A DNA stretch of 64,000 nucleotides from Escherichia coli (GTDB lineage: Bacteria > Pseudomonadota > Gammaproteobacteria > Enterobacterales > Enterobacteriaceae). Shown here piece by piece: positions 1 to 64,000 of the stretch (positions are counted from its first letter, which is position 1; each line of letters begins with the position of its first letter). The notes beneath the pieces were generated by a model, which was given only the letters and a program-made list of their open reading frames with translations, was not told the DNA's origin and searched no databases. The stretch is taken from the NCBI RefSeq assembly GCF_003334765.1, contig NZ_QOWT01000001.1; one strand, 5' to 3'. Both the position numbers and the translations under genes were made by a program.

Positions 1-1267
1 TGGTCAGTTTTTTCAGTGTGGCGTTAATACTGTCCTGTGCGCTATCAATAATGCCATCATCGGCAAGGTAACCTTTTACCTCGGTGGTAATTTTGGTGGT
101 AATTCCTGTTTCTTTACCATCGCCTACCAGCAATTCACGTACGGATGCTGTATTTTCATTCAGGACTTTTTTGAGTTTATCATCATCAATTTTCAGCTTA
201 CCCGTCGTGCCGTCCTGCTTAATCCCGATCTCGTTTAATGTTTTGAAGGCACCGTCGCTGGCACCGTTTGCAAATTGTGCGCGGATGCCGCTTTGAATTG
301 TACGTACAACGCTGTCTCCGAGAAGTGCACCATTATTTTTATCTTGTGCTTCAGCACCTGGGTCTACTTCTTTATATTTTGTCAGGGTGTTAAAGGTGTC
401 AATGAGGGAGTTATATGAATCCACCCAGCCTTTAATTGCTTCGGTTGCTTTATCGTTGCTTTTTGTCACCGTGACCCGGACGTCAGTGACTTTTTTGGTC
501 AAATCGAGAGTCACTCCCTGAGGAGCATCGGTAATTTTGTTACTTGAACGTTCAATATCGATACCGTTAACGTTTAGCTGTGCATTTTGCGCGTTAACCA
601 GTTCCTTCATATTCCCGGTGTTGGTCTTGCTGTCATAAGCCAGCAGATCATTTAATTTACTGTCACCCTCAACAGATATGGTCATTTTATTGGCCAGACC
701 TTCACTGGCGGTCAATACCAATTGATAGTCACCATCTTTGACTTTAACGATACTAGCGGAAATTCCACTATCGGCATCGTTAATGGCTTTGCTGATCTCA
801 CCCAATGACGTCTGATCTTTATTGAGCTTGATTTCCAGCGGCTCTTTACGGCCGTCTTGGGTAATTTTTATTGTGCGTGTATCTGATGACTCATCACCCA
901 GTGCATCTTTTGTTGATGCAATGATTGTCGGGGAATCAGTTCGTAAAGATTGCGCCTGCGCCAGTTGGGTTACGCTGATGGTATAGATACCGGGGGCAGC
1001 ACCTGCTTCGGTGGAAACTTTAAGGTCTTCATTGCTACTGGTAACGGTAGTGCTTTTGAACAGATCGGCTTTATTTAACGCAGTATTTGCAGTCTGGAAT
1101 TTTTCTAATGCACTTTTTAATGTGCCATAGGCTGTCAGACGTGCGGTATTGTCACTCTGTTGCTGAGTAATTGGGTTTAAGCGTTTTTTTTCAGCGATGG
1201 TCAGGTTGTTTAGCAATGTATCCAGCGGCAGATTCGAACCAACGCCAAGAGATGTAAATGAAGCCAT
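1..1267 (-). CDS. fliD: Flagellar filament capping protein FliD (HAP2), N-terminal ~420 codons; 3' end lies beyond window start
   Basis: Minus-strand reading frame from ATG at ~1265-1267 translates MASFTSLGVGSNLPLD...TAYGTLKSALEKFQTANTALNKADLF, FliD-like; divergent from fliC as in E. coli. Confidence 0.85.
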   Translation of the reverse strand, partial: MASFTSLGVGSNLPLDTLLNNLTIAEKKRLNPITQQQSDNTARLTAYGTLKSALEKFQTANTALNKADLFKSTTVTSSNEDLKVSTEAGAAPGIYTISVTQLAQAQSLRTDSPTIIASTKDALGDESSDTRTIKITQDGRKEPLEIKLNKDQTSLGEISKAINDADSGISASIVKVKDGDYQLVLTASEGLANKMTISVEGDSKLNDLLAYDSKTNTGNMKELVNAQNAQLNVNGIDIERSSNKITDAPQGVTLDLTKKVTDVRVTVTKSNDKATEAIKGWVDSYNSLIDTFNTLTKYKEVDPGAEAQDKNNGALLGDSVVRTIQSGIRAQFANGASDGAFKTLNEIGIKQDGTTGKLKIDDDKLKKVLNENTASVRELLVGDGKETGITTKITTEVKGYLADDGIIDSAQDSINATLKKLT

Positions 1268-1305
1268 ACCTAATTCCTTTTGATTGCAAACAGTAGATAA
1301 GCGGG

Positions 1306-1332
1306 TTATCGGCAATTTGTGCGCAAAGTTTA
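1306..1332 (-). promoter_or_regulatory. sigma-28 (FliA) class 3 promoter for fliD
   Basis: Minus strand reads TAAACTTT-N11-GCCGATAA, the sigma-28 consensus. Confidence 0.6.
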
Positions 1333-1425
1333 ATAGTTGATTCACGAAGATGATGCGCAGAGTAGAGTTGTATATTACGGATATTTCAGCCGTTAAGAAA
1401 AAACAGGAGAGAAACTAAAATTTTC

Positions 1426-1452
1426 TAAAGTTCGAAATTCAGGTGCCGATAC
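1426..1452 (+). promoter_or_regulatory. sigma-28 (FliA) class 3 promoter for fliC
   Basis: TAAAGTTC-N11-GCCGATAC about 70 nt upstream of fliC ATG. Confidence 0.65.
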
Positions 1453-1521
1453 AAGGGGTACGGTGAGAAACCGTGGGCAACAGCCCAATAACATCAAGTT
1501 GTAATTGATAAGGAAAAGATC

Positions 1522-3015
1522 ATGGCACAAGTCATTAATACAAACAGCCTGTCGCTGTTGACCCAGAATAACCTGAATAAATCTCAGTCTTCTCTGAGCT
1601 CCGCCATTGAACGTCTCTCTTCTAGCCTGCGTATTAACAGTGCTAAAGATGACGCAGCAGGTCAGGCGATTGCTAACCGTTTTACGGCAAATATTAAAGG
1701 TCTGACTCAGGCTTCCCGTAACGCGAATGATGGTATTTCTGTTGCGCAGACCACTGAAGGTGCGCTGAATGAAATTAACAACAACCTGCAGCGTATTCGT
1801 GAACTTTCTGTTCAGGCAACTAACGGTACTAACTCTGACAGTGACCTGACCTCCATCCAGTCCGAAATCCAGCAACGTCTGAGTGAAATTGACCGTGTTT
1901 CTGGTCAGACTCAGTTTAACGGCGTTAAAGTGCTGGCTTCTGATCAGGATATGACTATTCAGGTTGGTGCAAACGACGGCGAAACAATTACTATTAAACT
2001 GCAGGAAATTAATTCCGACACACTGGGATTATCTGGTTTTGGTATTAAAGATCCTACTAAATTAAAAGCCGCAACAGCTGAAACAACCTATTTTGGATCG
2101 ACAGTTAAGCTTGCTGACGCTAATACACTTGATGCAGATATTACAGCTACAGTTAAAGGCACTACGACTCCGGGCAAACGTGACGGTAATATTATGTCTG
2201 ATGCTAACGGTAAGTTGTACGTTAAAGTTGCCGGTTCAGATAAATCCCCTGAAAATGGTTATTATGAAGTTACTGTGGAGGATGATCCGACATCTCCTGA
2301 TGCAGGTAAGCTGAAGCTGGGGGCTCTAGCGGGTACCCAGCCTCAAGCAGGTAATTTAAAGGAAGTCACAACGGTGAAAGGGAAGGGGGCTATTGATGTT
2401 CAGTTGGGTACTGATACCGCAACCGCTTCTATCACAGGTGCAAAACTCTTTAAGTTAGAAGACGCTAATGGCAAAGATACTGGTTCATTTGCGTTGATTG
2501 GTGATGACGGTAAACAGTATGCAGCGAATGTTGATCAGAAAACAGGTGCAGTTTCCGTTAAAACAATGTCTTACACTGATGCTGACGGTGTCAAACACGA
2601 CAATGTTAAAGTTGAACTGGGTGGAAGCGATGGCAAAACCGAAGTTGTAACTGCAACCGATGGCAAAACTTACAGTGTTAGTGATTTACAAGGTAAGAGC
2701 CTGAAAACTGATTCTATTGCAGCAATTTCTACGCAGAAAACAGAAGATCCTTTGGCTGCTATCGATAAAGCACTGTCTCAGGTTGACTCGTTGCGTTCTA
2801 ACCTAGGTGCAATTCAAAACCGTTTCGACTCTGCCATCACCAACCTTGGCAACACCGTAAACAACCTGTCTTCTGCCCGTAGCCGTATCGAAGATGCTGA
2901 CTACGCGACCGAAGTGTCTAACATGTCTCGTGCGCAGATCCTGCAACAAGCAGGTACTTCTGTTCTGGCACAGGCTAACCAGACCACGCAGAACGTACTG
3001 TCTCTGCTGCGTTAA
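1522..3015 (+). CDS. fliC: Flagellin (H antigen); conserved N/C termini with a central region unlike K-12 H48
   Basis: 497 aa ORF; N-term MAQVINTNSLSLLTQNNLNK... and C-term ...SRIEDADYATEVSNMSRAQILQQAGTSVLAQANQ are flagellin D0/D1; RBS AGGAAAAGA upstream. Confidence 0.95.
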   Translation: MAQVINTNSLSLLTQNNLNKSQSSLSSAIERLSSSLRINSAKDDAAGQAIANRFTANIKGLTQASRNANDGISVAQTTEGALNEINNNLQRIRELSVQATNGTNSDSDLTSIQSEIQQRLSEIDRVSGQTQFNGVKVLASDQDMTIQVGANDGETITIKLQEINSDTLGLSGFGIKDPTKLKAATAETTYFGSTVKLADANTLDADITATVKGTTTPGKRDGNIMSDANGKLYVKVAGSDKSPENGYYEVTVEDDPTSPDAGKLKLGALAGTQPQAGNLKEVTTVKGKGAIDVQLGTDTATASITGAKLFKLEDANGKDTGSFALIGDDGKQYAANVDQKTGAVSVKTMSYTDADGVKHDNVKVELGGSDGKTEVVTATDGKTYSVSDLQGKSLKTDSIAAISTQKTEDPLAAIDKALSQVDSLRSNLGAIQNRFDSAITNLGNTVNNLSSARSRIEDADYATEVSNMSRAQILQQAGTSVLAQANQTTQNVLSLLR

Positions 3016-3059
3016 TCGCCGCTATATTCTGCCAAACCCCGCTCCGGCGGGGTTTTTTC
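2860..3059 (+). ncRNA. fliX: Possible FliX-type 3'UTR-derived sRNA from the fliC mRNA end (approximate bounds)
   Basis: Established knowledge that a sigma-28-dependent sRNA derives from the fliC 3' end; here only the terminator is visible in sequence. Confidence 0.25.
3035..3059 (+). terminator. Rho-independent terminator of fliC
   Basis: GC hairpin CCCCGCTCCGGCGGGG followed by T-run. Confidence 0.75.
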
Positions 3060-3119
3060 TACCCGGCAAATAGCCGTAACCCCCAAATAACCCCTCATTT
3101 CACCCACTAATCGTCCGAT

Positions 3120-3160
3120 TAAAAACCCTGCAGAAACGGATAATCATGCCGATAACTCAT
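3120..3160 (+). promoter_or_regulatory. fliA promoter region with GCCGATAA -10-like element
   Basis: GCCGATAA at ~3148-3155 just upstream of fliA GTG; the -35 is poor, so the exact promoter is uncertain. Confidence 0.3.
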
Positions 3161-3180
3161 ATAACGCAGGGCTGTTTATC

Positions 3181-3900
3181 GTGAATTCACTCTATACCGC
3201 TGAAGGTGTAATGGATAAACACTCGCTGTGGCAGCGTTATGTCCCGCTGGTGCGTCACGAAGCATTGCGCCTGCAGGTTCGACTGCCCGCGAGCGTGGAA
3301 CTTGACGATCTGCTACAGGCGGGCGGCATTGGGTTACTTAATGCCGTCGAACGCTATGACGCTCTACAAGGAACGGCATTTACAACTTACGCAGTGCAGC
3401 GTATTCGTGGCGCTATGCTGGATGAACTTCGCAGCCGTGACTGGGTGCCGCGCAGCGTGCGTCGCAACGCGCGTGAAGTGGCACAGGCAATAGGGCAACT
3501 GGAGCAGGAACTTGGCCGCAACGCCACGGAAACTGAGGTTGCGGAACGTTTAGGGATCGATATTGCCGATTATCGCCAAATGTTGCTCGACACCAATAAC
3601 AGCCAGCTCTTCTCCTACGATGAGTGGCGCGAAGAGCACGGCGATAGCATCGAACTGGTTACTGATGATCATCAGCGAGAAAACCCGCTACAACAACTGC
3701 TGGACAGTAATCTGCGCCAGCGGGTGATGGAAGCCATCGAAACGTTGCCGGAGCGCGAAAAACTGGTATTAACCCTCTATTATCAGGAAGAGCTGAATCT
3801 CAAAGAGATTGGTGCGGTGCTGGAGGTCGGGGAATCGCGGGTCAGTCAGTTACACAGCCAGGCTATTAAACGGTTACGCACTAAACTGGGTAAGTTATAA
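3181..3900 (+). CDS. fliA: RNA polymerase sigma-28 factor FliA
   Basis: 239 aa, GTG start; MNSLYTAEGVMDKHSLWQRYVPLVRHEALRL... sigma-70 family regions 2-4. Confidence 0.95.
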   Translation: MNSLYTAEGVMDKHSLWQRYVPLVRHEALRLQVRLPASVELDDLLQAGGIGLLNAVERYDALQGTAFTTYAVQRIRGAMLDELRSRDWVPRSVRRNAREVAQAIGQLEQELGRNATETEVAERLGIDIADYRQMLLDTNNSQLFSYDEWREEHGDSIELVTDDHQRENPLQQLLDSNLRQRVMEAIETLPEREKLVLTLYYQEELNLKEIGAVLEVGESRVSQLHSQAIKRLRTKLGKL

Positions 3901-3945
3901 CGTCAGTAAATGCCGCACTTTAATTTTGACTACCAGGAGTTCTTA

Positions 3946-4497
3946 ATGATGGTGCAGCACCTGAAAAGACGGCCATTAAGCCGCTATCTTAAAGACTTTA
4001 AACACAGCCAGACCCATTGCGCGCATTGCCGTAAATTACTCGATCGCATTACCTTAGTTCGCGACGGCAAAATAGTGAATAAAATCGAGATTTCCCGCCT
4101 GGACACGCTGCTTGATGAAAATGGCTGGCAAGTGGAACAACAATCATGGGCGGCATTGTGCCGATTTTGCGGTGATTTACATTGCAAAACGCAGAGTAAT
4201 TTTTTCGATATTATCGGCTTTAAGCAATTTCTTTTTGAGCAAACTGAAATGAGCCCTGGTACGGTGCGTGAATATGTCGTTCGTCTGCGCCGTTTGGGGA
4301 ATCATCTACACGAGCAAAATATTTCCCTCGCTCAGCTGCAGGACGGTTTCCTTGATGAAATCCTCGCCCCGTGGCTGCCCACCACCAGCACCAACAATTA
4401 CCGCATCGCGTTACGGAAGTATCAACACTATCAGCGTCAAACGTGTACCGGACTTGTGCAGAAATCCTCCAGCCAACCTGCTTCTGATATATATTAA
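3946..4497 (+). CDS. fliZ: Flagellar regulator FliZ
   Basis: 183 aa from MMVQHLKRRPLSRYLKDF...; the ORF-track frame extends 12 codons upstream, internal start chosen by homology. Confidence 0.9.
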   Translation: MMVQHLKRRPLSRYLKDFKHSQTHCAHCRKLLDRITLVRDGKIVNKIEISRLDTLLDENGWQVEQQSWAALCRFCGDLHCKTQSNFFDIIGFKQFLFEQTEMSPGTVREYVVRLRRLGNHLHEQNISLAQLQDGFLDEILAPWLPTTSTNNYRIALRKYQHYQRQTCTGLVQKSSSQPASDIY

Positions 4498-4584
4498 ATA
4501 AGAATAAGATGTAGCGGAGTTGTTTTTGTGTTTACAAACAATGGCTCTACACTGCAAACAGACATAACAACATTCGGGGTAAAT

Positions 4585-6476
<1,892 letters not shown>

Positions 6477-6490
6477 CTCCGGGAACGCTC

Positions 6491-7159
6491 ATGCAAGAAA
6501 GTATACAACTGGTTATTGATTCCTTGCCGTTCCTGTTGAAAGGGGCTGGGTATACTCTGCAACTCAGTATCGGCGGCATGTTTTTTGGCTTACTACTCGG
6601 ATTTATTCTCGCGCTGATGCGCCTGTCGCCAATCTGGCCCGTGCGCTGGCTGGCGCGTTTTTATATCTCTATTTTTCGTGGTACGCCGCTCATCGCACAA
6701 CTGTTTATGATCTATTACGGCCTGCCGCAGTTTGGTATCGAATTAGATCCCATTCCGTCAGCAATGATTGGTCTGTCGCTGAACACTGCCGCCTATGCCG
6801 CCGAAACGCTGCGCGCCGCCATTTCTTCTATTGATAAAGGTCAGTGGGAAGCCGCTGCCAGTATTGGTATGACGCCGTGGCAGACCATGCGTCGCGCGAT
6901 TTTGCCACAGGCGGCGCGGGTGGCGTTGCCGCCGCTGTCGAACAGCTTTATCAGTCTGGTAAAAGATACGTCGCTGGCCGCGACAATCCAGGTGCCGGAG
7001 CTGTTCCGTCAGGCGCAGTTGATTACCTCGCGCACGCTGGAGGTGTTCACCATGTACCTGGCGGCTTCGCTCATCTACTGGATCATGGCGACTGTGTTAT
7101 CGACGTTGCAGAACCATTTTGAGAATCAACTTAATCGCCAGGAGAGAGAACCAAAATGA
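6491..7159 (+). CDS. tcyL: Cystine ABC transporter permease
   Basis: 222 aa polar amino-acid ABC permease; stop overlaps tcyN start. Confidence 0.92.
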   Translation: MQESIQLVIDSLPFLLKGAGYTLQLSIGGMFFGLLLGFILALMRLSPIWPVRWLARFYISIFRGTPLIAQLFMIYYGLPQFGIELDPIPSAMIGLSLNTAAYAAETLRAAISSIDKGQWEAAASIGMTPWQTMRRAILPQAARVALPPLSNSFISLVKDTSLAATIQVPELFRQAQLITSRTLEVFTMYLAASLIYWIMATVLSTLQNHFENQLNRQEREPK

Positions 7160-7908
7160 GTGCCATTGAAGTTAAGAACCTGGTGAAAAAATTTCACGGT
7201 CAGACGGTGCTGCACGGTATCGACCTCGAGGTAAAGCCTGGCGAAGTGGTGGCAATTATCGGTCCGAGTGGTTCCGGCAAAACCACGTTGCTACGCAGCA
7301 TAAATCTGCTGGAACAACCGGAAGCGGGAACGATCACCGTTGGCGATATCACTATTGATACTGCACGTTCATTAAGTCAGCAAAAATCGCTGATTCGCCA
7401 GTTGCGTCAGCACGTCGGGTTTGTCTTCCAGAACTTTAATTTGTTTCCGCATCGTACGGTGCTGGAAAACATTATTGAAGGGCCGGTGATCGTCAAAGGC
7501 GAACCGAAAGAAGAGGCCACGGCGCGCGCTCGCGAGCTGCTGGCGAAAGTTGGGCTGGCCGGTAAAGAAACCAGCTATCCACGTCGTTTGTCTGGCGGTC
7601 AACAGCAGCGTGTAGCGATTGCGCGTGCGCTGGCAATGCGTCCTGAGGTGATTTTGTTTGACGAGCCAACGTCAGCGCTGGATCCAGAGCTGGTGGGCGA
7701 AGTCCTGAACACAATCCGCCAGCTGGCGCAGGAAAAGCGCACGATGGTGATTGTGACGCACGAAATGAGCTTTGCCCGGGATGTTGCGGACCGGGCGATT
7801 TTTATGGACCAGGGGCGGATAGTCGAGCAGGGGGCAGCAAAAGCGTTATTTGCTGATCCCCAGCAGCCTCGCACCCGCCAGTTCCTCGAGAAGTTTCTGC
7901 TGCAATAA
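7156..7908 (+). CDS. tcyN: Cystine ABC transporter ATP-binding protein
   Basis: 250 aa; Walker A GPSGSGKTT, ABC signature LSGGQQQR. Confidence 0.93.
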   Translation: MSAIEVKNLVKKFHGQTVLHGIDLEVKPGEVVAIIGPSGSGKTTLLRSINLLEQPEAGTITVGDITIDTARSLSQQKSLIRQLRQHVGFVFQNFNLFPHRTVLENIIEGPVIVKGEPKEEATARARELLAKVGLAGKETSYPRRLSGGQQQRVAIARALAMRPEVILFDEPTSALDPELVGEVLNTIRQLAQEKRTMVIVTHEMSFARDVADRAIFMDQGRIVEQGAAKALFADPQQPRTRQFLEKFLLQ

Positions 7909-8137
7909 TAAGAAAAAATCAGCCCCGACGATTCACCTGTCGGGGCGGGACGCCATTTCAAGCCTGATAAAACTGCTTAACAAATCAGCATAACTCATTA
8001 ATAACATAAGAGAATGCTATGGCTTGCAAAAGTAATTCATTGCCTGAATAATATAAATTATATATAAATCTTATTTATGTGATAGTTTGAATTATCATTA
8101 TAAATGATACTCACTCTCAGGGGCGTTGCGGTTTACT

Positions 8138-8860
8138 ATGCAGGATACGGATTTTTTCAGCTGGCGTCGCACGATGCTGTTGCGTTTTCAGAGGATGGAG
8201 ACCGCAGAAGAGGTCTACCATGAAATTGAGCTTCAGGCTCAGCAGCTGGAGTACGATTACTATTCGTTATGTGTCCGCCACCCGGTACCATTCACTCGAC
8301 CTAAAGTGGCTTTCTACACCAATTACCCTGAGGCGTGGGTTAGTTATTATCAGGCAAAAAACTTTCTCGCAATTGATCCGGTGCTGAACCCTGAAAACTT
8401 TAGTCAGGGCCATCTAATGTGGAATGATGACTTATTCAACGAAGCACAGCCGTTATGGGAAGCCGCGCGCGCACATGGTTTACGCCGCGGTGTCACTCAG
8501 TATTTAATGCTGCCAAACCGGGCGCTGGGCTTTTTGTCCTTTTCCCGTTGCAGCGCGCGCGAAATACCCATTCTTAGTGATGAACTGCAATTAAAAATGC
8601 AGTTACTGGTGCGCGAAAGTCTGATGGCTCTGATGCGTTTAAATGATGAAATAGTGATGACGCCAGAGATGAATTTCAGCAAGCGCGAAAAAGAAATTTT
8701 GAAATGGACGGCGGAAGGGAAGACATCAGCAGAGATAGCGATGATTTTGTCAATCTCTGAGAATACGGTCAATTTCCATCAGAAAAACATGCAGAAAAAA
8801 ATCAATGCACCAAATAAGACCCAGGTGGCCTGTTACGCGGCCGCTACTGGCTTAATTTGA
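8138..8860 (+). CDS. sdiA: LuxR-family quorum-sensing regulator SdiA
   Basis: 240 aa MQDTDFFSWRRTMLLRFQRMETAEEVYHEI...; C-terminal LuxR HTH. Confidence 0.93.
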   Translation: MQDTDFFSWRRTMLLRFQRMETAEEVYHEIELQAQQLEYDYYSLCVRHPVPFTRPKVAFYTNYPEAWVSYYQAKNFLAIDPVLNPENFSQGHLMWNDDLFNEAQPLWEAARAHGLRRGVTQYLMLPNRALGFLSFSRCSAREIPILSDELQLKMQLLVRESLMALMRLNDEIVMTPEMNFSKREKEILKWTAEGKTSAEIAMILSISENTVNFHQKNMQKKINAPNKTQVACYAAATGLI

Positions 8861-8888
8861 TCTCTTTTCTGTTCTGCGTGCCAGATGC

Positions 8889-8923
8889 AAAAACCGGCTG
8901 AAAGGCACGCTCTCAGCCGGTTT
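8889..8923. terminator. Bidirectional hairpin terminator between convergent sdiA and yecF
   Basis: AAAACCGGCTGA...TCAGCCGGTTTT inverted repeat with flanking A/T runs. Confidence 0.6.
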
Positions 8924-8927
8924 TATA

Positions 8928-9152
8928 TTACTGACGGTAGGCTTGTTTAATTTGCTTAACCGTTTTGGAAAATACTGCAGCCTGGGTTTCGTCTTCGATC
9001 AGCGCAAGCTGTTTTTCCATCTTTAACATCACGCGGCCCGCGTCAGCTTGTCCCATCGCCTGCAGCATCAGCGTCAGCATCGCTTTCAGGCAGGAGACTT
9101 CATTTGCCAGTTCTTGATTATTCTCGGCAGTAGAAAAATCAGGCGTACTCAT
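8928..9152 (-). CDS. yecF: Uncharacterized protein YecF (DUF2594)
   Basis: 74 aa [55 protein letters not shown]... Confidence 0.85.
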
Positions 9153-9610
9153 TTATTTTCCTCGTCATGTTGCAATGAAAATTTGCGGTGAAAAATGTTA
9201 AGGCGGCGGAGTATACCATAAGCTTTGCTAAAAATAGCAGTGGTTGTTTTTTGAGCGTGATATCGGCAGTGCTATAAAATACGTTAATATAATGACCAAT
9301 AAATATTTTTATCATGAATGTTTTTTGCCCGTATTGTTCGGGTTAATTAATGTTACATATTCAGCGGGCTGATTTTCATTTTTGCTGAATAAAGGTAATT
9401 TTTGTCACATTTCGTCGCAGGGCTTACTGTGAAACGATCCGGTAAGCCGTTGGTGACGGGCGTGACCATAACTGTGGACAATCGAATTGACAAAAACGAG
9501 AGAAAAATCGAATACCCACCATTTTTAACGTTTCAAAGTTGCAATAAAAACCGCTAATATACGAATGACTAACTATCAGTAGCGTTATCCCTATTTCTGG
9601 AGATATTCCT

Positions 9611-10267
9611 TTGATCAACGTTCTACTTGTTGATGACCACGAACTGGTGCGCGCAGGGATACGACGCATTCTGGAAGATATAAAGGGTATTAAAGTCGTC
9701 GGTGAGGCATCGTGCGGTGAAGACGCCGTTAAGTGGTGCCGGACAAATGCCGTTGACGTGGTGCTAATGGACATGAGTATGCCGGGCATTGGCGGTCTTG
9801 AGGCGACGCGTAAAATCGCGCGTTCCACAGCTGATGTCAAAATCATCATGCTTACCGTCCATACAGAAAACCCTTTACCAGCTAAAGTCATGCAGGCCGG
9901 TGCTGCGGGCTACCTCAGCAAAGGCGCGGCTCCGCAGGAAGTCGTGAGTGCGATTCGTTCTGTCTATTCAGGGCAGCGTTACATTGCTTCTGACATCGCT
10001 CAACAAATGGCGTTAAGCCAGATCGAACCAGAAAAAACAGAAAGCCCATTTGCCAGTTTGTCTGAACGTGAATTGCAGATTATGCTGATGATCACCAAGG
10101 GCCAGAAGGTCAATGAGATCTCAGAACAGCTCAATCTCAGTCCGAAAACGGTGAACAGCTACCGCTATCGTATGTTCAGTAAACTAAACATTCATGGCGA
10201 TGTTGAGCTGACTCACCTGGCAATTCGCCATGGTCTGTGTAATGCGGAGACATTATCAAGTCAGTGA
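9611..10267 (+). CDS. uvrY: Two-component response regulator UvrY (BarA partner)
   Basis: 218 aa, TTG start; [30 protein letters not shown]...; receiver plus LuxR HTH. Confidence 0.93.
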
Positions 10268-12096
10268 GTGATCAGTTTGACGCAAAAGCGTTTTTAAAAA
10301 CCGTAACCAGCCAGCCAGGCGTTTATCGCATGTACGATGCTGGTGGTACGGTTATCTATGTCGGCAAAGCGAAAGACCTGAAAAAACGGCTTTCCAGCTA
10401 TTTCCGTAGCAACCTCGCTTCGCGCAAAACCGAAGCGCTGGTCGCCCAGATTCAGCAAATTGATGTAACGGTTACTCATACAGAAACCGAAGCGCTGTTG
10501 CTGGAACACAACTACATCAAACTCTATCAGCCGCGTTACAACGTTTTGCTACGCGATGATAAATCTTATCCTTTTATCTTCCTGAGTGGCGATACCCACC
10601 CGCGTCTGGCGATGCATCGTGGTGCGAAGCATGCCAAAGGTGAATATTTCGGCCCGTTCCCGAATGGCTATGCCGTACGTGAAACTCTGGCGCTACTGCA
10701 AAAGATTTTCCCCATTCGCCAGTGCGAAAATAGTGTTTATCGCAATCGCTCGCGTCCGTGTCTGCAATATCAGATAGGGCGCTGTCTGGGACCGTGCGTT
10801 GAAGGACTGGTGAGTGAAGAAGAATACGCTCAGCAGGTCGAGTATGTGCGCCTGTTTTTGTCTGGCAAAGATGATCAGGTGCTTACGCAACTCATTAGCC
10901 GTATGGAAACTGCCAGTCAGAATCTGGAGTTTGAAGAAGCGGCACGTATTCGCGACCAAATTCAGGCGGTGCGACGCGTCACCGAAAAACAATTCGTTTC
11001 CAATACCGGCGACGACCTTGACGTTATTGGTGTGGCGTTCGATGCGGGCATGGCTTGTGTCCACGTATTGTTCATTCGTCAGGGCAAAGTGCTCGGCAGC
11101 CGCAGCTATTTCCCGAAAGTGCCTGGCGGTACGGAACTGAGCGAGGTGGTAGAAACCTTCGTAGGTCAGTTCTATTTACAAGGCAGCCAGATGCGCACCT
11201 TACCGGGTGAGATCCTGCTCGATTTTAATCTTAGCGATAAAACGCTGCTCGCCGATTCCCTTTCAGAACTGGCGGGACGCAAGATTAATGTTCAAACCAA
11301 ACCTCGCGGCGATAGGGCGCGTTATCTGAAACTCGCGCGCACCAATGCGGCGACGGCCTTAACCAGCAAACTTTCGCAGCAATCTACCGTTCACCAGCGG
11401 CTGACCGCGCTTGCCAGCGTGTTGAAATTGCCGGAAGTGAAGCGGATGGAGTGCTTTGACATCAGCCATACCATGGGCGAACAAACCGTCGCTTCCTGTG
11501 TGGTGTTTGATGCTAACGGCCCGCTGCGTGCGGAGTATCGGCGCTATAACATTACAGGCATCACGCCGGGCGATGATTATGCGGCGATGAATCAGGTGCT
11601 GCGTCGGCGTTATGGTAAAGCCATTGACGACAGTAAGATCCCGGATGTGATCCTTATCGACGGCGGCAAAGGCCAGCTTGCGCAGGCGAAAAATGTCTTC
11701 GCCGAACTGGATGTCTCATGGGATAAAAATCATCCGCTGCTACTTGGCGTTGCCAAAGGTGCAGATCGTAAGGCTGGACTGGAAACGCTGTTCTTTGAGC
11801 CGGAAGGTGAGGGATTTAGTTTGCCGCCAGATTCACCCGCGCTGCATGTTATCCAGCATATTCGCGATGAATCACATGATCACGCGATTGGCGGGCACCG
11901 TAAAAAACGGGCGAAAGTCAAAAATACCAGTTCCCTGGAAACCATTGAAGGCGTCGGGCCAAAACGTCGGCAAATGTTGTTGAAATATATGGGCGGTTTG
12001 CAAGGTTTACGTAACGCCAGCGTCGAGGAAATTGCAAAAGTGCCGGGTATTTCGCAAGGTCTGGCAGAAAAGATCTTCTGGTCGTTGAAACATTGA
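10264..12096 (+). CDS. uvrC: Excinuclease ABC subunit C
   Basis: 610 aa, GTG start overlapping uvrY stop; GIY-YIG N-terminus ([23 protein letters not shown]). Confidence 0.95.
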
Positions 12097-12152
12097 TGTC
12101 TCTGTAGCAACATAGGGGTAATCTTACTGACAACAGATAGTTACCCGTCATT

Positions 12153-12701
12153 ATGCAATTTAATATCCCTACGTTGCTTACACTGTTCCGTGTCATCCTT
12201 ATCCCATTCTTTGTATTGGTCTTTTATCTGCCTGTCACCTGGTCGCCGTTTGCCGCCGCGCTCATTTTCTGCGTCGCGGCGGTGACTGACTGGTTCGATG
12301 GTTTTCTGGCACGCCGCTGGAACCAGAGTACCCGGTTTGGTGCTTTCCTTGACCCTGTAGCAGATAAAGTTCTCGTGGCTATCGCCATGGTGCTGGTAAC
12401 CGAGCATTATCACAGCTGGTGGGTGACCCTACCGGCGGCAACGATGATCGCCCGTGAAATTATTATTTCTGCGCTACGCGAATGGATGGCGGAGTTGGGT
12501 AAACGCAGTAGCGTGGCTGTCTCCTGGATTGGGAAAGTGAAAACCACTGCCCAGATGGTGGCGTTGGCCTGGCTGCTGTGGCGTCCGAACATTTGGGTTG
12601 AGTACGCCGGTATTGCACTTTTCTTTGTGGCTGCGGTACTGACTCTGTGGTCAATGTTGCAATATTTGAGCGCTGCGCGTGCAGATTTGCTTGATCAGTG
12701 A
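12153..12701 (+). CDS. pgsA: CDP-diacylglycerol--glycerol-3-phosphate 3-phosphatidyltransferase
   Basis: 182 aa [27 protein letters not shown]...; CDP-alcohol phosphatidyltransferase motif. Confidence 0.93.
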
Positions 12702-12852
12702 TCGTTTCGGCGCAATTTTCAGCAAACGATCAAAAGTGGTGAAAAATATCGTTGACTCATCGCGCCAGGTAAGTAGAATGCAACGCATCGAACGGCGGCA
12801 CTGATTGCCAGACGATAATAAAATCAAGTGATTAACTGATTGCTTGATGAAT

Positions 12853-12928
<76 letters not shown>

Positions 12929-12982
12929 GTTTAAAAGACATCGGCCTCAAGCGGATGTCTGGCTGAAAGGCCTGAAGAATTT

Positions 12983-27054: not shown

Positions 27055-27938
27055 GTGCTTATCTTATTAGGTTACCTGGTTGTTCTCGGTACAGTTTTCG
27101 GCGGTTATTTGATGACCGGTGGAAGCCTTGGAGCACTCTATCAACCCGCTGAACTGGTGATTATTGCCGGTGCAGGGATTGGGTCGTTTATCGTCGGCAA
27201 TAATGGCAAAGCGATTAAAGGCACGCTGAAAGCGCTGCCGTTGCTGTTTCGTCGCTCCAAATACACCAAAGCAATGTATATGGATCTGCTGGCTCTGCTT
27301 TATCGGTTGATGGCGAAATCGCGGCAGATGGGGATGTTTTCGCTGGAACGTGATATTGAAAATCCCCGTGAGAGCGAGATCTTCGCCAGCTACCCACGCA
27401 TCCTCGCGGATAGCGTCATGCTTGATTTTATCGTCGATTATCTGCGCCTGATTATCAGCGGTCACATGAACACCTTCGAAATCGAAGCCCTGATGGATGA
27501 AGAGATTGAGACGCACGAAAGCGAGGCAGAAGTCCCGGCGAACAGTCTGGCGCTGGTCGGGGACTCACTTCCGGCGTTTGGTATTGTCGCGGCTGTAATG
27601 GGGGTCGTTCACGCGTTAGGTTCAGCCGATCGTCCTGCCGCCGAGCTGGGGGCGCTTATCGCACATGCGATGGTGGGGACTTTCCTCGGTATTTTATTGG
27701 CTTACGGATTTATTTCCCCACTAGCGAGTGTTTTACGTCAGAAAAGCGCCGAAACCAGCAAAATGATGCAGTGCGTCAAAGTCACTCTGCTTTCTAATCT
27801 GAACGGTTACGCACCGCCTATCGCCGTTGAGTTTGGTCGCAAAACGCTCTATTCCAGCGAACGTCCGTCGTTTATTGAACTGGAAGAGCATGTGCGTGCG
27901 GTGAAAAATCCGCAACAACAGACGACAACCGAGGAAGC

Positions 27939-27942
<4 letters not shown>
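27055..27942 (+). CDS. motA: Flagellar motor stator protein MotA
   Basis: 295 aa, GTG start; 4 TM helices. Confidence 0.95.
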
Positions 27943-30834
<2,892 letters not shown>

Positions 30835-30854
30835 ATGAGTAAAAAGGTAACAAT

Positions 30855-31358
30855 ATGACCGGTATGACGAATGTAACAAAGCTGGCCAGCGAGCCGTCAG
30901 GCCAGGAATTTCTGGTATTTACCCTTGGTGATGAAGAGTACGGTATTGATATCCTGAAAGTGCAGGAGATCCGTGGCTACGATCAGGTAACACGGATTGC
31001 GAACACGCCAGCGTTTATCAAAGGCGTCACGAATCTGCGCGGCGTTATTGTGCCGATTGTTGACTTACGAATTAAGTTCAGCCAGGTGGATGTGGACTAT
31101 AACGACAACACGGTAGTTATCGTCCTGAATCTCGGACAGCGGGTGGTCGGCATCGTGGTTGACGGCGTCTCAGACGTGCTTTCATTGACGGCGGAGCAAA
31201 TTCGTCCGGCACCGGAATTTGCCGTGACGCTTTCAACAGAATATCTCACTGGACTGGGCGCACTGGGCGACCGGATGTTGATTCTGGTGAACATCGAAAA
31301 ACTGCTGAACAGCGAAGAGATGGCGCTGTTAGATAGCGCGGCGTCAGAAGTGGCGTAA
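30855..31358 (+). CDS. cheW: Chemotaxis coupling protein CheW
   Basis: 167 aa [34 protein letters not shown]... Confidence 0.95.
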
Positions 31359-31384
31359 TTCTCCCGATTTCCTCAATTGAAATG

Positions 31385-31414
31385 AACCCGATGATCTGCG
31401 CATCGGGTTTTTTA
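31385..31414 (+). terminator. Rho-independent terminator after cheW
   Basis: AACCCGATG-ATCTGCG-CATCGGGTT followed by TTTTT. Confidence 0.75.
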
Positions 31415-31444
31415 TTTCAATTTCGCGGCGGGTGGCATCAGCAA

Positions 31445-31471
31445 TAAAGTTTCCCCCCTCCTTGCCGATAA
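31445..31471 (+). promoter_or_regulatory. sigma-28 promoter of the tar-tap-cheRBYZ operon
   Basis: TAAAGTTT-N11-GCCGATAA, a perfect consensus. Confidence 0.75.
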
Positions 31472-31502
31472 CGAGATCAACTTGTTTTCAGGAAGGTGCC
31501 TT

Positions 31503-33164
31503 ATGATTAACCGTATCCGCGTAGTCACGCTGTTGGTAATGGTGCTGGGGGTATTCGCACTGTTACAGCTTATTTCCGGCAGTCTGTTTTTTTCTTCCCT
31601 TCACCATAGCCAGAAGAGCTTTGTGGTTTCCAATCAATTACGGGAACAGCAGGGCGAGCTGACGTCAACCTGGGATTTAATGCTGCAAACGCGCATTAAC
31701 CTGAGTCGTTCAGCGGTACGGATGATGATGGATTCCTCCAATCAACAAAGTAACGCCAAAGTTGAATTGCTCGATAGCGCCAGGAAAACATTGGCGCAGG
31801 CAGCGACGCATTATAAAAAATTCAAAAGCATGGCACCGTTACCTGAAATGGTCGCTACCAGTCGTAATATTGATGAAAAATATAAAAACTATTACACAGC
31901 GTTAACTGAACTGATTGATTATCTAGATTATGGCAATACTGGAGCTTATTTCGCTCAGCCAACCCAGGGAATGCAAAATGCAATGGGCGAAGCGTTTGCT
32001 CAGTACGCCCTCAGCAGTGAAAAACTGTATCGCGATATCGTCACTGACAACGCAGATGATTACCGATTTGCCCAGTGGCAACTGGCGGTTATCGCGCTGG
32101 TGGTGGTATTGATTCTGCTGGTGGCGTGGTACGGCATTCGCCGTATGTTGCTTACTCCGCTGGCAAAAATTATTGCTCACATTCGCGAAATCGCCGGTGG
32201 TAACCTGGCGAATACCCTGACCATTGACGGGCGCAGTGAAATGGGCGACCTGGCGCAGAGCGTTTCACATATGCAACGCTCTTTGACTGACACCGTCACT
32301 CATGTCCGCGAAGGTTCAGATGCCATCTATGCCGGTACCCGTGAAATTGCGGCGGGCAACACCGATCTTTCCTCCCGTACTGAACAGCAGGCATCCGCGC
32401 TGGAAGAAACTGCCGCCAGCATGGAGCAGCTCACCGCGACAGTGAAGCAAAACGCCGATAACGCCCGCCAGGCCTCGCAACTGGCGCAAAGTGCCTCCGA
32501 CACCGCCCAGCACGGCGGCAAAGTGGTGGATGGCGTAGTGAAAACGATGCATGAGATCGCCGATAGTTCGAAGAAAATTGCCGACATTATCAGCGTTATC
32601 GACGGTATTGCCTTCCAGACTAATATCCTCGCGCTGAATGCCGCGGTTGAAGCCGCGCGTGCGGGTGAACAGGGCCGTGGTTTTGCCGTGGTGGCGGGTG
32701 AAGTGCGTAATCTTGCCAGTCGCAGCGCCCAGGCGGCAAAAGAGATCAAAGCCCTCATTGAAGACTCCGTCTCACGCGTTGATACCGGTTCGGTGCTGGT
32801 CGAAAGCGCCGGGGAAACAATGAACAATATCGTCAATGCTGTCACTCGCGTGACTGACATTATGGGCGAGATTGCATCGGCATCGGATGAACAGAGCCGT
32901 GGCATCGATCAAGTCGCATTGGCGGTTTCGGAAATGGATCGCGTCACGCAACAGAACGCATCGCTGGTGCAGGAATCAGCTGCCGCCGCCGCTGCGCTGG
33001 AAGAACAGGCGAGTCGTTTAACGCAAGCGGTTTCCGCGTTCCGTCTGGCAGCCAGCCCACTCACCAATAAACCGCAAACACCATCCCGTCCTGCCAGTGA
33101 GCAACCACCGGCACAGCCACGACTGCGAATTGCTGAACAAGATCCAAACTGGGAAACATTTTGA
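31503..33164 (+). CDS. tar: Methyl-accepting chemotaxis protein II (aspartate/maltose receptor)
   Basis: 553 aa from [17 protein letters not shown]; HAMP and MCP signalling domain; C-terminal NWETF pentapeptide. Confidence 0.95.
32310..33000 (+). repeat. Tandem paralog repeat, copy 1 (tar signalling domain); copy 2 at ~34011-34701 in tap
   Basis: Long near-identical stretches between tar and tap (e.g. ATTATCAGCGTTATCGACGG, GCAAAAGAGATCAAAG); antisense ORFs 32327-32905 and 34241-34561 share the same peptide run. Confidence 0.7.
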
Positions 33165-33209
33165 CGAGTATTTACTAACGCGGTCATTGCCGCCTGATGG
33201 GGAGCGTTG

Positions 33210-34811
33210 ATGTTTAATCGTATTCGAATTTCGACCACGCTGTTTTTAATTTTGATTCTCTGCGGGATCTTGCAGATTGGCAGTAACGGCATGTCTTTTT
33301 GGGCATTTCGCGACGATTTGCAACGACTGAATCAGGTCGAGCAGAGCAATCAGCAACGTGCGGCATTAGCGCAAACTCGGGCGGTAATGTTACAGGCCAG
33401 TACCGCGCTGAACAAAGCGGGCACTCTGACGGCACTTAGCTATCCGGCGGATGACATTAAAACGTTGATGACGACGGCGCGCGCCAGTCTGACGCAATCC
33501 ACCACGCTGTTTAAAAGTTTTATGGCGATGACTGCGGGCAACGAGCACGTCAGGGGATTGCAAAAAGAGACGGAGAAAAGTTTTGCCCGCTGGCACAACG
33601 ATCTCGAACATCAGGCGACCTGGCTTGAAAGTAATCAACTTTCGGATTTCCTCACTGCGCCGGTGCAGGGATCACAGAATGCGTTTGACGTTAACTTTGA
33701 GGCCTGGCAGCTGGAGATCAACCATGTGCTGGAAGCCGCCAGTGCGCAAAGCCAGCGTAACTATCAGATTTCGGCACTGGTGTTTATCAGCATGATTATT
33801 GTTGCGGCGATCTACATCAGCAGTGCGCTGTGGTGGACGCGCAAGATGATTGTTCAACCACTGGCCATTATCGGTAGCCATTTTGACAGCATTGCTGCGG
33901 GTAATCTGGCGCGTCCGATTGCGGTATATGGTCGTAATGAGATCACCGCCATTTTTGCCAGTCTGAAGACCATGCAGCAGGCTTTGCGTGGGACGGTAAG
34001 TGATGTGCGTAAGGGAAGCCAGGAGATGCACATTGGTATCGCGGAGATTGTCGCAGGCAATAACGATCTCTCAAGTCGTACCGAACAGCAGGCGGCATCG
34101 CTGGCACAAACGGCCGCCAGTATGGAGCAATTAACCGCCACGGTAGGGCAAAACGCCGATAACGCACGACAGGCGTCGGAACTGGCAAAAAATGCCGCGA
34201 CAACGGCGCAGGCGGGCGGTGTTCAGGTCAGTACCATGACTCACACCATGCAGGAGATCGCCACCAGCTCGCAAAAAATTGGCGACATTATCAGCGTTAT
34301 CGACGGAATTGCTTTCCAGACCAATATTCTGGCCCTGAATGCGGCAGTGGAAGCGGCTCGCGCCGGAGAGCAGGGGCGTGGTTTTGCGGTAGTGGCAGGT
34401 GAAGTGCGCAATCTTGCCAGCCGTAGCGCGCAGGCAGCAAAAGAGATCAAAGGGCTGATCGAAGAGTCAGTCAATCGTGTCCAGCAGGGTTCGAAACTGG
34501 TGAATAACGCCGCCGCGACCATGATCGATATTGTCAGTTCGGTGACCCGCGTGAACGACATTATGGGAGAAATTGCCTCTGCGTCGGAAGAACAACAGCG
34601 GGGGATTGAGCAGGTTGCACAGGCTGTCAGCCAGATGGATCAGGTGACTCAGCAGAACGCCTCGCTGGTAGAAGAAGCGGCGGTGGCAACGGAACAACTG
34701 GCGAATCAGGCCGACCATCTTTCGTCGCGTGTGGCGGTATTTACCCTTGAAGAACATGAAGTAGCACGACATGAGTCGGTGCAGTTACAAATTGCGCCAG
34801 TGGTATCCTGA
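33210..34811 (+). CDS. tap: Methyl-accepting chemotaxis protein IV (dipeptide/pyrimidine receptor)
   Basis: 533 aa from MFNRIRISTTLFLILILCG; MCP signalling domain; lacks NWETF. Confidence 0.93.
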   Translation: MFNRIRISTTLFLILILCGILQIGSNGMSFWAFRDDLQRLNQVEQSNQQRAALAQTRAVMLQASTALNKAGTLTALSYPADDIKTLMTTARASLTQSTTLFKSFMAMTAGNEHVRGLQKETEKSFARWHNDLEHQATWLESNQLSDFLTAPVQGSQNAFDVNFEAWQLEINHVLEAASAQSQRNYQISALVFISMIIVAAIYISSALWWTRKMIVQPLAIIGSHFDSIAAGNLARPIAVYGRNEITAIFASLKTMQQALRGTVSDVRKGSQEMHIGIAEIVAGNNDLSSRTEQQAASLAQTAASMEQLTATVGQNADNARQASELAKNAATTAQAGGVQVSTMTHTMQEIATSSQKIGDIISVIDGIAFQTNILALNAAVEAARAGEQGRGFAVVAGEVRNLASRSAQAAKEIKGLIEESVNRVQQGSKLVNNAAATMIDIVSSVTRVNDIMGEIASASEEQQRGIEQVAQAVSQMDQVTQQNASLVEEAAVATEQLANQADHLSSRVAVFTLEEHEVARHESVQLQIAPVVS

Positions 34812-34829
34812 AGTGATTGAGAAGGCGCT

Positions 34830-35690
34830 ATGACTTCATCTCTGCCCTGTGGGCAAACGTCTTTATTGTTACAGATGACCGAGCGCCTGGCGCTTTCCGA
34901 CGCGCATTTTCGGCGGATAAGTCAATTGATCTATCAACGAGCCGGGATCGTTCTGGCTGACCATAAACGCGACATGGTTTACAACCGACTGGTTCGTCGT
35001 TTGCGTTCGCTGGGACTGACGGATTTCGGTCATTATCTGAACTTGCTGGAATCTAATCAGCACAGCGGTGAGTGGCAGGCGTTTATCAATTCGCTGACCA
35101 CGAATCTGACGGCATTTTTCCGTGAGGCACATCATTTCCCTCTGCTCGCGGATCACGCACGTCGCCGTTCTGGCGAGTATCGCGTATGGAGCGCGGCGGC
35201 TTCGACCGGCGAAGAGCCGTACAGCATTGCGATGACGCTGGCTGACACATTGGGCACCGCGCCCGGACGCTGGAAAGTGTTTGCCAGTGATATCGACACC
35301 GAAGTGCTGGAAAAAGCCAGAAGCGGTATCTATCGCCATGAAGAGTTGAAAAACCTGACGCCGCAGCAACTGCAACGGTATTTCATGCGAGGGACGGGGC
35401 CGCATGAAGGGCTGGTACGCGTGCGTCAGGAGCTGGCGAACTATGTTGATTTTGCCCCGCTGAATCTACTGGCGAAACAGTACACCGTGCCGGGGCCGTT
35501 TGATGCGATCTTCTGTCGTAACGTCATGATCTACTTCGATCAAACTACCCAGCAGGAGATTTTGCGCCGCTTTGTTCCGCTCCTTAAACCCGACGGATTG
35601 CTGTTTGCGGGTCACTCTGAAAACTTTAGCCACCTTGAGCGCCGCTTCACGCTGCGTGGTCAGACGGTGTATGCGCTAAGTAAGGATTAA
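34830..35690 (+). CDS. cheR: Chemotaxis protein methyltransferase CheR
   Basis: 286 aa; SAM-dependent MTase motif [17 protein letters not shown]. Confidence 0.95.
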
Positions 35691-35692
35691 CG

Positions 35693-37146
<1,454 letters not shown>

Positions 37147-37156
37147 GGATGCGACT

Positions 37157-37801
37157 ATGATGCAACCATCAATCAAACCTGCTGACGAGCATTCAGCTGG
37201 CGATATCATTGCGCGCATCGGCAGCCTGACGCGTATGCTGCGCGACAGTTTGCGGGAACTGGGGCTGGATCAGGCCATTGCCGAAGCGGCGGAAGCCATC
37301 CCCGATGCGCGCGATCGTTTGTACTATGTTGTGCAGATGACCGCCCAGGCTGCGGAGCGGGCGCTGAACAGTGTTGAGGCGTCACAACCGCATCAGGATC
37401 AAATGGAGAAATCAGCAAAAGCGTTAACCCAACGTTGGGATGACTGGTTTGCCGATCCGATTGACCTTGCCGACGCCCGTGAACTGGTAACAGATACACG
37501 ACAATTTCTGGCAGATGTACCCGCGCATACCAGCTTTACTAACGCGCAACTGCTGGAAATCATGATGGCGCAGGATTTTCAGGATCTCACCGGGCAGGTC
37601 ATTAAGCGGATGATGGATGTCATTCAGGAGATCGAACGCCAGTTGCTGATGGTGCTGTTGGAAAACATCCCGGAACAGGAGTCGCGTCCAAAACGTGAAA
37701 ACCAGAGTTTGCTTAATGGACCTCAGGTCGATACCAGCAAAGCCGGTGTGGTAGCCAGTCAGGATCAGGTGGACGATTTGTTGGATAGTCTTGGATTTTG
37801 A
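37157..37801 (+). CDS. cheZ: CheY-P phosphatase CheZ
   Basis: 214 aa from [32 protein letters not shown]. Confidence 0.95.
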
Positions 37802-37809
37802 TTTGTATT

Positions 37810-37877
37810 GCCTGATGTGGCGTGACCACGTCATATCAGGCGGTCTGATAAGGCGATGACGCCGCATCCGACAAACG
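37810..37877. repeat. REP/BIME palindromic elements between cheZ and flhB
   Basis: GCCTGATGTGGCGTGACCACGTCATATCAGGC and ...GATAAGGCGATGACGCCGCATCCGACA match REP consensus. Confidence 0.6.
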
Positions 37878-38002
37878 CACACTATGCTTGATGTGTGGCA
37901 GCAAAAGCCCTAAATCCCGCCTGTTTTGCCCCTTACTCAAACCATTGAACGCTTTGCGCTCTGGCATCATTCACGCTTAATACTCTTTCCAGGATTGGCG
38001 AC

Positions 38003-39151
38003 GTGTCTGACGAGAGCGACGACAAAACAGAAGCCCCCACACCTCACCGACTAGAAAAAGCGCGGGAAGAGGGGCAAATCCCGCGTTCCCGTGAACTGAC
38101 CTCACTGCTGATTTTGCTGGTGGGCGTTAGTGTTATCTGGTTTGGCGGTGTGTCGCTGGCCCGTCGATTGTCGGGCATGCTCTCCGCTGGGCTGCATTTT
38201 GATCACAGTATTATCAATGACCCGAATCTGATCCTCGGGCAGATTATTCTGCTGATCAGAGAAGCCATGCTGGCGCTGCTGCCGCTGATTAGCGGCGTGG
38301 TGCTGGTGGCGCTCATTTCTCCGGTCATGCTGGGAGGGCTGGTATTTAGCGGCAAATCCTTGCAGCCGAAGTGTTCCAAACTCAACCCGCTACCGGGCAT
38401 TAAACGGATGTTCTCGGCTCAGACTGGCGCGGAGTTGCTTAAAGCAATTTTGAAAACCATCCTGGTTGGCAGCGTGACGGGGTTTTTTCTCTGGCATCAC
38501 TGGCCGCAGATGATGCGCTTGATGGCCGAGTCTCCGATTACCGCCATGGGTAATGCGATGGATTTGGTAGGGCTATGCGCACTGCTGGTGGTGCTTGGTG
38601 TCATTCCAATGGTGGGATTTGACGTCTTTTTCCAAATATTCAGCCACCTGAAAAAGCTGCGTATGTCACGGCAGGATATTCGTGATGAGTTCAAACAAAG
38701 CGAAGGTGACCCTCATGTTAAAGGGCGGATCCGTCAGATGCAGCGAGCTGCTGCACGGCGTCGGATGATGGCCGATGTGCCGAAAGCGGATGTCATTGTC
38801 AATAACCCGACCCACTATTCGGTAGCGTTGCAGTATGACGAAAACAAAATGAGCGCACCGAAAGTGGTCGCTAAAGGTGCAGGGCTGGTCGCGCTGCGCA
38901 TTCGTGAAATTGGCGCTGAAAATAACGTCCCGACGCTTGAAGCGCCGCCGCTGGCGCGAGCGCTGTATCGACATGCGGAGATTGGTCAACAAATCCCGGG
39001 TCAACTGTACGCCGCGGTGGCGGAAGTGCTGGCCTGGGTCTGGCAACTGAAACGCTGGCGTCTGGCTGGTGGACAGCGCCCTGTACAACCTACTCATCTT
39101 CCGGTGCCGGAAGCCCTGGATTTTATTAACGAGAAACCGACCCATGAGTAA
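38003..39151 (+). CDS. flhB: Flagellar export switch protein FlhB
   Basis: 382 aa, GTG start; NPTH autocleavage motif (VIVNNPTHYSVAL). Confidence 0.95.
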   Translation: MSDESDDKTEAPTPHRLEKAREEGQIPRSRELTSLLILLVGVSVIWFGGVSLARRLSGMLSAGLHFDHSIINDPNLILGQIILLIREAMLALLPLISGVVLVALISPVMLGGLVFSGKSLQPKCSKLNPLPGIKRMFSAQTGAELLKAILKTILVGSVTGFFLWHHWPQMMRLMAESPITAMGNAMDLVGLCALLVVLGVIPMVGFDVFFQIFSHLKKLRMSRQDIRDEFKQSEGDPHVKGRIRQMQRAAARRRMMADVPKADVIVNNPTHYSVALQYDENKMSAPKVVAKGAGLVALRIREIGAENNVPTLEAPPLARALYRHAEIGQQIPGQLYAAVAEVLAWVWQLKRWRLAGGQRPVQPTHLPVPEALDFINEKPTHE

Positions 39152-41222
39152 TCTGGCCGCGATGCTGCGCCTGCCCGCAAACCTGAAATCGACACAATGG
39201 CAGATCCTTGCCGGACCGATTTTGATCCTGTTGATCTTGTCGATGATGGTGCTGCCACTGCCCGCATTCATACTCGACCTGTTGTTTACCTTCAATATTG
39301 CCTTGTCGATCATGGTGTTGCTGGTGGCGATGTTTACCCAGCGCACGCTTGAGTTTGCTGCGTTTCCGACCATTCTGTTGTTTACCACGCTGTTGCGTCT
39401 GGCACTTAACGTGGCTTCAACCCGTATCATTTTAATGGAAGGGCATACCGGCGCGGCGGCGGCAGGGAAGGTGGTCGAAGCGTTCGGTCACTTCCTCGTT
39501 GGTGGCAATTTCGCTATCGGTATCGTGGTGTTTGTCATTCTCGTGATCATCAACTTTATGGTCATTACCAAAGGTGCCGGGCGTATCGCAGAAGTGGGTG
39601 CGCGCTTTGTTCTCGATGGTATGCCGGGTAAGCAGATGGCGATTGACGCCGACCTTAACGCCGGATTGATTGGTGAAGATGAGGCGAAAAAACGCCGCTC
39701 CGAAGTGACTCAGGAAGCCGATTTTTACGGCTCAATGGACGGGGCAAGTAAGTTTGTTCGCGGCGATGCCATCGCCGGGATCCTCATCATGGTCATTAAC
39801 ATTGTCGGCGGGTTGCTGGTCGGCGTGCTGCAACATGGCATGAGCATGGGACACGCGGCGGAAAGTTATACGCTATTGACCATTGGCGACGGTCTGGTGG
39901 CACAAATTCCGGCGCTGGTGATTTCTACCGCCGCGGGGGTCATCGTTACGCGTGTCAGCACCGATCAGGATGTTGGCGAGCAGATGGTGAATCAGCTTTT
40001 CAGTAACCCAAGCGTTATGTTGTTAAGCGCCGCCGTGCTCGGTTTACTCGGCCTGGTGCCTGGAATGCCGAACCTGGTATTTTTGCTGTTCACTGCCGGA
40101 TTGCTCGGGCTGGCCTGGTGGATACGCGGACGCGAACAAAAAGCGCCTGCCGAACCCAAACCGGTAAAAATGGCAGAGAATAATACCGTTGTCGAAGCGA
40201 CGTGGAACGATGTACAACTGGAAGATTCTCTGGGAATGGAAGTGGGTTATCGACTGATCCCGATGGTCGATTTCCAGCAGGATGGTGAGTTGTTGGGCCG
40301 TATACGCAGTATCCGCAAGAAATTTGCCCAGGAGATGGGATTTCTGCCGCCAGTGGTGCACATTCGCGACAATATGGATCTGCAACCTGCCCGCTATCGC
40401 ATTTTGATGAAAGGCGTGGAGATTGGCAGTGGTGATGCTTATCCGGGGCGCTGGCTGGCGATTAACCCTGGAACCGCTGCTGGGACGTTACCTGGTGAGG
40501 CGACCGTCGATCCGGCATTTGGCCTGAATGCTATCTGGATTGAAAGTGCGCTAAAAGAACAGGCGCAGATTCAGGGGTACACAGTGGTTGAGGCCAGCAC
40601 GGTGGTAGCAACGCATCTTAACCACCTCATTAGCCAGCATGCCGCAGAGCTGTTTGGTCGTCAGGAGGCGCAACAGCTGTTGGATCGCGTCGCCCAGGAG
40701 ATGCCAAAGCTGACGGAAGATCTCGTTCCTGGCGTCGTCACGCTCACCACACTGCATAAAGTGCTGCAAAATCTCCTCGATGAAAAAGTACCGATTCGCG
40801 ATATGCGCACCATTCTCGAAACGCTGGCGGAACATGCGCCCATCCAAAGCGATCCACATGAATTAACCGCCGTCGTGCGCGTGGCGTTGGGACGGGCGAT
40901 TACCCAGCAGTGGTTTCCTAGCAAAGATGAAGTCCATGTTATTGGCCTCGATACACCGCTGGAACGTTTGTTACTACAGGCGCTGCAGGGCGGGGGAGGA
41001 CTGGAGCCAGGGCTGGCGGATCGTTTACTGGCGCAAACTCAGGAAGCGCTATCCCGTCAGGAGATGCTGGGTGCGCCGCCAGTATTGTTGGTGAACCACG
41101 CGCTGCGACCATTATTGTCTCGCTTCCTGCGCCGCAGCTTGCCGCAGTTAGTGGTCCTGTCGAATCTGGAACTGTCTGATAACCGACATATCCGCATGAC
41201 GGCGACAATTGGCGGCAAATAA
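39144..41222 (+). CDS. flhA: Flagellar export gate protein FlhA
   Basis: 692 aa from MSNLAAMLRLPANLKSTQWQILAGPILIL; overlaps flhB end by 8 nt. Confidence 0.95.
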   Translation: MSNLAAMLRLPANLKSTQWQILAGPILILLILSMMVLPLPAFILDLLFTFNIALSIMVLLVAMFTQRTLEFAAFPTILLFTTLLRLALNVASTRIILMEGHTGAAAAGKVVEAFGHFLVGGNFAIGIVVFVILVIINFMVITKGAGRIAEVGARFVLDGMPGKQMAIDADLNAGLIGEDEAKKRRSEVTQEADFYGSMDGASKFVRGDAIAGILIMVINIVGGLLVGVLQHGMSMGHAAESYTLLTIGDGLVAQIPALVISTAAGVIVTRVSTDQDVGEQMVNQLFSNPSVMLLSAAVLGLLGLVPGMPNLVFLLFTAGLLGLAWWIRGREQKAPAEPKPVKMAENNTVVEATWNDVQLEDSLGMEVGYRLIPMVDFQQDGELLGRIRSIRKKFAQEMGFLPPVVHIRDNMDLQPARYRILMKGVEIGSGDAYPGRWLAINPGTAAGTLPGEATVDPAFGLNAIWIESALKEQAQIQGYTVVEASTVVATHLNHLISQHAAELFGRQEAQQLLDRVAQEMPKLTEDLVPGVVTLTTLHKVLQNLLDEKVPIRDMRTILETLAEHAPIQSDPHELTAVVRVALGRAITQQWFPSKDEVHVIGLDTPLERLLLQALQGGGGLEPGLADRLLAQTQEALSRQEMLGAPPVLLVNHALRPLLSRFLRRSLPQLVVLSNLELSDNRHIRMTATIGGK

Positions 41223-41614
41223 TGAGAACCTTATTAGCAATATTATTGTTTCCGCTGCTGGTGCAAGCCGCCGGGGAGGGGATGTGGCAGGCAAGTAGTG
41301 TAGGAATTACGCTAAATCATCGCGGTGAGTCGATGTCGTCTGCGCCTCTTTCTACGCGACAACCTGCTTCAGGATTGATGACGCTGGTAGCGTGGCGTTA
41401 TCAGCTTATCGGCCCGACACCTTCAGGACTGCGGGTTCGCTTGTGTTCGCAATCTCGTTGTGTCGAATTAGAGGGGCAGAGCGGAACCACCGTGGCCTTT
41501 TCCGGTATAGCGGCAGCAGAACCGTTGCGATTTATCTGGGAAGTGCCAGGCGGTGGGCGGTTAATTCCACCGCTAAAGGTACAACGTAATGAAGTGATTG
41601 TGAATTATCGCTGA
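41222..41614 (+). CDS. flhE: Flagellar protein FlhE
   Basis: 130 aa with signal peptide; ATG overlaps flhA TAA (TAATG). Confidence 0.9.
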   Translation: MRTLLAILLFPLLVQAAGEGMWQASSVGITLNHRGESMSSAPLSTRQPASGLMTLVAWRYQLIGPTPSGLRVRLCSQSRCVELEGQSGTTVAFSGIAAAEPLRFIWEVPGGGRLIPPLKVQRNEVIVNYR

Positions 41615-41676
41615 AGGACAAAAAAATTACGCGCTCGCGAGTATGTTTAATAACTCAGTGAAAAAGGCTCGATGTC

Positions 41677-41712
41677 TTGTTGCAATTATTTATCAGGAAT
41701 AGCTTGCAACAA
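41677..41712. terminator. Hairpin between convergent flhE and yecT
   Basis: TTGTTGCAA...TTGCAACAA 9-bp arms with ~18-nt loop; no T-run. Confidence 0.3.
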
Positions 41713-41733
41713 AACATGCCAAAAAGATGTGAA

Positions 41734-42243
41734 TTATCCTCTTGTCAAAGGGCTTGGATAAAAATCTTCAGAGTTACGGTATAGCTGCAACTGGCGAGTT
41801 CGCGTATTGGTCTGTATGATCATACATGAGAGCCATTCTGATTCAGAATAAGGGTCACTTAAATCCTGAACGTCCTCATTTGAAAGGATTAATTCACATT
41901 CTTTGTCCCTAAAATCCAGCCAGGCTCGCTGTGATTTTTTAAGCAAGTTAAGTTGTTCGGTATCAGGTTTTTTTACACCTGTGCGTGGCACTTGTTCTAT
42001 ATAACGATAAGCTTCACCATAGGCTTTATTTAATTGCGCATCGACGAGATTGTATTCTTGTCGCAGGCATGATTTGATCACGTTAACGTCAGTATCATCA
42101 TCTGAATTTTTTTGCCAACAATCTTTGATGGCTGAAATGTCATGGTCGTTTACTATAACCGTATCTTCTGCGTAAGCCTGGCAAGAGATAATGCCTAATG
42201 TTAATACAAGAAATTTAAACACTGCGGTATTCCTTAAATTCAA
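41734..42243 (-). CDS. yecT: Uncharacterized periplasmic protein YecT (DUF1311, lysozyme-inhibitor LprI-like)
   Basis: 169 aa ORF with signal peptide MNLRNTAVFKFLVLTLGIISCQAYA; exact annotated start uncertain. Confidence 0.8.
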   Translation of the reverse strand: MNLRNTAVFKFLVLTLGIISCQAYAEDTVIVNDHDISAIKDCWQKNSDDDTDVNVIKSCLRQEYNLVDAQLNKAYGEAYRYIEQVPRTGVKKPDTEQLNLLKKSQRAWLDFRDKECELILSNEDVQDLSDPYSESEWLSCMIIQTNTRTRQLQLYRNSEDFYPSPLTRG

Positions 42244-42344
42244 CCGTTATCGTTTCCCTGGGGCCGGATATTACGCTTCTGGCCTCTTATCCAACAGTGA
42301 GAAAACAATGGCATGTCCATTTTCAGAATACATTTAGATGGCAA

Positions 42345-42380
42345 TAAAAAAGCCTGATCGGCTAACCCTGATCAGGCTTC
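42345..42380 (-). terminator. Rho-independent terminator of argS
   Basis: Minus strand: GAAGCCTGATCAGGGTTAGCCGATCAGGCTTTTTT. Confidence 0.7.
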
Positions 42381-42398
42381 ACTCTCACGAAAAATCGA

Positions 42399-44132
42399 TT
42401 ACATACGCTCTACAGTCTCAATACCCAGCGTATCCAGACCCAGCTTCAGCGTCTTCGCCGTCAGTTGTGCCAGTTTTAGACGGCTGTTACGCACTTCTTC
42501 GTTTTCTGCGCTGAGGATCGGGCAGTGCTCGTAGAAGCCAGAGAACAGACCGGCCAGATCGTACAGGTAAGCACACATTACATGCGGCGTGCCTTCACGG
42601 GCAACCACGGTGAGGGTTTCTTCAAACTGCAGCAGGCGAGCTGCCAGTTGCGCTTCACGATCTTCACGGATGATAACCGGAGCTGCAGCCAGTTGCTCTT
42701 CGTCAATTTCTGCTTTACGGAACACGGACAATACACGCGTGTATGCATACTGCATGTATGGCGCGGTATTACCCTCAAACGCCAGCATGTTGTCCCAGTC
42801 GAAGATGTAGTCCGTGGTGCGGTTTTTGGAGAGATCCGCATATTTCACCGCACCAATACCAACCGCGTTAGCCAGTTTTTCCAGCTCGTCGGCTGGCATA
42901 TCCGGGTTCTTTTCTGCCACCAGACGGCGTGCACGTTCCAGGGCTTCATCCAGCAGATCGGCCAGTTTCACTGTACCACCCGCGCGGGTTTTGAACGGTT
43001 TGCCGTCTTTACCCAGCATCATGCCGAACATGTGGTGTTCCAGCGGTACGGATTCCGGTACATAGCCTGCTTTACGGACGATCGCCCATGCCTGCATCAG
43101 GTGTTGATGCTGACGGGAGTCGATGTAATACAGCACGCGATCGGCATGCAGTGTTTCATAACGATATTTCGCACAGGCGATATCAGTGGTGGTGTAGAGA
43201 TAGCCGCCATCTTTCTTCTGAATGATCACGCCCATCGGTTCGCCTTCCTTGTTTTTAAACTCATCAAGGAATACGACGGTCGCCCCTTCGCTTTCTACTG
43301 CCAGACCTTTGGCTTTGAGATCCGCCACAATTCCTGGCAGCATCGGGTTGTAGAGGCTTTCGCCCATCACGTCATCACGGGTCAGCGTCACGTTGAGACG
43401 ATCGTAGGTGATCTGGTTCTGCGTCATGGTGATGTCGACCAGTTTGCGCCACATCTCGCGGAAATATTCGTCACCGCTTTGCAGTTTTACCACGTAGTTA
43501 CGTGCGCGCTCGGCGAACTCTTCATCTTCATCGTAATGCTTTTTCGCATCGCGGTAGAAACCTTCAAGGTCAGCCAGCTCCATTTCACCGGCGTTTTCCT
43601 GCTGCTGCTTTTCCAGCCATGCAATCAGCATACCGAACTGAGTGCCCCAGTCGCCGACGTGGTTTGCGCGAATCACTTTGTGACCGAGGAACTCCAGAGT
43701 ACGCACTGCTGCGTCACCAATAATGGTAGAGCGCAGGTGACCGACATGCATCTCTTTCGCCACGTTTGGCGCAGAGTAGTCAACCACAATGGTCTGTTTT
43801 TCTGGCGTAGCAACACCGAGACGATCGGACGCCAGCGCCTGCTGAACATGTTCAGCCAGGAATGCCGGATCAAGGAAAATGTTGATAAAGCCTGGACCGG
43901 CGATCTCAACTTTGCTGGCGATACCGTTAAGATCCAGATGAGTCAGCACCTGCTCTGCTAATTGTCGCGGTGCCATACCCAGTTTTTTAGCAACTGCCAT
44001 CATGCCGTTAGCCTGATAGTCGCCGAACTGAACTTTTGCTGACTGACGAACCTGCGGTTCGCAATCCGCAGGCGCGCCTGCCGCAATCATGGCCTGACGG
44101 ACTTTTTCTGAGAGAAGAGCCTGAATATTCAC
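42399..44132 (-). CDS. argS: Arginine--tRNA ligase
   Basis: 577 aa; class I aaRS HIGH motif ([12 protein letters not shown]). Confidence 0.97.
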
Positions 44133-44347
44133 CGGAATACCTTACATTGATGAAGCGAGCAAAAATTGCCCGCACCAGTTAAAGAAATTAGGGCGGGAGT
44201 ATACTGCAAATGGCTGTTTTCGTCAGCAACGTGCGCGTGGCGTATTGCCGTTTTCACTATTGCATCAGAAGCGGCGTGAAATCAGCGGTTGGTTGGCACA
44301 GGGCAACAGGGTAAATTAACGCTTTTACTGAAAGACGAAGAGTGATT

Positions 44348-44914
44348 ATGGCGAACTGGCAATCTATCGACGAGCTGCAGGATATTGCATCGGATTTACC
44401 GCGATTTATCCACGCATTAGATGAACTTTCCCGCCGTCTGGGGTTGAATATCACTCCGCTGACTGCCGATCACATTTCTTTGCGTTGCCATCAAAACGCC
44501 ACTGCTGAACGCTGGCGTCGCGGGTTTGAACAGTGTGGCGAGCTTTTGTCAGAAAATATGATCAATGGCAGACCGATTTGTCTGTTTAAATTGCATGAAC
44601 CGGTACAGGTTGCGCACTGGCAGTTTTCTATTGTGGAGCTACCGTGGCCCGGGGAAAAACGTTACCCACACGAAGGTTGGGAACATATTGAAATCGTTCT
44701 GCCGGGTGATCCAGAAACGCTGAATGCCCGTGCGCTGGCATTGCTTTCTGATGAAGGACTCAGCCTACCGGGGATCTCAGTGAAAACCAGTTCGCCAAAA
44801 GGTGAGCATGAGCGATTACCGAATCCGACGCTGGCGGTCACCGATGGCAAAACAACTATTAAGTTTCATCCGTGGTCCATTGAAGAGATCGTTGCCAGCG
44901 AGCAGTCGGCGTAA
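44348..44914 (+). CDS. yecM: Uncharacterized protein YecM (VOC/glyoxalase-like fold)
   Basis: 188 aa from MANWQSIDELQDIASDLPRFIHALDEL. Confidence 0.85.
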   Translation: MANWQSIDELQDIASDLPRFIHALDELSRRLGLNITPLTADHISLRCHQNATAERWRRGFEQCGELLSENMINGRPICLFKLHEPVQVAHWQFSIVELPWPGEKRYPHEGWEHIEIVLPGDPETLNARALALLSDEGLSLPGISVKTSSPKGEHERLPNPTLAVTDGKTTIKFHPWSIEEIVASEQSA

Positions 44915-44918
44915 TTAA

Positions 44919-45754
<836 letters not shown>

Positions 45755-46061
45755 TCCCTGAACAGTATAAAAAACGAACGATAACCGTGATCTGTTGAGC
45801 GGGTGACAGTGCGCATAGCGTTGTGCTAAAAATATTGTATATATTCACATTAATTATGGGATTTAAATTACTAAAACTGATAAATATATATTCTAAATAG
45901 CAACTGGGTTATTCCTTAGCAATTAATGATTACATTGTAATAAATCATATTCTTTATCGATTGTTTCAGGCAGTGTTGTGCCTAATTATGCAAGCGGTTA
46001 ATTCGTTGTATATTTAATTATACAATGATTTCGGTGTCCAGTAATTTAATTAGAGGAATCT

Positions 46062-47162
46062 ATGCGAGGGAAAAAACGCATTGGGTTATTGTTTTTGCTG
46101 ATAGCGGTTGTGGTTGGTGGCGGCGGGTTATTGCTGGCGCAAAAAGCCTTACATAAAACGTCGGATACAGCATTTTGCCTTTCCTGCCACTCGATGAGTA
46201 AACCTTTTGAGGAATATCAGGGAACTGTCCACTTTTCGAACCAGAAAGGGATACGTGCGGAATGTGCCGATTGCCATATTCCAAAGTCAGGGATGGATTA
46301 TTTATTTGCTAAATTAAAGGCATCTAAAGATATTTATCATGAATTTGTTAGCGGCAAAATAGACAGTGACGATAAGTTCGAAGCTCATCGCCAGGAAATG
46401 GCCGAAACAGTATGGAAAGAATTAAAAGCCACTGACTCTGCAACGTGCCGTAGTTGCCATTCTTTTGATGCCATGGATATTGCCTCGCAAAGTGAATCTG
46501 CGCAGAAAATGCATAACAAAGCACAAAAGGACAGCGAAACCTGTATCGATTGTCATAAAGGCATTGCCCATTTTCCGCCAGAAATAAAAATGGATGACAA
46601 CGCGGCGCATGAGCTGGAAAGTCAGGCCGCTACTTCAGTTACTAATGGCGCACATATTTATCCTTTCAAAACTTCTCACATAGGCGAGCTGGCTACCGTG
46701 AATCCTGGAACCGATCTCACCGTCGTTGATGCCAGTGGCAAACAGCCGATCGTTCTGTTGCAGGGTTATCAAATGCAGGGCAGTGAAAACACGCTCTACC
46801 TGGCGGCAGGTCAACGGCTGGCGCTAGCCACATTAAGTGAAGAAGGTATCAAGGCGCTCACTGTAAACGGGGAATGGCAGGCTGACGAATACGGCAATCA
46901 ATGGCGTCAGGCGTCTTTACAGGGTGCGCTTACCGATCCCGCATTAGCGGACCGTAAACCGCTATGGCAATACGCTGAAAAACTTGACGATACCTATTGC
47001 GCTGGTTGTCATGCCCCTATTGCCGCCGACCATTACACCGTCAATGCGTGGCCGTCCATTGCCAAAGGAATGGGGGCACGAACCAGCATGAGCGAAAACG
47101 AACTGGACATTTTAACGCGGTATTTCCAGTACAACGCCAAAGATATTACCGAGAAACAGTGA
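46062..47162 (+). CDS. torY: Membrane-anchored pentahaem c-type cytochrome TorY
   Basis: 366 aa; CxxCH haem motifs (CLSCH, CADCH, CRSCH, CIDCH, CAGCH). Confidence 0.93.
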
Positions 47163-47186
47163 TCCTCGTTGATCAGGGAGGAAGTT

Positions 47187-49616
47187 ATGACATTAACAAG
47201 ACGTGAATTTATTAAACACAGCGGTATTGCCGCTGGAGCGCTGGTGGTGACATCGGCAGCACCGCTCCCCGCATGGGCAGAAGAGAAGGGCGGTAAAATC
47301 CTCACCGCGGGACGTTGGGGAGCGATGAACGTAGAAGTGAAGGACGGCAAGATTGTTTCTTCAACAGGCGCGCTGGCGAAAACCATACCGAATTCCTTAC
47401 AGTCTACGGCGGCGGATCAGGTACACACCACGGCGCGTATTCAGCATCCGATGGTGAGAAAAAGCTATCTCGATAATCCACTGCAACCGGCGAAAGGTCG
47501 TGGCGAAGATACCTATGTACAGGTGAGCTGGGAACAGGCGTTAAAACTGATTCATGAGCAACATGATCGTATTCGTAAAGCTAACGGACCATCGGCCATT
47601 TTTGCCGGATCTTACGGCTGGCGCTCTTCTGGCGTGTTGCATAAAGCGCAAACCTTACTGCAACGTTATATGAACCTGGCGGGCGGTTATTCCGGGCATA
47701 GCGGCGATTATTCAACCGGGGCAGCACAGGTGATCATGCCGCATGTGGTCGGTTCTGTAGAGGTGTATGAACAGCAGACCTCCTGGCCGCTGATTCTGGA
47801 AAACAGCCAGGTTGTGGTGCTGTGGGGAATGAACCCGCTGAATACCTTAAAAATTGCCTGGAGCAGTACCGATGAGCAAGGGCTGGAATACTTCCATCAG
47901 CTGAAAAAATCTGGCAAACCAGTGATTGCCATTGATCCTATCCGCTCCGAAACCATCGAATTCTTTGACGATAATGCCACCTAGATCGCGCCGAATATGG
48001 GCACCGACGTGGCACTGATGTTAGGGATTGCGCATACCCTGATGACACAAGGCAAACACGATAAAGTGTTCCTTGAAAAATACACTACCGGGTATCCGCA
48101 GTTTGAAGAGTATCTGACAGGTAAGAGCGATAATACGCCGAAGAGCGCGGTCTGGGCGGCGGAAATTACTGGCGTACCGGAAGCGCAGATAGTCAAACTC
48201 GCTGAACTGATGGCGGCGAATCGCACAATGCTGATGGCAGGCTGGGGAATTCAGCGCCAGCAATATGGTGAACAGAAACACTGGATGCTGGTGACGCTGG
48301 CGGCGATGTTAGGGCAGATTGGTACACCGGGCGGCGGTTTTGGTTTCTCTTATCATTACTCCAACGGTGGCAACCCGACGCGTGTTGGCGGCGTGCTGCC
48401 GGAAATGTCTGCGGCGATTGCCGGACATGCCAGCGAGGCCGCTGATGATGGCGGAATGACGGCGATTCCTGTTGCCCGTATCGTCGATGCGCTGGAAAAT
48501 CCTGGCGGCAAATATCAGCATAACGGTAAAGAACAAACGTATCCGAATATCAAAATGATCTGGTGGGCGGGTGGCGGTAACTTTACCCATCACCAGGATA
48601 CTAATCGTCTGATTAAAGCATGGCAGAAACCGGAGATGATCGTCGTTTCTGAATGCTACTGGACCGCAGCAGCCAAACACGCAGATATCGTATTACCGAT
48701 CACCACATCGTTTGAGCGCAATGACTTGACGATGACCGGTGATTACAGCAACCAGCATATTGTGCCGATGAAGCAGGCTGTTGCTCCGCAATTTGAAGCG
48801 CGTAACGATTTTGACGTGTTTGCCGATCTTGCGGAATTACTCAAACCTGGCGGAAAAGAGATCTATACCGAAGGTAAAGATGAAATGGCGTGGCTGAAAT
48901 TTTTCTATGATGCCGCTCAGAAAGGTGCCCGTGCGCAACGCGTCACTATGCCAATGTTTAATGCCTTCTGGCAGCAAAATAAACTGATCGAAATGCGCCG
49001 CAGCGAGAAGAACGAACAGTACGTTCGTTATGGTGATTTCCGCGCCGATCCGGTGAAAAATGCGCTGGGTACGCCAAGCGGCAAAATTGAAATCTATTCA
49101 AAAACGTTGGAAAAATTTGGCTATAAGGATTGCCCGGCACACCCAACCTGGCTGGCTCCTGATGAATGGAAAGGTACCGCCGACGAGAAGCAGTTACAGC
49201 TTCTGACCGCACATCCGGCACACCGTTTACACAGTCAGCTTAACTATGCGGAACTGCGTAAAAAATATGCGATCGCCGATCGTGAACCAATCACTATTCA
49301 CACCGAAGATGCTGCACGCTTTGGTATTGCGAATGGCGATCTGGTGCGTGTCTGGAACAAACGTGGTCAGATTTTGACAGGCGCGGTGGTGACTGACGGG
49401 ATCAAAAAAGGCGTGGTATGCGTGCATGAAGGTGCATGGCCAGATCTGGAAAATGGCTTGTGTAAAAACGGCAGTGCGAACGTGTTAACGGCGGATATCC
49501 CCAGCTCGCAGCTGGCAAATGCCTGTGCCGGTAACTCAGCGTTGGTGTATATCGAAAAATATACGGGCAATGCACCGAAGTTAACGGCGTTTGATCAGCC
49601 AGCTGTTCAGGCGTAA
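47187..49616 (+). pseudogene. torZ: TMAO/biotin sulfoxide reductase TorZ (BisZ) interrupted by an in-frame TAG at 47982-47984
   Basis: ORFs 47169-47984 and 47997-49616 are in the same frame and together equal the 809-aa TorZ length from [17 protein letters not shown] (Tat signal); a single stop codon separates them. Confidence 0.75.
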
Positions 49617-49667
49617 GACGTGAATAGCGCCCGGAAACGGGCGCTGAGGTTATGCAAACGTAAAGCT

Positions 49668-49766
49668 GCCTGATGCGCTATGCTTATCAGGCCTACATAG
49701 TCCCTGCAATATATTGAATTAGCAAGGTTTTGTAGGCCGGATAAGGCGTTCACGCCGCATCCGGCA
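49668..49766. repeat. BIME/RIP-type element: two REP palindromes flanking an AT-rich core
   Basis: GCCTGATGCGCTATGCTTATCAGGCCTAC ... GTAGGCCGGATAAGGCGTTCACGCCGCATCCGGCA. Confidence 0.6.
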
Positions 49767-49780
49767 GTAATACCAGACCT

Positions 49781-51928
<2,148 letters not shown>

Positions 51929-51980
51929 ACAAACTCCCTTTAAAATGGCCGATGGCACCTGTCTATGATAGGTGGCAAAT

Positions 51981-52799
51981 TCAGAAAAGAGAAGATTGCT
52001 GTGGAATAGCCGGAACTGCTCCGATCTCTGGAAGCGTTTTACGTAAGTCTTCCCACAGGGTATGTACCAGTTCCGGTGCCTGGGCAATGTCTGGCGTATG
52101 TAAAAAAAGATAAGGCGTAGTGGTCTGATGCCACTGCGCTAATTTTTGTAACCAGACCTGAAATAATTCCCGGTTTTGCGTCATATCATCACTACCGATA
52201 AAACGGATCAGCGGATTTGTCGCCGTCAGTACAGCATGTACCGGAACTTTAGGTTTTTTTCGTTGAGCGTCGCGAATAGCTTCACTGTGTGGACGTGCTG
52301 CATGAACCGGGCGGCTGTCTAAAATCACCCGATTAACGCCGCGCTGATGTAAACCGCGATTAAGCGTTTGTTCCTCTTCTCCTTTGGCGAAAAACTGTGG
52401 ATGGCGGACTTCCACGCCATAATTAAATTCGCCAGGAAGAGAATCGAGAAAATGCCAAAGCGCAGGCAGCTCCCGTGGGCCGAATGTGGCAGGCAGTTGC
52501 AGCCAGTATTGCCCAATGCGCGGAGCCAACGGTGACATGCGGGTCAAAAATTCAGTCACTAAATCATCGCAATGCCGTAATGCTGCCTGATGCGAAATGG
52601 TCGCCGGAAACTTAAAACAGAAGCGGAAGTCATCTGTGGTCTGCTCACGCCAGCGCAGGACAACCTCGGGTTTCGGCAGGGCGTAAAGCGTGGTGTTGCC
52701 CTCCACGCAGTTAAAGTGGCGGGCATACTCTTCAAGGCTGGTGATCCCCAACCGCACCCATTTAGGATGCGACCATTGCGGTAGACCGATGTAAATCAT
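51981..52799 (-). CDS. yecE: UPF0759 (DUF72) protein YecE
   Basis: 272 aa [39 protein letters not shown]... Confidence 0.88.
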
Positions 52800-53362
52800 A
52801 ACGCGTTGAGGATCTCTTCCACGCTACGCACACGGGCGATGCGCGGGTAGATATGGTTGATACTGTTATTGTGCTGCTCGGCGCTGGCGGCACTACAGGC
52901 GTCTTCGGCAATCACCAGATTAAAGCCAAGTTCCCAGGCATTGCGGGCGGTGGATTCAACACCGATATTGGTCGAGATCCCACATAACACTATTGTATCG
53001 ATACCTCGGCGGCGTAATTGCAACTCCAGATCCGTACCGTAAAACGCACCCCATTGACGTTTGATGATTTCGATATCGCTGTCGGTTGCACCTAATGCAG
53101 CAGGATGTTGCCACCAATTTTCGGGCAACACTTTAGCCGGTGAGGGCGCATCGACCGGCTGTTTTAATGCTTCAGCGTAATCGGCAGACCAGCCAACGCG
53201 CACCAGAAACACGGGCTGACCGCTGGCGCGAAATTTCGCCGCCAGCTTCCCGGCGCGATTAACTACCTCATCGGCAGTATGTGGACCACCGGCAAAAGGT
53301 AAGATGCCTTCTTGTAAATCGATCACCACCAGCGCAGTGGTTTTAGCATTAAGTTCAAGCAT
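52796..53362 (-). CDS. yecD: Isochorismatase-family hydrolase YecD
   Basis: 188 aa from [28 protein letters not shown]. Confidence 0.88.
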
Positions 53363-53671
53363 AATGACTCCTGAAAAAACAAAATCGTGCCTCACACCTT
53401 AATGCGATTAGCCGATGGCGGAACGACAAATTTTGTTAATTTTTATGAGTTCGGGCAACACCTTTATAGCAAACTGGCGTAGAGTCTGATTTCAGGCCCG
53501 ATATAAAGTGGTAACGAGGCGTTCCAGCGCGGGCCAGGCTCTTACGGTGCGGCAGAATTTCCAGTATAATAGCCGCCTTTTTTCATTCAGTTGTGACATA
53601 CAGCTAACGCTGCGACTTGGTCACCTGCGCAGCAGGGGGCATCCGCCGGCAGCTAAGTTAAGGGATATCTC

Positions 53672-55444
53672 ATGCGTACAGAATATTGTGGACAGCTCCG
53701 TTTGTCCCACGTGGGGCAGCAGGTGACTCTGTGTGGTTGGGTCAACCGTCGTCGTGATCTTGGTAGCCTGATCTTCATCGATATGCGCGACCGCGAAGGT
53801 ATCGTGCAGGTATTTTTCGATCCGGATCGTGCGGACGCGTTAAAGCTGGCCTCTGAACTGCGTAATGAGTTCTGCATTCAGGTCACGGGCACCGTACGTG
53901 CGCGTGACGAAAAAAATATTAACCGCGATATGGCGACCGGCGAAATCGAAGTGCTGGCGTCCTCGCTGACTATCATCAACCGCGCAGATGTTCTGCCGCT
54001 TGACTCTAACCACGTCAACACCGAAGAAGCGCGTCTGAAATACCGCTACCTCGACCTGCGTCGTCCGGAAATGGCTCAGCGCCTGAAAACCCGCGCTAAA
54101 ATCACCAGCCTGGTGCGCCGTTTTATGGATGACCACGGCTTCCTCGACATCGAAACTCCGATGCTGACCAAAGCCACGCCGGAAGGCGCGCGTGACTACC
54201 TGGTGCCTTCTCGTGTGCACAAAGGTAAATTCTACGCACTGCCGCAATCCCCGCAGTTGTTCAAACAGCTGCTGATGATGTCCGGTTTTGACCGTTACTA
54301 TCAGATCGTTAAATGCTTCCGTGACGAAGACCTGCGTGCTGACCGTCAGCCTGAATTTACTCAGATCGATGTGGAAACTTCTTTCATGACCGCGCCGCAA
54401 GTGCGTGAAGTGATGGAAGCGCTGGTGCGTCATCTGTGGCTGGAAGTGAAGGGTGTGGATCTGGGCGATTTCCCGGTAATGACCTTTGCGGAAGCAGAAC
54501 GCCGTTATGGTTCTGATAAACCGGATCTGCGTAACCCGATGGAACTGACTGACGTTGCTGATCTGCTGAAATCTGTTGAGTTTGCTGTATTTGCAGGTCC
54601 GGCGAACGATCCGAAAGGTCGCGTAGCGGCTCTGCGCGTTCCGGGCGGCGCATCGCTGACCCGTAAGCAGATCGACGAATACGGTAACTTCGTTAAAATC
54701 TACGGCGCGAAAGGTCTGGCTTACATCAAAGTTAACGAACGCGCGAAAGGTCTGGAAGGTATCAACAGCCCGGTAGCGAAGTTCCTTAATGCAGAAATCA
54801 TCGAAGACATCCTGGATCGTACTGCCGCGCAAGATGGCGATATGATTTTCTTCGGTGCCGACAACAAGAAAATTGTTGCCGACGCGATGGGTGCACTGCG
54901 CCTGAAAGTGGGTAAAGACCTTGGTCTGACCGACGAAAGCAAATGGGCACCGCTGTGGGTTATCGACTTCCCGATGTTTGAAGACGACGGTGAAGGCGGC
55001 CTGACGGCAATGCACCATCCGTTCACCTCACCGAAAGATATGACGGCTGCAGAACTGAAAGCTGCACCGGAAAATGCGGTGGCGAACGCTTACGATATGG
55101 TCATCAATGGTTACGAAGTGGGCGGTGGTTCAGTACGTATCCATAATGGTGATATGCAGCAGACGGTGTTTGGTATTCTGGGTATCAACGAAGAGGAACA
55201 GCGCGAGAAATTCGGCTTCCTGCTCGACGCTCTGAAATACGGTACTCCGCCGCACGCAGGTCTGGCATTCGGTCTTGACCGTCTGACCATGCTGCTGACC
55301 GGCACCGACAATATCCGTGACGTTATCGCCTTCCCGAAAACCACGGCGGCAGCGTGTCTGATGACTGAAGCACCGAGCTTTGCTAACCCGACTGCACTGG
55401 CTGAGCTGAGCATTCAGGTTGTGAAGAAGGCTGAGAATAACTGA
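53672..55444 (+). CDS. aspS: Aspartate--tRNA ligase
   Basis: 590 aa [43 protein letters not shown]...; class II aaRS. Confidence 0.97.
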
Positions 55445-55561
55445 TATGACTCAAATACACGAAATCATTCGCGTTGCATCGAGGCGGCAACTGAGTGAAC
55501 TCCCATGAGCATAGATAACTATGTGAATGGGATGAGCGAAGGCAGTCAACGAAGAGGCAGC

Positions 55562-56014
55562 GTGAAGGATAAAGTGTATAAGCGTCCCGTTTCGATCTTA
55601 GTGGTCATCTACGCACAAGATACGAAACGGGTGCTGATGTTGCAGCGGCGTGACGATCCCGATTTCTGGCAGTCGGTAACCGGCAGCGTGGAAGAGGGTG
55701 AAACCGCGCCGCAAGCTGCCATGCGCGAAGTAAAGGAAGAGGTCACCATTGATGTTGTCGCTGAACAACTGACCTTAATTGACTGTCAGCGCACGGTAGA
55801 GTTTGAAATTTTTTCACATTTACGTCATCGCTATGCGCCGGGCGTGACGCGTAATACGGAATCATGGTTCTGTCTTGCGCTTCCGCACGAGCGGCAGATC
55901 GTTTTCACTGAACATCTGGCTTACAAGTGGCTTGATGCGCCTGCTGCGGCGGCGCTCACTAAGTCCTGGAGCAACCGGCAGGCGATTGAACAGTTTGTAA
56001 TTAACGCTGCCTGA
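55562..56014 (+). CDS. nudB: Dihydroneopterin triphosphate diphosphatase (Nudix)
   Basis: 150 aa, GTG start; Nudix box [21 protein letters not shown]. Confidence 0.9.
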
Positions 56015-56042
56015 ACAGGCAGGGCTATCTGGAGATATTTTT

Positions 56043-56783
56043 ATGGCAGGTCATAGTAAATGGGCCAACACCAGACATCGTAAAGCTGCGCAGGATGCTA
56101 AGCGCGGTAAAATCTTCACTAAAATCATTCGTGAGCTGGTAACCGCGGCTAAGCTGGGCGGTGGCGATCCGGACGCTAACCCGCGTCTGCGTGCGGCGGT
56201 GGATAAAGCACTGTCTAACAACATGACCCGTGACACACTGAACCGCGCAATTGCACGTGGTGTGGGCGGTGATGATGATGCAAACATGGAAACCATCATC
56301 TACGAAGGTTACGGTCCTGGCGGCACGGCAATCATGATTGAATGTCTGTCTGACAACCGCAACCGTACCGTTGCTGAAGTGCGTCATGCATTTAGCAAAT
56401 GTGGCGGTAACCTCGGTACTGATGGTTCCGTTGCCTATCTGTTCAGCAAAAAAGGCGTGATCTCCTTCGAGAAAGGCGATGAAGACACCATCATGGAAGC
56501 AGCACTGGAAGCAGGTGCTGAAGACGTTGTGACCTATGATGACGGCGCGATTGATGTCTACACTGCATGGGAAGAAATGGGTAAAGTGCGCGACGCTCTG
56601 GAAGCGGCAGGTCTGAAAGCAGACAGCGCGGAAGTTTCCATGATCCCGTCTACCAAAGCTGATATGGATGCAGAAACCGCACCGAAACTGATGCGTCTGA
56701 TCGATATGCTGGAAGATTGCGACGACGTGCAGGAAGTTTACCATAACGGTGAAATCTCTGATGAGGTCGCAGCGACTCTCTGA
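56043..56783 (+). CDS. yebC: Probable transcriptional regulatory protein YebC (PmpR)
   Basis: 246 aa [33 protein letters not shown]... Confidence 0.95.
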
Positions 56784-56817
56784 TGAGGCCTGCTAAACAG
56801 CAAAACGGAGACGCGTG

Positions 56818-57339
56818 ATGGCTATTATTCTCGGCATTGATCCGGGTTCGCGCGTGACCGGCTACGGCGTCATCCGCCAGGTAGGTAGGCAACTGTCCTA
56901 CCTGGGTAGCGGATGCATCCGCACCAAAGTGGATGATTTACCGTCTCGTCTGAAACTCATCTATGCGGGCGTGACGGAAATCATCACTCAGTTCCAGCCT
57001 GATTATTTCGCCATTGAACAAGTCTTTATGGCAAAGAACGCTGACTCAGCCCTGAAACTGGGCCAGGCGCGCGGCGTGGCGATTGTGGCGGCGGTGAATC
57101 AGGAGTTGCCAGTATTTGAATACGCGGCACGTCAGGTAAAGCAAACGGTGGTAGGTATTGGCAGTGCCGAAAAAAGCCAGGTGCAGCATATGGTCCGCAC
57201 CTTGCTGAAACTGCCCGCTAATCCACAGGCGGATGCCGCCGATGCGCTGGCGATTGCTATCACCCACTGCCACGTTAGTCAGAATGCGATGCAGATGAGC
57301 GAATCGCGGCTGAACCTGGCGAGAGGGCGACTGCGTTAA
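56818..57339 (+). CDS. ruvC: Holliday junction resolvase RuvC
   Basis: 173 aa [21 protein letters not shown]... Confidence 0.95.
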
Positions 57340-57340
57340 G

Positions 57341-57943
57341 TTATACCGCCTCGGTCAGTTCCGGCTGAGGCGTTTCCACTCCCTCCGCATGAATCAACAC
57401 CAAACCCGGATGATGCCACAAACTGGCTGGCGTGACGGTTTTACGCTCCCACGGAATAGAACCCAGGAACCAGAATTTCCAGAAAGTGAGTTTTGCATTC
57501 GGATTGCTATTTAACAATTCTCCAAACGTCTCTATTTCACCCACCGGAATACATAGCGCTTCTTTATAAATATCAAAAACAAATTTTGAACAGAACTGGC
57601 GCGAAGATTCGTATTTAAAACCGGTGTGGTAAAGTTTGCGTAGCCGGGAGGGAACCTGTTCAACAATTCGTTGTTTTTGTCGTTCTGTCAGCCCAGCGTC
57701 TAATCGCTTTATAGCATAGCGTTGATTAGACGAACGTTTAATAAAACGAGATAGCGTGGTGATGGTTGAAAGGGGAACCCGGCTTTCTGCAACCAGGAAG
57801 TCTTCACCGTTATGACCGATAATGATCCCGACGTGATTACTCCAGCAATTTGATGCAGCTGATATTTGACCAAATAAGGCAGCACCTATACATGTAAAGA
57901 CGATATCTCCAATTTCATATTCAGCAGGGTAATTAATATTCAC
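57341..57943 (-). CDS. yebB: Uncharacterized protein YebB (DUF830, permuted papain-like fold)
   Basis: 200 aa from (V)[19 protein letters not shown]...; start chosen by homology within a 233-codon frame. Confidence 0.8.
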
Positions 57944-58097
57944 GTTGTCATTCCATTGAAATAGATACAAATATACGTAATAGCATAAAAAATTTATTTT
58001 TTCAGGAGGCGCAATGTATATTTTTATTACGCATTTCTTCACTGAATATGTAATATTAAAATATTTGCTTCCAATATAACCTGTAGAATAAATTATA

Positions 58098-58113
58098 CTG
58101 TGCCATTTTTCAG
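58098..58113. promoter_or_regulatory. LexA (SOS) box, distal, ruvAB promoter
   Basis: CTGTGCCATTTTTCAG within TACTG-N10-CAGT. Confidence 0.5.
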
Positions 58114-58150
58114 TTCATCGAGACACCTCGCAAGTTTTCTTCATCCTTCG

Positions 58151-58166
58151 CTGGATATCTATCCAG
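58151..58166. promoter_or_regulatory. LexA (SOS) box, proximal, ruvAB promoter
   Basis: CTGGATATCTATCCAG, a perfect CTG-N10-CAG palindrome ~50 nt upstream of ruvA. Confidence 0.65.
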
Positions 58167-58217
58167 CATTTTTTTATCATACAGCATTATCTTTGATTCA
58201 TTACGCAGGAGCGTCAT

Positions 58218-64000: not shown

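Follow-up and report, generated by a model that had tools for sequence, protein, structure and literature searches.

Positions 1–3036 of the 64,000-nucleotide stretch of Escherichia coli DNA analysed here (contig NZ_QOWT01000001.1; hereafter the window) very probably correspond to the H2 form of the E. coli fliD-fliC antigen cassette, a 3.2-kb haplotype spread by homologous recombination and belonging to a class, termed class B, for which we infer an origin by import. The cassette is a deeply diverged haplotype relative to that of K-12 (H48), embedded in otherwise K-12-like DNA. Exchange of the H2 cassette is known biology, an ordinary swap of a surface antigen.

The window encodes an H2 flagellin

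The fliC gene (1522–3015, plus strand) is an open reading frame of 497 amino acids plus stop, free of internal stops, whose product carries the N- and C-terminal helical domains of the FliC/FljB family, scoring 530.7 bits against NCBIfam model NF005294 (cut-off 387) and, as a borderline pass, 619.1 bits against NF005953 (cut-off 619). It aligns end to end with solved Salmonella and E. coli flagellins. A first-pass annotation, made from the letters of the window, had called the termini canonical flagellin, yet they are strongly diverged: the first 175 residues are only 80% identical to K-12 H48 FliC and the last 95 only 68%, nucleotide identity being 76% for the N-terminal end and 73% for the C-terminal one. 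The middle of the protein drops to 39% amino acid identity, giving 59.9% overall, clearly below the level of more than 98% identity to K-12 fliC that would have contradicted the annotation, and positions 2053 to 2790 give no blastn nucleotide alignment with K-12 MG1655 (NC_000913), in agreement with the annotation's claim that the central region departs from H48. The C-terminus, read in that annotation as LSLLR instead of LSLLQG, is indeed ...QNVLSLLR here and ...QQVLSLLQG in MG1655.

The variable region (2040–2760, plus strand), which corresponds to the surface domains D2/D3 and hence the H antigen, was compared by blastn with 5426 complete E. coli genomes, H types being read from serotype-labelled genomes. 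It is matched in 113 of them, all at 95% identity or above. By its sequence, the fliC allele is H2, because this region is 99.0% identical to named H2-typed genomes (O103:H2 str. 12009, other O103:H2 strains and O45:H2 FWSEC0003) and matches no other H type. The gene shares its locus and length class with the alleles of str. 12009 and FWSEC0003, representing a sub-allele that departs by ~1% from the form seen in STEC O103/O45; its exact sequence (100%) recurs in ~97 complete E. coli genomes, many of them non-STEC. In flagellins, the filament core is built from the conserved D0/D1 ends, whereas the central D2/D3 domains are the exposed antigen; FliC-H2 would be expected to build the flagellar filament, with its central 230–240 residues (D2/D3) displayed as the H2 antigen. 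As originally proposed, fliC is the sole serotype-informative locus in the window, which corresponds to K-12 1,940,194-2,003,9xx and stops short of the O-antigen cluster.

The divergence extends through the cap gene into fliS

The filament cap gene, fliD (1–1267, minus strand; annotated as fliD in identical genomes), is present as codons 1–422 of 470 of a class B allele, with its start codon at 1265–1267, and is cut by the left edge of the window. The first-pass annotation had reported a variant FliD N-terminus; the N-terminus does differ from K-12, but so does the rest of the gene, the whole protein sharing 51% amino acid identity with K-12 FliD and blastn returning only three short fragments at 72–86%. 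Amino acid identity to Citrobacter and Salmonella FliD is 77–86%, and fliD is 99.6% identical to that of an O103:H2 strain. Full-length FliD, taken from a genome (L002) that shares 99.97% DNA identity with positions 1–12000 of the window, scores 660.1 bits against the NCBIfam equivalog model NF005955 (cut-off 387). The best PDB matches of FliC and FliD are solved Salmonella enterica structures of FliC/FljB and FliD, respectively (6JY0, 1UCU, 9GNZ), and for each protein the solved homologues span its full length. FliD is the distal filament cap that inserts flagellin, and the FliD of the cassette would probably form such a cap.

The left junction and left flank, on the fliS side, were read from the genomes L002 and L046, both identical to the window in the parts that were compared. 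There, FliS differs from K-12 only within its first eight residues (MYTASGSKAY versus MYAAKGTQAY), its N-terminus matching the MYTASG(T/I)KAY of Citrobacter and Salmonella, while FliT, like FliA on the other side, is 100% identical to K-12. The divergent block amounts to 3.2 kb at no more than 76% nucleotide identity to K-12, containing the first eight fliS codons (outside the window), fliD, the promoter region, fliC and ~21 nt of 3′UTR. As judged from these alignments, the replacement covers the whole of fliD, both predicted sigma-28 promoters and the conserved fliC ends, together with those fliS codons.

Abrupt junctions within a wider diverged tract

Both junctions of the cassette are abrupt: divergence drops from ~25% or unalignable to 1–2% within a few tens of bases, and identity beyond is 98–99%. 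In the right-hand junction zone (3016–3083), delimited by pairwise and multiple alignments, K-12 has ~174 extra nt with REP elements; the sequence past ~3084 is essentially identical to K-12, and the blastn block begins at 3037. From there to 64000, the window and K-12 are colinear, with 98–100% identity (98.95% over 3037–25699 and 99.87% over 25692–64000), bearing out the view that the flanking genes are K-12-like, and the sole structural difference is an IS1H missing here.

That the differences in fliC and fliD arose in place by rapid diversifying selection, without recombination, is very improbable: immune and phage selection is known to act on the surface domains of flagellin, and a weak alignment of the variable region with H48 and Salmonella FljB persists, as such a history would allow, but the steep fall in divergence at both ends argues against it, as do the replacement of the non-coding spacer and 5′UTR, which match other genera almost exactly, and the occurrence of the same fliC allele, with identity of 99% or more, across unrelated E. 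coli backgrounds (STEC O103:H2/O45:H2 and K-12-like strains). The junctions, the divergent block and the shared allele fit instead the H-antigen allelic replacement by recombination at fliDC that had been suggested at first pass. Crossovers would have lain in the conserved flanks of the cassette.

An identity profile per kb further revealed a flanking tract from fliA to about cheW/cheA (3037–31000) that is 0.5–2.3% diverged from K-12, beyond which (~31 kb) the window is ~100% K-12-like. In strain H3, identical to the window wherever compared, the wider tract (1–3% diverged) reaches more than 40 kb leftwards, its left end lying beyond asnT. The DNA exchanged relative to K-12 is more than the cassette, including this wider tract, and in the window strain the cassette very probably arrived with, or lies inside, a much longer recombinant tract.

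Promoter region and fliC 3′ end

The divergent intergenic region between fliD and fliC (1268–1521; 254 nt) is Citrobacter/Salmonella-like and not K-12-like, with 84–87% nucleotide identity to those genera, whereas the K-12 spacer gives no blastn match to the Citrobacter and Salmonella loci. Immediately upstream of the fliC ATG, ~62 nt are shared without change by the window, S. enterica diarizonae and two Citrobacter species. The sigma-28 (FliA) class-3 consensus is TAAAGTTT-N11-GCCGATAA, and sequence matches predict a sigma-28-type promoter for fliD at 1306–1332 (minus strand; TAAACTTT-N11-GCCGATAA) and a class 3 promoter of this type for fliC at 1426–1452 (plus strand; TAAAGTTC-N11-GCCGATAC). 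Both are conserved across genera in the alignment, the two elements of the fliD promoter lying in columns invariant across the window, K-12, Citrobacter and Salmonella. From the known consensus, we infer that these sites act as promoters, from which fliD and fliC would be transcribed divergently within the spacer. A sigma-70 promoter scan yielded fewer matches than shuffled sequences and was set aside.

A terminator scan predicted an intrinsic fliC terminator at 3037–3058 (plus strand; CCCCGC-TCCG-GCGGGG followed by T6), with a fold energy of −18.2 kcal/mol and the same architecture in Citrobacter, Atlantibacter and Buttiauxella. Transcription of fliC would stop at this short terminator; the fliC 3′UTR here is only ~45 nt, and the hairpin is the sole part in common with K-12. 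Alignment indicates that a short fliC 3′UTR is the common state in Enterobacteriaceae, and the fliC-fliA spacer (165 nt here) is 162–164 nt in other genera, with the same architecture. The K-12 fliC-H48/fliD locus has the same position and gene order and is alike in its sigma-28 promoter logic and in the general folds of flagellin and cap, differing in its spacer and in the extra REP-bearing fliC 3′UTR.

In K-12, this REP-bearing 3′UTR is the source of the sRNA FliX (PMC10578931). The K-12 FliX region is absent from the window: fliC has no ~200-nt 3′UTR with REP sequence, and REP-type Rfam matches, present in K-12, are not found in the window. The only two Rfam matches within positions 1–3400, istR and RsmY, were sub-threshold and terminator-like, and were taken as chance.

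Discrete fliD-fliC classes in E. coli

Across the 5426 complete genomes, fliD falls into three discrete classes, and no intermediates between them were seen. The K-12 type is the majority (3189 genomes, 59%), a third type at ~73% nucleotide identity to K-12 accounts for ~1320, and class B, the type of the window, is found at 95% nucleotide identity or more in 862–863. Little variation exists within class B fliD: 839 of its 863 genomes reach 99% identity or above. For the K-12 type, divergence between phylogroups A and B2 is in step with the core genome, fliD of CFT073 (phylogroup B2) being 97.9% identical to that of K-12 at the nucleotide level. The fliD class is inherited together with the fliC-end class (863 and ~849 genomes, respectively), and an evenly spaced sample of the ranking held no fliD-only or fliC-only matches. 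The ~863 genomes with class-B fliD and fliC ends span other H types besides H2, such as H8 and H21, so that class B carries several antigens. Homologous recombination has very probably transferred it from lineage to lineage.

The resemblance of the termini (LSLLR) to Salmonella, and of FliD to Salmonella and Citrobacter, could also arise from an assembly chimera, from Citrobacter or Salmonella contamination, or from a second flagellin locus of the flk/fll/flm type. The probability of any of these appears close to negligible, as the same fliS-to-fliA arrangement is seen in 113 complete genomes for H2 and ~863 for the class, and no Citrobacter or Salmonella sampled comes closer than 71–90% in nucleotide identity.

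Previous work has shown that Salmonella fliB, fliC and fliD trees agree with one another and not with the core genome, which fliA and fliS do follow (PMC5744181). In that co-evolving block (Liu et al.), as here, flagellin and cap genes are inherited together, against the core genome. Literature alongside the Salmonella work describes E. coli flagellins as falling into discrete groups; in the literature searched, we found no statement linking three fliD classes to fliC end classes.

Origin of class B

Class B most likely entered E. coli from a Citrobacter/Salmonella-like relative; this import would have replaced an Escherichia-type fliD-fliC while leaving Escherichia-type fliS and fliT in place. 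Import is supported because class-B FliD is nested among Citrobacter and Salmonella FliD (77–86% amino acid identity), because the fliC 5′UTR is near-identical to theirs and the fliC-fliA spacer has the architecture of other genera, and because class B fliD is uniform while K-12-type fliD tracks core divergence; the Salmonella fliB-fliC-fliD block offers a parallel. K-12 FliD shows 49–55% amino acid identity to every genus tested. No Escherichia species representative carried class-B FliD peptides in a scan of exact peptide patterns with one genome per species, which counts as weak evidence for import, and the E. albertii H-antigen paper gave no information on the class carried by other Escherichia species.

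The window resembles Salmonella and Citrobacter in the LSLLR C-terminus, the almost identical fliC 5′UTR and the short fliC 3′UTR; unlike them, it has an H2-specific variable region, no fliB between fliC and fliA, and Escherichia-type fliT and fliS past codon 8. At 71–90% nucleotide identity, a recent transfer from any Citrobacter or Salmonella sampled was rejected. None of the sampled genera is a recent donor, because class-B identity to them (80–90% for the fliC ends and spacer) is near the 84–86% of the vertically inherited fliA, and reaches only 71–79% in fliD.

A less probable alternative, with which these comparisons are compatible, is vertical retention of an old class-B allele. In its full form, which we consider unlikely, class B would be the ancestral Escherichia version, and the K-12-type cassette with the unusual fliS and fliT a later-spread import. 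The fliA-like nucleotide identity of the fliC ends and spacer and the common Enterobacteriaceae state of the 3′UTR would suit such ancestry, as would the outlier status of the K-12-type proteins against every genus tested (FliD ~50%, FliS 60–67% and FliT 31–40% amino acid identity). However, the atypical fliS and fliT are shared by all E. coli examined, class-B strains included, so that, were class B ancestral, fliST by itself must have swept through a second time, the crossover falling at fliS codon 8–9. It is also at odds with the majority share and core-like divergence of K-12-type fliD, with the near uniformity of class-B fliD, and with FliD identities to the C. freundii complex that do not follow the species tree (83–86% for class B, against 77–78% for Salmonella).

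Returning to import, a broader proposal is that E. coli keeps three discrete, non-recombining fliD-fliC classes, that a Citrobacter/Salmonella-like relative supplied the class of the window through a crossover at fliS codon 8–9, that co-adaptation links cap and flagellin ends, and that post-transcriptional feedback on flagellar synthesis differs by H-type class through absence of the FliX 3′UTR. We put this forward tentatively, as a possibility about which we are on balance doubtful.

Implications

The H2 cassette leaves current understanding unchanged. Its locus gives the H type (H2) of the source strain and is useful for serotyping; the H2 allele is common to important STEC serotypes (O103:H2, O45:H2), and is also found in many commensal-like strains. 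It offers a clean textbook example of antigen-cassette exchange in which the unit is cap, flagellin and promoters, beyond the flagellin variable region, and K-12 findings on the fliC 3′UTR sRNA FliX may not transfer to class-B strains.

Flagellin and cap genes of the window differ from those of K-12

The left end of the window carries the first 422 codons of fliD on the minus strand (1–1267, start codon at 1265–1267, running off the window), a divergent fliD-fliC spacer (1268–1521) and an intact fliC of 497 codons on the plus strand (1522–3015), followed by fliA (3181–3900), fliZ, tcyJ and dcyD. FliC scores above the cut-offs of the NCBIfam FliC/FljB models, and full-length FliD above that of the FliD equivalog model. 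Each aligns over its whole length with solved structures, FliC with flagellins and FliD with caps, the best matches being Salmonella FljB/FliC and Salmonella FliD. Putative sigma-28-type promoters precede fliC (1426–1452, TAAAGTTC-N11-GCCGATAC) and fliD (1332–1306, TAAACTTT-N11-GCCGATAA), and both are conserved in all genera aligned; the fliC terminator has a fold energy of −18.2 kcal/mol. We infer the roles of promoters, terminator and cassette from sequence together with established knowledge of the flagellar regulon, and the cassette should be functional because its proteins are intact and widely conserved.

FliC is 59.9% identical to its counterpart in K-12 MG1655 at the amino-acid level. 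As the first-pass annotation had recognised, the central region is unlike K-12 H48 (39% identity) and the protein ends in LSLLR, where K-12 has LSLLQG. The termini, described there as canonical, are indeed those of a flagellin, but they too lie far from K-12 (80% over the first 175 residues and 68% over the last 95; 76% and 73% in nucleotides). Likewise, the variation reported for the FliD N-terminus extends over the whole of fliD (51% amino-acid identity), and the intergenic region, which had not been included, is similarly distant. Within the cassette, DNA alignment to K-12 was limited to the fliC ends and three short fliD fragments. FliS is 95.6% identical to K-12, and FliT and FliA are 100% identical. 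The claim of K-12-like flanks held, since window 3037–64000 is colinear with K-12, at 98.95% identity up to 25699 and 99.87% thereafter. The sole structural difference over this range is the K-12 IS1H upstream of flhDC, missing at 25692–25699, which leaves the flhDC regulatory region uninterrupted; the surrounding kilobase has the lowest K-12 identity of the flank, 97.7%.

The divergent block lies in a longer tract

Sequence to the left of the window was read from strain 2013C-4991, which is 99.97% identical to window 1–12000, and from strain H3, an exact match over the parts compared. In 2013C-4991, K-12-like sequence (98.8%) extends no further than the ninth fliS codon. Starting with the eight fliS codons before that point, the block of ~3.2 kb continues through the fliD-fliS spacer, the whole of fliD, the intergenic region and fliC, and ends 21 nt past the fliC stop codon. 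Its right junction falls between 3016 and ~3084, where K-12 and the window have only the terminator hairpin (3037–3058) in common; from ~3084 the sequence is essentially that of K-12.

Between 3 and 31 kb, per-kilobase identity to K-12 is 97.7–99.6%, apart from a single kilobase (15–16 kb) at 100%; between 31 and 64 kb it is about 100%, with 0–2 differences per kilobase. Leftward in strain H3, identity is mostly 96.3–99.6% where aligned, over a stretch of more than 40 kb that reaches asnT, including one kilobase at 100%, two local dips to 77–89% and one unaligned stretch. The profiles on the two sides show that the K-12-like clonal frame starts only near cheW/cheA, where the identity step near 31 kb marks one end of a long recombinant tract that surrounds fliDC. 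With flanking divergence of 1–3% on both sides, the difference in H type from K-12 belongs to one long exchange, or several, between lineages of E. coli, and not to a tidy 3-kb replacement in the strain's recent history. The first-pass observation is confirmed, and its interpretation as H-antigen replacement by recombination is supported.

An H2 allele with one of three fliD classes

About 97 complete genomes of E. coli carry the whole fliC at 100% identity. In a sensitive blastn search, its variable region (2040–2760) was found in just 113 of 5426 genomes, all matches being at least 95% identical. This region is 99.0% identical to that of O103:H2 str. 12009, several more O103:H2 strains and O45:H2 FWSEC0003, a match that assigns the allele, on sequence, to H2, as a sub-allele ~1% off the STEC form. 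The H2 flagellin allele described here, together with the cap gene linked to it, is an ordinary feature that was already known. In one strain sharing this H2 fliC, a plasmid, pBS74R-D_5 (NZ_CP063337.1, 25471–27188), carries a gene for a 366-residue flagellin next to an fljA-like gene labelled 'phase 1 flagellin transcriptional repressor'. IS elements flank the pair, which has the look of a mobile second-flagellin/repressor module.

Among the 5426 E. coli genomes, fliD falls into three discrete classes, and no intermediates were seen. The K-12 type, class A, occurs in 3189 genomes at 95–100% identity to K-12 (97.9% nucleotide identity in CFT073, phylogroup B2, H1); the window type, class B, in 862–863, 839 of them at least 99% identical to the window (O111:H8, O103:H2 and O91:H21 among them); and a third type, class C, in about 1320, with ~73% nucleotide identity to K-12 over the whole gene (for example, ST131 strain JJ1887). 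Window-type fliC ends (at least 90%) occur in about 849 genomes, nearly the count for window-type fliD, and among genomes sampled at even intervals along the ranking, none had this fliD without matching fliC ends, or the reverse; the cap gene therefore moves in step with the flagellin ends. A 3.5-kb contig assigned to 'Collinsella sp.' (JAIJJM010000335.1), with a class-B E. coli fliD (99% amino-acid identity) beside a fliC of different H type, almost certainly comes from E. coli and was mis-binned.

No paper stating this three-class structure was found in the literature covered, which did not include the key 2003 paper; phenomena of this kind are known. Recombination whose ends lie in conserved regions has been described as a route of serotype switching (PMC7018530), and in Salmonella the fliB, fliC and fliD trees are mutually concordant and discordant with the core genome, which fliA and fliS follow (Liu et al. 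2017, PMC5744181).

The fliC 3′UTR and FliX

FliX is a ~200-nt sRNA from the K-12 fliC 3′UTR, with a ~100-nt form that includes a REP sequence (Melamed et al. 2023, PMC10578931). The window 3′UTR is about 45 nt long and has only the terminator in common with K-12, which has about 174 further nucleotides with two REP sequences (K-12 2,001,912–2,002,106 region), matching the REP-derived Rfam families naRNA4 and ES036. In alignment to K-12, this FliX-yielding sequence is absent from window 3016–3083, and FliX is probably not produced by strains that belong to the window's fliC class. Between fliC and fliA lie 165 nt in the window and 162–164 nt in other genera, but 320 nt in K-12 and ~319 nt in CFT073.

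Elsewhere, window 49667–49766 (~100 nt; K-12 ~1,954,500, cmoB-torZ spacer) matches REP-containing sequence of the K-12 fliC 3′UTR at 86% identity and is an ordinary REP/BIME repeat. Matches of 74% between 32343–32968 and 34044–34669 and each other's K-12 counterparts trivially reflect the paralogous tar/tap chemoreceptor genes.

Origin of the window-type haplotype

Window-type FliD is 86% identical to that of Citrobacter portucalensis, 83–84% to other C. freundii-complex species, 81% to C. amalonaticus and 77% to C. sedlakii and Salmonella enterica diarizonae, whereas K-12 FliD reaches only 49–55% against these, Buttiauxella, Franconibacter and others. Identities to other genera are distributed similarly for the ends of FliC (N end 85–91%, C end 82–94%, compared with 80–85% and 67–74% for K-12), and over the 62 nt upstream of the fliC start codon the window, two species of Citrobacter and Salmonella share one sequence, from which K-12 differs throughout. 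In class-B strains, FliS residues 1–8 (MYTASGSK) match Citrobacter/Salmonella MYTASGT/IK, unlike K-12 MYAAKGTQ; the remaining FliS and the entire FliT are Escherichia-type. These Escherichia-type proteins are themselves outliers among Enterobacteriaceae, at 60–67% (FliS) and 31–40% (FliT) identity to Citrobacter, Salmonella, Buttiauxella and other genera (L001, a K-12 comparison locus, and L002, from 2013C-4991, against L006–L041), among which FliS is 70–99% and FliT 53–100% identical. FliA, ~94% identical to Citrobacter and Salmonella, follows the species tree.

Nucleotide identity of class B to any sampled genus (71–79% for fliD, 80–90% for fliC ends and spacer) is no higher than that of vertically inherited fliA (84–86%), which argues against a recent or identifiable donor. 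For the same reason we retain, as an unlikely alternative, that class B is an old allele of Escherichia and that it was the K-12 type that was imported. Import of class B is favoured because its fliD diversity is low, K-12-type fliD divergence between phylogroups A and B2 is core-like, class-B FliD is nested within Citrobacter, and other Escherichia species are missing from its matches in the genome collection, which was scanned by exact peptide patterns with one genome per species. The most economical reading is in two steps: Escherichia would carry an atypical fliC-fliD-fliS-fliT block, into which a Citrobacter/Salmonella-like fliD-fliC would later have recombined through crossovers at the conserved beginning of fliS and at the terminator of fliC.

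Follow-up and report, generated by a model that had tools for sequence, protein, structure and literature searches.

A signalling-domain repeat shared by tar and tap as a probable source of rare in-frame chemoreceptor fusions in Escherichia coli

Does the similarity between two neighbouring chemoreceptor genes, tar and tap, act as a substrate for recombination in natural Escherichia coli, and if so, what does it produce? The first-pass annotation had proposed that the signalling-domain regions of the two genes are direct repeats about 1.7 kb apart with long near-identical stretches, and that unequal recombination between them would create tar-tap hybrid receptors or delete tap. The window, the whole stretch of 64,000 nucleotides that was analysed, is K-12-like E. 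coli and 99.9% identical to an MG1655 record, with which its genes were compared through the RefSeq annotation. Within it, tar and tap follow one another head to tail on the plus strand, separated by a 45-nt spacer, in the FliA-driven tar-tap-cheRBYZ operon, and the promoter sequence is the one given as the FliA site of that operon (PMC4183435). The arrangement is intact and is the standard one of K-12, with no recombination product present.

31445..31472, plus strand: FliA (sigma-28) class 3 promoter of the tar-tap-cheRBYZ (meche) operon, matching the site TAAAGTTTCCCCCCTCCTTGCCGATAAC exactly
31503..33164, plus strand: tar, methyl-accepting chemotaxis protein II, 553 aa, ending in NWETF (ORF, translation and RefSeq)
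33147..33161, plus strand: codons for the Tar C-terminal NWETF pentapeptide (AACTGGGAAACATTT = NWETF)
33210..34811, plus strand: tap, methyl-accepting chemotaxis protein IV, 533 aa (ORF list, translation and RefSeq annotation)

As judged from their sequences, neither gene's identity is in doubt. Tar scores 1200 bits against the NCBIfam equivalog NF011622 (cutoff 900; residues 1-553 of 553 covered), and the 99.9-100%-identical gene is named tar in RefSeq; Tap scores 1181.9 bits against NF007309 (cutoff 903; residues 1-533 of 533 covered). The translation of tar ends in ...DPNWETF, which fits the high-abundance receptor class, the NWETF pentapeptide being the docking site for CheR and CheB. A search for NWETF in Tap gave no match, and its C-terminus (...LQIAPVVS) fits the low-abundance class.

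To describe the repeat in DNA, a protein-guided codon alignment was combined with an ungapped, in-register comparison of the two genes. The copies and the exact runs that they share are as follows.

32310..33000, plus strand: repeat copy 1, in tar; it encodes the signalling domain's methylation helices and hairpin tip
34011..34701, plus strand: repeat copy 2, the matching stretch of tap
32582..32605, plus strand: 24-nt run (CGACATTATCAGCGTTATCGACGG), tar copy, the longest, Tar codons 360-368; crossover interval of hybrid A
34283..34306, plus strand: 24-nt run, tap copy
32447..32464, plus strand: 18-nt run (GCAAAACGCCGATAACGC), tar copy, Tar codons 315-321; crossover interval of hybrid B
34148..34165, plus strand: 18-nt run, tap copy
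32736..32751, plus strand: 16-nt run (GCAAAAGAGATCAAAG), tar copy, the third exact run (tap copy at 34437-34452)

At a shift of 1,701 nt (3 x 567) the two copies align gap-free with 70.9% identity, which bears out the proposed direct repeat; identity at codon positions 1, 2 and 3 is 82, 84 and 46.5%, and the alignment of the genes stays gap-free from Tar residue ~118 to 521. A repeat search returned two direct, in-register blocks at a spacing of 1701 (32544-32843 / 34245-34544, 77%; 32334-32518 / 34035-34219, 74%), and BLASTN of tar against tap gave 74.4% identity over 634 nt (E = 1.7e-112), far beyond chance. The "long near-identical stretches" hold at the level of protein, where Tar codons ~360-419 share 97% amino-acid identity with Tap in the protein-guided alignment, but the phrase overstates the DNA, in which the longest exact run is 24 nt. 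Only three exact runs of at least 12 nt exist (24, 18 and 16 nt), all in register, and the first two are the longest exact direct repeats between tar and tap at any offset; identity peaks at 90% over 60 nt and at 85% over 100 nt. For comparison, codon-shuffled versions of tap (n = 200) had a longest exact match with tar of 11.2 nt on average and 15 nt at most. The first-pass annotation had set its bar for abandoning the idea at an identity below ~70% with no identical run longer than 20 nt, and in pairwise alignment the repeat narrowly escapes this condition.

The repeat fits the geometry of in-frame exchange, its copies being adjacent, gap-free and in the same orientation: with an offset divisible by three and no indels, any exchange in register deletes 1,701 bp and keeps the reading frame. 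For RecA/RecBCD recombination, a minimal processing segment of 23-27 bp has been quoted (PMC12074656), and the uninterrupted identity here amounts to one run at the lower bound of that range, the next being 18 and 16 nt. By its sequence the substrate is a poor one, the two copies being homeologous (71%) and sharing just one run that reaches 23 nt; fusion is a rare event.

To look for products of such exchange, a synthetic fusion sequence was searched against 5,426 complete E. coli genomes. The exact 1,701-bp in-frame tar'-'tap fusion was found in three of them (~0.06%), each matching the query as a single piece with 100% coverage, so that unequal recombination does give hybrids in nature as proposed, with loss of 1,701 bp. 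Each locus carries one in-frame 1,608-nt CDS between cheW and cheR, with tar sequence at its 5' end and tap sequence at its 3' end. In hybrid A (ET474 and PEC389; protein WP_096259879.1) the switch lies inside the 24-nt run, bounded by informative site 32581 on the tar side and 32606 on the tap side, while in hybrid B (ETEC4088; protein WP_098723133.1) it lies inside the 18-nt run, bounded by sites 32446 and 32465. Across the three genomes, 801-802 of 803 informative sites agree with a clean switch from tar to tap. Under a uniform spread of breakpoints across 721 nt, the chance that both events fall in the 24- and 18-nt runs is P ~0.004; no natural crossover junction was found in the 16-nt run (32736-32751 / 34437-34452).

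The isolates came from frog and pig faeces, the hybrid A genomes from China and South Korea and the hybrid B genome from Belgium. Over 5.1 kb, ET474 and PEC389 show no difference and, on this sequence identity, probably descend from one event, so that only two events are certainly independent; hybrid A occurs on two flank haplotypes that differ at 8 sites in 5.1 kb. Beyond the complete genomes, records of the two hybrid proteins span 71 and 28 contigs (NCBI, ENA and Logan; 140 and 58 index blocks), and in every case the gene sits between cheW and cheR. The segment 33030-34010 is absent from 44 of the complete genomes, and matches to the locus are at the paralogue level only in 46 records (~42 genomes); the count of fusions among complete genomes is nearly exhaustive. 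In two chromosomes the unique segment 33030-34010 maps to two places, which an IS insertion would explain as well as a duplication would.

We also searched for the reciprocal product, which a triplication of the order tar / hybrid / tap would contain. No tap'-'tar junction at the 24-nt run was found, no genome exceeding 90-95% identity, and the top matches were ordinary tap at 87-90%; the search was suited to the 24-nt run, and a duplication joined at the 18-nt run is not reliably detectable by it.

Taken together, these findings favour the reading, to which we give a probability of roughly 0.9, that tar and tap are old tandem paralogues whose constrained signalling domains form an in-register repeat yielding in-frame natural fusions. 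The least improbable of the alternatives, though we consider it very unlikely, is plain paralogy too diverged to recombine and of no consequence, in which case the interpretation of the first-pass annotation would be wrong. The 71% identity, the single run at the 23-27 bp threshold and the 99.9% of genomes that lack a fusion would all suit it, as would the frequent loss of tap through what, in one genome mapped, is a different, tap-internal deletion. Against it, natural in-register fusions exist, they are seen in many independent assemblies, and their junctions fall exactly in the longest runs of identity; unless these assemblies are wrong, the fusions refute it.

A somewhat less credible alternative is that recent duplication or ongoing gene conversion (concerted evolution) actively homogenises the tandem copies. 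The adjacency and direct orientation of tar and tap would favour such a process, and third-position identity reaches 0.60-0.63 in two 30-codon windows against ~0.3 elsewhere; overall, however, third positions are only 46.5% identical. Moreover, when tsr and trg sequences from an MG1655 record were brought in, tar proved closer to the unlinked tsr than to tap by every measure over the same 231 codons: 77.2% against 70.7% nucleotide identity, an identical-codon fraction of 0.53 against 0.51, and a longest exact run of 28 against 24 nt. Because tar is nearer to tsr (77%) than to its own neighbour, the similarity of tar and tap appears, from these sequences, to stem from protein-level conservation of the MCP signalling domain and not from recent duplication or gene conversion. 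Conversion patches point the same way: a tar gene with a tap patch between the 24- and 18-nt runs occurs in 0 of 5,426 genomes (best match 94.6%, the wild-type level), and a tap gene with a full-length tar patch likewise in 0 of 5,426. Concerted evolution was set aside on the tsr and trg comparison. The search for a patched tap also returned six records at 95-99% identity, none with full coverage, for which hybrid genomes and short-deletion alleles could plausibly be the source.

The fusions might instead be assembly artefacts, produced by the collapse of similar segments. Repeats are a classic cause of misassembly, and the fusions are known here from assemblies. Set against this, the exact sequence shared is just 18-24 nt, and the k-mers that assemblers use for their final graphs normally exceed that length; the same junction recurs in genomes from China and South Korea and another in the genome from Belgium; the exact hybrid proteins recur on 71 and 28 contigs; and the number of genomes without 33030-34010 fits true deletions. 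We regard an artefact as more improbable still.

Each copy of the repeat also carries an antisense open reading frame, unannotated in RefSeq, which we regard as a by-product and not a gene.

32327..32905, minus strand: antisense ORF in tar, 192 aa
34241..34561, minus strand: antisense ORF in tap, 106 aa

In register, 84 of 107 residues of the two peptides are identical (79%), including an identical run of 31 residues. The two ORFs stand in the same frame relation to their genes, with third codon positions coinciding with the third positions of the sense strand; because sense positions 1 and 2 are conserved, the antisense peptide is conserved automatically, and the suggestion that these shared peptide runs have the same origin as the repeat itself is upheld. 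That they are real overlapping proteins, whose length (192 and 106 aa), 79% identity and 31-residue run would be independent evidence of function, is the least probable of the alternatives, since sense conservation alone conserves the antisense peptide in that frame, the two ORFs differ in length and ends, and RefSeq records have no minus-strand annotation here; on this frame geometry we do not count them as genes.

Most natural loss of tap goes another way than tar-tap fusion, by a route mapped in one genome. Most of tap is gone, with a short remnant kept, in ~1,060 of the 5,426 genomes (~20%). In the genome that was mapped, a 1,374-bp deletion lies wholly within tap between two GAATCAGG octamers (33329 and 34703), accompanied by a 1-nt frameshift. 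Since tar is untouched there, the route is not the tar-tap repeat, and an unrelated deletion at 8 nt of microhomology in that genome implies that receptors are not lost chiefly because paralogues lie close together. For uropathogenic E. coli lacking tap (and trg), PMC3559539 cites Lane et al. (J Bacteriol 188:5618, 2006; PMC1540019). That case is alike in being a natural loss of Tap at the same locus; in contrast to the tar-tap repeat, the ~20% tap loss takes, in the mapped genome, the form of the 1,374-bp tap-internal deletion.

The homology of tar and tap and their ability to form hybrids are already known, having been described as early as the 1980s. Slocum, Halden and Parkinson reportedly recovered spontaneous tar-tap deletion fusions ('Tasp' hybrid transducers) in laboratory K-12 strains in 1987, in which the 5' part of tar is said to be joined in frame to the 3' part of tap through recombination in the homologous 3' halves. 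Those fusions resemble the present ones in genes, orientation and kind of product; they differ in coming from laboratory K-12, whereas the present ones come from natural isolates and are mapped at the nucleotide level to the 24- and 18-nt runs. Weerasuriya, Schneider and Manson are said to have engineered Tar-Tap and Tap-Tar chimeras in 1998 with joints in the linker just after TM2, and reportedly put Tap's poor clockwise signalling down to its cytoplasmic domain, the missing NWETF tail being examined as well. These chimeras likewise couple the sensing module of Tar to the signalling module of Tap, but the natural hybrids join much deeper than TM2, at Tar residues ~361-368 or 316-321. Lepore-type fusion genes, such as the human delta-beta globin of Hb Lepore, arise by unequal crossing-over between tandem paralogues. 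They are alike in concept, giving an in-frame hybrid with the N-terminal part of one gene and the C-terminal part of the other and loss of the intervening DNA; tar-tap differs in being bacterial and ~71% identical with crossovers confined to 18-24-nt islands of identity, and in that the reciprocal ('anti-Lepore') duplication was not found in the search at the 24-nt run. Both receptor studies are cited as functional chimeras of related chemoreceptors (Slocum, Halden, Parkinson, J Bacteriol 169:2938, 1987, PMC212330; Weerasuriya, Schneider, Manson, J Bacteriol 180:914, 1998, PMC106972). A literature search for isolates with naturally occurring tar-tap fusions yielded no more than a paper on operon mapping, and a full-text search for 'Tasp' nothing relevant.

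How might the natural fusions arise? On the favoured reading, tar and tap are old tandem paralogues in one operon whose periplasmic halves have diverged beyond DNA recognition, while purifying selection, with its signature in the 82, 84 and 46.5% identity of the codon positions and the 97% amino-acid identity of the core, holds the cytoplasmic signalling domains near-constant as protein and so leaves a gap-free homeologous repeat of ~700 nt at 71%. Exchange could proceed through RecA/RecBCD at the borderline 24-nt run or through RecA-independent slippage or annealing between sister strands, probably restrained by mismatch repair; because neither a reciprocal junction at the 24-nt run nor a full-length conversion patch was found, the pathway cannot be read from the sequence. 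The stretch deleted comprises the 3' end of tar, the 45-nt spacer and the 5' end of tap. Upstream of the joint, the product has the Tar sensing domain, transmembrane helices, HAMP and first methylation helix; downstream of it, Tap contributes the hairpin tip, the second methylation helix and a tail without NWETF. The observed hybrids keep the Tar HAMP and three first-helix methylation sites, and NWETF is absent from every tar'-'tap hybrid as it is from Tap. We infer that such a receptor would keep aspartate and maltose sensing, lose dipeptide taxis and depend for adaptation on neighbouring NWETF-bearing receptors, e.g. Tsr.

For the window itself, with its standard K-12 arrangement, these findings have little consequence; beyond it, their bearing is modest. 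The hybrid scores 1049 bits against the Tar profile and clears the cutoff of 900, so annotation pipelines label it plain 'tar', and surveys of gene content therefore miss both the fusions and the loss of tap that comes with them. In the hybrid lineages, the che operon is otherwise intact. It is a tentative and rather unlikely proposition that the hybrids are more than rare accidents, being recurrent hotspot products, of two or possibly three independent origins at defined islands of identity, selectively kept in some animal-associated E. coli lineages. If it were true, these lineages would have gained a high-copy receptor for aspartate and maltose whose output is of the Tap type and lacks NWETF, and would have dropped dipeptide taxis, so that the receptor repertoire would have been rewired naturally in a single step. 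Natural Tar-Tap hybrids do circulate in E. coli, and they illustrate the limits that a few tens of identical bases place on homeologous recombination.

The window is E. coli and K-12-like; MG1655, WG5 and other laboratory strains match it at 99.9-100% identity across 31403-34911, and every one of the 5,426 complete E. coli genomes in the collection has a match to this interval. Gene order in the matching records is cheA, cheW, tar, tap, cheR, cheB, cheY, cheZ, then flhB, flhA and flhE, and both receptors, matched end to end, score above the cutoffs of their NCBIfam equivalogs (Tar, 1200 bits with a cutoff of 900; Tap, 1182 bits with a cutoff of 903). The tar-tap arrangement is ordinary and intact, with the following features (plus-strand coordinates):

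31445-31472, FliA promoter, as published for tar-tap-cheRBYZ
31503-33164, tar, 553 aa, C-terminus NWETF (ORF and translation)
33210-34811, tap, 533 aa, C-terminus IAPVVS (ORF and translation)
34830, start of cheR (ORF list)
32582/34283, longest exact tar/tap run, 24 nt
32447/34148, second exact run, 18 nt
32736/34437, third exact run, 16 nt

The first-pass annotation had described the signalling-domain segments 32310-33000 (tar) and 34011-34701 (tap) as direct repeats with long near-identical stretches. The repeat is real: ungapped identity is 70.9%, BLASTN of tar against tap gives 74.4% over 634 nt (E = 1.7e-112), and a repeat search found two in-register blocks at a spacing of 1701 with 77% and 74% identity. 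In a protein-guided alignment, Tar residues ~118 to 521 pair with Tap free of gaps, at an offset of exactly 567 codons. At any offset, exact matches of 12 nt or more number only three, all in register; when tap was codon-shuffled 200 times, its longest exact match to tar averaged 11.2 nt and was at most 15 nt. Near-identical is nevertheless a generous description of the DNA, given that the best 60-nt window reaches 90% identity and the longest exact run 24 nt; in the pairwise alignment, identity and run length lie narrowly above the ~70% and 20 nt that the annotation had set as a floor.

Identity between tar and tap at codon positions 1, 2 and 3 is 82%, 84% and 46.5%, and amino-acid identity rises to 97% in the hairpin-tip core, a pattern characteristic of an old protein domain under purifying selection and not of a recent duplication. 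Concerted evolution left no sign: when tsr and trg were taken from an MG1655 record, the four receptors aligned and pairs compared over the same 231 codons, the tandem tar-tap pair (70.7% nucleotide identity, identical-codon fraction at conserved residues 0.51, longest exact run 24 nt) was no closer than the unlinked tar-tsr pair (77.2%, 0.53 and 28 nt). The sole special trait of the tar-tap pair is its geometry, the genes being adjacent, on one strand and offset in frame. As the 28-nt run exceeds every tar-tap run, tar and tsr form, in principle, a homeologous pair at least as suited to large rearrangements; in the tsr copy compared with tar at 14867-16522 of L009, a locus from another genome, the signalling domain is 77% identical, versus 71% for tap.

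The antisense ORFs at 32327-32905 and 34241-34561, said to share peptide runs owing to the same repeat, are both present, and their in-register translations have 84 of 107 residues in common, including a 31-residue identical run. Antisense third positions coincide with sense third positions in both, so conservation of sense positions 1 and 2 conserves the antisense peptide. No minus-strand gene is annotated at either ORF in the matching records; we rejected them as genes on the geometry of their frame and regard them as by-products.

Unequal recombination had also been proposed to yield tar-tap hybrids or remove tap, and such products exist in nature. A synthetic fusion (tar to 32605, then tap from 34307 into cheR) was searched against the 5,426 complete genomes and matched as one unbroken piece in three: ET474 (frog faeces, China), PEC389 (pig faeces, South Korea) and ETEC4088 (pig faeces, Belgium). 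Each carries one 1,608-nt CDS, annotated 'tar', between cheW and cheR, and no tap. Every site where window tar and tap differ was then scored: in ET474 and PEC389 the sequence follows tar to 32581 and tap from 32606, which places the exchange within the 24-nt run (hybrid A), and in ETEC4088 it follows tar to 32446 and tap from 32465, which places the exchange within the 18-nt run (hybrid B). The fusion model fits 801-802 of 803 informative sites, and the two independent junctions fall in the two longest identity islands (P ~0.004 for breakpoints spread evenly along the 721-nt alignable segment).

The segment that every in-register fusion must delete, 33030-34010, is missing from 44 of the 5,426 genomes, and a whole-locus query gave paralogue-level matches only in 46 records (four or five plasmids; ~42 genomes); three fusions, ~0.06% of genomes, is therefore close to the full count. 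The ~41-46 complete genomes without any tar-tap locus match only at the tsr, trg or aer paralogues, which points to larger flagellar region II deletions. Across NCBI, ENA and Logan, the exact hybrid A protein (WP_096259879.1) occurs in 71 contigs and hybrid B (WP_098723133.1) in 28; index blocks carrying them (140 and 58, respectively) always place the hybrid between cheW and cheR with the remaining che operon intact. The same 5.1 kb sequence occurs in ET474, PEC389 and one draft genome, and a second, K-12-like draft genome with hybrid A has eight flank differences, so hybrid A may have had two origins, or later recombination may have altered its flanks. In the hybrid A draft GCA_907172595.1 (locus L013, 4627-5486), a 1-nt indel breaks cheR into two ORFs, which is a sequencing error or else a further lesion of the adaptation machinery. 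A search for the reciprocal tap'-'tar junction at the 24-nt run found none, and conversion patches between the 24- and 18-nt runs were absent from tar and, at full length, from tap.

A passage of PMC12074656 puts the minimal efficient processing segment of RecA/RecBCD at 23-27 bp, which the 24-nt run just meets; the 18-nt run falls short. Two pathways are possible for the fusion: unequal sister exchange that depends on RecA, and sister-strand slippage that does not (Lovett et al., 1993, as cited in that passage). The 71% identity around the runs would leave heteroduplex DNA open to mismatch repair, in agreement with the rarity of the fusion.

In hybrid A, Tar 1 to ~360-368 is joined to Tap; the protein first departs from Tar at residue 417 and differs from it at 43 positions within residues 1-521. 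The switch to Tap in hybrid B comes at Tar 315-321, and the differences number 61. Both retain the Tar ligand-binding domain, transmembrane helices, HAMP domain and three first-methylation-helix sites (motifs 294, 300, 307), and carry the Tap hairpin tip, second-helix site and short tail, with consequent loss of NWETF. NWETF is the CheR/CheB tether, and Tap is reported to be a low-abundance, poorly signalling receptor (Weerasuriya et al., 1998); on these grounds the hybrids would be expected to keep aspartate and maltose sensing, lose dipeptide taxis and rely on neighbouring Tsr for adaptation.

Other lesions also affect these genes. Of the 5,426 genomes, ~1,060 (~20%) keep no more of the 33030-34010 query than its first 311-314 nt, and their coverage of the full locus query is just 61%. 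In the one mapped, urine isolate MS10860 (locus L001, 3308-3459), tar is intact and tap has a 1,374-bp in-frame deletion whose ends are the only two GAATCAGG octamers in tap, at 33329 and 34703 (span 33329-34710), and one nucleotide is also missing from a T run. This agrees with Lane et al. (2006), who, according to a citing passage in PMC3559539, reported Tap loss in uropathogenic strains. Short-remnant tap loss, as mapped in MS10860, does not involve the tar-tap repeat, and accounts for far more losses of Tap than recombination between tar and tap.

At least five genomes (LD39-1, 30COLEC, NCTC9066, LR-33, FDAARGOS_1250) apparently have a tap 81 bp (27 codons, in frame) shorter; mapped in LD39-1 only (locus L007, 3087-3092), the deletion corresponds to window ~34095-34175, has CTGGCA microhomology and removes part of the Tap first methylation helix. 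Strain 673 (locus L002, 2760-2778) has a 222-bp (74-codon) in-frame tar deletion between the imperfect repeats GGTGAACAGGGCCGTGG and GATGAACAGAGCCGTGG (32664-32680 and 32886-32902), which encode the GEQGRG and DEQSRG motifs of the two signalling-hairpin arms; it would remove the hairpin tip, and locus length and annotation suggest the same deletion in PI24 and strain 472 (search matches H45, H51). In LR-45 (locus L008, 1474-3693), flhE comes directly after a 2,220-nt CDS annotated 'tar', with tap, cheRBYZ and flhB missing; the tar tail (to window ~33131) appears to be joined to a 3' portion of flhA, and the strain is presumably non-motile. In strain A23 (NZ_CP028752.1; search matches H1, H134), IS1A is inserted in tar; apart from it, the locus matches the window at 100% identity.

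The homology of the tar and tap 3' halves has been in the chemotaxis literature since the 1980s, and Slocum, Halden and Parkinson reportedly obtained hybrid transducers from spontaneous tar-tap deletions in 1987. The first-pass observation is thus correct and its interpretation supported, and the finding is already known. No report mapping natural tar-tap hybrids was found in the searchable literature, whose coverage omits most subscription-journal papers, and placing their junctions at nucleotide level in the two longest identity islands is a small addition. Hybrid A reaches 1049 bits with the Tar equivalog model, whose cutoff is 900, and so receives the plain PGAP name 'tar'; name-based gene-content surveys record 'tap absent' and overlook the fusion.

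Follow-up and report, generated by a model that had tools for sequence, protein, structure and literature searches.

Structure of the torYZ locus

The torYZ operon lies on the forward strand of the 64,000-nucleotide stretch of Escherichia coli DNA analysed here (the window), where an intact torY is followed by a torZ gene whose frame is interrupted once, by an amber codon at the position of tryptophan 266 (W266*). The features of the locus are listed below.

46062–47162, + strand: torY, first gene of the torYZ operon, coding for an intact 366-aa pentahaem cytochrome c of the NapC/NirT type (from the ORF list)
47176–47184, + strand: torZ Shine-Dalgarno sequence GGGAGGAAG, anti-SD duplex of -11.1 kcal/mol
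47187–49616, + strand: torZ (bisZ) pseudogene, 809 codons and a terminal TAA in a single frame with one interruption
47187–47279, + strand: Tat (twin-arginine) signal peptide region ending in ...PAWA, read from the sequence
47187–47984, + strand: remnant N-terminal frame, 265 codons and TAG, product P0031
47980–47984, no strand assigned: former Dcm site, CCTAG here and CCTGG in every intact allele
47982–47984, + strand: premature amber stop W266*, TGG to TAG, from alignment and genome counts
47985–49616, + strand: untranslated remainder of torZ, codons 267–809, which encloses the mechanical ORF 47997–49616

The two genes are 24 nt apart. The first mechanical ORF, 47169–47984, opens at a TTG, and the biological ATG, with the MTLTRREF start, is at 47187. 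Read from there to 49616, torZ comprises 810 codons including the terminal TAA and hence 809 residues, the same as K-12 TorZ. An initial annotation made from the sequence alone had placed the ORFs 47169–47984 and 47997–49616 in one frame, counted the 809 codons of TorZ from MTLTRREF, named the TAG at 47982–47984 as the lone interruption and described torY as unbroken; the frame check, the length of the span, the lack of a second in-frame stop and the complete torY ORF bore out these points. Cleavage of the signal peptide is predicted after AWA, from the motif and from what is known of TorZ. The torY accession WP_001214290.1 appears in the annotations of carriers and non-carriers of the stop alike, and the sole torY difference from the window in our SNP table is a K-12-specific change at 46147. 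No polar effect downstream is expected, as the operon ends with torZ, opposite the convergently oriented cmoB. A scan of the locus for promoters and terminators gave no signal exceeding shuffled sequences.

Alignment of torZ with that of K-12 MG1655 revealed three differences in 2,430 nt. The difference at 47540 is synonymous, that at 47983 (A in the window, G in MG1655) converts TGG into TAG and that at 49000 gives R605 in the window, as in most E. coli, against the K-12-specific H605. The two ORFs are therefore the halves of a gene that shares 99.9% identity with one already characterised, and their arrangement is not due to chance. Codon 266 was TGG in all the intact alleles examined, namely those of MG1655, KE58, 98-3133 and NCTC9104 and five more from other haplotypes, which settles the ancestral codon, expected beforehand to be TGG or CAG, as TGG. 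No frameshift or stop other than W266* was found in the seven carrier sequences compared.

Distribution and origin of the premature stop

Among 5,426 complete genomes of E. coli, an exact search with an 81-mer spanning W266* retrieved 45, which come from unrelated laboratories and varied hosts and countries, and a 30-mer containing the TAG retrieved the identical set, so that the stop is missing from 99.2% of these genomes. The exact 265-aa product was present in at least 1,000 public contigs (one of them of 5.4 Mb), as was the exact 539-aa product of the downstream ORF. The stop is also carried by AF58, a genome near-identical to that of the window, and in all eight carriers inspected the NCBI PGAP annotation treats torZ as a pseudogene with an "internal stop", the call having an identical location in AF58, EH09-18-41, NCTC9041, RM10410, Y5, A14 and ES7. 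Independent assemblies thus agree on an in-frame stop that comes early by comparison with intact orthologues. The pseudogene is already flagged in public annotation; a search of the literature for torZ pseudogenes in E. coli returned no relevant report.

One option left by the initial annotation was a sequencing or assembly error, with TGG as the true codon and an intact gene. Single-base differences are the commonest type of error and one window sequence was supplied, but the same base recurs in 45 complete genomes sequenced independently on various platforms, in the public contigs and in AF58, and together with the PGAP calls these observations refute an error, the chance of which we regard as negligible. 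The other option, a strain-specific loss of TorYZ, stood as regards the loss but not as regards the strain, for the proposed check of other isolates was positive across a whole lineage. W266* is an ordinary lineage-level pseudogene of a minority group of K-12-like strains, and we hold with high confidence that it constitutes a real, lineage-shared torZ null allele.

A SNP table of six carriers and four non-carriers contained a single site in 41 kb that separated the two groups, namely 47983. A TAG-bearing version of the B1/E-type torZ haplotype had no match, with approximately 3,900 genomes at one mismatch, and that of the B2-type haplotype likewise had no exact match, with 1,139 genomes at one mismatch. 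Overall, all 45 occurrences lie on one haplotype and none was found among some 4,300 genomes that share the CCTGG but have a different haplotype. This confinement favours a single origin. The carriers nevertheless show at least three distinct haplotypes 17–24 kb upstream, two of which are common to non-carriers too, and a strictly clonal history is thereby excluded. From these patterns of sequence variation, we consider it very probable that W266* originated once in phylogroup A and that its flanks then recombined. The local haplotype varies hardly at all, so that on local sequence a few independent origins inside phylogroup A retain a small probability. A single G:C to A:T transition, from TGG (Trp266) to TAG, created the null allele, in all likelihood on the common, K-12-like torZ haplotype of phylogroup A, and inheritance or homologous recombination would since have spread it through diverse strains of this phylogroup hosted by humans, poultry, pigs and wildlife.

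The position of the mutation suggests a chemical cause. CCTGG became CCTAG by mutation of the G at 47983, whose partner in the bottom-strand CCAGG is the internal C, the base that Dcm would methylate; the dcm gene lies outside the window. A change from an ancestral CCWGG in which this cytosine becomes T has the form of a Dcm deamination. As the mutation coincides with the 5-methylcytosine of a Dcm site, deamination of this base that escaped very-short-patch repair would be the likeliest chemical cause (for Dcm/VSP chemistry see PMC2715241), although we hold the chances of this origin to be about evenly balanced.

A hotspot at this site could also have produced W266* several times independently. 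This reading accommodates the three upstream haplotypes and the fact that only six of the 298 possible nonsense substitutions in torZ are Dcm-type targets, W266* being one of them; moreover, among the nonsense alleles examined, the two with the highest counts, W266* and W200*, both lie at Dcm sites. It is opposed by the restriction of the stop to one haplotype, with no independent recurrence on B1-, B2- or E-type haplotypes, and by flank differences that start at distances above 17 kb and resemble ordinary recombination imports. Enrichment of Dcm-type alleles was analysed by searching public contigs for exact copies of the truncated products expected from each allele. At first sight, nine of ten such products exist. 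In the control with the essential gene argS, four of five truncated products were also matched, in 8–14 short contigs labelled 'partial', so low counts are contig-end artefacts with a background of about 10 contigs. Only W266*, W200*, Q231*, Q196* and Q181* were clearly above this background, and no clear excess of Dcm over non-Dcm nonsense alleles was left after the control (robust alleles at 2/4 Dcm targets and 3/7 non-Dcm targets). Repeated independent origins are thus unlikely, and a single origin in phylogroup A is preferred. The protein P0033 (207 aa, 102 contigs) resembled the product of Q208*, at another Dcm site, but proved to be a C-terminal fragment starting from M603.

Predicted consequences for the enzyme

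Homology and Pfam analyses were conducted with K-12 TorZ, which differs from the conceptual product of the window at residues 266 and 605 only. Across residues 3–806 this protein matched 7l5i (E = 5e-301), 1eu1, 4dmr and 1tmo, that is, full-length homology to solved reductases of the Tor/Dor/MtsZ (DMSO/TMAO/MetSO) family, and the Pfam domains were found in the order of that family: Molybdopterin_N at 40–80, Molybdopterin at 84–550 and Molydop_binding at 670–779 (K-12 numbering). The Tat signal and the operon with the pentahaem TorY are both present. No uninterrupted frame, however, covers all the cofactor-binding domains. The 265-aa product keeps the Tat signal and extends through Molybdopterin_N and roughly 39% of the way into the Molybdopterin domain; the rest of PF00384 (to residue 550) and all of Molydop_binding (670–779) are lost. 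A break after some 265 residues, ahead of most of the cofactor-binding parts, had been anticipated in the initial annotation, and alignment and Pfam layout agree with it. Lacking the rest of the MGD-holding domain and the whole C-terminal dinucleotide-binding domain, the product should, judging from this domain layout, be incapable of acting as a reductase.

The possibility that torZ is nonetheless functional, at a reduced or conditional level, through a suppressor tRNA or near-cognate decoding of UAG had also been raised. The frame is otherwise intact, with no second lesion in the seven carriers, a 100-nt segment centred on the stop region has a somewhat more stable fold than its shuffled versions (z = -2.26) and the A that follows the stop does not make the strongest termination context. 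Against this, the stop is not conserved among orthologues and occurs in 0.8% of genomes, so nothing has evolved around the TAG; local sequence and fold are identical in the wild type, and the fold, being that of ordinary coding sequence, was dropped as a candidate recoding element. A preserved frame is expected for a young pseudogene at about 0.1% within-group divergence. The three tRNA genes of the window all have normal anticodons, and a query for a supE-type tRNA-Gln(CUA) had exact matches in 155 genomes, of which the 60 listed were all K-12 laboratory derivatives. E. coli is not known to have a pyrrolysine system or to use UAG as a selenocysteine codon. With the stop absent from more than 99% of genomes, expression under amber suppression found no support in the window's tRNA genes or the listed matches and appears highly improbable, although traces of full-length TorZ (about 86 kDa when mature) may arise through low-level natural readthrough of UAG. 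Nor do the two fragments, of 265 and 539 residues, look like a split gene whose products assemble into a two-piece enzyme. There is an in-frame ATG 13 nt past the stop, at 47997, and many deposited annotations call both ORFs as genes. This ATG has no ribosome-binding site, however (anti-SD duplex of +0.4 kcal/mol against -11.1 at the true start), and the downstream part has no independent translation start; the C-fragment would be without the Tat signal and without five residues (WIAPN), the break falls mid-way through one Pfam domain and PGAP handles the locus as a single pseudogene. We give a two-piece enzyme virtually no credence. The preferred reading is an inactive remnant.

Dispensability of TorZ and comparison with known alleles

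W266* most likely switches off a minor, redundant respiratory enzyme. The passage of PMC5122715 that summarises Gon et al. 2000 states that a strain with torYZ only needs overexpression of the operon to respire TMAO, and that a physiological role for TorYZ in E. coli has yet to be established. E. coli has seven related reductases with overlapping induction (PMC12096835). For torZ itself, copper, HOCl and paraquat stress are reported inducing conditions. With TorYZ expressed at a low level and backed by other S- and N-oxide reductases, its loss probably costs little, and this would be why W266* persists. That loss is tolerated also follows from the existence of other torZ null alleles: W200* and Q231* in complete genomes, a differently placed stop in JCC-EE 7, and assorted frameshifts and Q288* among public proteins. 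The loss might alternatively be favoured in some host-associated E. coli, with W266* spread by recombination as an advantageous allele. The gain could then be, for example, saved molybdenum cofactor and Tat capacity or the avoidance of a harmful reaction, and the many independent torZ nulls would be convergent adaptive losses. We consider such an advantage improbable and retain the view of a low-cost loss.

The importance of the allele is small, in that it confirms that TorYZ is dispensable in nature. Strains with W266*, W200* or Q231*, including ETEC H10407, are natural knock-outs for tests of TorZ function, and W266* is a tidy natural amber allele at a Dcm site. As a lesson of method, when large collections of assemblies are searched for exact copies of truncated proteins, the background from contig ends has to be controlled for.

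Among known systems, the closest is TorZ of K-12 (BisZ, P46923/WP_000176781.1), a molybdoenzyme and the catalytic subunit of the S-/N-oxide reductase TorYZ. It shares with the window the cutC-torY-torZ locus with convergent cmoB and, beyond the DNA identity given above, the start, length, Tat signal and domain order are all the same. It differs in having TGG rather than TAG at codon 266, where the window product ends at residue 265. The intact allele WP_000176782.1, found in KE58, O157:H16 98-3133 and NCTC9104, equals the conceptual translation of the window torZ, and its sole difference from the haplotype shared by the carriers is at 47983 (G against A); the window, AF58 and ES7 additionally have a later synonymous change at 47540. 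On the basis of these comparisons, WP_000176782.1 is assigned as the direct ancestral type of W266*, with which it shares its phylogroup A haplotype. Other torZ nulls known from E. coli and Shigella (W200*, Q231*, Q288*, frameshifts and a 1-nt deletion in codon 265) are independent and likewise retain torY; they lie at other positions and on other haplotypes, and each is rarer in complete genomes, with 10 for W200* and six for Q231*, H10407 among them, against 45 for W266*.

Lastly, the lacI amber hotspots at Dcm sites, reportedly traced to 5-methylcytosine deamination by Coulondre et al. in 1978, resemble W266* in that the inner cytosine of CCWGG changes to T, which reads as G to A in the coding strand and makes TAG. 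W266* differs from them as an allele of natural populations, at a site where recurrence was looked for and none was found.

Interruption of torZ and its effect on the protein

Positions 45800-49800 of the window were read directly and the open reading frames (ORFs) listed. The locus has the E. coli order cutC-torY-torZ, with cmoB-cmoA convergent, and torZ, which encodes the catalytic molybdoenzyme of the minor TorYZ S-/N-oxide reductase, is interrupted:

46062-47162: torY, 366 aa, intact (ORF listing)
47169-47984: ORF, 5' part of torZ, mechanical start TTG (ORF listing)
47187: ATG, biological start of torZ, preceded by GGGAGGAAG (sequence reading)
47997-49616: ORF, 3' part of torZ, sharing the frame of 47169-47984 (ORF listing)

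The initial annotation, in which torZ was split into two same-frame ORFs by a single TAG at 47982-47984, proved correct in every particular. This TAG is the sole interruption of the frame from 47187 to 49616, which holds the 809 sense positions expected for TorZ followed by a terminal TAA, and torY was indeed left intact. The MicL sRNA is matched over its full length (382 bits) at 45446-45753 (+), within the 3' end of cutC and directly upstream of torY, an arrangement already known for E. coli. A match to the ES036/CssrF sRNA family at 49689-49731 (-), scoring 45.5 bits (gathering score 37.6), falls among the REP-like repeats that separate torZ from cmoB and may only reflect REP sequence.

Alignment with torZ of K-12 MG1655 revealed three differing positions in 2,430 nt: 47540, which is synonymous (A118); 47983, where the window has A (TAG) and MG1655 has G (TGG), giving W266*; and 49000 (R605 in the window, H605 in MG1655). 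The ancestral codon is thus TGG, one of the two (TGG or CAG) that had been anticipated. TorZ H605 and TorY V29 (49000 and 46147) were found only in MG1655 among 11 sequences compared, the others having R605 and A29. Conceptual translation of the window torZ with Trp restored gives the intact WP_000176782.1 of strains KE58, O157:H16 98-3133 and NCTC9104. Trp266 is kept in H. influenzae MtsZ, whereas DMSO reductases of Rhodobacter have Val or His there, a pattern that is immaterial, the change being nonsense.

Intact TorZ aligns end to end with solved MtsZ, DMSO reductases and TorA, and contains the domains Molybdopterin_N (residues 40-80), Molybdopterin (84-550) and Molydop_binding (670-779). 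The stop falls inside the Molybdopterin domain and ahead of Molydop_binding, in agreement with the predicted truncation before most of the molybdopterin-binding domains. The 544 residues lost would include everything required to enclose the bis-MGD cofactor, and an active enzyme is not expected. As torZ is the last gene of its operon, no downstream gene is affected. No second frameshift or stop was present in the seven carrier torZ sequences, which would fit a young pseudogene at a group divergence of about 0.1%.

Distribution and origin of the stop

The survey of other isolates proposed in the initial annotation was carried out with an 81-mer centred on the stop, which had perfect matches in 45 of the 5,426 complete E. 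coli genomes; a 30-mer search returned exactly the same genomes. The carriers were isolated from humans, chickens and pigs, from one crow and one opossum, and from sediment of a bullfrog farm, in countries including the UK, Laos, China, USA, Mexico, Brazil and Japan; one of them, NCTC9041, is a culture-collection strain of long standing. Exact matches to the 265-aa product and to the 539-aa product were each found on at least 1,000 contigs (the longest of 5.4 Mb). Of the carriers whose annotation was inspected, all eight have torZ labelled by the NCBI pipeline as a pseudogene ("internal stop").

A sequencing error, with a sense codon and an intact torZ behind it, had been offered as one explanation and is excluded by the presence of the same stop in so many complete genomes from varied hosts and countries, as well as on the contigs. 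Expression of torZ by amber suppression or readthrough, also offered, retains a small residual probability, and nothing spoke positively for it: the allele with the stop is in the minority (0.8%), the tRNA genes within the window are normal, supE-type tRNAs were, among the matches listed, all in K-12 laboratory derivatives, and a mild RNA structure near the stop (z = -2.26) is shared by the wild type. A two-piece enzyme made of the 265-aa fragment and a restarted C-terminal fragment is very unlikely. There is an in-frame ATG 13 nt 3' of the stop, but it has no ribosome-binding site (+0.4 against -11.1 kcal/mol at the true start) and its product would be without a Tat signal. The remaining option, a strain-specific loss of TorYZ, stands as to loss of function; the loss is lineage-level rather than strain-specific, being shared by the 45 genomes.

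Over 41 kb (23100-64000), the window was compared with six carriers and four close non-carriers, and 47983 was the sole site separating carriers from non-carriers. The phylogroup A genomes compared are almost identical throughout ~31-64 kb. The block at 23100-30700 (otsBA-uspC-flhDC-motAB-cheA) is a mosaic in which phylogroup A genomes differ by about 60-100 SNPs. Its haplotype boundaries are sharp, as if segments around flhDC had been imported by recombination, and each of its three distinct haplotypes includes carriers:

Haplotypes at 23.1-30.7 kb
Haplotype 1: window, AF58, A14 and NCTC9041
Haplotype 2: carrier RM10410, matching non-carrier O157:H16 98-3133
Haplotype 3: carrier Y5, matching non-carriers KE58, NCTC9104 and MG1655

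Published metadata are also diverse, RM10410 being an O113:H4 STEC of phylogroup A (PMC10562709) and EH09-18-41 belonging to ST3944 (PMC8350485), and the history of W266* was therefore not strictly clonal. Local torZ haplotypes of other phylogroups were determined and then searched for TAG. A 30-mer common to the A-, B1- and E-type haplotypes gave 45 exact matches, again the same genomes, with 3,900 genomes one mismatch away, while TAG on the B2 haplotype gave no exact 30-mer match among complete E. coli genomes, with 1,139 at one mismatch. All 45 occurrences lie on a K-12-like torZ haplotype, found with TGG in about 960 genomes (estimated roughly from a listing sampled at even intervals), and no TAG was found among ~4,300 genomes with other torZ haplotypes. 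That TAG arose a few times independently within phylogroup A is improbable, as a site mutating often enough for three hits there would be expected to show some among the ~4,300 others. We therefore favour a single origin, which these sequence comparisons suggest was followed by recombination of the flanks or by transfer of the allele through homologous recombination.

Several further differences were observed among the carriers. AF58, a UK blood culture isolate, is nearly identical to the window, with a single gap over 23 kb and two SNPs over 41 kb; one of the two SNPs, 31413 (T in the window, C in AF58), lies within a C0465 RNA match at 31378-31455 (-), between cheW and tar. At 40920 (flhA codon 593) both have AGC (Ser) and 9/9 other genomes compared have GGC (Gly), a private, non-synonymous change, and 40481 is a synonymous SNP in the window alone. 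In ES7 (NZ_CM184333.1, 5842-7735 and 21829-22576), IS1 joins ftnB straight to a 5'-truncated cheA, with consequent loss of araFGH, otsBA, uspC, flhDC and motAB; this strain should therefore be non-motile, and its cutC is frameshifted. Y5 has a 12-bp in-frame flhC deletion relative to window 26401-26412, annotated as a shorter FlhC (WP_069905052.1).

The Dcm site at codon 266

The ancestral GCC ACC TGG ATC includes CCTGG, a site for Dcm. This enzyme methylates the internal C of each strand, and the base opposite the G at 47983 is the methylated C in bottom-strand CCAGG. Deamination of this 5-methylcytosine would give a T:G mismatch, a substrate of Vsr very-short-patch repair (PMC2715241), which if left unrepaired would yield top-strand CCTAG, exactly the change seen. 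Of 298 nonsense substitutions possible in torZ, 84 are G:C to A:T (in 63 codons) and only six, W266* among them, fall at Dcm-methylated positions; for a single event this coincidence (2% against all substitutions, 7% among transitions) is suggestive.

Truncated products predicted for stops at the other Dcm targets and at a matched set of non-Dcm ones were looked up exactly in a public protein collection, where nine of the 10 torZ products exist. For the essential gene argS, used as a control, four of five predicted products were also found, on 8-14 short contigs with the source label "partial". Contig ends thus create a background for which such look-ups need to be controlled. Five torZ alleles, all on Mb-size contigs, were the only ones clearly over it:

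Truncated torZ products above background
W266*: at least 1,000 contigs, Dcm site
W200*: 659 contigs, Dcm site
Q231*: 308 contigs, no Dcm site
Q196*: 122 contigs, no Dcm site
Q181*: 62 contigs, no Dcm site

No Dcm enrichment among torZ nonsense alleles was demonstrable (2/4 Dcm against 3/7 non-Dcm targets after the argS control), and hotspot behaviour was not borne out. Dcm deamination may reasonably be inferred as the cause of this one W266* event.

Other torZ lesions and the redundancy of TorYZ

Natural TorZ knock-outs are common, and other torZ lesions have arisen independently of W266*. W200* (TAG) was found in 10 complete genomes and Q231* (CAA to TAA, corresponding to 47877) in six complete-genome records, including ETEC H10407 (NC_017633.1, 2056422-2056451) and SEC470, which matches H10407 in length and hit coordinates. 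The torZ of JCC-EE 7 has an internal stop at another position, and Q288* and several frameshifts occur among public proteins. One of these (P0035; 276 aa, 127 contigs) carries a 1-nt deletion in codon 265 (ACC, ~47979), just four bases 5' of the W266* position and on a Gly261 haplotype unlike that of W266*. In 118 genomes, less than 80% of torZ aligned in one piece.

Public annotation already covers torZ and what it does, and lists this allele as a pseudogene; a literature search found no paper on the W266* pseudogene. There is nothing mechanistically new in the allele; what is added here is how it is distributed in the population, that it sits at a Dcm site, and that natural TorZ knock-outs are common. 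According to passages of PMC5122715 citing Gon et al. 2000, TorZ reduces S- and N-oxides alike, and a strain left with torYZ alone needs overexpression of the operon in order to grow by respiring TMAO; TorZ is there assigned no known physiological role in E. coli. E. coli has seven Mo-containing S-/N-oxide reductases that show low basal expression and overlap in their induction by stress, and their redundancy has been argued (PMC12096835). Poor expression and redundancy of this kind, together with the tolerance of other torZ lesions, would explain why the allele persists. W266* is an unremarkable loss-of-function allele, lineage-level in extent, of a gene that is minor and redundant.

Follow-up and report, generated by a model that had tools for sequence, protein, structure and literature searches.

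The ruvAB SOS operator of Escherichia coli and a probable LexA-box look-alike upstream of it

The SOS box of the ruvAB operon of E. coli K-12 was reportedly described by Benson et al. (1988) and Shinagawa et al. (1988), and it is said to be included in the compilations of Lewis (1994), Fernandez de Henestrosa (2000) and Courcelle (2001). The boxes of lexA and recN lie within or beside the promoter and about 20 bp apart. More generally, LexA boxes that cooperate are adjacent or overlapping, with about 20 bp from centre to centre, not the 53 bp that separates the two sequences treated here. At uvrA/ssb, a single box is placed among divergent promoters.

The locus described in this report can be compared with each of these systems. 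Its proximal box is identical to the K-12 ruvAB SOS box in sequence, genome and operon, and there is no difference between them. Like lexA (two boxes) and recN (three), the ruvAB operon is preceded by more than one sequence of the form CTG-N10-CAG. The boxes of those operons all have HI values in the binding range (3.5, 8.5 and 10.1 for recN, 7.25 and 7.45 for lexA/dinF; PMC11002266 supplement), whereas the distal sequence at ruvAB has an HI-like value of 14.5, is centred 53 bp off, near -81, and lacks conservation. As at uvrA-ssb, whose shared LexA box was the model behind the earlier suggestion about yebB, divergent genes flank a LexA site (shared LexA boxes of divergent genes have been noted in PMC8072944). 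Unlike at uvrA-ssb, however, the small gene yobI and at least 93 bp of DNA stand between the proposed yebB promoter and either box. There is also a likeness to intrinsic terminators that overlap the promoter of the next gene: here, too, a GC-rich stem of 7-9 bp with a 4-nt loop and a U7 tract follows a stop codon, in DNA held in common with the -35 and -10 hexamers. The stem at ruvAB differs from those overlaps in being a repressor operator as well, and termination at it is a prediction, with no E. coli 3' end mapped there (PMC7815308). The reading that we consider very likely is that the proximal box is the classical ruvAB SOS operator, that the distal box is a look-alike, and that yebB most likely is not controlled by LexA.

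The ruvC-ruvA region

The window (the whole 64,000-nt stretch of E. coli DNA that was analysed) contains a region, 57300-58900, with 100% identity to E. coli K-12 MG1655 and with matches in each of the 5426 complete E. coli genomes. Open reading frames and annotation place three ruv genes on its plus strand: ruvC, which ends at 57339 (RefSeq); ruvA (58218-58829), which starts with GTG; and ruvB (58838-59848), which together with ruvA forms the regulated operon. On the minus strand and convergent with ruvC is yebB (57341-57943; ORF and RefSeq annotation), which also starts with GTG and encodes a permuted papain-like enzyme of 200 aa. The original prediction had named these four genes, and E. 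coli as their source, correctly, as the reading frames, the annotation and the identity to K-12 all attest. It had also described a region shared by divergent yebB and ruvA; the genes and their strands are as described, but a gene between yebB and the boxes had been overlooked. This gene, yobI (58014-58079, plus strand), is annotated in RefSeq as “stress response small protein YobI”. It has 21 codons and an AGGAGG ribosome-binding site, and its ATG and stop codon are seen in the sequence. The spacer from the yebB GTG (57943) to the ruvA GTG (58218) measures 274 bp, not the 275 bp given before. An Rfam scan of 57300-58300 returned a single sub-threshold match, which is spurious.

Both 16-mers on which the prediction rested were located exactly, and both fit CTG-N10-CAG. 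The distal LexA-like sequence has the core CTGTGCCATTTTTCAG at 58098-58113, within the 20-mer TACTGTGCCATTTTTCAGTT at 58096-58115. The proximal sequence, the LexA operator of ruvAB, has the core CTGGATATCTATCCAG at 58151-58166, within the 20-mer CGCTGGATATCTATCCAGCA at 58149-58168. A match to the bare pattern is weak evidence by itself: the window contains 28 such matches, mostly intragenic, against 12.9 +/- 3.4 in shuffled sequence. Every position of the window was scored with a symmetrised 20-bp LexA matrix made from the 19 sites printed in PMC3009722, with ruvA excluded, and the 20-bp consensus TACTG(TA)5CAGTA served for comparison. A site at window positions 146-165 falls in fliD, as judged by BLAST against annotated genomes.

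The scores upheld one of the two boxes and not the other. The proximal box scored 18.5 bits (HI-like 8.3) and ranked first among 63,981 positions in the 64-kb window. The proven sites in the matrix extend from 12.9 bits (polB, the weakest, with an HI-like value of 11.7) up to 28 bits. The distal box, at 8.0 bits (HI-like 14.5), ranked fourteenth, behind 13 unrelated positions in the window; it falls under every proven site used, and its match to the consensus lies outside their range.

The LexA operator of ruvAB

The proximal box is an inverted repeat with 6-nt arms, CTGGAT and ATCCAG (7 nt if the flanking G and C are counted), around the centre ATCT. It had been called a perfect palindrome, which overstates its symmetry slightly: the centre is not self-complementary, and 14 of the 16 positions are symmetric. 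The box covers the -35 hexamer of the ruvAB sigma-70 promoter (58152-58180, plus strand) and extends into its spacer. The promoter consists of TGGATA (58152-58157), a 17-nt spacer and TATCAT (58175-58180). This was the sole promoter-like site that a promoter scan found in the region, and the same hexamers were assigned to ruvAB by Shimada et al. from genomic SELEX with RpoD holoenzyme (PMC3946193). The position of the -10 hexamer would place the ruvA transcription start near 58186-58187, and the centre of the box at about -28 relative to that putative start. A centre near -28 is the classical position for repression of the occlusion type.

The literature agrees with this assignment. The ruvA SOS box listed in PMC3009722, TTCGCTGGATATCTATCCAGCATTT, is the same sequence as the proximal box. 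Induction by AZT is given as 2.0x for ruvA and 2.8x for ruvB, with a lexA dependence of 1.9x and 2.6x, respectively, and an HI of 7.6 (PMC11228462); with ciprofloxacin, ruvA and ruvB rise by log2 of about 1-1.6 (PMC11002266). A curated table holds a single HI (7.59) for ruvA/ruvB (PMC11002266 supplement). The SOS induction of ruvA, the absence of which was to count against the original prediction, is thus on record as a lexA-dependent induction of ruvA and ruvB of about 2-3-fold. Induction of ruvAB escaped detection at very low concentrations of ciprofloxacin (bioRxiv 10.1101/2024.11.28.625836), and Salmonella ruvA has LexA-independent basal expression and was not detected as induced by nalidixate (PMC8072944). 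The weakness of ruvAB induction accounts for its being missed under both of these circumstances. With the top matrix score in the window and the lexA-dependent induction reported in the literature (PMC11228462, PMC11002266), the proximal box is confirmed as the LexA operator of ruvAB, which was already established; its dependence on LexA is taken from those published data.

Conservation was gauged in a set of 80 Enterobacteriaceae ruvA loci, one genome per species, of which 79, E. coli K-12 included, have enough upstream DNA. All 79 carry CTGGAT-N4-ATCCAG, with invariant arms and a variable 4-nt centre, and it lies almost always about 66 bp ahead of the ruvA GTG. From the palindrome through the -10 hexamer, the four Escherichia sequences compared are identical. 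Within E. coli, 5390 of the 5426 complete genomes have an exact copy of the 30-mer that surrounds the proximal box.

The geometry of the site and the literature together suggest how ruvAB would be controlled. A LexA dimer would bind CTGGAT-N4-ATCCAG at 58149-58168 and, once bound, would mask TGGATA, the -35 hexamer, together with part of the spacer, and so hinder RNA polymerase. After DNA damage, LexA self-cleavage stimulated by RecA would free the promoter, and ruvAB expression would rise about 2-3-fold. Repression of this kind, by occlusion at the -35 hexamer, would be leaky because the operator is of moderate strength.

The distal sequence, the inserted segment and yebB

The distal box begins 19 nt after the yobI stop codon. 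Its centre lies at about -81 relative to the inferred ruvA start, a position ill suited to a repressor that acts by obstructing RNA polymerase, and 53 bp from that of the proximal box. It does not overlap the promoter of the regulated operon, and the only promoter that it overlaps is a hypothetical one on the minus strand. When the AT-rich spacer (205 nt, 29% GC) was shuffled by dinucleotides, a site scoring at least as well as the distal box arose in 5.0% of shuffles (P = 0.05), and an exact CTG-N10-CAG arose in 0.8%. Against chance, then, the match is marginal, neither negligible nor convincing. An internal control for chance matches is found next to the operator itself: a LexA half-site look-alike, CATTTTTTTATCATACAGCA (58167-58186), adjoins the operator and overlaps the -10 hexamer. 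It outscores the distal box, at 8.6 bits (rank 10), and its CAG has become CAA in three other Escherichia species.

At the position of the distal box, no site of at least 7 bits was found in any of the 78 other species, the yebB-bearing genera included. Even within Escherichia, the sequence decays. It reads TACTGCGCCGTTTTTCAGAT in one other species; it is TACAATGCC... in another, where the CTG is lost and CAA stands in its place; and it cannot be aligned in E. albertii. Several alleles exist in E. coli. Among the sampled strains, K-12 and O157:H7 carry TACTGTGCC...CAGTT. The allele TACTCTGCC...CAGAT, that of strain 2014C-3307, has a broken CTG (CTC), and the allele TACTGCGCC...CAGAT scores less than 1 bit. 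On these comparisons, the distal box is under no detectable constraint.

These data bear on the possibility that the distal box is an auxiliary LexA operator, at which a second dimer would help to hold LexA on the main operator and make ruvAB repression tighter in E. coli lineages with the K-12 allele. The box does match CTG-N10-CAG exactly, with a perfect TACTGT left half, and the pattern is rare in the spacer shuffles (the 0.8% given above); but its score is far from that of polB, the weakest proven site (8.0 against 12.9 bits), and the chance half-site beside the operator does better. The two substitutions that set the K-12 allele apart from the other alleles are both toward the LexA consensus. 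Yet 1602 of the 5426 complete E. coli genomes (30%) have the K-12 30-mer that surrounds the distal box; the allele is missing from the other 70%, some of which no longer have the CTG, whereas the main operator is fixed. The 53-bp spacing is close to five helical turns and would put both boxes on the same face of the helix, but the site is not present in the other species examined. Multiple boxes are known at SOS genes (recN three, lexA two; PMC11002266 supplement), and a passage in one review credits “SOS boxes”, in the plural, near the ruv promoter to the 1988 sequencing papers (PMC4080785); curated lists, on the other hand, give ruvAB one HI (PMC11002266 supplement). A full-text literature search found the proximal 16-mer in one paper and no occurrence of the distal one, and a full-text search for two SOS boxes at ruv returned a single unrelated paper, on Leptospira. 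An auxiliary role is, in our judgment, very improbable. The claim of two LexA boxes upstream of ruvAB finds no support, given the low score of the distal box (an outcome that the original prediction had itself named as counting against it), its absence from the other species examined, its polymorphism in E. coli and the single curated HI for ruvAB. Its weakness and poor conservation indicate that the distal box is probably non-functional, and it should be left out when LexA sites are counted.

The history of the surrounding DNA is in keeping with this reading. In 50 species, the ruvC stop codon lies 6-14 nt (mostly 12) before the palindrome. About 29 other species have unrelated DNA between ruvC and the palindrome, with a junction 0-2 nt from CTGGAT. 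This insert carries yebB in Escherichia, Pseudocitrobacter and a small number of others, and different content elsewhere; yebB was found in a minority of the genera sampled, and homologues of yobI were found, among those genera, in Escherichia only. In the window, the insertion (57340-58148) is a lineage-specific, low-GC segment between the ruvC stop codon and the operator palindrome, and it comprises yebB, yobI and the distal box. The flanking genes ruvC and ruvA have a GC content of 0.52-0.58, yebB one of 0.42-0.46 and the spacer one of 0.31. In E. coli N96, the segment has been replaced wholesale by two hypothetical genes at the same place. The yebB-yobI segment is a recent insertion, absent from most Enterobacteriaceae. 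The distal box lies within this lineage-specific insertion and falls outside the ancestral control region of ruvAB.

Whether yebB is influenced by the SOS response, as the original prediction proposed, depends on where its promoter lies. Promoters have been proposed for both genes of the segment: TTGTCA-15-TACAAA for yobI (window 57945-57971) and, on the minus strand, CTGAAA-17-TATTAC for yebB (window 58005..57977; PMC3946193). Further, RpoS holoenzyme binds the yebB-yobI spacer in vitro (PMC5493296). The proposed promoters lie in the yebB-yobI spacer, 93 bp from the distal and 146 bp from the proximal box, and these distances are too great for a mechanism of LexA occlusion at yebB. The idea of SOS control is itself already published: in 2009, a network inference from expression compendia and “a high scoring LexA site” upstream predicted yebB as a LexA target (PMC2689187). 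This prediction is not independent evidence, because the site that it places in the yebB regulatory region is the ruvA box. No entry for yebB or yobI was found in the supplements of PMC11002266 or PMC3009722, and no transcription start site for the region was found in the Cappable-seq and ROSE supplements when these were searched by gene name and coordinate prefix. With yobI intervening and the proposed promoters at least 93 bp from the boxes, yebB is most likely not under LexA control through either box.

A further reading would rescue control of yebB by making the distal box the operator of an unannotated minus-strand promoter, directed toward yobI (antisense) and yebB, such that yebB would be SOS-inducible in strains with the K-12 allele. 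A candidate can be drawn, TCGATG-18-TATAAT, with the box in its spacer and a perfect TATAAT (58097..58092) adjoining the box. However, its best -35 hexamer, spaced by 18 nt, has 3 of 6 matching positions, and the candidate failed the promoter scan. Both RpoD and RpoS holoenzymes bind the spacer in vitro (PMC3946193, PMC5493296), but the published yebB promoter is elsewhere, at the minus-strand position given above (PMC3946193). The 2009 prediction of yebB as a LexA target would seem to favour such an operator, but it rests on the ruvA box and so lends no independent support (PMC2689187). The distal box is, moreover, weak and polymorphic, and the yebB-bearing genera outside Escherichia are without such a site. 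We regard this arrangement as very improbable indeed. The preferred reading, in which yebB lies outside LexA control, is retained, and yebB should not join the SOS regulon on present evidence.

A terminator-like element overlapping the operator

A terminator scan flagged 58150-58167 plus ATTTTTTTAT. The resulting terminator-like element (58150-58175, plus strand) comprises a hairpin, GCUGGAU-AUCU-AUCCAGC, at 58150-58167, a single A, and U7 at 58169-58175. It has the hallmarks of an intrinsic terminator, namely a stable hairpin, a U7 tract one nucleotide after the stem, and a co-directional gene upstream. In E. coli, the hairpin has a 7-bp stem and a 4-nt loop, with a predicted RNA folding energy of -10.6 kcal/mol (z -5.25). 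The genera in which ruvC is adjacent have hairpins of -14.7 to -16.1 kcal/mol, and z is about -4.4 to -5.3 overall. Among the 50 species with adjacent ruvC, the stem has 9 bp in 47, GG..CC flanks are present in 49, and T7 follows in 46. The element starts 6-14 nt (mostly 12) past the ruvC stop codon in these 50 species and 70 nt past that of yobI in E. coli. Expression of yobI may be too low for detection by 3'-end mapping at the U-tract.

These features raise the possibility that the operator palindrome is primarily, or equally, an intrinsic terminator, in addition to its roles as the ruvA -35 hexamer and LexA operator. The hairpin (A)GGCUGGAU-NNNN-AUCCAGCC(U) followed by U7 would end the yebC-ruvC transcript in most Enterobacteriaceae and the yobI transcript in E. 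coli. The folding energies are favourable, the 9-bp stem, the flanks and T7 recur just after the ruvC stop in nearly all of the 50 species, and the 4-nt loop varies freely; but the stem offers no covariation, since its arms never vary, and conservation of the arms is demanded also by LexA and the -35 hexamer. The flanks are another matter. The LexA matrix penalises G at positions 1 and 2 (-2.0 and -0.6 bits), and so LexA binding does not explain the invariance of the GG..CC flank bases. The T-run, for its part, lies within the promoter spacer and might be retained for promoter reasons. In the ruvC-adjacent species, there is no room for another hairpin between ruvC and ruvA, and the LexA-independent basal expression of Salmonella ruvA (PMC8072944) would fit read-through from ruvC. 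For E. coli, however, no 3' end is listed in MG1655 1945900-1946299 by Adams et al. 2021 (PMC7815308 supplements), and the same supplements put the 3' end of E. coli ruvC within yebB, where a Rho-dependent signal is recorded. On balance, we place such a double role just short of an even chance. A terminator role would account for two features of the ruvAB SOS box, its unusual G-rich half-sites and its near-perfect symmetry. It would add to the explanation of the proximal box as the ruvAB SOS operator and would not replace it.

The comparison across species suggests that the operator doubles as a ruvC terminator in most Enterobacteriaceae. Tentatively, and leaning somewhat against the full scheme, we can envisage a triple module of about 35 bp that would unite an upstream terminator (for ruvC, or for yobI in E. 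coli), the ruvAB -35 and -10 hexamers, and the LexA operator. In such a module, the need for a stem would dictate the sequence of the SOS box, read-through would give LexA-independent basal expression of ruvAB, and the 5' side would be a recurrent site of insertion.

The ruvAB operator is textbook material, and its confirmation adds nothing new; the useful outcome of this analysis is the negative one reached for the distal box and yebB. Of modest interest to specialists is the spot just upstream of the operator palindrome, which appears to be a hotspot for varied accessory DNA. If the terminator role is true, the ruvC terminator/operator would offer a compact example of an operator sequence under the constraint of overlapping DNA and RNA codes.

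Terminator-like anatomy and a recurrent insertion point at the ruvA operator

The proximal LexA operator palindrome upstream of ruvA, together with the T7 that follows it, forms an element with the anatomy of an intrinsic terminator (58150-58175, plus strand). At the ruvA loci of other species (L003-L081) it lies about 70 nt upstream of ruvA, and in 50 species it begins 6-14 nt past the ruvC stop codon. In this ruvC-adjacent set the stem is 9 bp long and the flanks are GG..CC, which LexA disfavours. In E. coli, published 3'-end tables (PMC7815308) contain no mapped 3' end at 58150-58175.

Insertions recur at the position directly 5' of the palindrome, which in E. coli is occupied by window 57340-58148, where the GC content falls to 0.31-0.46. 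In Escherichia the insert carries yebB-yobI, and in Pseudocitrobacter, as in some Kluyvera, Klebsiella and Enterobacter, it carries yebB without yobI. E. coli N96 has two hypothetical genes there (268-2490 of locus L086), and the DNA inserted in Kosakonia and Phytobacter is unrelated (loci with inserts, Kosakonia and others: L042, L043, L053-L055, L063 and L067). An insert of another kind, of about 125 bp, lies in the ruvA 5' leader of Pseudenterobacter timonensis and Enterobacter sp. RIT418 (L040, L077), between the -10 element and the GTG, so that the operator there stands at -195 relative to the start codon. It includes AAGCTCCTGGGGATTCAC, which we take to resemble an ERIC/IRU repeat.

Genes and signals between ruvC and ruvA

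The genes ruvC and yebB are convergent, and a single base separates their stop codons (window 57339-57462 corresponds to MG1655 1946865-1946742). According to 3'-end mapping, the primary 3' end of ruvC is at window 57387, antisense within yebB, and a bicyclomycin-sensitive (Rho-dependent) signal lies at about 57462 (PMC7815308).

The yebB-ruvA spacer, which the original prediction of two LexA boxes took to be empty, in fact contains yobI (58014-58079, plus strand), an annotated small-protein gene of 21 codons whose ribosome-binding site, AGGAGG, is strong. The gene has yebB on one side and both boxes on the other; homologues were found in Escherichia alone, where those of two further species are 81% and 62% identical. 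The minus strand carries a perfect TATAAT (58092-58097) that directly adjoins the distal box and is directed at yobI (antisense) and yebB; the best candidate -35 for it is only TCGATG at a spacing of 18 nt. Next to the real operator, and overlapping the -10, lies a LexA half-site look-alike, CATTTTTTTATCATACAGCA (58167-58186), that at 8.6 bits scores above the distal box; its CAG is replaced by CAA in all three other Escherichia species compared.

Other LexA-like sequences in the window

The second-best match in the window to the LexA matrix, TGCTGTATTTTCATTCAGGA (146-165; 17.5 bits, HI-like 8.8), scores about as well as the ruvA operator. It lies within the fliD coding sequence, in an allele present in only 863 of 5426 genomes. 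Another match, TATTGTATATATTCACATTA (45833-45852; 15.1 bits), falls in the cutC-torY intergenic spacer and has CAT in place of CAG; it is probably AT-rich promoter DNA, not a LexA site. The bare CTG-N10-CAG pattern occurs 28 times in the whole window versus 12.9 in dinucleotide shuffles, roughly a twofold excess that presumably reflects codon usage (CTG for leucine, CAG for glutamine). Given this excess, and given that nearly all occurrences are in coding sequence, the bare pattern is a poor predictor of LexA sites.
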